A DNA stretch of 32,000 nt. Source: Candidatus Methanoperedens sp. Its GTDB lineage: Archaea > Halobacteriota > Methanosarcinia > Methanosarcinales > Methanoperedenaceae. The stretch's first letter is position 1, and each line of letters starts with the position of its first letter. Positions 1 through 32,000 of this stretch are shown here, piece after piece. The translations under genes were made by a program, and so were the position numbers. The stretch is from NCBI GenBank assembly GCA_027460535.1, contig JAPZAR010000030.1:89827-121826 (forward strand), in the 5' to 3' direction. The notes under the pieces are model-generated. The model was not told where the DNA came from. It saw only the letters and a program-made list of their open reading frames with translations, and searched no databases.

Positions 1-18
1 TGACAGGCGAGGAGATAC

Positions 19-1140
19 GTGATTGAATTGGATTTAAAAAAGGAAATCAGGAAATCCTGGATAATTATGATAAAGGAGTTCAGGCAGATCCTCAGGAAAA
101 AAGCATTCATGATCCCGATGTTCATGTTCCCGATAGTCATGATCGTCTTTTTCGGCTATGGCATGGGCGGCACAATCAAAAATGCCGACATTCTCGTTAT
201 CAATGATGACATAGGTACAGCTTCAAGTTCCCTTGTCCAGGAAATCGGAAGCTTCATCCCCAAATACGGGGATCCCAGAATGTTCTCCATAACCTATACG
301 AAGGATATGTCCCAATCCGAGGCTGAGAGAAAAATAGACGGTGGGTTGTATAAAGCCGTCCTCATAATTCCGCCGGATTATAGTGAACGCGTTGCAAAAA
401 ATGAGAACGTGACCCTGACACTGCTGACCGATTCCTCAGACACCACATCAAGCGGCATAATCATTAATTTCATGAAACAGTTATTTGCAGGAACGTCAGG
501 TTCGCTTGTTTCGTTGAATATTCCTGATATTTACGGAAAGCTGGAGTACATCGACTTTCTCACACCTGCTGTTATTGCACTTACAGTATTTTTCGGCACA
601 ATTCAGACCATGGGTTATGCGATAGCAGGAGAGCGGCAGGACGGCACTTTGGTTCGTATTATGATGACACCAGTGAGCCGGGGTGCAATTATTCTCGGCA
701 AAACTCTGCATCAGCTTGTATTGCAGCTTGCCAGGGCTGTGGTACTGATACTCGGCGCAATTGTTCTCCTCGGCGTCACTATGAATGGAAGTTGGCTCCT
801 CGTGGCTCTGGTGCTTATCATTTTCACTTTTGGCGCGGTAGGTCTTGGAATGGCTATATCTGCCATATCAGAGGACATGATCTCTTTTCAGGCGATAAGC
901 ATGTTAGTCGCATTTCCTTCCATGTTTGCCACAGGCGTTTTCTATCCTTTGGGCTCAGCTCCCGACTGGATGCGCTGGATAGCGTATATGGTGCCTCTCA
1001 CGTATGCTAACGATGCAATGCGTACCATTATGATCAAGGGTCAGGGTCTAGCTTTTATAGCCAATGATTTGATTATACTTATTTTCTTTGCGATTCTTTA
1101 TTTTGCATTAGGTGTCTATCTTTTCAGGAGGGAAGCATAA
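19..1140 (+). CDS. ABC-2 type transporter permease
   Basis: 373-aa ORF with a GTG start preceded by GAGGAG. It has one N-terminal TM helix, a large ~130-aa extracytoplasmic loop and about five C-terminal hydrophobic helices, the typical ABC-2 exporter permease layout. The partner ATPase would lie upstream, off-window. Confidence 0.75.
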   Translation: MIELDLKKEIRKSWIIMIKEFRQILRKKAFMIPMFMFPIVMIVFFGYGMGGTIKNADILVINDDIGTASSSLVQEIGSFIPKYGDPRMFSITYTKDMSQSEAERKIDGGLYKAVLIIPPDYSERVAKNENVTLTLLTDSSDTTSSGIIINFMKQLFAGTSGSLVSLNIPDIYGKLEYIDFLTPAVIALTVFFGTIQTMGYAIAGERQDGTLVRIMMTPVSRGAIILGKTLHQLVLQLARAVVLILGAIVLLGVTMNGSWLLVALVLIIFTFGAVGLGMAISAISEDMISFQAISMLVAFPSMFATGVFYPLGSAPDWMRWIAYMVPLTYANDAMRTIMIKGQGLAFIANDLIILIFFAILYFALGVYLFRREA

Positions 1141-2124
1141 ATGAAACAAATTTTGATCACCTTATTTCTATTGGTTTTGATGTCCGCAGCAGCGGGCGCT
1201 GATACCCCCAGCACATATAATGTGCCCAGAAGCTTTGATTTTGGGTCACATTACTATTATACATACGGCAGCCCGGATATTAATGCTACCATTGTCGGCA
1301 CCAATGAATTCGATAGGGACCAGACCATTACTCTGCCTATTGATTTAATGAACCGGGGCAAATATTTAGGATTTGAGAGAGACCATACCCCTACAACAGC
1401 TGATGAAATATATGCCGCTCAGACCCAGATAAAGCTTGAAAGCAGGATAGTGGATGCAACCGGCATAGTTGTAGCGCTCTCAGTTGATCCGAGAGGTCCG
1501 CTTGAAGTCATGTCTCCCGCCCAGCAGGTCGGTTCAATAAAGAGCGGAGAGAATACGCTTTCTCCGGTAAAATTCGATATAAAAATCGCCAAGAAAGCCA
1601 AGGCAGGCTTATATAATCTCTACTTAAATCTAACCTATGATTATCAGAAATATGTGCAGATCTCAAATCCCAATGCCACTGCGCAAACATACGATGCAAG
1701 CTACTGGTACTCGATGATTGGCCAGAACCAGACCCTGAAATTCAAGGTAAAAACGCAGGCGGATTTTGAGGTGGTGCGAACCACAGGCAGCCTTTATCCC
1801 GGAAGGGAAGATGTCGTGCAGATAGCGATTAAAAATACGGGGGAGGAAGAAGCAACGAATGCAAAGGCAATAATCAACCCATCAGACCCCCTGAGCACCA
1901 CGGACGACCAGGCATTCCTCTATACCATAAAGCCCGGTGATACAGTAGTTGCCAGCTATAAAATAAAGGCAGATAGCAAGGCTGTGCCCAAGACCTATGG
2001 AGTGGACACGGTGATAAGATACGAAAACCTGGATGGAGATACCGTATATTCAACTACTATGCAGGCGCCTGTTGAGGTGAAGGAGATCGGGCTCTCACAG
2101 AGATTATTTGGATGGTTGTATTAA
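1141..2124 (+). CDS. Secreted or surface protein of unknown function (signal peptide, beta-rich, four N-x-S/T sequons; S-layer-related/COG1361-like)
   Basis: The ATG directly abuts the permease stop (TAA 1138-1140, ATG 1141). N-terminal signal peptide MKQILITLFLLVLMSAAAGA. Sequons NAT, NLT, NAT and NQT are present. There is no catalytic motif. The family call is a weak recollection. Confidence 0.65.
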   Translation: MKQILITLFLLVLMSAAAGADTPSTYNVPRSFDFGSHYYYTYGSPDINATIVGTNEFDRDQTITLPIDLMNRGKYLGFERDHTPTTADEIYAAQTQIKLESRIVDATGIVVALSVDPRGPLEVMSPAQQVGSIKSGENTLSPVKFDIKIAKKAKAGLYNLYLNLTYDYQKYVQISNPNATAQTYDASYWYSMIGQNQTLKFKVKTQADFEVVRTTGSLYPGREDVVQIAIKNTGEEEATNAKAIINPSDPLSTTDDQAFLYTIKPGDTVVASYKIKADSKAVPKTYGVDTVIRYENLDGDTVYSTTMQAPVEVKEIGLSQRLFGWLY

Positions 2125-2208
2125 GAGAAATCTTGAGTATTTTCTCGGCCCGGCAAAAAAGATACTTTATTAAATCTGCAATACCTGTAAAATGTAAAAA
2201 ACCCAAAC

Positions 2209-2526
2209 GTGATTATGTTCAACAGGGAAAACAGAGACAGCAATCTTGCAGCCAGGATTCTTTTGACCTTGCATCTTGCAGAAAGAAGAGGGTATGCTCT
2301 CAACATTTTGCATCACTCGAATACTCTGATCGGTGGAGAAATCCAGAAGGAGACGGTATTCCGGGAACTCCAGACCATGCCCGAAGTAGTGCATCAGGAA
2401 GGGATGTATTGCCTGAAAGGAAGCGAATGCCTTCTCCCTGAAACGAAAAGGCGGCTTTTATGCAACGGAGCAGCGGGCCCGCGATATGAAACTGAAGCTT
2501 ATGCTCTTTTTGGGGATAGGATATGA
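2209..2526 (+). CDS. Hypothetical small protein, possibly translationally coupled to the GT2 gene
   Basis: 105-codon ORF (GTG 2209 or ATG 2215) whose stop overlaps the GT2 start in ATGA (2523-2526). A TATA-like TTTATTAAA lies about 35-40 nt upstream. No recognisable domain. Competing overlapping ORFs exist. Confidence 0.35.
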   Translation: MIMFNRENRDSNLAARILLTLHLAERRGYALNILHHSNTLIGGEIQKETVFRELQTMPEVVHQEGMYCLKGSECLLPETKRRLLCNGAAGPRYETEAYALFGDRI

Positions 2527-4055
2527 CCCTCCTCGATGCGCTGCTTGTGGTTTACATCGCCATCTTATTTACTCTTTTCATTTATGGGAATAATTGTTTC
2601 GTGCTAGCCTACCTGTACACTCGGAAAAGAACCGAGAAAAAACCAAATTTTTCTTTCTGCCCAACAGTCACTGTCCAGCTTCCTGTTTATAATGAACTCT
2701 ATGTTGTGGAGCGCCTGATCAGAAAAGTTGCCGCGTTAAATTACCCGAGAGAGAATCTTGAGATACAAGTGCTGGACGACTCCACGGATGAAACCACAGA
2801 CATTATACAACGATGCGTCCGTGAGTTTCGGGATCAGGGGCTGAATATTTACTGTCTCCATAGAACAAAAAGAGATGGATACAAGGCTGGGGCGCTTAAG
2901 GAAGGTTTGAAAGGCGCACACGGCGAATTCATCGCGGTTTTCGACGCAGACTTTTTGCCCGATAGTGATTTTCTCATTAAGTGTATCCCACATTTTTCAG
3001 CCCCCCAGGTTGGAATGGTACAGACCCGCTGGGGACACATAAATGAGAATTACTCCCTTCTCACAAAAGTGATAGCCATTGGAATAGACGGACATTTCCA
3101 GATAGAGCAGAACTCAAGGTACAGTTCAGGGCTTTTTTTGAACTTTAATGGGACAGCAGGAATATGGAGGCGGCAATGCATCGAAGATGCAGGAGGATGG
3201 CAAGATGATACTCTCACCGAAGACCTGGACTTAAGCTACAGGGCGCAGCTTCGGGGATGGAAGCTTGTCTTTCTGGGAGATGTGGTATCTCCTGCTGAGG
3301 TGCCTGTGCAGATAAACGCATTCAAACGCCAGCAGTTCAGATGGGCCAAGGGTTCAATACAATGTTCGAGGAAATTATTGCCCAGAGTATTGTCTTCCGA
3401 TGTCTCTATCTTTAAGAAGTTCCAGGCGCTTGTGCACCTCACCTACTATGCTGTCCATCCCTTGATGGTAATGCTCTTGCTCCTGATTCTGCCTCTCATT
3501 TTGCTTGCAAGTGAACACCTCTCCACCCTTTATTATTTTAACTTTTTAGCAATCGGGACATTTGGGCCGTTGACCATGTATGCTCTCTCCCAGAGGGAGT
3601 TGTACAAAGGATGGAAGACCCGTATGAAATATCTTCCAGTTCTGACCTTCCTAGGGACGGGAATCTCGGTCAATAACACAAAAGCGGTGATTGAAGGACT
3701 GTTTAACAGGAAGGGTACGTTCCAGCGCACACCAAAATTTGGAATCGAGACGGATACGGATGAGTGGGAAGGAAAAAAATACAAGCTCAGTTTTCCGATG
3801 ATCACGGTCATAGAGGCTGGCCTGGGTGCTTATGCCCTTGTCGCTCTTTACTTTTCACTTAGAGCGGGAAGCTATTTTTTGGTACCGTTCCTTGCCCTCT
3901 ACGTCATCGGTTATTTCTATGTTTCAGGGCTTACTATCATGCATTCTATCCCCCGCTCCCTAATGCCGAAGCTGGCTGTTGCAGGCATTCTTATTGTTGC
4001 GGCGGCAGCCGGCGGAGGTTTTTTTTATATCTTGGCATCTTTATTGGTGCAATAA
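2523..4055 (+). CDS. Processive family-2 glycosyltransferase (cellulose/chitin/hyaluronan-synthase-like; polysaccharide or glycolipid synthase)
   Basis: 510 aa with an N-terminal TM helix, a cytoplasmic GT-A domain carrying LDDSTDET, FDADF (DxD), TED and the QQFRW (QxxRW) processivity motif, then about four C-terminal TM helices. Confidence 0.9.
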   Translation: MTLLDALLVVYIAILFTLFIYGNNCFVLAYLYTRKRTEKKPNFSFCPTVTVQLPVYNELYVVERLIRKVAALNYPRENLEIQVLDDSTDETTDIIQRCVREFRDQGLNIYCLHRTKRDGYKAGALKEGLKGAHGEFIAVFDADFLPDSDFLIKCIPHFSAPQVGMVQTRWGHINENYSLLTKVIAIGIDGHFQIEQNSRYSSGLFLNFNGTAGIWRRQCIEDAGGWQDDTLTEDLDLSYRAQLRGWKLVFLGDVVSPAEVPVQINAFKRQQFRWAKGSIQCSRKLLPRVLSSDVSIFKKFQALVHLTYYAVHPLMVMLLLLILPLILLASEHLSTLYYFNFLAIGTFGPLTMYALSQRELYKGWKTRMKYLPVLTFLGTGISVNNTKAVIEGLFNRKGTFQRTPKFGIETDTDEWEGKKYKLSFPMITVIEAGLGAYALVALYFSLRAGSYFLVPFLALYVIGYFYVSGLTIMHSIPRSLMPKLAVAGILIVAAAAGGGFFYILASLLVQ

Positions 4056-4057
4056 TT

Positions 4058-4073
4058 GCAGGCTTAAGCCTGC
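4058..4073 (+). terminator. Perfect 16-nt palindrome GCAGGCTTAAGCCTGC just after the GT2 stop (possible terminator hairpin or protein-binding site)
   Basis: Seen directly: 6-bp stem and 4-nt loop starting 3 nt after the stop codon. No strong T-run follows, so the terminator role is uncertain. Confidence 0.3.
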
Positions 4074-4130
4074 TTAAAAGTATAGGACTAAAAACAATAA
4101 ACACATTTCAGGATAAGGAGTATCGAGGAG

Positions 4131-4262
4131 GTACCTTCGTTTGATCCCGTTATCTGGAAGCTTACAATCGATGGGCTTGTGAGCAAACCGCTCACCATCA
4201 GCTACGATGAACTCCGAAGCTTGAAAGTGAAGAACAGGTTACTGAATTTCATTGCACCAGCT
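4131..4262 (+). pseudogene. Remnant of a molybdopterin-binding oxidoreductase (sulfite oxidase/MsrP-YedY family N-terminal segment), frameshifted and truncated
   Basis: One frame reads VPSFDPVIWKLTIDGLVSKPLTISYDELRSLKV. After a frame change around 4211-4244 it reads EEQVTEFHCT. Together these match the conserved W-x-L-x-V-x-G-x-V...L...FHC start of the Oxidored_molyb domain. There is no start codon, and the rest of the ~170-aa domain is missing. Confidence 0.5.
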
Positions 4263-4267
4263 ATTAT

Positions 4268-4711
4268 ATGGAATGCAGGACATTGATTTGGTACATGTCC
4301 GCGATTATCGGCACAGGCGCACCGGTCTCCTCTGACCTCAATCTGCTGCTTCAAATTATAGTCCTGACAGCGCTCATTTTCGGAGCAATGTCAGGCATTA
4401 AAAAGCGCTTTATCAAACATTCAGGGATCATGACTGCGGTAGTTATTCTGAACGCCGCAGGACTTATATTCGTAATGGCTCCCTCGCTTTTTATATACTT
4501 GACATCGCCTCTTGAGATTTTTTCATTCAGCATGTTTTCCACCTCTCTGCACGTACTGACCGGAATCTCTGCAATCGCGACCGGTATGGCGTTCATCCTG
4601 AATAAGAAGCCCCTGAATCTGCGATTGTGGATGCGCCTGAGTTTCCTGTTATGGGTCACCAGTTTTATTCTCGGCTTGTTGATATATTTACAGATCGCAG
4701 GGCTGATCTGA
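4268..4711 (+). CDS. Integral membrane protein with four predicted TM helices (DUF420-like or heme-b-binding-partner-like?)
   Basis: 147-aa ORF (alternative start ATG 4295, MSAIIG...). Four hydrophobic helices, with His residues in TM2 (KHSG) and TM4 (SLHVLTG). It lies directly after the Moco-oxidoreductase remnant, in the same frame as that remnant's FHC segment. Confidence 0.6.
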   Translation: MECRTLIWYMSAIIGTGAPVSSDLNLLLQIIVLTALIFGAMSGIKKRFIKHSGIMTAVVILNAAGLIFVMAPSLFIYLTSPLEIFSFSMFSTSLHVLTGISAIATGMAFILNKKPLNLRLWMRLSFLLWVTSFILGLLIYLQIAGLI

Positions 4712-4728
4712 ACTCGTGGCATGTGCTT

Positions 4729-6087
4729 TTAACGCATCAGCCTGAATACAACATCTGTTATGAACCCCAGTGGTTTTACTATTATTTCGACTCTCTCGCC
4801 AAATTGTCTCCTCAGCTTGTGCTGCGCCATAGCCTTAACTATCGCGAACTTCAGCTTGGTCTCGGAAAACCGCGACCTGAACAACAATTTGTGCCTTAGC
4901 ATACTCTTGCTCGCATGCTCTTCCCAGCCTGCTAAAATAACATCGTCCTTGACCCTTTCGTACAGAGGTGTTCCTGGAATGGGATAGGGTAGTGTAAACG
5001 ACAGATAATCCAGCGGCAGCGATGTGGCAAACCTCACAGTATCAAGTACGGTTTCATCGCTCTCGCCCGGATAGCCTATGATGAAGAATGCTCCTGCTCT
5101 GATATTCGCCTGCTTGACAGCATGTATGGCTTCTCGCGCCTTCGCAGTTGTTATGCTCTTATTCATAAGTTCAAGAACTGAATCGTTTCCCGATTCTATA
5201 CCGAAGAAGATGCTTACGCATCCAGCCCGCTTCATGTTCTCAACCACTTCCCTGTCCACTGTATCAACTCTTGACAGGCATTCCCACTCGATTTCCATGC
5301 CCCTCTCAGTTATCTCTCTGCAAATCTCGAGTATCCTGCCGCGGTTCAGGGTCAGGCAGTCGTCAGCAAACCAGATCCTATCATATCCGAGCGCAATGAT
5401 GCTCTGCATCTCGTCCACGATATTCTTCGCCGACCTTGCCCTGAACGTATTTCCGAATACAGGCTGGCTGCAGAAGTCGCATTTGAATGGGCACCCCCTT
5501 GAGGTCATCAGAGATGTGATGGTGTAGCCGAACTTTTTTTTATAATGCTCTTTATATCCGTTGTTGTCAAAAAGTTCCCTGCTGGGCATTGGAATGTCAT
5601 CCAGCTCAGTAACAGGTTTTCTCTTTTCTGTATATTTTATGCAGCTCCCATCCCGATAGGCTATACCCCTTATTCCAGACAGGTCTCCTTTTCCTTCAAC
5701 TGCTCTCTGGAGCTCAAGCATGGTTTGCTCTCCCTCTCCAATCACAACAACATCGAAATATCTGAGGAACTCTGTCGGATTCAGCGTGGGTTGGGGTCCC
5801 CCTGCCACAAGTAACTCGCAATCGTCTCTCACAAGCCTTGCTAAATCTTTGGCCTTTTCGGTCATTGAAAACATCGAATAGATGCCAATTATTTTGGAAC
5901 CCGCATTCCTGATCCGTTCCAGTGCTTTTCCCTGACTGAGGAAGGTGCAATCTATGATTTCCGCACCGACATCATTCGCTTTGAGGTACGCTGCTATATA
6001 TCCCAGCCCGAGCGGAGGAAACCTGAATATCGAATTATCGCCGTCAGGTAGAATATAAGGATAGACAAGTGTTACTGCACTTTTCAT
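4729..6087 (-). CDS. B12-binding domain radical SAM protein (class B rSAM, COG1032-type), paralog A
   Basis: 452 aa. N-terminal cobalamin-binding-like Rossmann region (FPPLGLGYIAAYL, GIYSM). rSAM cluster motif SRGCPFKCDFCSQ (CxxxCxxC). GIESG motif. Substrate unknown. Confidence 0.9.
   Translation of the reverse strand: MKSAVTLVYPYILPDGDNSIFRFPPLGLGYIAAYLKANDVGAEIIDCTFLSQGKALERIRNAGSKIIGIYSMFSMTEKAKDLARLVRDDCELLVAGGPQPTLNPTEFLRYFDVVVIGEGEQTMLELQRAVEGKGDLSGIRGIAYRDGSCIKYTEKRKPVTELDDIPMPSRELFDNNGYKEHYKKKFGYTITSLMTSRGCPFKCDFCSQPVFGNTFRARSAKNIVDEMQSIIALGYDRIWFADDCLTLNRGRILEICREITERGMEIEWECLSRVDTVDREVVENMKRAGCVSIFFGIESGNDSVLELMNKSITTAKAREAIHAVKQANIRAGAFFIIGYPGESDETVLDTVRFATSLPLDYLSFTLPYPIPGTPLYERVKDDVILAGWEEHASKSMLRHKLLFRSRFSETKLKFAIVKAMAQHKLRRQFGERVEIIVKPLGFITDVVFRLMR
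5710..5738. repeat. 29-nt exact inverted repeat copy 1, inside rSAM paralog A
   Basis: GAGCTCAAGCATGGTTTGCTCTCCCTCTC is the exact reverse complement of 10639-10667. It encodes the EGEQTMLEL segment. Confidence 0.9.
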
Positions 6088-6162
6088 ATGACCTCGCTAC
6101 AATACATCTATCCCTACAAATAGCTTTATTTCATACCCTGCAGATGAACGGATGATCATTCA

Positions 6163-6993
6163 ATGGCTACAAAGCTAACAGAGCCCATTACTATCAGGCT
6201 ATCCGACAGAGTATCCCTCAGACTTTATCCGGATTCAAGACCCCACAACCTGGAGATTGCAAACCTCCAGAAAGGCGTTGTGCTCATGCATGATCGCAAA
6301 GAGCTGATCGGTGAGGGAGCTGGCTTCGGGGCTCCTGTCGTCAGGTATGCTGATCATACTTTTTTCTCAACATCTGCCAAGGTATATTTATATGAGCCGA
6401 ATGTGCTAATGAAGTCCTTTCTGATGGATTCGGTATCACGAAAGAGATTCGGTACCAGTGGACCGTATGTTGATCAAATTTTTTCCATTCTTCACAGGAT
6501 CTTTACGTGGTCGTATTTAAGGTTCAAATGCCGCCCCATCTTTAAGAAGATAATTGAATTCAGGAGAACGCTCGGTTTGCGCACTGAGTTCGTCAAGGTC
6601 AGGTCAAGGGGCATGGTCAATATTACCTACACTCTATCGAGCAGTATGCAGATAAAGGTCGATCTAACAGGACTGGATACCCGGGGATGCAAAGAGATCC
6701 TGATCCTGAACGAACAGGATGGGGATTTTTTCAGGAGATACTTTGACAGAGAAGAGGTTACGGACGACAGGATCGAAGCATGGAGGCAAGTGATTTCAGA
6801 AAATGCCTCCTTTTCTGATGTTAAGGGGTCACTCACGTTCGCTCTTAAAAAGATCAACGGCTCATCACTGATCTCAGGGAGGGAGCATGTGAAGCGCTGC
6901 CTCTCCTGGTCTGGCTTGAACTATTCTTTGAGGCCAGGTACTCGAGATTTCACTTACACACTTGAAATCACGGATGTTTTCAGCAAAAACTAA
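6163..6993 (+). CDS. Hypothetical protein, no recognisable domain
   Basis: 276-aa ORF divergent from rSAM paralog A, 75-bp intergenic. Ordinary composition for the window. No signal peptide, TM helix or known motif identified. Confidence 0.65.
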   Translation: MATKLTEPITIRLSDRVSLRLYPDSRPHNLEIANLQKGVVLMHDRKELIGEGAGFGAPVVRYADHTFFSTSAKVYLYEPNVLMKSFLMDSVSRKRFGTSGPYVDQIFSILHRIFTWSYLRFKCRPIFKKIIEFRRTLGLRTEFVKVRSRGMVNITYTLSSSMQIKVDLTGLDTRGCKEILILNEQDGDFFRRYFDREEVTDDRIEAWRQVISENASFSDVKGSLTFALKKINGSSLISGREHVKRCLSWSGLNYSLRPGTRDFTYTLEITDVFSKN

Positions 6994-7147
6994 TATCCCC
7001 GCAGATCAGTTCTGGCAATGAAGCAGTCGATGCCGTTCAAAAAAATGCGGTTGAAAACAGAAGTGACGAACGGGTGACCGTTTCAATTCTTGTTGGTAGT
7101 TAGGTCAATGTGTTGCACATCTGATTGATTGACGTAAAAACAACCTG

Positions 7148-7160
7148 AAATAAGGCTTAT
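7148..7160. repeat. 13-bp direct repeat AAATAAGGCTTAT (left copy) flanking the DUF4062 cassette
   Basis: Exact match to 8107-8119, read directly from the sequence. Confidence 0.85.
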
Positions 7161-7209
7161 GGATTTTTCAAAGACACACACATATATCATCCTTCGCCAT
7201 TACTGGGCT

Positions 7210-8028
7210 TTATCCTCCTACATTATCCTTTATCTTATTTTCTATATCAGCTATTAAATCTGAAAACGATCCACCACTAAGAATAATACTAACTATATTA
7301 ACATAAAAATGTAAAACTGTCTGATCTATTTTCTTCATTCTCTTCAATAATGAAATAATCATAGCTTTAATCAGACACGTTTTAACATTTACAGAATTGA
7401 AAGGCGTTTTTGTCATATCCATATCTATCCTTAAATTTTCAAGAATTTCATTTAGGAAATCTTTAGTAAGTCTACATATATCGTCTGTTACTATAATAAT
7501 TTTATTCGCAATCAACGAATCCAAGGCCAATTTCATCTCCAATTCAGTATATCTGTCTTCTTTTGATTTATTACTGGTTTTACAAACGACAATTCTTGCA
7601 ATCCACCATGACAAATCATTTTTTAACTTCGCCCTCAAGTCCATAATATCATCAAAATAACAAAGAACATGTCCTTCATCGGGATCAGAAATCGACTCTA
7701 TGAAAGATTGCAATTTCTTTTCTCTTCGGCCTAGATTAAATTTCTTAATATAAATAATTGTATCTATATTATGAGCTCTAGCTGTTTCATATTCTTCAAT
7801 GGTGGGACCACTATATTTTTTGTCAAATATTCCAACGTACAAATCAGAATTCATGACCTCATCAATATATGTTTGTCTAAGTCCTGATGATCGGGCGCCC
7901 CATTCTTCAAACATTGCAGGCTCAAATCCAAACTGATTCAAGCTTTCTTTGACAATAAGCCGTTCATCTTTTAGTTCATTTATCGTTGAACTTATAAACA
8001 CCTGAGGTTTTTTCCTTTTTTGGATCAT
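7210..8028 (-). CDS. DUF4062 (TIR-like) domain protein with an uncharacterised helical C-terminal half
   Basis: 272 aa. The N-terminus, VFISSTINELKDERLIVKESL...FEPAMFEEWGA...SDLYVGIFDKKYSGPTIEEYETA...IIYIKK, follows the DUF4062 pattern (vFiSSt..dL..eR...., mfE...a, sD.yv.i....Yg..t..Ey..A). The gene and its flanks are visibly AT-rich relative to neighbours. Confidence 0.8.
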   Translation of the reverse strand: MIQKRKKPQVFISSTINELKDERLIVKESLNQFGFEPAMFEEWGARSSGLRQTYIDEVMNSDLYVGIFDKKYSGPTIEEYETARAHNIDTIIYIKKFNLGRREKKLQSFIESISDPDEGHVLCYFDDIMDLRAKLKNDLSWWIARIVVCKTSNKSKEDRYTELEMKLALDSLIANKIIIVTDDICRLTKDFLNEILENLRIDMDMTKTPFNSVNVKTCLIKAMIISLLKRMKKIDQTVLHFYVNIVSIILSGGSFSDLIADIENKIKDNVGG

Positions 8029-8106
8029 CCTACTTTTTACCCATTCTTATTTAGTGATGCTCTCCACATTTCGTACAGAGCCCTGAGGTTTCTATGGACT
8101 ATATGT

Positions 8107-8119
8107 AAATAAGGCTTAT
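8107..8119. repeat. 13-bp direct repeat AAATAAGGCTTAT (right copy)
   Basis: Exact match to 7148-7160. Confidence 0.85.
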
Positions 8120-8284
8120 TCCAATATATCTATTTAAGGATTTGAAAAATGCGCTAATTCCCCGAAGGGCATAATAGATATATCTAGTGAAACCGGAGAA
8201 TTATTAAAAGGAAATAGAAAAATAGTGAAAACTTTATTCTAAGGTGATATCGACTTAAGTATATCAGCAATAAAGAGATGTAAC

Positions 8285-9595
8285 GTGTACGCAGAAACCG
8301 TTAGGCACAGGATTGTATCATTACTTCCGCGAGATGAATTGGCTTTACTTCTGAGCCTGATGATACAGATTCCCCTCGCCTTTTTCCTGGGTCACTTCTA
8401 TGACATAAGAATATCAATGGGGACAGGGTATCTTGTTGCCGGGGGGTTGAATCCCTATGAACAGCACTATCTTGGTGGCATTTTCAATCACGAGATATTC
8501 CAGGGAATAACCCCAGGCATAGGGTATCCTCCTCCGTGGGCTATAATCCTTGGGCTCATCTATTTGCTTTCCTATAAAATCGTCCATGACCTGTTCCTGT
8601 ATAACTTCGCGATCAAGCTCCCTATAATAGCGGCAAACATATTCCTTGCCTATGCTGTAAGAAATATGCTGCTGCACGATCTGAAGATCGATCGAATAAA
8701 AGCCAGAAGAGCGTGGCTTCTCATGCTATTTAATCCATTTATTCTGATCACCACCTCTGCCTGGGGCCAGATCGACGGGATCGTTGCTTTCCTTGTGATA
8801 TTATCGTTTCATTACCTGCATCGCAAAATGACCGGCAGGTCTGCTGTCCTGCTTGCGCTTGCTATTTCCCTGAAACCTATTGCCCTGCCCCTGCTTCCCC
8901 TTCCGATAATATACACAGCCCGTGGGTCGATGAAAAGTTGCGCAAAATATCTCATAATCTCTCTGGCATCGATTCTTGTTCTAACAGTAGTGCCGTTCTA
9001 CCTGTTAAACTGGAATCCTGGGCCTGTATTGAGAAATTGGGATGCTCACGAAACGGTTGCAGGAGGTTTATCCATCTTTGGTTTCATGGAAGCCCTGCAG
9101 GGTACATACCATATCCCTGATTCCATGTACCTGCTCGGGTTTGTATGGATACCTGCTGTAGCATTAGGCTACATCTTCCTGCATCCGCGGTTCAATTCGC
9201 CAGAGGAAATGACACGGGGCGCTTGTAGCATAATCCTGATATTCCTGCTCACTCGCGCCTGGGTTTCAGAGCCCAATCTTGACCTGCTCATACCATTCCT
9301 GGTAATTGTGATGACATTGAATAACATATCATGGAAGGTCTATACTTTCGCCTGGTCTGTACCTCTCGTTTTTGCATTCTTAAATACATCTATCCCGCAG
9401 CTCTTTGCACTGATATATCCACAGGTTATTGGAGACCTATCGGGTATTGACCATAAGATACGTGGCGTAAGGCTGATGGCAGGTTATCTTACAGTTCTGG
9501 TGTGGCAGGTCACGGGCTGGTATATCGTTATCAAATTGAACCGGCACTTATCGAGGAGCAGGTTCAATAGAATCACCTCACTTAGCGAAAGTTGA
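8285..9595 (+). CDS. Polytopic membrane glycosyltransferase, GT-C fold (DUF2029/GT87/PIG-M-like mannosyltransferase family)
   Basis: 436 aa with a GTG start and about 10-12 TM helices. A short acidic/aromatic first loop and the central segment LFNPFILITTSAWGQIDGIVAFL...LAISLKPIALPLLPL are typical of DUF2029-type GT-C enzymes. Confidence 0.7.
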   Translation: MYAETVRHRIVSLLPRDELALLLSLMIQIPLAFFLGHFYDIRISMGTGYLVAGGLNPYEQHYLGGIFNHEIFQGITPGIGYPPPWAIILGLIYLLSYKIVHDLFLYNFAIKLPIIAANIFLAYAVRNMLLHDLKIDRIKARRAWLLMLFNPFILITTSAWGQIDGIVAFLVILSFHYLHRKMTGRSAVLLALAISLKPIALPLLPLPIIYTARGSMKSCAKYLIISLASILVLTVVPFYLLNWNPGPVLRNWDAHETVAGGLSIFGFMEALQGTYHIPDSMYLLGFVWIPAVALGYIFLHPRFNSPEEMTRGACSIILIFLLTRAWVSEPNLDLLIPFLVIVMTLNNISWKVYTFAWSVPLVFAFLNTSIPQLFALIYPQVIGDLSGIDHKIRGVRLMAGYLTVLVWQVTGWYIVIKLNRHLSRSRFNRITSLSES

Positions 9596-9633
9596 TTGTC
9601 GCATTAATAGTTTCGATATGAAGCATAGCTTGA

Positions 9634-10268
9634 CTGCAGCACGGGATCCTTCAGATATTTCAGCCTTGCAATACCATTAAGTATGTTTATTCGCGGGGGT
9701 GCAGGTTTCAAAAATCAAAGGGCCTGTGGCCGATTGTACTTGCCTCGCTTATCATAGCTCTTCCTTTTTATTTTAGCCTCTATTCATACCTTTACCAGCC
9801 TATGGTCAGGGCAGGAGATTGGGGCGGCAGTGTTTATGCATTCAAGGCCGACGGCTCTACGCTTTCCGGATTTCCGAAACATACCGGAGGGAAGATATTT
9901 GCTTCTGCTGCAATAGGAGATCTGAACAAAGATGGGACCAAGGAAGTGGTTGTGGGTTCATGGGACAGAAACATCGCCGGTGGCATTTCCGCAGAGAGTA
10001 CATGAAACCGCCAAAAATCAGAGAAGGCTCTCCGGTACTCAACGGAATATCCATCTCAAAGGAAAACGGCGTTCTATTCCTGGCTGCCAATTTTTCGGGA
10101 TCGATCGAGCGCCCGAACTACTATGGGGACGACGGCACCTGGCACCCATCTCCAATGGTGCTGTCACAGGGAATGTATGCTGATATGATAGCGCCGCAAA
10201 AACAGGAAATAATGAAATATTTATCAGCCTTGAGAATGATAACCATTCATACCGCTTTCCTGAGGTGA
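9634..10268 (+). pseudogene. Degraded FG-GAP/VCBS-repeat surface protein gene with multiple frame disruptions
   Basis: A membrane-anchor-like segment (GLWPIVLASLIIALPFYF) and FG-GAP-like repeats (GGSVYAFKADGSTLSGFPKHTGGKIFASAAIGDLNKDGTKEVVVGSWD) sit in one frame with no ATG before the anchor. The nearest ATG (9683) is in another frame. The frame terminates at 10005 and coding-like sequence continues in a different frame to 10268. Confidence 0.45.
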
Positions 10269-10292
10269 ACTACTACGAGTCCAAGAACTGAT

Positions 10293-11624
10293 GTGCTTCT
10301 CATCTATCCATACTCTCACAGCGAGCCGGGATGGAGAAAGCTCTGGCTTTTCCCGCCGCTTGGACTCGGGTACCTGGCTTCCGTTCTCAGGAAGAGCGGG
10401 ATAAGCGTCAGAATACTCGATGGAACATTCATGCCGCCGGAGGAACTTATAAAACAAGCCCAGGAGCTTTCACCTGGCGTGGTAGGCATATACTGCATGG
10501 TCACGATGAGAGATAATGCGCTCAGGATCGCGAGGGCTCTTAAAAATCGTCCGGATAAGCCTCTTCTTGTGGCAGGCGGGCCATTCCCGACATCGGAGCC
10601 CGGAAAATTCCTTGATGATTTTGATATCGTGGTTTTAAGAGAGGGAGAGCAAACCATGCTTGAGCTCGTAAAAACGCATCTTGCCGGGCAGGGATTTTCA
10701 GGTATAAAGGGTATCGCGCTAAGGGATGAGAGCGGAACAATAAGAATGGACTTGAGGGAGTATGAAGAGAACATCGATTCCATCCCGCATCCTGCCCGTG
10801 ATCTGTTTGAGAACAAGAAGTACATGAGGTACTGGGAAAAAAAATTTGGGTATACCTGCACGCCTGTCTTAACAACAAGGGGCTGCCCTTACAATTGCGA
10901 CTACTGCGCACGTCCCGTGTTCGGGAACCGCTACAGGGAGAGGAGTTTCCAGGATGTTGTTAGTGAGATTGAAGAGGTTTTGGAGCTTGGTTACAGCAGG
11001 ATATGGTTTTCCGATGATGTCTTCACGCTCAATAAAGAAAGGATCATGGAACTCTGCGATGAGATAAAAAGGCGCAGGCTTGTATTCAGATGGGACTGCC
11101 TTTGCAGGGTTGACAATGTAAACTTCGAGCTGTTCAAGAATATGCGTGATGCAGGCTGTGCCAGGGTGCTCTTCGGGATAGAATCCGGGGACAACGGGGT
11201 TTTAAGTATGCTGAAAAAGAGATTCACTGTCGCGGAAGCGCAAAGTGCAGTTTCTGCGGCAAAGAAGGCAGGGATCGAGGCAGGAACATTTTTCATCGTG
11301 GGCTATCCCGGTGAAACCGAAGAAACCATACTCAGGACGATTCGCTTCTCCACGCACCTGCCCTCGGATTACCTGTCTTACACATTACCGTATCCCCTGC
11401 CCGGCACAGCACTTTACAAGAGGCTTGAAGACAGGCTTACACGCGATGAGTGGAAGATGGCGGGGCATAATCTTCTCATGTTCAGGGGCGATTTTTCGCA
11501 GGTGAAACTGCGGTTTGCGATCAATAAAGGCATGATACAGCACAGGCTCAGGAAAAACGGGTACGTCAGGCTGGCTGATGGATTCGAAGCGGTCACTGAT
11601 GGCGTGTTCAGAATGCTTCGATAA
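10293..11624 (+). CDS. B12-binding domain radical SAM protein, paralog B
   Basis: 443 aa with a GTG start. Collinear with paralog A along its whole length, roughly half of positions identical by eye. Motifs: FPPLGLGYLASVL, TRGCPYNCDYCARP, GIESG. Confidence 0.9.
   Translation: MLLIYPYSHSEPGWRKLWLFPPLGLGYLASVLRKSGISVRILDGTFMPPEELIKQAQELSPGVVGIYCMVTMRDNALRIARALKNRPDKPLLVAGGPFPTSEPGKFLDDFDIVVLREGEQTMLELVKTHLAGQGFSGIKGIALRDESGTIRMDLREYEENIDSIPHPARDLFENKKYMRYWEKKFGYTCTPVLTTRGCPYNCDYCARPVFGNRYRERSFQDVVSEIEEVLELGYSRIWFSDDVFTLNKERIMELCDEIKRRRLVFRWDCLCRVDNVNFELFKNMRDAGCARVLFGIESGDNGVLSMLKKRFTVAEAQSAVSAAKKAGIEAGTFFIVGYPGETEETILRTIRFSTHLPSDYLSYTLPYPLPGTALYKRLEDRLTRDEWKMAGHNLLMFRGDFSQVKLRFAINKGMIQHRLRKNGYVRLADGFEAVTDGVFRMLR
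10639..10667. repeat. 29-nt exact inverted repeat copy 2, inside rSAM paralog B
   Basis: GAGAGGGAGAGCAAACCATGCTTGAGCTC is the exact reverse complement of 5710-5738. Confidence 0.9.
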
Positions 11625-11660
11625 ATCGAATAGACTGGGACATGGTAATTTTCGTGACCC

Positions 11661-12674
11661 TTAAAACCATTTCTCAAGCGTCTGCTGGCCCTGGTCGGAA
11701 GCATCAAGCAGGCGCTCCACAGCTTTGGATACGCGCTCCTGCGAGAAATCATGCTCCCGGCATAGGAAATCAGTTATCGCTGCTGCATCGGGTTTTTTCC
11801 ATTTAAGTTCATAATCCCTTGTTACGTCGGGATTGAGGAACAGTTCTCTTATCTCTGCAAGCCCTTTGATATCGGCATTAAGTTCAGCAAGCACCCCTTC
11901 AATTCTGCCATGCCTTTTTATGGATTTTAGTGCTTTCTTCGGCCCGATCCCTTTGATCCCTTCGTTATAATCCGTCCCTACGAGGATGGCGATATCCACA
12001 AGCTGCTTTCTTGAGATCTCAAGTTTATGGAGCCCGTTTTCAAGGTCTATGATCTCAGGTTTAACATCGAGGTATACACTTTTTCCGGGAAGTTTTCTTT
12101 TTCCAGTAACAGCCAGGTTCCTGACGACAAAAGGTGCACCGAATAGGAGTGCGTCATAATCCTGGGAGCCGACCGCATATGCTTCTTTATTCTGCACAAT
12201 GAATGCAGCCTGCGCTTCGCCTTCGGAAGGCGCCTGGACCACCGGAAGTCCCATTAATCCGAGAAGTCTCTTGGCATCATCCACCATATTTCCCTTTATG
12301 TGAGATGATGCCTGGGCATATTTTAACGCATTTTCATCTCCTGTGTCGCGGGCTTCTTCCCATCGTTTCGCGGCTTCTATCCTGACTTTTTTTCTTGCCT
12401 CGATGGTCGTATTTTTAAATTGAGGAGGAGCCCCGTCGAAGACGAACACCGGTTTGATACCCTCTTCGATGAGATTCGTTGTCCTGTATAAGAACCCCGA
12501 GAGATGTGAGGTTATTTCGCCGTGCGAGTCTATGAGCGGCATGCCATCCCGCTGGCGGATTATGCTCAGGAATTGGTAAAGGGTGTTGTACGCGTCTATG
12601 GCGATGACTCTTCCTTTTAGATCTGAAAGCTCTACTTCTTTTTTCTCAAAAAGATCCCCGAGGTCAACCCCCAT
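11661..12674 (-). CDS. fen: Flap endonuclease 1 (FEN-1)
   Basis: 337 aa with MGVDLGDL, AIDAYNTLYQFL, VFVFDG, EGEAQAA, DYDALLFGA, GTDYN and a C-terminal PCNA-interacting motif QQTLEKWF. Confidence 0.95.
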   Translation of the reverse strand: MGVDLGDLFEKKEVELSDLKGRVIAIDAYNTLYQFLSIIRQRDGMPLIDSHGEITSHLSGFLYRTTNLIEEGIKPVFVFDGAPPQFKNTTIEARKKVRIEAAKRWEEARDTGDENALKYAQASSHIKGNMVDDAKRLLGLMGLPVVQAPSEGEAQAAFIVQNKEAYAVGSQDYDALLFGAPFVVRNLAVTGKRKLPGKSVYLDVKPEIIDLENGLHKLEISRKQLVDIAILVGTDYNEGIKGIGPKKALKSIKRHGRIEGVLAELNADIKGLAEIRELFLNPDVTRDYELKWKKPDAAAITDFLCREHDFSQERVSKAVERLLDASDQGQQTLEKWF

Positions 12675-12686
12675 AGTTGCCTCAGA

Positions 12687-12974
12687 TCACATTACATTGC
12701 CCAGTCTGATATCTATTACAGAATCGTTATCTGCTTCTATACCTTTTACGGTCAGAAGATTGCCTCTACGGTTGATCAATTCGGCGGCCGAAACCTGAAC
12801 CTGATGTTGATCTGTGATATCATTGTTCTTATGTACTATCAGCAGGTTTGCCCCTTTCTGGAATTTTTCCATAATGCTGGAAAGTACCTGTTCAAAATCG
12901 GAATATATTAAAACGTCAGATAATCCGGAATTAGCTTTTTTGATTACTCCGATTGGCTTGATCTTAAGGTTCAA
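12687..12974 (-). CDS. Short TsaA/TrmO-like domain protein (truncated-looking)
   Basis: 95 aa. It begins LKIKPIGVI and ends GNLLTVKGIEADNDSVIDIR, resembling the first strand and the C-terminal (l.v.g.D..dgTPvlDIKP) strand region of TsaA-like domains. The central RPNxIG segment is absent. Confidence 0.45.
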   Translation of the reverse strand: MNLKIKPIGVIKKANSGLSDVLIYSDFEQVLSSIMEKFQKGANLLIVHKNNDITDQHQVQVSAAELINRRGNLLTVKGIEADNDSVIDIRLGNVM

Positions 12975-13034
12975 CGCATTGCCTCATTATGATGTTCATC
13001 TATATATACGTCATGCATATATCTTTTTCCTTTT

Positions 13035-13967
13035 CTATACGGACAGCTCTTTGAGAGAAGCTATTCCAGATGTGACAGCTTCTGCGGATCTTTCCAGAGC
13101 CTTATTCTCCCCTTCATTGAGATCTAACTCAATTATCCCTTCTATACCACGTCTTCCAAGCCTAACTGGAACCCCAAGATATATATTCTTTTTGCCATAT
13201 TCGCCATTCAGATAGGCGCATACGGGAAGGATCCTCTTAGTATCCTTTACCACTGCCTCTACCATTCTGGTCACAGCAGCGGAAGGCGCATAGAAGGCAC
13301 TTCCGGTTTTCAGGAGATTGACTATCTCCGCCCCGCCGTTGACAGTCCTGTCCACAAGGCGCTGAATGGATGGTTCATCCATTAATTCTGTGATCGGAAC
13401 ACCTGATACTGTTGTGAACCTGGGAAGCGGAACCATCGTATCGCCATGCCCTCCCAGCACCATCGCACTTATATCACGCACGGAGCAGCCGAGTTCCATC
13501 GAGATAAAAGTGGCGAACCTTCCCGAATCCAGGACACCGCTCATCCCGAAAACCCTGTTAGGCAGAAAGCCCGTGGTCTTCATTGTGACATAAGTCATTA
13601 TGTCGAGCGGATTTGTGACCGTAATAACTATCGAATCCGGGGCATATTCTGCAATATTCTGCGAAACCTCCTTGATTATTTTGGTATTTATCTTCAGAAG
13701 GTCTTCCCTGGTCATTCCGGGTTTTCTTGCAATGCCTGCCGTGATAACAACCACATCCGAGCCCTCTATATCCCTGTAATCGTTCGTGCCTGTCACCTTT
13801 GAGTCATATCCGAGAAGAGGCCCTGCTTCAAGGAGGTCAAGGGCCTTGCCCTGCGGTAAGCCCTCAACGATATCAGTCAGTACAACGTCCCCGAGTTCTT
13901 TTTCCGCTATTCTTTGCGCGGCAGTAGCGCCAACTGCGCCTGCGCCGATTATTGTGATTTTTGGCAT
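13035..13967 (-). CDS. mdh: Malate dehydrogenase (LDH-like MDH family)
   Basis: 310 aa with IIGAGAVG Rossmann motif, ITAGIARKPGMTREDL substrate loop, GGHGDTMVP, and AGGTGA SD 7 nt upstream. Confidence 0.95.
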   Translation of the reverse strand: MPKITIIGAGAVGATAAQRIAEKELGDVVLTDIVEGLPQGKALDLLEAGPLLGYDSKVTGTNDYRDIEGSDVVVITAGIARKPGMTREDLLKINTKIIKEVSQNIAEYAPDSIVITVTNPLDIMTYVTMKTTGFLPNRVFGMSGVLDSGRFATFISMELGCSVRDISAMVLGGHGDTMVPLPRFTTVSGVPITELMDEPSIQRLVDRTVNGGAEIVNLLKTGSAFYAPSAAVTRMVEAVVKDTKRILPVCAYLNGEYGKKNIYLGVPVRLGRRGIEGIIELDLNEGENKALERSAEAVTSGIASLKELSV

Positions 13968-13980
13968 ATGTATTCACCTA

Positions 13981-14156
13981 TTTCTTAGAATGTTAAACCG
14001 CAGATGAACGCCCAGAGTTGCGCCTCTGGAGGGCGCATCCACGTATGGCTTCAGCCATACGTGTCTATGCGTCGCGGCGAGCATAACGCCGATGAACGCA
14101 TACACATGATAAAAAATCTAGGTTCATCTACGTGTATCCACATTGGTTTTCTTAGA
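13981..14156. other. GC-rich, hairpin-rich ~160-bp element bounded by 9-bp direct repeats (MITE-like insertion or structured leader/ncRNA)
   Basis: TTTCTTAGA occurs at 13981-13989 and 14148-14156. Near the ends are the imperfect inverted motifs AATGT...AGATGAAC and GTTCATCT...ACATT. Internal features: a perfect 10-bp stem hairpin CACGTATGGC-TTCA-GCCATACGTG (14040-14063), a 6-bp stem TGCGCC/GGCGCA (about 14019-14037), and GATGAACGC twice. Confidence 0.35.
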
Positions 14157-14270
14157 GGATTCAAAACATGATAATATTTGTGTATTTTTCTGCGATTCTT
14201 TGGGATATTTAACGGAACTGAAAAACAATGCAGACTAAAGGCTGCAGGAGATATTCAGTTTTTTAGCAAT

Positions 14271-14280
14271 ATTTATATAT
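14271..14280 (+). promoter_or_regulatory. Putative archaeal TATA box for truA
   Basis: ATTTATATAT is centred about 27 nt upstream of the truA ATG. This fits archaeal TATA-to-TSS spacing and a leaderless or very short-leader transcript. Confidence 0.4.
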
Positions 14281-14301
14281 CAACGAATCAATTTAAAATA
14301 T

Positions 14302-15111
14302 ATGCGGATTGCTCTAAAAGTTGCCTACGTCGGCAATGACTATCACGGTTTTCAGGTCCAGCCCGATGTAAAAACCATTGAAGGGGAAATTTTCAGGGCG
14401 CTTGAAGAGGCAGACATAATAGAAAATCCTCATGAAGCCAACTATATTGCGGCGGGGCGGACCGACAAAGGTGTTCACGCGCTCGGCCAGGTGATAGCAT
14501 TCGATACCGATAATCCCGATGTTGCAATACCAAGGGCCATCAACAGTAACCTTCCATCTACGATCTGGACATGGGCAAGAGCAGAGGTCCCATCGGATTT
14601 TGACCCGCGCCGGGATGCCCTGAACCGGGAATACAAGTATATCATGTGCGGGAAATATAATATATCCGTTCTTCGGAACGCATCAAAGCTCCTGAAAGGT
14701 GTGCATGATTTCTCCAATTTTGCCACCCCGGATAAGGAAAGGACGAACGTATGCAAAATAGAAAAGATAAAGATGAGAGTGGAACGGGAATTCACGATCA
14801 TGGAGATAAGCGCAAACTATTTTCTCTGGCATATGGTAAGAAAAATAGCAACAGCTATGAAAATGATTGGCTGCGGGTCAAGGGATATTGCGTGGCTTGA
14901 ACAGATGCTCGATCCGGCAGAGTTCAGTGAAGGTCTTGAGCCAGCTCCGGCGTACGGGCTTGTTTTCAAAAATATCGAGTACCAGGAAATAACATGGGTT
15001 GAGGATGCTTACGCCAAAAAAGTAATCTCTGAGAATCTCGGGGAGCAATTCTTATGGCATGGGGTTATGGCTGAAATGCTCAGAGAATTTAAGGAAAGCA
15101 TGACCGTATAG
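14302..15111 (+). CDS. truA: tRNA pseudouridine(38-40) synthase TruA/Pus family
   Basis: 269 aa with MRIALKVAYVGNDYHGFQ and the catalytic-Asp motif AAGRTDKGVHALGQV. Confidence 0.9.
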   Translation: MRIALKVAYVGNDYHGFQVQPDVKTIEGEIFRALEEADIIENPHEANYIAAGRTDKGVHALGQVIAFDTDNPDVAIPRAINSNLPSTIWTWARAEVPSDFDPRRDALNREYKYIMCGKYNISVLRNASKLLKGVHDFSNFATPDKERTNVCKIEKIKMRVEREFTIMEISANYFLWHMVRKIATAMKMIGCGSRDIAWLEQMLDPAEFSEGLEPAPAYGLVFKNIEYQEITWVEDAYAKKVISENLGEQFLWHGVMAEMLREFKESMTV

Positions 15112-15118
15112 ATGCCAT

Positions 15119-16129
15119 ATGTTGCTGGCTTTTGAACTTTCAGGTGAGCACAGAACCATTCCGGGATCTGAGGTTATTGCGTGCCTTGGAGCATTGAAAG
15201 CTGATTTTCAGATTCATCTCGCACTCGATGCTTGTTTGATAATCGACCTGAAAAATAATGCCGATAAAATCATTGAAATTCTCTCAAAAAGGCTCTCGAT
15301 GACCCATCATATCATCAAAGTCCTGAACATAGGCGGGCCGGGTGAGGAAGATATTGTAGAATCTGTGAATAGATCGTTCATAGACTTTAATGGGACATAC
15401 AGTATCCGGGTCAAGCGTGTGAGAGAATACTCCGGGATAAATACGGAATTGATGGAGCAGCGATTGGGTGGGATTTTTTACAGGAGAGGGGCTCGTGCCG
15501 ACCTTAGAAATCCAGAATTACAGTTCAGGATACTTCTCACAGAAGATAAAAGCGTTTTCGGATATATTGCCGGCTCGATTGACAGGGGGGCTTACGATGC
15601 CAGAAAACCCCATTATAAGCCGTTTTTTTATCCCGGCGTCCTGATGCCGAGGGTTGCCCGTGCCCTTGTGAACATAGCAAGGCCGGATGGGAATTTGTTC
15701 GATCCTTTCTGCGGGACAGGAGGCATACTCGTTGAGGCAGGGCTTGCTGGTATGGAAGTGATCGGAGGGGATATGCAGAGAAAATTGCTGCTAGGCGCCA
15801 AAATGAACCTGGACTATTATAATGTCAGTTATTCTCTTATGTACCAGGATGCGTGCCGCCTCGCGCTCCGCGATGAGAGCGTGGATGCGGTTGTCACCGA
15901 TCCACCATACGGCAGGTCAGCGGCTATCAAAGCAGAATCGCTTCAGCACCTGCTTCTATCTTCATTAAGAGAGATACACAGGGTTTTGAAGAAAGAAAAA
16001 AGGGCAGTTTTTATTTCGGAACGTCCGGTGGATGATTTCGCGATAGAGGCGGGTTTCACAATTGTCGAGGTTCACCAGCAGAGAGTGCACAGGAGTCTTA
16101 CAAGGCGGATATGCGTTCTTGAAAAGTAG
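15119..16129 (+). CDS. THUMP-domain tRNA (guanine(10)-N2)-methyltransferase (archaeal Trm-G10/Trm11 family)
   Basis: 336 aa. N-terminal THUMP-like half, and a C-terminal class I methyltransferase with DPFCGTGG (motif I) and VVTDPPYG (motif IV). Confidence 0.85.
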   Translation: MLLAFELSGEHRTIPGSEVIACLGALKADFQIHLALDACLIIDLKNNADKIIEILSKRLSMTHHIIKVLNIGGPGEEDIVESVNRSFIDFNGTYSIRVKRVREYSGINTELMEQRLGGIFYRRGARADLRNPELQFRILLTEDKSVFGYIAGSIDRGAYDARKPHYKPFFYPGVLMPRVARALVNIARPDGNLFDPFCGTGGILVEAGLAGMEVIGGDMQRKLLLGAKMNLDYYNVSYSLMYQDACRLALRDESVDAVVTDPPYGRSAAIKAESLQHLLLSSLREIHRVLKKEKRAVFISERPVDDFAIEAGFTIVEVHQQRVHRSLTRRICVLEK

Positions 16130-16135
16130 CAAGCG

Positions 16136-16897
16136 CTATTTTTGATTTTCAGCTAATATTATGTTAGAGCGGCCTTTTCTTATTTTTTTAACCAATCCTC
16201 TGCTTTCCAGATCGTCCAGCATCAGACTGACCTTTGCTTCGGAAAAGGCAGATTTTTTCCTCAACTCTTTCTGGGTCGTTCTTCCCCCCATTTTTATTAT
16301 GGTATCATAGATATTGCTGAGGTCTTCAGGAAGGTCGATCTTTTTGGTTTCTATGGATTTTTCAGCCAATTGTGCTCCGGGTTCGTGTACAATTCGTTCC
16401 CCATGCCTTTTTTTCCTGATCCAGAAAAAAATTGATAAGGCAGAACCAATCAAAATAACGATTATTATAATGTAGGTATATGTATTACTTCCACTTTTTC
16501 TATCCAAGTCAGAAGTAAGATTCATATCGCCGAGATATTCGTACTCCGAATCGATCGGTGGGAAAAGCAGAAGATCTATATTGAAGTCTTCGGATACATC
16601 TGTACCGGTTATCAGGAGATTCTCTTCGCCTTCATATTCAAGGATGTTGTTATGGAAGTATCTGGCCTTGATCGTGTAATTGCCCGGGGCAAGTCTGTCA
16701 AAAGAATACATGCCTGTTGTCGAAACATTGACCTGAACACGTGTGGAATTGTCAAGAAGTTCAACTATTGTATTTTTAAAAGGTTTTTCAAAATCAGACC
16801 ATTCGTAGATGGTTCCGTACACTCTTGCTGCATGTGCATGGATAATGAGAGTGGTTGACAGCAAGATGAGAAGGAATAACCATCGTTTCGTTCGCAC
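16136..16897 (-). CDS. Membrane-anchored winged-helix regulator with an extracellular carboxypeptidase-regulatory-like (beta-sandwich) domain
   Basis: 253 aa. Signal peptide, then an ARVYGTIY...GNYTIKA beta-sandwich-like domain with four N-x-S/T sequons. One TM helix (YTYIIIIVILIGSALSIFFWI) is followed by RKKRH, then a C-terminal wHTH (GGRTTQKELRKKSAFSEAKVSLMLDDLESRGLVKK). Confidence 0.75.
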   Translation of the reverse strand: MRTKRWLFLLILLSTTLIIHAHAARVYGTIYEWSDFEKPFKNTIVELLDNSTRVQVNVSTTGMYSFDRLAPGNYTIKARYFHNNILEYEGEENLLITGTDVSEDFNIDLLLFPPIDSEYEYLGDMNLTSDLDRKSGSNTYTYIIIIVILIGSALSIFFWIRKKRHGERIVHEPGAQLAEKSIETKKIDLPEDLSNIYDTIIKMGGRTTQKELRKKSAFSEAKVSLMLDDLESRGLVKKIRKGRSNIILAENQK

Positions 16898-17041
16898 ATA
16901 TTCTAATTTTAAAATAAAGTATATATAGTTTATTATAAAGCAAAAAGAGCATTTATAAAGGTTTGTAAAGGATTATCATGGTTTAAAAAACTTAATTTTT
17001 CTATCGCATAAAAGTATATTTATCTATCCAGTCATTATAGT

Positions 17042-17076
17042 ATTGGGTACCCAATCGCAAGATAATCCAGCGATTG
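17042..17076 (+). promoter_or_regulatory. Palindrome plus hairpin in the 5' region of the 17102 gene
   Basis: Perfect 14-nt palindrome ATTGGGTACCCAAT (17042-17055), overlapping a 7-bp inverted repeat CAATCGC...GCGATTG (17052-17058 / 17070-17076). It is followed by a strong SD, AAGGAGG (17087-17093), 8 nt before the ATG. Confidence 0.3.
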
Positions 17077-17101
17077 TAAAAATAAGAAGGAGGACTAAAA
17101 A

Positions 17102-18103
17102 ATGAAAAATAGAAAAGGGCTCAGTATATTAACATCCCTCATTGCGGCGTTGTTCATACTGAGCATGTTCTCCGGAATTGCGGCAGCCCAGTCGTCCGGG
17201 GAACAAATAGCAAAGGGTCAATACCAGATACAAAAGCAGAGATACGAGGAAACAAGAGATAAATTCGAGGTAGCAAAGCAATCTTTCGACAAAGCTTATG
17301 CACAGCTCAAGAATGCAAAAGATAATAAATCCCAGGAAGAGCTCAATCAGAAAACCCAGGATTATCTTGAAAATGCGATAGATCATGCCATTGCAAATCT
17401 TGAAGTCCTGAAAACCAGGGCGCAAAATCAAACAGATAAAGGAGCGATCCCAACCGATGCGGTTGCAATTATCGATGGCCATATTGCCCAGCTGCAACAG
17501 ATACGAACGAATGTACAGCAGGCCAGTACCATGCAGGAACTGAAAGACGCCAATAAGGCCTTAAAGGAGCAGTGGAACACCATCAGGCTCGAAACGCGTT
17601 ACTATTTCGGACTGATACTCAACGAAAGGATAAACAATTTCATTACAAAGGGAAATAATGCCACGGCAAGACTGGATGCGGCAATCCAGAAAATGAAATC
17701 ACAGGGGAAGGATACAACCAAACTTGAGACCGATGAAGCGAATTTCAAGAATTCAATGAACAATGCAGAAAACAGTGAGCAGGCAACTGCCGTATTGCTT
17801 GCGAACCCCAATGGATTTGCACCCAACGGCACGGTTACAAACAGCAAGGATGCAGCAGCATTCATGCTGCAGGTCGATAAATCGCAAAGAGAAACCATCA
17901 AAGACCTGAGAGCTGCAAGCAGGCAACTGATAGAGTTCGTCAGAGATTTCAGAAAACTGGCAGGCAACAAAGCCACAGTTGACGGAACGGGCAAGTCCGG
18001 TGAGGGCGTGCCGGGAACCACGGTTACAGGAACACCGACCCAGACACTTTCAGGCAGCACACTGACATCCCTTTCAGGCAGGAAAATGGAGATTAAGAAA
18101 TGA
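17102..18103 (+). CDS. Secreted alpha-helical/coiled-coil protein of unknown function
   Basis: 333 aa. Signal peptide (SILTSLIAALFILSMFSGIAAAQ), a long Q/K/E/A-rich helical region and a Thr/Gly-rich C-terminal tail. Strong SD. Confidence 0.7.
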   Translation: MKNRKGLSILTSLIAALFILSMFSGIAAAQSSGEQIAKGQYQIQKQRYEETRDKFEVAKQSFDKAYAQLKNAKDNKSQEELNQKTQDYLENAIDHAIANLEVLKTRAQNQTDKGAIPTDAVAIIDGHIAQLQQIRTNVQQASTMQELKDANKALKEQWNTIRLETRYYFGLILNERINNFITKGNNATARLDAAIQKMKSQGKDTTKLETDEANFKNSMNNAENSEQATAVLLANPNGFAPNGTVTNSKDAAAFMLQVDKSQRETIKDLRAASRQLIEFVRDFRKLAGNKATVDGTGKSGEGVPGTTVTGTPTQTLSGSTLTSLSGRKMEIKK

Positions 18104-18357
18104 AAGCAATATACATCTTAATTGTGCTCGTGGTCGCAGCTTCGGCCCTGGGCTGTGTTGGCAACAAGCAAACATCCACAAATGCTCCTGTACCGCCTGT
18201 CGAGACTTCAGTGTCCCCGGCCGGCGCAACGGTAGCGCCCACGGGAACACCAGCGGCTCCAGGAGAAGACCAGTTCGGGACAGAGAATGACCTCACAATG
18301 ATGGATTCCCTGGTCGCCGACTCAAATGCGGATATTTCTTTCTCCGATTCGATATAA
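18100..18357 (+). CDS. Small secreted/lipoprotein-like protein
   Basis: 85 aa. ATGA overlap with the upstream gene. Signal peptide ending in the lipobox-like ASALGC, then a Pro/Thr/Ala-rich linker. A terminator follows. Confidence 0.55.
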   Translation: MKAIYILIVLVVAASALGCVGNKQTSTNAPVPPVETSVSPAGATVAPTGTPAAPGEDQFGTENDLTMMDSLVADSNADISFSDSI

Positions 18358-18387
18358 GGTAAACGCGTTCGCGTTTACCCTTTTTTT
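18358..18387 (+). terminator. Hairpin plus T7 run terminator
   Basis: GGTAAACGCG-TT-CGCGTTTACC (9-10 bp stem) starts 1 nt after the stop codon and is followed by C and TTTTTTT. Confidence 0.7.
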
Positions 18388-18430
18388 ATTACACATAAAG
18401 ATTAAGCCAAGGGGCACATAATCCTGATAT

Positions 18431-18961
18431 ATGCAAATACTTGTCCATATCTGCTGTGCGCCCTGCTTTACGTATCCTCACAAACGGTTGATTGAGGAAG
18501 GGCATGAGGTGACAGGTTTTTTTTATAATCCCAATATACACCCTTATTCAGAATATAGAAACAGGATGGGTTCACTTGAGAAATATGCGGAACTGAAGGG
18601 AACCCGGATAATCTACAGGGATGATTACGACCTTGAAAGCTATCTTCGCGGTGCCCTTGCGGCAGATGACAGATGCACTTTCTGCTATACCTCCCGGCTA
18701 GGTGAAGCGGCAAGAACAGCAGTCTTACTGGGATTTTCTGCTTTCACTACCACACTTTTGATATCTCCCTACCAGAAGCATGATATGCTTGTACACGCGG
18801 GAGAGAAGGCTGCGGATGAACACAGCATTGAGTTCTATTATGAAGATTTCAGGGATGGTTACAGAGAATCTCGTGAAATGGCAAAGGGACTTGAGCTTTA
18901 CATGCAAAAATACTGCGGATGTATTTTCAGTGAAAAAGAACGATATCTTAAGTTAAAATAA
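18431..18961 (+). CDS. queH: Epoxyqueuosine reductase QueH (DUF208)
   Basis: 176 aa with the HICCAPC N-terminal motif, FYNPNIHPYSEY, RCTFCY, TTTLLISPYQ and C-terminal YCGCIFS. These match the QueH family signature. Confidence 0.85.
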   Translation: MQILVHICCAPCFTYPHKRLIEEGHEVTGFFYNPNIHPYSEYRNRMGSLEKYAELKGTRIIYRDDYDLESYLRGALAADDRCTFCYTSRLGEAARTAVLLGFSAFTTTLLISPYQKHDMLVHAGEKAADEHSIEFYYEDFRDGYRESREMAKGLELYMQKYCGCIFSEKERYLKLK

Positions 18962-18963
18962 GT

Positions 18964-19689
18964 TCACGCACTAATTTTTCCTTCCTTAATTTTGCGAAAT
19001 ATAAGGACAATGCCGATGATATTTCCTATCTCGTCTTTGATGGTGTCGCCGCTGCTTTCAATCGGTATCATGGTTTTGTTTTTTCTGATCAATACAGTCT
19101 GATCCATTTTATCATCAGGTTTTTCAGTTATAATATCGAAAACATCTTTAAGAGGCTTCTCTTTTGCTTCATCAAGAGACCATCCGGTCATGGACTGAGC
19201 AGTTGGATTCATAAACAGGACGCAACCCTTCGGGTCTGTGGCGATCACGGCATCGCTGATGCTCTTTAACGTAACGTAATACCATGCCCTGCTCGCCTTT
19301 AATTTCCCTTCCATTTTGTGTTTATACAGCGCGATCTCGATATTTATCTGTAATTCCCGTTCTTTGAAGGGTTTGATTATATACCCAAAAGGCTCTGTAA
19401 CCTTTGCACGTTCAAGGATTTTTTCATCTGAATAGGCGGTCAGATATACAACCGGAATATTAAAAAGAGAACGTATTTGGCTTGCGGTTTCAATTCCGTC
19501 CATTTCACCATGGAGCAAAATATCCATCAACACCAGGTCCGGACTATTCTCCTCTACCTTTCGGATAGCATCCTCTCCTGAAGACACTATTGAAGGGACA
19601 TGATATCCCAGATTGATTAGACTTCTCTTGATGTCTTCTCCAACAATGACTTCATCTTCAACTATCATTATCTGTGTTCCCGCCATCAA
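18964..19689 (-). CDS. Response regulator, REC + PAS domains
   Basis: 241 aa. REC domain (IVEDE...DLVLMDILL...KP), then a PAS-like region (SISDAVIATDPKGCVLFMNPTAQSMTGW). The start overlaps the kinase stop by 4 nt. Confidence 0.85.
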   Translation of the reverse strand: MMAGTQIMIVEDEVIVGEDIKRSLINLGYHVPSIVSSGEDAIRKVEENSPDLVLMDILLHGEMDGIETASQIRSLFNIPVVYLTAYSDEKILERAKVTEPFGYIIKPFKERELQINIEIALYKHKMEGKLKASRAWYYVTLKSISDAVIATDPKGCVLFMNPTAQSMTGWSLDEAKEKPLKDVFDIITEKPDDKMDQTVLIRKNKTMIPIESSGDTIKDEIGNIIGIVLIFRKIKEGKISA

Positions 19690-21863
19690 TTCTCACCTCT
19701 AAACTTGATTTGAAATTCTGTTCCATTGTCGCGCATGAGATTTATCTTACCATGAAGCTGGTTTTCAGCCAGTATCGTGACCATGTGCAATCCCAGTGAT
19801 TTAACATCTTTAAGTTCCATGTCTTTAGGGATACCGATTCCCGTATCGCTCACCACAAGTTCAATAGATTTGTCACCTGATGAGCGAAGGACAATTTTTA
19901 TTTCCCCTGTTCTGTCTCCAGGGAAGGCATATTTCAATGAATTCGATACAAGCTCGTTGATGATCAATCCGCATGGAATGGCAGAATCTATAGCGAGCGA
20001 TACATCCTCCACATCAACTATAGGCTTGATCTTGGCTGCATTTGTCCCGTATGACTGATACAGACCGCTTACCAGATCATTTACATATCCCCGAAGATCA
20101 ATTTTTGAGAAATTATTGGATTGATACAGCTTCTCATGGATAAGGGACATTGAAATGATCCTGTTGCGGCTTTCTTTGAACATTTCGATAACATTGTTAT
20201 CCTTGGTGGATTCTGACTGGAGGCTCAATAGACTTGAGATGATCTGCATATTGTTCTTGACACGATGATGGATTTCTCGAAGAAGAACTTCTTTTTCTGC
20301 AAGGGATGACCTTATCTGCTCATCAGCTCTCTTGCGCTCTGTGATATCGTGGATGACCATCTGTACGGCAGGATTTCCTTGATATGTGAATGGAATTGCT
20401 ACCTCTTCAACATCGATTACCGTTCCGTCTATCCTGACAAATTTCACTTCTTTCAGAGGTGCCTCATTTCCATCATCTATTATCATCCGATATCGTTTTT
20501 CCGCAATCTCCTGGTGGTCAGGATAAATAAAATCCATTATTGGTCTTCCAAGGAGCTGTCCAGGATCGGTTGCACCCAGAAGCTGGGCTCCGGCGGCGTT
20601 TATGAAAATGATATTGCCAGAGCTATGAATAGCTATAGCATCAGGAGAAAGCTCTACAAGTCTGCGGAAGCGATCTTCACTCTCCTGGAGCGCCTCCTCG
20701 GCTTTTTTACGCTCAGTAATATCCCTTATTATGCTTGAGAGCCCGGCTATTTTCTCATCTGAATCCCGAATGGGAGAAATAGTCATGCTTACATTTATGC
20801 TATTTCCATCCTTTCGCAGTCGTACAGTGTCAAATCCAGCTACAGCTCCTCCTGACAGGACATTGCCTATTATGCGTTGCCTTTCTGACTGAAGGTGTGA
20901 GGGGACTATCAATGGCGATAGGCTTTTTCCTGTTACTTCTTCGGACGTCCATCCGAAAATGGTTTCAGCGCTCCTATTCCAGGATGTGATATTTTCCCCA
21001 ATATCGGTTATTATGATTGCATCATTGGCATTATCAAACAGGTTCCTATACCTCTCCTCTGCAACATAGCGAAGCTTGTGTTCTGCGTCAGCTATCTTTT
21101 CATACGGCTGTTGTATCGAAGATTTAAAAAGGGCAAAATATATAAAATAAAATCCAGCGGCTTTTAGCAAGTGCCCTGAATAATCATAAAAGAGATATAC
21201 TGAATTACTGAAAACAATGATAACCAGACCGTATATTAGACAAATAATACTGGTCTGTCCGGTTTTCTGAAGTTTTAGTATGTATAGGTAGATCGTATAT
21301 ACGATCAACGATCCAGATACTACCAATATCATTATCCCTGCAGTGGAAAGGCCCCCATCCAGGTTATGCATCCTGGGCAGATAGGATGGGTATAGAAATA
21401 TAAGAGCCATAGATATTAATGGCAAAGCCACGGCACATGTAAAAATGACGGGTTTGTTAATCATCTTTGGAAATGCATCTTTATAAATATACACACTAGC
21501 AAGAAATAAAATCGAAGAGATGATTCTTGCCTCAGCCCAGAACATTTCTGCCTTCACCGCGGAGTTAGGTGTGACAAAATCCGGCATGTACGGGTAAGAA
21601 AGCATATTGAACAGGTCAAATATCCCTATGACCAAGAATGTTGCTCCAAGGAAAAGCGAATGGTTGTCCCTGCTTTTGCTATATGCCAACCAGTTTATGG
21701 CAAAAATTGAAAAGGCCAGAACTATTGGTAAAAGCTGTGTTGCGACTTCAAAATAGTTGCTTACTAAATGGGAAACAGACATGTATGCTTCGATGACATC
21801 CCCAATGAGCAGCATCGAAACTATGATAATCAGCACTGTCAATATGTGGTTTGTTCTAGCCAT
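19686..21863 (-). CDS. Sensor histidine kinase: MASE3-like membrane domain, tandem PAS domains, HisKA_2 and HATPase_c
   Basis: 725 aa. About 7-8 N-terminal TM helices, then at least two PAS repeats (each ending in DITERK). Phospho-acceptor motif HHRVKNNMQIISSLLSLQ. ATPase motifs ELVSNSLKYAF and DTGIGIP. Confidence 0.9.
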   Translation of the reverse strand: MARTNHILTVLIIIVSMLLIGDVIEAYMSVSHLVSNYFEVATQLLPIVLAFSIFAINWLAYSKSRDNHSLFLGATFLVIGIFDLFNMLSYPYMPDFVTPNSAVKAEMFWAEARIISSILFLASVYIYKDAFPKMINKPVIFTCAVALPLISMALIFLYPSYLPRMHNLDGGLSTAGIMILVVSGSLIVYTIYLYILKLQKTGQTSIICLIYGLVIIVFSNSVYLFYDYSGHLLKAAGFYFIYFALFKSSIQQPYEKIADAEHKLRYVAEERYRNLFDNANDAIIITDIGENITSWNRSAETIFGWTSEEVTGKSLSPLIVPSHLQSERQRIIGNVLSGGAVAGFDTVRLRKDGNSINVSMTISPIRDSDEKIAGLSSIIRDITERKKAEEALQESEDRFRRLVELSPDAIAIHSSGNIIFINAAGAQLLGATDPGQLLGRPIMDFIYPDHQEIAEKRYRMIIDDGNEAPLKEVKFVRIDGTVIDVEEVAIPFTYQGNPAVQMVIHDITERKRADEQIRSSLAEKEVLLREIHHRVKNNMQIISSLLSLQSESTKDNNVIEMFKESRNRIISMSLIHEKLYQSNNFSKIDLRGYVNDLVSGLYQSYGTNAAKIKPIVDVEDVSLAIDSAIPCGLIINELVSNSLKYAFPGDRTGEIKIVLRSSGDKSIELVVSDTGIGIPKDMELKDVKSLGLHMVTILAENQLHGKINLMRDNGTEFQIKFRGEN

Positions 21864-22006
21864 TGATCTCCGTCCTCTTCATTCAACTTGTTTGTTAGCA
21901 TTTTTATTCTCAACATTCATTATCCATTTGTGCAGCATAATTGTGGTTAGAGGTTGGCGATAGTCTCCTATCCATCCCTATATCAATTTTTTTTCCCCGC
22001 CAACCT

Positions 22007-23497
22007 TTATTTTGATAATTTGAAAGCGACATAGATCTCACAAAATTCGTTTTCAGAAGCTGTAGTTTGCGACATTGTATGGACTCTTTCAATCTGCTTC
22101 CCAAAAGCATGGGAAATCCATTCATCATATAATCCCTTTATGAAAGTACAATTGATATTATCGTTCTTGGCATCACCTTTTGCCAGATGGCAAGAGGCAA
22201 TTTTACCACAGATGACATTCTCGCTCACGCTTGACCATTTTGATTCCTGGGATAGGACAGTGCTCATCTCTTGCATGTATTTCAAAAATATGGCAGCATC
22301 CCAGACGTCAATTTTTCTTTCTTTTTCGTAATCCTGTATTATTTTCTTGCCAAATTTGCCGCCAAGCGATTTTATGAAATCCTCATTCGATGGGACATTC
22401 TTCAGCATATTTAACATTTTCAGGAGGTCTTTATGATAATCTGTACCTGACTCATCCCTGGCTTTAAAGTCCTCTACCATTCGTAGCAGTATCTTGCCCA
22501 TTTCGGGAAGCTGCTTGAGAACTATAAGGTTCTCACCAATTGTAGAACTATATGTATGACCATTTGAGCTTAATAATTCAACAAACATGTCGGCCAGTTT
22601 TTTTATGGCATCGGTGTCGGAGAGCCCATGGTGTAGTATTATAGATTCCTTATCTATGGTCATGTCCTGGATCAAACCCGTGGATTTATAGAGGACCGTG
22701 ATTTTTTTCAATAATTCTTCGGGCGGGATCTGATTTATGGGACAACCGCAAAACCGCTCAATGCAGATCGATAGTTTAGGCGCGGTTTTTCCTGCCAGTA
22801 TTTCTTCAAAAAGCTGCCCAGGTATTGCCACCATATCATAGTTCATCCTTGCATAAAGGGGTATTATTATGTTCCAGAAATCGTGTTTTTTCTGCAATTC
22901 AGCTAAAGCAAAATCCAGGTACCCGAAATTCTCGGCTACGCTTTTATTGGCCCAACCATTTTCGCCTTTTATCAGGTTCATTTCAAATGAGCCATTTGCG
23001 TTTCGAATTTTTGATACGCCTAAATCATATTTCTTTGCGGAGAATTCAGCAATGATAGCGGCCAGAAACCTTGAAATATCAGGGTTCTTTCCTGTTATGG
23101 ACACACTGGCGCTTCCGGGTTGAAAGTCATTATCATAACTGATCTTAATGGACGAATCCCAATAGATCTCACTTCCAAGTTCATTCAAGCGCTTTTCCAG
23201 AAGAGAAAGGGAGGAAATTGAATCACCGATGATATTGTTAACAGTCTCATCATCGGGAAGCCTGCCTGTAAGATTTTTTAGGGCCCATATAAGGGTTGAT
23301 GATGTCAGGTTTTGCTCCTTTCTTAAACCCGAAATGAGTCTTTTGACGGAATCGGGATCCTGGAATGCAGCATCGGCGAGATCGATCACCTCGCGTATGA
23401 CCGCGCTGAGATTTCCATTGTGCTTTTGCATCAGTGGTTCAAGTTTTCCCAGATATTCTTCATTTAGAGAGATGTTTTTCCTGAGAATCATGTGCAA
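22007..23497 (-). CDS. Putative regulator: N-terminal ribbon-helix-helix-like motif, C-terminal Cys-containing V4R-like region
   Basis: 496 aa. The N-terminus, ISLNEEYLGKLEPLMQKHNGNLSAVIREVIDLA, fits the RHH strand-helix-helix pattern. The C-terminus, CGKIASCHLAKGD...NCTFIKGLYDEWISHAFG...EFCEIYVAF, resembles V4R-type ligand-binding domains. The middle has no recognised domain. The architecture call is inference. Confidence 0.6.
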   Translation of the reverse strand: MHMILRKNISLNEEYLGKLEPLMQKHNGNLSAVIREVIDLADAAFQDPDSVKRLISGLRKEQNLTSSTLIWALKNLTGRLPDDETVNNIIGDSISSLSLLEKRLNELGSEIYWDSSIKISYDNDFQPGSASVSITGKNPDISRFLAAIIAEFSAKKYDLGVSKIRNANGSFEMNLIKGENGWANKSVAENFGYLDFALAELQKKHDFWNIIIPLYARMNYDMVAIPGQLFEEILAGKTAPKLSICIERFCGCPINQIPPEELLKKITVLYKSTGLIQDMTIDKESIILHHGLSDTDAIKKLADMFVELLSSNGHTYSSTIGENLIVLKQLPEMGKILLRMVEDFKARDESGTDYHKDLLKMLNMLKNVPSNEDFIKSLGGKFGKKIIQDYEKERKIDVWDAAIFLKYMQEMSTVLSQESKWSSVSENVICGKIASCHLAKGDAKNDNINCTFIKGLYDEWISHAFGKQIERVHTMSQTTASENEFCEIYVAFKLSK

Positions 23498-23623
23498 TCA
23501 AACCAGAATGAACAGAGGCGGAGAAATCTATCAGTCTCTTTATCTTCCCTTTTCATTATTATCATTATAATTATTAATTGCTTAATAACTTTTTCATCTT
23601 AAATTTTTTAAATATGTAATAAA

Positions 23624-23639
23624 AATAACTTTAGTTATT
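23624..23639. promoter_or_regulatory. 16-nt palindrome AATAACTTTAGTTATT upstream of the RHH-like gene (candidate operator)
   Basis: Perfect 7-bp arms with a 2-nt spacer, about 130 nt upstream of the 23497 start. The half-site AATAACTTT recurs at 23584-23592. Confidence 0.3.
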
Positions 23640-23898
23640 ACCTGACATTTGCAGAATCGGATGAGACCAGGATTTTGGCACCTCATATTTTCAATTACAA
23701 TTCTTAGGTCCATATTACCGGATTATGCACATTATCTCCCGGAATTTACCAACTCTTGTAGCAATTCGCAATATTCTGTTGTGTAACTGTTTGATTGGCT
23801 GAAGCTTAATTCTTCAGGAGACGATCATCTTGGCAGATACTCAGAAGGGCGTAACCACCGACCTCATTGATATTATAAGGCTGCTAATAATCCTTGCA

Positions 23899-24321
23899 AT
23901 GAAGAAGATCAAGCTACAGCATATCCTTTATCTTACGGCCTTCCTTGCTTTTGGAATAGGTGATGGTATAACAGGCGCGCTGATGATGAACTCAAAAGGG
24001 ATCGGTATGGAGGCAAACCCTATCGTGAGGATTTTATTCATGGCCCGGGGTATTGAGGGTGTAATGACCGGCAAGATGTGGCTTACTTTCATAATTCTTG
24101 CTGCAACTTATATTGTTCAGCTCAATTCCCCCAATATGTACTGGACCGTTAATGGGTTCTTAATTGCCATTACCGTTGGCGGGCTGATGGCAGTGAATGC
24201 CAACATTACAGCTATGGCAGGCCAAATCCCGACTGAACCCGGAGCGTTAATACTGGCATACTTGATTTTGATGTTTATATTGACCGAGATCGGAAGTTTT
24301 GTTGATGGAAAGGCACACTAA
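23899..24321 (+). CDS. Small membrane protein, DUF5658-like
   Basis: ATG at 23899 preferred over the TTG at 23830. Four TM helices. The GIGDGITG...GMEANPIV motif resembles DUF5658. Confidence 0.55.
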   Translation: MKKIKLQHILYLTAFLAFGIGDGITGALMMNSKGIGMEANPIVRILFMARGIEGVMTGKMWLTFIILAATYIVQLNSPNMYWTVNGFLIAITVGGLMAVNANITAMAGQIPTEPGALILAYLILMFILTEIGSFVDGKAH

Positions 24322-24376
24322 GAATGGATCAAATGGACATTTTAAAAATAGTAAAAATAAAAGAGGAAGTGAAAAC

Positions 24377-26899
<2,523 letters not shown>

Positions 26900-27013
26900 C
26901 TGCTGCTTAGTTCACAGGATGAGTTAAGTAATTTTTCTTGGTTTAATCCTCCGGCCTGATCACGGCACAGTAATTATCTGAACTGGAAGCAAGAATGGAT
27001 TTATGCTTCGACC

Positions 27014-27790
27014 TTAGATTTTTATCAATATCTCATCACCCAGGGTTTTGTTGAAAAAAGCTGCGGCATTCCCCATATTTACCGCAATTTCAAGGAATCC
27101 ATGGCTGCCAATTAATGCCAGGGGCTCTCCCGTTCCAGAAAATCCATAAGAGCTAAGAAAAGGAACCTTTCTTCCCTGGATCTCGAGCAAATCGCCATAT
27201 TTGAATTCTACGATATCGGATGATATGTTTGTCACAATGTTCCCGAATGAATCGATAAATATGATCATGCCCTCCAGCGCACCTTTTTTCTTCCTTCCTT
27301 GTCCAAATTCCAGATCTATATAATCAAATATCTGTTCCCCTGAAGCCCTTATATCCAGTCCTTTTGAGATATGCGCTCCAACCGGCGCGAAAATATCTCT
27401 CCCATGAAATGTGCCGGACACATTCTTACGGAACAGCTTCTCATTTGTAATTATATAAGCCTCAAAATCCCCAATGCTCCTTGCTGCGGGGATGAGAAGA
27501 CCGTTATCAGGACCCGTAAAATAATGGGTTCCAAAATAATCAGATTCAGCCTTAACTGCAATCTGACGACGCTCCGTTCCTACCCCGGGATCGACCACAG
27601 CTATATGCACAGTCCCGGATGGGAAAAACCGCGCGCAGGACATCAATATGAATGCTCCGGCGCGTATATCGTACCTGGGAATTGAATGCGAGATGTCGAC
27701 TATACTGGCGGCCGGATTGATGCTCAGGATTACCCCTTTCATGGAAGCAGGGTACACATCCCCGAAATCTGAGAGCAGCGTTATGACCAT
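27014..27790 (-). CDS. SAM hydroxide adenosyltransferase / SAM hydrolase (DUF62; fluorinase-chlorinase superfamily)
   Basis: 258 aa with ITLLSDFG, VVDPGVGT, GPDNGLL and HGRDIFAP, characteristic of DUF62 proteins. Confidence 0.85.
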   Translation of the reverse strand: MVITLLSDFGDVYPASMKGVILSINPAASIVDISHSIPRYDIRAGAFILMSCARFFPSGTVHIAVVDPGVGTERRQIAVKAESDYFGTHYFTGPDNGLLIPAARSIGDFEAYIITNEKLFRKNVSGTFHGRDIFAPVGAHISKGLDIRASGEQIFDYIDLEFGQGRKKKGALEGMIIFIDSFGNIVTNISSDIVEFKYGDLLEIQGRKVPFLSSYGFSGTGEPLALIGSHGFLEIAVNMGNAAAFFNKTLGDEILIKI

Positions 27791-27847
27791 AGTTCTTCAA
27801 GAAACATTTAATACCTGTTAAACTATAAAACCCGATGTCAAAAATAT

Positions 27848-27921
27848 GGACTCGTGGGGTAGCCAGGATATCCTAGCGGGCTTCGAACCCGCGGACCCGC
27901 GTTCGAATCGCGGCGAGTCCG
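27848..27921 (+). tRNA. tRNA-Arg (anticodon TCG)
   Basis: Hand-folded cloverleaf. Acceptor GGACTCG/CGAGTCC. D-loop with A14, GG18-19 and A21. Anticodon stem GCGGG/CCCGC with loop CTTCGAA. T arm CCGCG-TTCGAAT-CGCGG. Discriminator G. No encoded CCA and no intron. Confidence 0.9.
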
Positions 27922-27970
27922 TTCATATCTCCCAGTTGATAGCTGGTTATGGATTCATTTTACTTTTGCA

Positions 27971-28525
27971 TTAAGGCTTGACTTTCAACCACTCTGCGAA
28001 TTTAGTGAGAGCTTGATACCTGTGAGATAACTTGTTCTTCTCATCCTCTCCCATCTCCCCAAATGTCCTGCCGTTCACCTCAAATACAGGGTCGTATCCA
28101 AAACCAGCATTTCCACGGATATCTTCAGATATTCTTCCGGCCACTTCCCCTGAAAAAACCAGCGCTTTCTCCCCAGGGCGGCAGTAACCTATCGCGCATC
28201 TGAAGACGGCCTTCCTGTTCACCTCATCTTCCATCAGTTTAAGTATTCTCCTATTTCCGAGAGTATCAAGAACATAAGCAGAATACGGGCCGGGGAATCC
28301 CTCAAGCGCCTCTATGAACAATCCCGAATCATCAACCATGACCTCATGGTTCAGTTTATTCGAAGCCCACTCTGCCCCGAACCGTGCTATACCTTCAAGC
28401 TCTTCCTCCTGCAGTTCAGGATAGCCGCAGTTGTTTTGCTCGATCGTTATGCCAAGAGGTAACAAGATCTCATTTGCTTCCCTGACCTTATGGGGATTAC
28501 CAGTTACGAAAATGATCTTTCTCAT
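27971..28525 (-). CDS. Non-canonical purine NTP pyrophosphatase (HAM1/RdgB, dITP/XTP pyrophosphatase)
   Basis: 184 aa with FVTGNPHKVREA, DDSGL and GFGYDPVF motifs. Confidence 0.9.
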   Translation of the reverse strand: MRKIIFVTGNPHKVREANEILLPLGITIEQNNCGYPELQEEELEGIARFGAEWASNKLNHEVMVDDSGLFIEALEGFPGPYSAYVLDTLGNRRILKLMEDEVNRKAVFRCAIGYCRPGEKALVFSGEVAGRISEDIRGNAGFGYDPVFEVNGRTFGEMGEDEKNKLSHRYQALTKFAEWLKVKP

Positions 28526-28707
28526 GATAATTTCCGTTTTTTCCGCTCCAATGTCCTTTTCATAAATTCCCTGTATCCGGGGCTGTACTTCATGAGGATC
28601 AGGATTATCGGATAACGGAGGAACAGGACAAACGAAGCTATTCCGATGGAAAAACCTATGATAAGAGCAATTTTTGACCCGAAAGGAAGACTGTTGAAAT
28701 CGATCAT
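28522..28707 (-). CDS. Small membrane protein, hypothetical
   Basis: 61 aa with one or two hydrophobic helices and a basic tail. The stop overlaps the ITPase start (ATGA). It sits 6 nt downstream of the aspartate kinase stop. Confidence 0.4.
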   Translation of the reverse strand: MIDFNSLPFGSKIALIIGFSIGIASFVLFLRYPIILILMKYSPGYREFMKRTLERKKRKLS

Positions 28708-28713
28708 GAATGA

Positions 28714-30114
28714 TTATTTTTCGCGATCAAGGCCAAATTCCTTATGAAGAACCTGGACCGCTTTTTTAGCGCCTTCTTCGCTCACGACGAATGAGATATT
28801 GTGCTGGGATGAGCCCTGGCTTATCATTATCACATTGACAGCGGCTTTCCCCAGCGCCCCGAAAACCCGCCCTGCAACACCAGGAGTATTTGCCATGCCA
28901 GCGCCCACAACTGCCACAACAGAGATGTTCCTGTCGTGGGTCACTTCTTTAATTGTCCCGTTCTTGAATTCAGATTTTATCGATTTGACGGCTTTATCGA
29001 GATGGTTTTCATCCACGACAAGGGAAATATTCGCCTCCGAAGAACCCTGGCTTATCATTATGATATTTACACCGGCGTTCGCCAGAGTAGTGAACACACG
29101 GGCTGCCACACCGATCGTCCCAACCATCCCGGCTCCTGATATGTTGATGAGCGCAACGTTCTTTATCACGGTAACGGCTTTTACGATATCCTTGCTCGGC
29201 TTCAGGTCTTTCACAACAATGGTTCCCGGTGATTCGGGATCGAATGTGTTCTTAACTCTTACCGGTATACCGTGCTTTATTGCAGGTTCAATCGCTCTTG
29301 GATGCAGTACTTTTGCACCGAAATAGGAAAGCTCCATTGCCTCTATATATGAAATAACCGGTATTGTCCTTGCTTCAGGAACGATCTTTGGGTCGGTCGT
29401 GAGAATACCATGCACTTCCTTCCATAGCCATATCTCGTCAGCTTTAAGAGCGGCCCCGATTATGGATGCCGAGAAATCCGAACCACCGCGGCCGAGCGTT
29501 GTAATGATCCCGGCTTCATTCTCCCCGATAAAACCCGTGATAACTGGGATATTATCGCTTAGGAGGGGTTCGATACGTTCCCTCACAAGAGAATATGTTT
29601 TTTCAAGAGGTTTTGCATTGCCGTATTCATCTGTGGTTATTATCCCTGCTTCCCCTCCAGTAAAAGATCTGGATCTAACTCCAATGGAGTTAAGTGAACC
29701 GCACAGGATGGGAGCAGCCAGCCGTTCGCCATAGGATGAGATGTAGTCAATTGAACGTACCGTTAGTTCACCGAGGTAGCAAATACCAATGAGTGCTTTC
29801 TCAAGTTCTTCTATGCGGGAATCGATCTCCTGCGTTACTTTTTCAACGATCCCATTTGTGTTAATGGCATCGTGTGCGGCCTGGTGGTGCTGCTTGGTCA
29901 GGTCGGCGATGAATTCCTTTACCACCGATGTTTTCCCGGTTTCTGAAGCCTCTTTAGCACTTTTCAAGAGTGAATCGGTAACGCCGCTGAGAGCTGAAGT
30001 CACAAGAACTATCTCATTTCCATTATCTTTATACCCCTTTACCAGTTCTGCGACGTGCTTCATACGGGGGCCATCGCCCACTGAAGTACCGCCGAATTTC
30101 ATCACCAGTCTCAT
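28714..30114 (-). CDS. Aspartate kinase (monofunctional, two C-terminal ACT domains)
   Basis: Start chosen at MRLVMKFGGTSV (ATG 30114), the canonical aspartokinase N-terminus. The ORF is open for 74 more codons upstream to 30336 (see findings). Also present: VVTSA, GRGGSD and duplicated ACT-like segments. Confidence 0.9.
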   Translation of the reverse strand: MRLVMKFGGTSVGDGPRMKHVAELVKGYKDNGNEIVLVTSALSGVTDSLLKSAKEASETGKTSVVKEFIADLTKQHHQAAHDAINTNGIVEKVTQEIDSRIEELEKALIGICYLGELTVRSIDYISSYGERLAAPILCGSLNSIGVRSRSFTGGEAGIITTDEYGNAKPLEKTYSLVRERIEPLLSDNIPVITGFIGENEAGIITTLGRGGSDFSASIIGAALKADEIWLWKEVHGILTTDPKIVPEARTIPVISYIEAMELSYFGAKVLHPRAIEPAIKHGIPVRVKNTFDPESPGTIVVKDLKPSKDIVKAVTVIKNVALINISGAGMVGTIGVAARVFTTLANAGVNIIMISQGSSEANISLVVDENHLDKAVKSIKSEFKNGTIKEVTHDRNISVVAVVGAGMANTPGVAGRVFGALGKAAVNVIMISQGSSQHNISFVVSEEGAKKAVQVLHKEFGLDREK

Positions 30115-30211
30115 GGGGTTTCCAATCGTTCGAGGTTCTATTAAAGATTTTGCAAATAAATTCCATGGCGATAAATAGAGCCATCTATTATATGCACTGC
30201 GAATCCATTGC

Positions 30212-30227
30212 GTGAAAAGCTTTTCAC
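30212..30227. promoter_or_regulatory. Perfect 16-nt palindrome GTGAAAAGCTTTTCAC upstream of aspartate kinase (candidate operator or RNA hairpin)
   Basis: Read directly. It lies about 100 nt upstream of the 30114 start. On the coding strand, a TATA-like CATATAATAG follows about 20 nt downstream. Confidence 0.3.
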
Positions 30228-30363
30228 CGCATGCAGCGCACCCGCCGGATTTGAGCAGGCCATACCTGTTCTCCATGGCGCTCATGGGGCTGCCTGTGAG
30301 GATTTCTCCATCACACCTCCGGGTAAGGCACTCCATGTGGTGGGCGTTATGATCTGATGTAAT

Positions 30364-30759
30364 TTATGATGAAACAGGTTTGCTATGTTTCAATTGCTTA
30401 AGCCGTTTTATTCTTGACAATGTTATCTCTGCATCTTTATTCCGCTTTTTTTCGAAGTCCGCTATTATCTTATCCGCACCAACTTTAAGCGAGTAAATTT
30501 TAAACGGTCTGCCCTTACCTTGCGTTTTCTTTTGTTCCCACTCGATTATCCAGTCGCGTTCTTTTAACTCCTTCATGGCAACGCTGACTTCAGGTTGATG
30601 CAATCGAGCACCTTTCTCAAGTTCAATCGCTGTAGTTTCATTCACATTCCTGAGATAGGCAAGCGTCCTTGCAACGTTCCTGTTCATCCCAAGATTAATG
30701 AGTGCTTCTGCAAATTCTTCATCTTTCTCATCAAGTTGTTTTATATTGAGGGATTTCAT
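30364..30759 (-). CDS. Winged-helix transcriptional regulator (ArsR/COG4738-like)
   Basis: 131 aa. LGMNRNVARTLAYLRNVNETTAIELEKGARLHQPEVSVAMKELKERDWI is an HTH plus wing (GKGRPFKIYSL), a pattern common in methanogen ArsR-like regulators. Confidence 0.8.
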   Translation of the reverse strand: MKSLNIKQLDEKDEEFAEALINLGMNRNVARTLAYLRNVNETTAIELEKGARLHQPEVSVAMKELKERDWIIEWEQKKTQGKGRPFKIYSLKVGADKIIADFEKKRNKDAEITLSRIKRLKQLKHSKPVSS

Positions 30760-31034
30760 ATAGACTCCAACTCCTATAATATATTATATAATAAATTGTT
30801 ACTATTAAAGCTTTCCATTATATCAGCATAGTCTTGAGGTAAACGTATATTTTTCTTGGCAACAATAATTCCATGATATTTTTCTATCTGATCAGGCAAG
30901 ATTTGATCATGCAGGTATACATGCCGTCTGCTTATGCCTGAAAACAAGGAATATGGCGGTCTCCTTTGAGTTCGTTCTATGCCTCACACCTGAACCGGGT
31001 TTTGATTCATAATTGGATTAACCTATTCAATACA

Positions 31035-31535
31035 TCACCCAATTTTAGAGAACCACTTTTTATCTCCAAGAACTACAGATGTTTTTATCTTAAGTTCAGG
31101 AGTTGACCAATATTTCCTTTGTAACCCGTATCCCTCCTCCAGGGGAACCAATCTAAACCCATTTTTTTCATAGAATCGAATCGCATTGATATCATTCAAC
31201 CATGTGGCAATCAAGATGGGTTCTTGTGTAAGTTTTTGAAGATAGGATAATAATTTTTCCCCTATACCCCGGTTCTGTTTGGTCGGGCACACATAAGCAT
31301 GTCTTATTAGAGTCACATCTTGTTTCTGTTGAATACCCATTACACCGACCAGTTCTCCATTTTCTTCATAGCCATAAAGTACTATTCCTTCATCCAGCTC
31401 ATGTCTCAGTTCTTCTTTGGACATGTATGGCTCTTTCCAATATTCTGCGGGGATAATTCCTTTATATACCCAGGCAGCACCATTGATGATCTCGTAAATC
31501 CTGTCGAGATCAAGATTATTGTATTTTCGTATCAC
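31035..31535 (-). CDS. GNAT family N-acetyltransferase
   Basis: 166 aa. Acetyl-CoA-binding motif VCPTKQNRGIGEKLLSYL (Q/RxxGxG/A) and C-terminal FYEKNGF. Confidence 0.85.
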   Translation of the reverse strand: MIRKYNNLDLDRIYEIINGAAWVYKGIIPAEYWKEPYMSKEELRHELDEGIVLYGYEENGELVGVMGIQQKQDVTLIRHAYVCPTKQNRGIGEKLLSYLQKLTQEPILIATWLNDINAIRFYEKNGFRLVPLEEGYGLQRKYWSTPELKIKTSVVLGDKKWFSKIG

Positions 31536-31590
31536 GATTTAATGCCTCTTTCATAATGCATATACCATAATAACGGCACTGTGATTAAGA

Positions 31591-31833
31591 TTATAAGTAA
31601 ACTCCAATAGAACGGGCTGTCGTATTTGATTTTCGTCCCCCTTCTTTTCCAGGATGAGAAAAGACCGTAAATGCACAATAAACAATAATATAGACAATAA
31701 TATCTCTTGATAAAGTATCTGCTGGAACGTGTAAACCATTCTTGAGCGCAACAACAAGGCTTAACAAACAGATTCCAGCTACTATTGAGACTTTATCTTT
31801 ATCATTTAATTTCATAATTTTGTATTGCACCAT
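31591..31833 (-). CDS. Hypothetical small membrane protein (uncertain)
   Basis: 80-aa ORF with two hydrophobic stretches. It competes with an overlapping same-strand ORF (31551-31757) in an AT-rich region. No homology recognised. Confidence 0.25.
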   Translation of the reverse strand: MVQYKIMKLNDKDKVSIVAGICLLSLVVALKNGLHVPADTLSRDIIVYIIVYCAFTVFSHPGKEGGRKSNTTARSIGVYL

Positions 31834-31932
31834 TGGTTTTACTCAATTGTTTCAGGATAGGGGTGGTTACCAATTCATGAGTTAGCCTTATAAATTTAAC
31901 TATTTTTTATACTTGCAGCAAAATTTATTATA

Positions 31933-31981
31933 TACATCCCCTCATTAATATTTTAATCACAAATTCCAAAGAGGGGATGTA
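31933..31981. repeat. 11-bp perfect inverted repeat TACATCCCCTC / GAGGGGATGTA with a 27-nt AT-rich spacer
   Basis: Read directly at the window edge. The spacer contains a nested ATTAA...TTAAT. Confidence 0.6.
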
Positions 31982-32000
31982 CATTGGAGTTTAATGTAGA

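Follow-up and report, generated by a model that had tools for sequence, protein, structure and literature searches.

Introduction

Defence and accessory-gene hotspots between conserved core genes are well described in bacteria, and integron gene cassettes have been reported in Archaea too. Methanoperedens archaea are important for anaerobic methane oxidation and are the hosts of Borg elements. The closest precedents for the gene that we describe here are single-gene NADase systems. Three preprints establish that DUF4062, or NIR, domains are NADases, and describe the single-gene DUF4062+AUX proteins Swarozyc and Evangelion as abortive-infection defences in which the AUX domain is the sensor (bioRxiv 10.64898/2026.05.01.722283, 10.64898/2026.06.25.731849, 10.64898/2026.09.04.749371). 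Swarozyc (KpSwz; PDB 10wc) is a single-gene DUF4062+AUX antiphage NADase (bioRxiv 10.64898/2026.05.01.722283), and Evangelion (Eva01) is plasmid-borne, with a DUF4062 core and a short AUX domain (bioRxiv 10.64898/2026.06.25.731849).

The gene in question lies in a 32-kb stretch of Candidatus Methanoperedens DNA, the whole of which was analysed and is referred to here as the window. As in Swarozyc, its product is a single chain in which a DUF4062 TIR-like domain at the N terminus is followed by a helical auxiliary domain at the C terminus; the catalytic E97 of KpSwz aligns with E79, and both the published homologues and this gene are patchy and horizontally spread. The gene differs from Swarozyc in having an archaeal host, in its length (272 versus 326 aa) and in its AUX domain, in which no resemblance to the portal-binding domain of KpSwz can be detected. 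Because the two AUX domains show no similarity, sensing in the way that KpSwz senses the phage portal is unlikely here. With Evangelion, the gene shares its compact single-gene form, a diversified AUX domain and counterparts of the described motifs (the aromatic F11, the catalytic E-Y pair E79-Y80, and the conserved Trp W142 near the domain boundary), but it is chromosomal in an archaeon and not carried on a plasmid. As judged from its predicted domains, the gene is an archaeal representative of the known NIR/DUF4062 single-gene defence architecture. To our knowledge, it was only in 2026 that NIR/DUF4062 NADase effectors were characterised, with bacterial proteins and human TEP1 as the sole examples so far.

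The site at which the gene lies can likewise be set against known arrangements. As in bacterial hotspots, there are two conserved anchors, empty sites, differing small conflict-system cargo of low GC content, and no mobility genes in the slot. The slot differs in being archaeal (ANME-2d lineage) and very small, in holding some cargo that is not obviously defensive, and in having its left junctions tied to a terminator and its right junction to a promoter. Integron cassettes are similar in that they too are promoter-proximal units the size of a single ORF, with different strains holding different units at a given locus; they are unlike the slot, which has no attC architecture, integrase or attI, and whose cargo has its own promoters, lies in both orientations and has ragged left junctions. 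Overall, we regard it as probable that the locus is a strain-variable slot holding an acquired NIR-AUX NADase module, with a pair of 13-nt repeats that are internal to the module.

A variable interval between two conserved genes

The window belongs to Candidatus Methanoperedens, the name under which identical and near-identical proteins are recorded, and it is chromosomal, because archaeal housekeeping genes are present and no integrase or transposase is encoded anywhere in the 32 kb. Its genes include a FEN1-type XPG nuclease, malate/lactate dehydrogenase, TruA, a THUMP methyltransferase, aspartate kinase and tRNA-Arg. A scan of IMG/VR with the alignment of the DUF4062 gene family returned no relative, and there is thus no sign of viral origin; a sigma-70 promoter scan is uninformative here, the host being an archaeon. 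The surroundings form a glycosylation-type cluster of an ABC-2 permease, a GT2, a 147-aa membrane protein, a B12-radical-SAM protein, a 276-aa protein, a GT87/GT-C glycosyltransferase and a second radical-SAM gene. The immediate neighbours of the DUF4062 gene are glycosylation and radical-SAM genes, with no defence genes among them. PADLOC (2023) and NCBIfam gave no match for the gene or its neighbours, and Rfam gave none for the whole window at gathering scores or for 6800-8500 at E<=10.

Windowed composition bears out the low G+C of the segment reported in the original prediction. GC content is 0.29-0.34 over 7001-8250, the minimum of the window, and 0.45-0.50 in the flanking genes, for which the earlier figure of about one-half was slightly generous. 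The segment as a whole has a GC content of 0.319, versus 0.445 elsewhere in the window, and is the window's strongest outlier for its size in tetranucleotide deviation (z=5.2). In the DUF4062 ORF itself GC is 0.309 and GC3 0.26, versus a GC3 of 0.36-0.58 in the other 27 ORFs.

For comparison, we used 12 related Methanoperedens loci, all of them metagenome assemblies, collected by way of the 276-aa protein, whose orthologues there are 85-93% identical and which served as anchor; a scan of JGI metagenomes with the same anchor yielded two loci only. The gene for this protein, which has no Pfam or NCBIfam match, occupies 6163-6993 on the forward strand and forms the left anchor of the slot. The right anchor is the GT87 (GT-C fold) glycosyltransferase gene (8285-9595, forward strand, GTG start), which matches Pfam GT87 and whose orthologues are 86-94% identical at the nucleotide level. 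Across the 12 loci the interval between the anchors exists in eight states and ranges in size from 0 to 4.3 kb. The two anchor genes are directly adjacent in the empty sites of L022 and L023, separated by 24 bp in L023 and by 176 bp in L022, of which 118 nt cannot be aligned to the window. Measured against the empty L022 site, 1,237 bp of the window (7016-8252) stand where L022 has 118 bp.

At least six different cargos occupy the slot, among them TIR, TumE, ParE toxin-antitoxin, PD-(D/E)XK, acylphosphatase and TPR genes. L009 encodes a TIR_2/SEFIR protein, a TumE toxin and its HVO_A0114 HTH partner, a DUF7557 protein and a PD-(D/E)XK protein. L008 holds a membrane protein together with ParE/DUF7557, and L021 a 482-aa protein together with the same ParE/DUF7557 pair. 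A 333-aa protein and an 843-aa TPR protein are encoded in L020, an acylphosphatase-domain gene is present in L010, L018 and L024, and the cargo of L007 and L019 is interrupted by contig ends. All slot cargos are low in GC (0.32-0.39 versus about 0.45), and in the relatives they lie in mixed orientation with their own promoters. Some, such as the acylphosphatase, the TPR protein and proteins of unknown function, are not defence-like.

The right junction of the insert is fixed. Homology to the relatives resumes at 8253 in L008, L009, L020 and L022 (junction 8252|8253) and at 8257 in L021, that is, at the start of the conserved GT87 promoter region (8253-8284, forward strand), which contains a TATA-like TTAAGTATATCA at 8255-8266. 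On the left, the 3' flank of the 276-aa gene is a 22-nt sequence, TATCCCCGCAGATCAGTTCTGG (6994-7015), that is common to the relatives and the empty sites, and the L022 empty-site sequence places the left junction at 7015|7016. Left homology ends in two zones. In L009, L010, L022, L008 and L023 it ends at 6993-7021, with blastn break points at the 22-nt flank of 7015 (L022), 7017 (L008) and 7021 (L023). In L018, L019, L020, L007, L021 and a duplicate in L009 it ends at 7077-7112 (alignment and blastn break points at 7077, 7093, 7094, 7102, 7105 and 7112), just past a terminator-like hairpin with a T-rich tail at 7068-7083.

The first part of the insert, which we call segment A (7016-7125), contains this hairpin and is found in the filled variants L007, L018, L019, L020 and L021 and in the L009 duplicate, but not in the empty sites. 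The region 7060-7165 folds more stably than its shuffles (z=-3.0). Separately, a covarying-looking hairpin was seen at 7106-7132, for which there are few sequences for statistics.

The remainder, 7126-8252, is the DUF4062 module proper. It has a GC content of about 0.32 and is read on the reverse strand, with promoter, ORF and terminator. Its nucleotide homology to other copies is 92% identity with L017 (over 8128->7082) and 80% identity with L012 (over 8184->7169). The segment is a foreign, strain-specific one-gene insert without a mobility gene of its own. It is likely that the 276-aa and GT87 genes were ancestrally adjacent and that the gap between them is a strain-variable slot for mostly conflict-system cargo. 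A compact hotspot with empty and filled alleles is in this way documented in Methanoperedens.

The 13-nt repeats

The features that had drawn attention to this segment are all present in the sequence. The exact 13-mer AAATAAGGCTTAT occurs on the forward strand at 7148-7160 and 8107-8119, two copies set 946 bp apart, with the DUF4062 ORF (7210-8028, reverse strand) as the sole substantial ORF between them; there is also a 10-nt inverted match, with ATTTTTCAAA at 7163-7172 and TTTGAAAAAT at 8141-8150, and a GTTAGGT at 7099-7105. No further exact copy of the 13-mer exists within the 32-kb window. For a shared word of at least 13 nt between the two intergenic flanks we obtained P=0.0012 (5000 dinucleotide shuffles), which agrees with the earlier chance estimate of order 1e-3, and, of the 32 ORFs, no other than the DUF4062 ORF has a word of more than 9 nt in common between its flanks. 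Corrected for 32 genes, however, the P value becomes about 0.04, and in the window as a whole there are three direct repeats of at least 13 nt with a spacing of 200-3000 nt, versus 1.76 +/- 1.4 expected. The repeat is locally unusual and becomes borderline once the search space is counted, and the statistics alone are not decisive. The 10-nt inverted match (P=0.048 in shuffles), neither arm of which is kept in L012, we judge to be incidental.

Both copies of the 13-mer are internal to the insert, 132 and 133 nt inside the junctions 7015|7016 and 8252|8253. Copy 1 is located 50 nt past the stop codon of the DUF4062 gene and adjoins a T5 run at 7136-7140 that probably terminates the gene. Copy 2 shares 6 nt with the gene's conserved TATA-like box. 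This box, TTATTTACATATAG (8099-8112, reverse strand), is the only upstream block conserved among the window, L017, L012 and L013, and is a probable archaeal TATA-box region.

Allowing up to one mismatch, the 13-mer is absent from the empty sites of L022 and L023 and from all other slot variants. It is confined to loci with the DUF4062 module, namely L001-L003, which belong to the same species, and L017, in which the downstream copy (copy 1) has one mismatch (AAATAAGGCTAAT). The copy of the module in L012 sits among different genes and keeps the 13-mer at neither position; the upstream site retains only TTATTTACATATAG, as it does in L013, and the downstream site is not conserved. Homology between modules, moreover, continues past both 13-mers, to 7082 in L017 and to 8184 in L012. 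The interpretation that we hold with good, though not full, confidence is that the 13-mers are chance or local regulatory sequence internal to the module and not insertion scars. Beyond chance or regulatory coincidence, the local probability of the repeat is unexplained.

The 13-mers could instead be a functional cis-element, for example a palindromic operator (ATAAG-G-CTTAT) at the promoter and the 3' end that represses a toxic NADase gene. The 13-mer contains an 11-nt near-palindrome (on the reverse strand, with two mismatches), the upstream copy overlaps the TATA-like box, and both copies persist, save for the one mismatch, in the 92%-identical L017 module. Yet the conservation in L017 is no better than that of the surrounding sequence, neither copy is kept in the 80%-identical L012 module or in L011 or L013, and the module has no candidate regulator gene. 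We regard a dedicated operator as rather unlikely.

The DUF4062 gene and its product

The 272-aa product matches Pfam DUF4062 (PF13271) with 57.6 bits (cut-off 24.7; E=1.5e-15). Its NIR domain, a TIR-like NADase domain, spans aa 1-145 (7594-8028, reverse strand; E79 codon at 7792-7794), and the helical AUX domain spans aa 146-272 (7213-7593, reverse strand). The first 145 residues have 1181 relatives at E<=1e-3, in many architectures and in proteins of 128-1834 aa, and full-length relatives amount to a handful of proteins of 265-285 aa. An AlphaFold2 model, of low to moderate confidence (mean pLDDT 59.5), has five beta-alpha units followed by a helical C-terminal half, and its five-stranded part resembles TIR and nucleoside 2-deoxyribosyltransferase folds. 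The best PDB matches of this model in Foldseek were DNPH1; the TIR domains of RPP1, SARM1, RPS4/RRS1 and TIR-STING; the SPARTA TIR-APAZ; and MilB and BcmB, which are CMP N-glycosidases. The same spectrum of fold matches has been reported for DUF4062 (Le Mouellic et al.).

Only two columns, E79 and A83, are invariant in an alignment of 52 sequences. The profile built from it matched KpSwz (10wc) over the whole NIR domain (E=6.3e-9) and human TEP1 (11gz; E=4.6e-4) in the PDB, in which a narrow 10-sequence profile had found nothing useful, such that the 52-sequence profile was needed. In this match the E79 column is aligned to an Ala, at position 84 in the chain of the KpSwz 15-C E97A construct, where the mutated catalytic residue lies. 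The match to KpSwz, in profile and sequence, stops at residue 142 of the query profile and residue 155 of the chain, and the AUX half has no detectable relative in the PDB, Pfam or PADLOC.

The two halves of the protein also differ in how they evolve. When the window is compared with L017, the NIR domain gives a dN/dS of 0.16, and the AUX domain gives 1.44 from only 31 substitutions (26.5 non-synonymous and 4.5 synonymous changes). The NIR domain is intact and under purifying selection, with its catalytic Glu kept. The C-terminal AUX domain is fast-evolving, helical and found only in the small NIR-AUX family; a dN/dS above 1 fits an evolving sensor, and relaxed constraint could equally account for it. 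Members of the family hold a GC content of 31-34% across unrelated contexts, adjoining alaS in L011 and a DUF2971 gene in L013-L016, and lying in a further setting in L012. A tblastn search of 72,556 plasmids returned only N-terminal matches of less than 30% identity, none of them in Staphylococcus.

By analogy with the described NADases, the DUF4062 gene probably encodes a NAD-destroying antiviral protein. It could alternatively have no immune role and be either a nucleotide- or NAD-processing enzyme of the glycosylation/radical-SAM cluster or a decaying remnant. Its neighbours (GT2, GT87, B12-radical-SAM and ABC-2 transporter genes), the similarity of the fold to DNPH1 and the CMP N-glycosidases, and the AUX dN/dS above 1 could all be read in this way. 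The gene is, however, missing from most related genomes that retain the glycosylation/radical-SAM cluster, its composition is foreign, and its relatives are found in unrelated contexts. The intact ORF, the catalytic Glu and the NIR dN/dS of 0.16 argue against decay, and in other species the same slot holds TIR_2, TumE, ParE and PD-(D/E)XK genes. A non-immune function seems to us quite improbable. The gene is instead a candidate for NAD-depletion immunity in archaea, which would be triggered by some component of an archaeal virus or of a Borg.

Origin of the insert and turnover of cargo

We suggest that the insert at 7016-8252 (1,237 bp) replaced an ancestral spacer of 118 nt, and that its specific part (about 7126-8252) would have come in by horizontal transfer as a self-contained AT-rich unit, comprising a promoter, a single ORF and a T-rich terminator. 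If the protein works as Swarozyc and Evangelion do, its C-terminal domain may sense a component of a virus or mobile element and release the NADase, which would then deplete NAD+ and abort infection. Turnover of the cargo most likely proceeds by illegitimate insertion and deletion, followed by spread from strain to strain when the conserved flanks recombine homologously. Selection would favour alleles that retain the terminator of the upstream gene and the promoter of the downstream gene, and the junctions may look sharp because only events that spare both survive. Partial duplicates of the 3' end of the 276-aa gene lie within the slot, one of about 200 bp in L009 and one of 465 bp in L018; they fit one-sided homologous recombination, and they could also be assembly artefacts.

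The slot might instead be a dedicated cassette-exchange site that is serviced in trans by a recombinase whose gene lies elsewhere, perhaps on a Borg or on a different mobile element of Methanoperedens. On this view, the recombinase would recognise the invariant junction 8252|8253 and the left junctions that cluster just past the segment-A hairpin, and single-gene immune modules (NIR-AUX, TIR, toxin-antitoxin) would be swapped between species in an archaeal, integrase-less analogue of an integron. We consider such a site very unlikely, and continue to prefer illegitimate events followed by homologous recombination.

Part of the original prediction concerned a horizontally acquired one-gene cassette that lacks an integrase or transposase. 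The foreign insert stands, but the proposed routes of entry (a target-site duplication (TSD) or att remnant, an integron-like carrier or a MITE-like carrier) are refuted by the comparison with empty sites in relatives, a check which that prediction had itself put forward. A TSD or att core must abut the insert and occur once in the empty site. Because the 13-mers neither abut the insert nor occur as a single copy in the empty sites, they are not a TSD or an att core: in the alignment of the empty sites, L022 and L023 lack the 13-mer and the junctions lie 132-133 nt outside the repeats. What could be said for a one-gene cassette that was mobilised in trans and entered by transposition or site-specific integration is that an exact 13-mer stands in both flanks with a low local P value, that one in 32 ORFs has such a flank repeat and that the segment is compositionally foreign. 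On the other side, the 13-mer is missing from all other slot variants as well, sequence beyond the repeats travels with the module in L017 and L012, and the repeat is lost at both L012 positions. The true ends of the insert lack terminal inverted repeats, the sole inverted match being the internal one of 10 nt, there is no transposase or integrase, and no further copies of the element were found in the window or in 27 loci. With module homology running past the 13-mers and terminal inverted repeats lacking, a MITE-like carrier falls too, and we hold a transposition or integration scar to be scarcely credible.

To read the segment as an integron-type gene cassette, edged by a degenerate attC, is almost certainly wrong: GTTAGGT does fit GTTRRRY and has an imperfect palindrome nearby, but GTTRRRY occurs in the window at chance frequency (41 versus 48.9 expected), no RYYYAAC...GTTRRRY (R''/R') pair exists in 6500-8600 on either strand, the GTTAGGT sits in segment A and is common to variants with different cargo, no window ORF encodes an IntI-like protein, Rfam gave no match, and the cargo genes of the relatives point in either direction and have promoters of their own. 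More generally, a flanking direct repeat and an AT-rich gene alone do not make a mobile cassette; the conserved anchors and the empty sites, with the 13-mers well inside the junctions, point to acquisition of the NIR-AUX module into a variable slot.

A 45-nt element lies directly upstream of the GT87 promoter in L008, L009, L020, L021 and L022 and is missing from the window. In L009 it forms a direct repeat, which we considered as a possible att site and rejected because the 45-mer is part of the L022 empty-site spacer and is single-copy in L008, L020 and L021. L017 may hold the module in a different context, its short distal flank matching only 27-28 nt of L007 and L020.

Conserved elements in and beside the slot

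A 45-nt element, CGATAATCATYGGGATATATACGARYTCATAAATRTTTGTCGGAT, lies immediately 5´ of the promoter of the gene for GT87, a GT-C glycosyltransferase, in five relatives, including L022, the related Methanoperedens locus in which the slot between the 276-aa gene and the GT87 gene is empty (about 4747-4791). It is found once in L008 (12493-12537) and twice in L009 (10889-10933 and 14356-14400), and is deleted in the window. The GT87 gene may be regulated through this element.

A second noncoding sequence is the leader of the DUF4062 gene, the cargo of the slot in the window. This leader (8029-8098, minus strand), with roughly 50 nt from the TATA-like box to the ATG, is kept in L017 and L012, two loci with copies of the DUF4062 module, as GGGCTCTG..CGAA.TGT.GAGAGCATCAC. 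Since a GCTCT/AGAGC stem is possible in this conserved sequence, the leader may be a regulatory 5´ UTR.

Duplications and polymorphism around the slot

The slots of L009 (11792-12035, about 200-240 bp) and L018 (7564-8028, 465 bp) contain, 3´ of other cargo, partial copies of the 276-aa gene that correspond to its 3´ end and match it at 89-95% identity. Recombination could have left these copies behind as scars; alternatively, they are artefacts of metagenome assembly. The TIR_2/SEFIR gene in the slot of L009 ends with two 73-nt tandem-like repeats (12678-12861), 111 nt apart and 89% identical, which code for a repeated C-terminal peptide motif.

To the left of the slot, a B12-binding radical-SAM gene (window 4729-6087, minus strand) shows presence/absence polymorphism across related loci. 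The gene is carried by the window, L009, L018, L019, L021 and L022, and is missing from L007, L008, L010, L020 and L024, where a small membrane-protein gene directly adjoins the 276-aa gene. The extra segment with the radical-SAM gene is 1,436 bp long and has TGAAC at both edges (window 4709-4713 and 6145-6149), representing a 5-nt microhomology or a duplication.

Gene content beyond the slot

The 281-aa gene, the 135-aa gene, GT2 and GT87 are still grouped in the more distant relatives L025-L027 (53% identity). The persistence of this grouping despite a rearranged order suggests that the four genes work jointly as a single glycosylation module.

GC falls to 0.35-0.41 in three other stretches of the window (16136-17250, 21000-24000 and 30364-32000), which may be further accessory regions. 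They contain a gene for a DUF7343/TrmB-like HTH protein, a 496-aa ORF for which a Pfam search gave no match, and genes for MarR and GNAT proteins.

The window also places bacterial-type queuosine pathway genes on an archaeal chromosome, namely QueH (18431-18961), a 383-aa TGT (24741-25892) and QueA (25895-26899). Close to these genes are a tRNA-Arg and a member of the SAM hydroxide adenosyltransferase family (27014-27790).

Follow-up and report, generated by a model that had tools for sequence, protein, structure and literature searches.

The locus considered here raises the question of what a single short gene, carrying a domain related to TIR domains and standing among housekeeping genes, does in an archaeon. 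It lies in a 32,000-nt stretch of DNA (the window), in which a complete open reading frame on the reverse strand (7210..8028) runs from an ATG start to a stop and encodes 272 amino acids. The translation contains VFISSTINELKDER, MFEEWGA, SDLYVGIFDKKYSGPTIEEYETA and LHFYVNIVSIILSGG, and both the reading frame and all quoted motifs are as an initial annotation, made from the sequence, had stated. That annotation took the host to be an archaeon, which is confirmed by the adjacent gene, 87-93% identical to genes of Candidatus Methanoperedens MAGs. Six contigs, which derive from several samples, carry the identical 272-aa protein with flanks unchanged. It was suggested to be a DUF4062 protein with an uncharacterised C-terminal half, acting either as a minimal sensor-effector or abortive-infection protein or as an orphan effector whose partner is encoded elsewhere.

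The N-terminal domain is supported as DUF4062/TIR-like by profile and fold searches, as the initial annotation had read from its sequence pattern. Pfam PF13271 matches residues 9-72 (E=1.5e-15, 57.6 bits vs a gathering cutoff of 24.7), and this model spans approximately half of the true DUF4062 domain (Osinski et al. supplement, bioRxiv 10.64898/2026.05.01.722283). TIR_2 stays below threshold (17.3 bits vs a cutoff of 28), and so does KAP_NTPase, whose match to the helical residues 118-205 scores 14.6 bits vs a cutoff of 20 and was rejected. Scanning the protein against NCBIfam gave no match, and a PDB sequence search with the family profile returned chance matches only (E ~1). A PADLOC v2 scan also gave no match, which carries little weight because the database is older than the DUF4062 discoveries. 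The AF2 model used here comes from a 49-sequence run (pLDDT 88.6, pTM 0.82); an earlier 10-sequence run was poor (pLDDT 58). The model contains five parallel strands (9-14, 36-38, 63-68, 89-95 and 120-125) and five helices, a TIR-like fold that extends from residue 9 to ∼153. The last of these helices, alpha-E, forms a long ‘stalk’ (128-153 in this monomer model). From Pfam, AF2 and Foldseek, the DUF4062 / NIR TIR-like domain was placed at residues about 8-153 (7570..8007, reverse strand).

Foldseek was run against PDB and viral libraries, and the matches account for the N-terminal domain only. On the TIR side the matches include SARM1 TIR, TIR-STING, SPARTA TIR-APAZ and Cat1, and on the NDT-fold side DNPH1, the CMP N-glycosidases MilB/BcmB and nucleoside 2-deoxyribosyltransferases. 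Since the scores for N-glycosidases and deoxyribosyltransferases approximately equal those for TIR domains, structure alone cannot fix the substrate. The protein might accordingly be a nucleotide or nucleoside N-glycosidase or deoxyribosyltransferase (CMP/hmCMP hydrolase-like or DNPH1-like) with a substrate other than NAD+, serving nucleotide metabolism, modified-base salvage, or defence via nucleotide rather than NAD+ depletion. There is a precedent for such a reading, as an Avs DUF4062 effector at first carried the annotation of CMP hydrolase (Le Mouellic et al., bioRxiv 10.64898/2026.09.04.749371). We nevertheless consider it unlikely, because the sequence match is to DUF4062 specifically and not to NDT families, and because every DUF4062 protein with detected activity depletes NAD+ (KpSwz, TEP1, PsAvs2, Vulcan, Vesta and Eva01). 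Cleavage of NAD+ to ADPR and nicotinamide has been demonstrated for KpSwz, TEP1, PsAvs2 and others. A metabolic housekeeping role is further disfavoured by the sporadic, low-GC and hotspot-located distribution of the gene described below.

The residues predicted to matter for function were located by alignment with Eva01, the Evangelion protein of the S. aureus plasmid pMW2 (WP_000072390.1, 324 aa; Ibarra-Chavez et al., bioRxiv 10.64898/2026.06.25.731849), defence by which is abolished by mutating F11, E87 or W162; its E87-Y88 pair is required according to mutational data. The alignment equates F11 with F11, E79-Y80 with E87-Y88, and W142 with W162; the codons of E79-Y80, the predicted catalytic Glu and its partner Tyr, lie at 7789..7794 on the reverse strand. 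E79 is invariant in the family of the 272-aa protein (11 proteins), reaches at least 90% conservation in a diverse set of 49 DUF4062 proteins, and corresponds to the conserved Glu of the DUF4062 / NIR domain (KpSwz E97, Eva01 E87, PsAvs2 E108 and Vulcan E98). W142 is missing from a distant member of the family (P0013), and in the 272-aa protein the Eva-type Q/W/E motif is replaced by R51-Q52-T53.

The remainder of the protein, residues 154-272 (7213..7569, reverse strand), forms a C-terminal auxiliary (AUX) module, which is presumed to be a sensor. In the model a linker is followed by a helix (162-174), a beta-hairpin (178-187) and four further helices (189-206, 212-231, 236-251 and 255-270). 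pLDDT in this block is mostly 84-95, and lower in the linker (151-160) and at the C-terminal end. The I+L+K content is 36% in the C-terminal half vs 27% in the N-terminal half. A membrane helix is usually taken at a Kyte-Doolittle mean of ∼1.6. The hydrophobic stretch LHFYVNIVSIILSGG reaches a best 19-residue mean of 1.44, and in the model it forms a helix buried within the bundle; its identity as a transmembrane segment was rejected on both counts. The initial annotation, which had described this half as helical, Ile/Leu/Lys-rich, hydrophobic in one stretch and uncharacterised, was thus accurate in each respect. No AUX matches were found in Pfam, NCBIfam, PADLOC or PDB, and an exhaustive AUX-only profile search of 1.84 billion representatives recovered relatives solely within the 11-protein family. 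Comparison with 30 other DUF4062 tails, including that of Eva01, by hhalign and hmmsearch found no relationship. Within the family, mean pairwise identity is 44% for the tail vs 73% for the core, and the tail falls below the core in 55/55 pairs. In being lineage-specific and diverging faster than the core, the AUX module behaves like a sensor.

The family consists of the 272-aa protein and 10 further full-length members (33-88% identity), all of which carry PF13271 except the 5'-truncated P0003. The nearest relative of the core, P0014, is 46% identical and has a different, Cys-rich tail, and the distant relative P0013 shows a weak TFIIE_alpha match. No relatives were found by tblastn against phage records or in a scan of viral contigs; a metagenome scan for the family gave one short contig, and tblastn against plasmids gave N-terminal matches only, at 27-30% identity.

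The contigs of most homologs are of insufficient length to show neighbours, and in the four distinct genomic contexts available no neighbour or partner gene is conserved. This bears on the suggestion that the protein is a signal-producing or partner-dependent component (ThsB-like, VstA/VstB-like or an orphan effector) whose cognate effector or regulator is encoded elsewhere in the genome. The protein is short, as such a component might be, two-gene DUF4062 systems such as Vesta exist (bioRxiv 10.64898/2026.09.04.749371), and a partner could escape notice on the short contigs. We regard this as quite improbable: besides the lack of a neighbour kept across the four contexts, no alkaline phosphatase or ThsA-like gene was found in the window, the ∼1.0-kb transferred unit contains the DUF4062 gene alone, and cyclic ADPR products are absent for the TEP1 DUF4062 domain (bioRxiv 10.64898/2026.05.01.722283). 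A two-gene module with the downstream convergent gene was likewise rejected, since these genes are unrelated between loci (276 aa here, 315 aa in L005). The alternative of an orphan effector whose partner lies elsewhere is improbable and need not be invoked.

The gene was acquired horizontally by Candidatus Methanoperedens, as a low-GC cassette among housekeeping genes. Its GC content is 0.309 and its GC3 0.260, where the flanking genes have 0.46-0.50 and 0.50-0.58, so that the impression of a ‘foreign-looking’ cassette in the initial annotation was well founded. The transferred cassette, as defined by the extent of 80.5% DNA homology with a homolog locus (L011) in blastn, is ∼1.0 kb long (7169..8184). 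It sits in a variable slot (7028..8253), at which homology with two related loci (L015 and L016) stops at ∼7027 and resumes at ∼8254. The slot has a GC content of 0.326, and the DUF4062 gene is its sole content in this genome. On one side it is flanked by a gene of 276 aa (6163-6993) without Pfam or PADLOC match, and on the other by a GT87-like glycosyltransferase gene (8285-9595), both conserved in Methanoperedens. Relatives have a conserved 34-nt motif upstream of GT87; the window lacks it, and it was discarded as a mark of the cassette ends.

At the same site the DUF4062 gene is missing in four closely related Methanoperedens genomes, and the cargo of the slot in relatives consists of a bSEFIR defence gene, TumE/HVO_A0114 and ParE toxin modules, and a PDDEXK_3 (PD-(D/E)XK) nuclease. 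The insertion site is a defence/toxin hotspot. The bSEFIR gene lies in the identical slot of a sister Methanoperedens genome (L016:7669-8436; PADLOC PDLC03957, 254.8 bits). In the window itself no recognised defence system was found, and the neighbouring genes all belong to housekeeping or to the cell envelope. The possibility, raised initially, of a conserved core-genome protein in a housekeeping neighbourhood is not borne out: the flanks are housekeeping genes, but the gene itself is missing from four close relatives at this site, which is a variable slot. Of the neighbourhoods of homologs and near-homologs, which the initial annotation had proposed to inspect for defence genes, two contain such genes or candidates. 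In addition to the bSEFIR, toxin-antitoxin and nuclease genes in the slot of relatives, a PADLOC candidate (PDC-S31) adjoins the homolog P0007, and HEPN_AbiV together with an IS200-type transposase adjoins the near-homolog P0014.

The same slot content has a less favourable interpretation, namely that the gene is a selfish toxin or of the addiction type, or is carried along neutrally by a mobile cassette, without an immune role and maybe heading to decay. Toxin-antitoxin modules occupy the slot in relatives, the family is very rare, and the L011 copy of the homolog looks frameshifted. An antitoxin partner was rejected, as the remaining ORFs of the slot are all ≤35 aa and none is a plausible antitoxin. 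Moreover, the ORF is intact and the catalytic residues are invariant across homologs at 33-88% identity, and the identical protein recurs with the same flanks in several independent samples. The difference in identity between core and tail indicates selection, not decay. For these reasons a selfish or passenger gene appears distinctly improbable.

Upstream of the gene, a non-coding region (8029..8184, reverse strand) travels with it and is conserved in L011 and L019, two loci that show no other relationship. Within it lie the TATA-like sequence TTATTTACATATA, a ∼70-nt leader and the inverted repeat ATATATCTAT / ATAGATATAT. The TATA-like TTATTTACATATA belongs to the predicted promoter of the DUF4062 gene (about 8100-8115, reverse strand). 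A structured RNA in this region was rejected (z = 0.0), and there are no Rfam matches in the window. A 13-nt exact direct repeat, ATAAGCCTTATTT, has a downstream copy at 7148..7160 and an upstream copy at 8107..8119 (both reverse strand), the latter overlapping the TATA-like box. According to the exact-repeat count these are the two exact copies in 32 kb, and at least 2 copies occurred in 0/100 shuffles. ATAAGCCTTATTT was rejected as marking the cassette ends, as it was not found beside homologs in other genomes.

The initial annotation was not aware of any characterised system built from these two parts. This is now out of date, as Swarozyc, Evangelion and Vulcan (bioRxiv 2026) are experimentally characterised, phage-triggered single-gene NADases that join DUF4062 to an auxiliary domain; the recognition of DUF4062 as an immune domain that degrades NAD+ dates from 2026. 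According to these preprints, abortive-infection defence by a single-gene DUF4062+AUX protein requires both the Glu and the AUX. Evangelion and the present gene are both single genes without a partner, located on mobile DNA and encoding an N-terminal DUF4062 core (8-153 here) followed by a short, unannotated AUX (154-272 here), and in both a conserved core is combined with a diversified AUX. They differ in that core identity to Eva01 is only 25% (BLASTP E=0.002) and the AUX is without similarity (BLASTP E>1; hhalign probability <4%), and in that an archaeal host and a chromosomal slot stand against a bacterial plasmid, and 272 aa against 324 aa. No placement in the Eva01-04 clades was obtained from this comparison, which covered Eva01.

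KpSwz, the Swarozyc protein, is a single-gene, trigger-activated NADase leading to abortive infection; its trigger is the portal protein of a tailed phage, and its AUX is an HTH/winged-helix portal-binding domain (Osinski et al., bioRxiv 10.64898/2026.05.01.722283). The 272-aa protein shares with it the order of a TIR-like DUF4062 domain of five strands and five helices, a helical stalk and a C-terminal AUX. The stalk of the KpSwz type mediates an autoinhibited dimer or oligomer, and its counterpart here may be the long helix 128-153 of a monomer model. The helix and beta-hairpin after alpha-E are reminiscent of a winged-helix element, a resemblance that does not establish the fold. As the profile search of 1.84 billion representatives placed all AUX relatives within the 11-member family, the module appears to share no sequence homology with the AUX of KpSwz.

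Vulcan, Vesta and NIR-Avs are systems with a NIR/DUF4062 effector (Le Mouellic et al., bioRxiv 10.64898/2026.09.04.749371), and resemble the present protein in having such an effector with a catalytic Glu; their logic is abortive infection by NAD+ depletion. Vulcan is a single protein, as here, but carries C-terminal HEAT repeats, whereas the tail here is of ∼120 aa and matches neither HEAT nor other repeats. Vesta is an operon of VstA (a small NIR protein) and VstB (an alkaline phosphatase), and a phosphatase is absent from all homolog contexts here. NIR-Avs combines a central STAND/P-loop NTPase with a C-terminal repeat sensor, and 272 aa is too short for a STAND NTPase. Thoeris, in which the TIR domain of a ThsB-type sensor makes a cADPR-isomer signal and a ThsA-type effector lies adjacent, is set apart by the absence of a ThsA-like or other known effector from the window and homolog loci, and by the sub-threshold TIR_2 score. 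The bSEFIR protein in the slot of the sister genome likewise comes from one gene and falls within the TIR-like superfamily; it is a defence protein that degrades NAD+, and SEFIR is listed among NAD+-degrading defence domains (bioRxiv 10.64898/2026.09.04.749371). It belongs to the SEFIR/TIR_2 family rather than to DUF4062 and is recognised by PADLOC, unlike the 272-aa protein; it is likely a functional analogue swapped in at the same site.

Taken together, the best explanation, to which we assign a probability of about 0.6, is a self-contained single-protein antiviral or anti-mobile-element sensor-effector of the DUF4062 (NIR) + AUX kind, horizontally acquired into a defence/toxin hotspot. It is probably an archaeal version of a bacterial antiviral system first described in 2026. 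The defence interpretation offered initially gains support from the DUF4062 fold, the lack of a conserved partner and the sporadic occurrence of the gene in a defence/toxin slot. By analogy with KpSwz, Eva01, Vulcan and PsAvs2, from which we infer NADase chemistry, autoinhibition, sensing of a trigger by the tail and abortive infection, the protein of an uninfected cell would be kept in an autoinhibited oligomer, held by the TIR-like domains and the alpha-E stalk helix (128-153). The fast-evolving C-terminal module (154-272) would then bind a trigger that stems from the virus or element, be it a protein or a nucleic acid, and the ensuing depletion of NAD+ would lead to arrest or death of the infected cell.

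In the three 2026 preprints (Swarozyc, Evangelion and NIR/Vulcan) archaea appear in surveys only, and the tested DUF4062 examples are bacterial or human. The single-gene DUF4062+AUX kind is already known, and what is new here is an archaeal variant whose presumed sensor module has not been seen before. The advance is thus an incremental one and no surprise, the architecture and likely mechanism having been established elsewhere. The chances seem about even that this is the first archaeal NIR/DUF4062 immune protein, with a new sensor fold for a component of Methanoperedens viruses or large extrachromosomal elements, and that the slot is a hotspot exchanging NAD+-depleting single-gene effectors (DUF4062-AUX and bSEFIR). 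A new trigger-recognition module may reside in the compact tail of ∼120 residues, and the swapping of DUF4062 and bSEFIR genes in one slot offers a concrete and testable example of an archaeal defence hotspot. If true, an archaeal single-gene form with an unrelated sensor tail would extend the immune logic of DUF4062 to Archaea, and more specifically to Candidatus Methanoperedens, an anaerobic methane oxidiser with viruses and extrachromosomal elements of which understanding is still poor.

The DUF4062 gene occupies 7210..8028 on the minus strand (ATG start, 272 aa), and its translation contains all motifs quoted in the initial annotation. The assignment proposed there is backed by a Pfam scan, in which PF13271 scores 57.6 bits over residues 9-72 (E=1.5e-15; curated cutoff 24.7). 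TIR_2 falls below the Pfam cutoff at 17.3 bits, KAP_NTPase was discarded on a sub-cutoff score (14.6 bits), and the protein has no match in PADLOC v2 or NCBIfam. The gene coincides with a sharp GC trough and is the most deviant gene of the window, because its GC (0.309) and GC3 (0.260) lie far below those of the flanking genes (0.46-0.50 and 0.50-0.58).

An AlphaFold2 model from 10 sequences was poor (pLDDT 58), and the model used is based on a 49-sequence alignment (pLDDT 88.6, pTM 0.82). Residues 9-153 form a TIR-like domain of five strands and five helices, the last helix being long (128-153). A linker leads to the tail, which consists of a helix (162-174), a beta-hairpin (178-187), and four helices (189-206, 212-231, 236-251, and 255-270). 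The modelled domain is about twice as long as its Pfam match, in agreement with the remark that the Pfam model leaves out about half of the domain (Osinski et al., 10.64898/2026.05.01.722283). The hydrophobic stretch flagged earlier corresponds to residues 239-253; a membrane span was rejected, as hydropathy is too low and the stretch is modelled as a buried helix. Foldseek matches in the PDB, all confined to the N-terminal domain, include the NADase/TIR-type proteins SARM1 TIR, TIR-STING, SPARTA TIR-APAZ, and the CRISPR-associated Cat1 NADase, and also DNPH1, CMP N-glycosidases, and nucleoside deoxyribosyltransferases. The latter group would fit an N-glycosidase acting on a different substrate, which we consider unlikely. 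Aligned with the Evangelion protein Eva01 (WP_000072390.1, S. aureus plasmid pMW2), the window protein conserves F11 (F11), E79-Y80 (Eva01 E87-Y88), and W142 (W162), but not the Q/W/E motif, which is replaced by R51-Q52-T53. Eva01 defence is lost on substitution of F11, E87, or W162, or truncation of the auxiliary C-terminal region (Ibarra-Chavez et al., 10.64898/2026.06.25.731849). E79 is invariant across the family and is one of only 12 positions at least 90% conserved across 49 diverse DUF4062 proteins.

This two-part architecture can no longer be regarded as uncharacterised, as it was in the initial annotation, since three 2026 preprints describe DUF4062 single-gene systems (10.64898/2026.05.01.722283, 10.64898/2026.06.25.731849, 10.64898/2026.09.04.749371). 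DUF4062 is a TIR-like NADase yielding ADP-ribose and nicotinamide, and the autoinhibited single-gene protein Swarozyc, in which a helical stalk and an auxiliary domain of HTH/winged type follow DUF4062, is switched on by a phage portal, leading to abortive infection that requires E97 and the auxiliary domain (Osinski et al., 10.64898/2026.05.01.722283). Evangelion systems, likewise single-gene, combine a conserved DUF4062 core with a diversified auxiliary region, and NAD+ drops upon infection (Ibarra-Chavez et al., 10.64898/2026.06.25.731849). The domain was renamed NIR in a study that found Avs-NIR, Vulcan (NIR-HEAT), and Vesta (NIR + phosphatase) to deplete NAD+, and NIR genes to be enriched near defence genes (20.0% vs 3.9% expected) (Le Mouellic et al., 10.64898/2026.09.04.749371). 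Archaeal sequences appear in the three preprints in surveys only, and none is among the tested proteins. By profile, fold, and catalytic Glu the window protein belongs to DUF4062/NIR, but it does not fall into the named sub-families Eva01, Swarozyc (by tail homology), Vulcan, Vesta, NIR-Avs, or Thoeris.

A word-indexed search recovered 10 full-length relatives (54-100% identity), and a profile search added a distant one, P0013, which is 33% identical over its full length. Beyond this set of 11 the profile score falls steeply from 346 to 147 bits, and proteins below the drop have only the N-terminal domain in common with the window protein. The C-terminal module has no Pfam match. Used alone as query in an exhaustive HMMER search over 1.84 billion representative proteins, it retrieved nothing outside the family, the hits being P0013, two fragments, and the cluster to which the window protein belongs. 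Profile-profile comparison with 30 further tails of short DUF4062 proteins, that of Eva01 among them, likewise gave no similarity. As far as these searches can detect, the presumed sensor module is confined to the family. Mean pairwise identity is 73% in the core and 44% in the tail, which is the more divergent part in 55/55 family pairs. The closest core-only relative, P0014 (L020:1120-1842, L021:702-1325; 46% identity to the core), carries in place of the family tail a Cys-rich one with four CXXCXGXG zinc-ribbon-like repeats, another uncharacterised DUF4062 tail type; its gene lies near an HEPN_AbiV gene and an IS200-type Y1 transposase. The DUF4062 core thus recurs with exchangeable tails.

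Related Methanoperedens loci lack the DUF4062 gene (0/4). Homology with them stops near 7027 and restarts near 8254, so the gene fills a 1.2-kb variable slot between a conserved 276-aa gene and a GT87-like gene, the latter 87-93% identical to genes of Candidatus Methanoperedens MAGs. In relatives the slot holds other, likewise low-GC cargo. In a sister MAG (L016) the orthologous slot carries a TumE/HVO_A0114 toxin-antitoxin pair, a PDDEXK_3 nuclease, and a 255-aa bSEFIR-type defence protein (L016:7669-8436, plus strand; Pfam TIR_2 and SEFIR) that matches positions 31-264 of 412 of PADLOC PDLC03957 with 254.8 bits. Two further loci, L015 and L014, carry ParE with a DUF7557 partner, L014 additionally a PDDEXK_3 nuclease. 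In L016 the 3' end of the 276-aa gene is duplicated over 209 nt, with the copies on either side of the TumE module (L016:6198-6407 / 7358-7566), and a 45-nt direct repeat encloses the rest of the island (L016:6452-6496 / 9919-9963). Both point to insertion events and resemble traces left by site-specific insertion at a hotspot. In the hotspot region of a third genome, a 224-aa protein (L014:118-792, plus strand) without Pfam or PADLOC match resembles, by eye, a class III nucleotidyl cyclase (…NDTGDGYLCVF…).

Family members outside the window occupy unrelated genomic places. One adjoins a DUF2971 protein matching the PADLOC candidate PDC-S31, another (P0009, locus L001) alaS and two small genes, and a further one unannotated genes. 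Downstream genes are unrelated between two of these contexts, indicating no conserved partner gene; dependence on a partner encoded elsewhere seems improbable. The small genes between P0009 and alaS (L001:1982-2643, minus strand) overlap, encode 115 and 105 aa without family match in a segment of GC 0.38 vs 0.48, and are candidates for a toxin-antitoxin-like pair.

The window and locus L011 share DNA homology (80.5%) over window 8184-7169, which spans the gene together with 156 nt on its upstream and about 40 nt on its downstream side. The mobile unit is thus a cassette of about 1.0 kb. Within the shared upstream DNA lie a TATA-like box and a leader, the latter conserved; RNA structure there is not significant. 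Upstream of the putative promoter lies a conserved inverted repeat, ATATATCTAT...ATAGATATAT (window 8125-8181, minus strand; L011:2542-2600), which may be an operator or cassette end. The gene is flanked by two exact copies of a 13-nt direct repeat, ATAAGCCTTATTT (7148-7160 and 8107-8119, minus strand; two copies in 0/100 shuffles), which is absent beside homologs in other genomes. Its upstream copy overlaps the TATA-like box, and the repeat may represent a regulatory motif or a duplicated target. The L011 homolog, P0003, is apparently frameshifted after about codon 29 (L011:2719-2806), its N-terminal 'MIQQRKKPQVFISS...' being encoded in another frame, which reflects either a pseudogene or an error in the MAG assembly. 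Such a lesion would suit a selfish or decaying passenger, a reading to which we give little credence, as the identical DUF4062 protein with identical flanks occurs on contigs of several independent samples.

The remaining window genes are housekeeping (FEN1, malate dehydrogenase, pseudouridine synthase, TGT/QueA/QueH, Ham1, aspartate kinase, tRNA-Arg) or cell-envelope genes (GT2, GT87, B12-radical SAM enzymes), and the window shows no recognised defence system. Archaeosine is the usual product in Archaea, and the bacterial-type queuosine genes of this Methanoperedens chromosome, TGT (24741-25892, minus strand; 383 aa, 460 bits), QueA (25895-26899, minus strand; 412 bits), and QueH (18431-18961, plus strand; 198 bits), therefore look like an acquired bacterial tRNA-modification pathway. 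Short overlapping ORFs between GT87 and the second radical SAM gene (9802-10268, plus strand), with a weak FG-GAP repeat match (67 aa), seem to be what is left of a decayed gene.

The defence reading of the initial annotation thus gains support from independent context evidence. With a probability of roughly 0.6, we interpret the window protein as an archaeal single-gene abortive-infection NADase built from a DUF4062 core plus an auxiliary sensor. The kind of system is already known; what is new here is the archaeal host and the novel tail. The finding extends a very recent discovery in a sensible direction and is unlikely to surprise a specialist, and the slot in Methanoperedens provides a testable archaeal hotspot.
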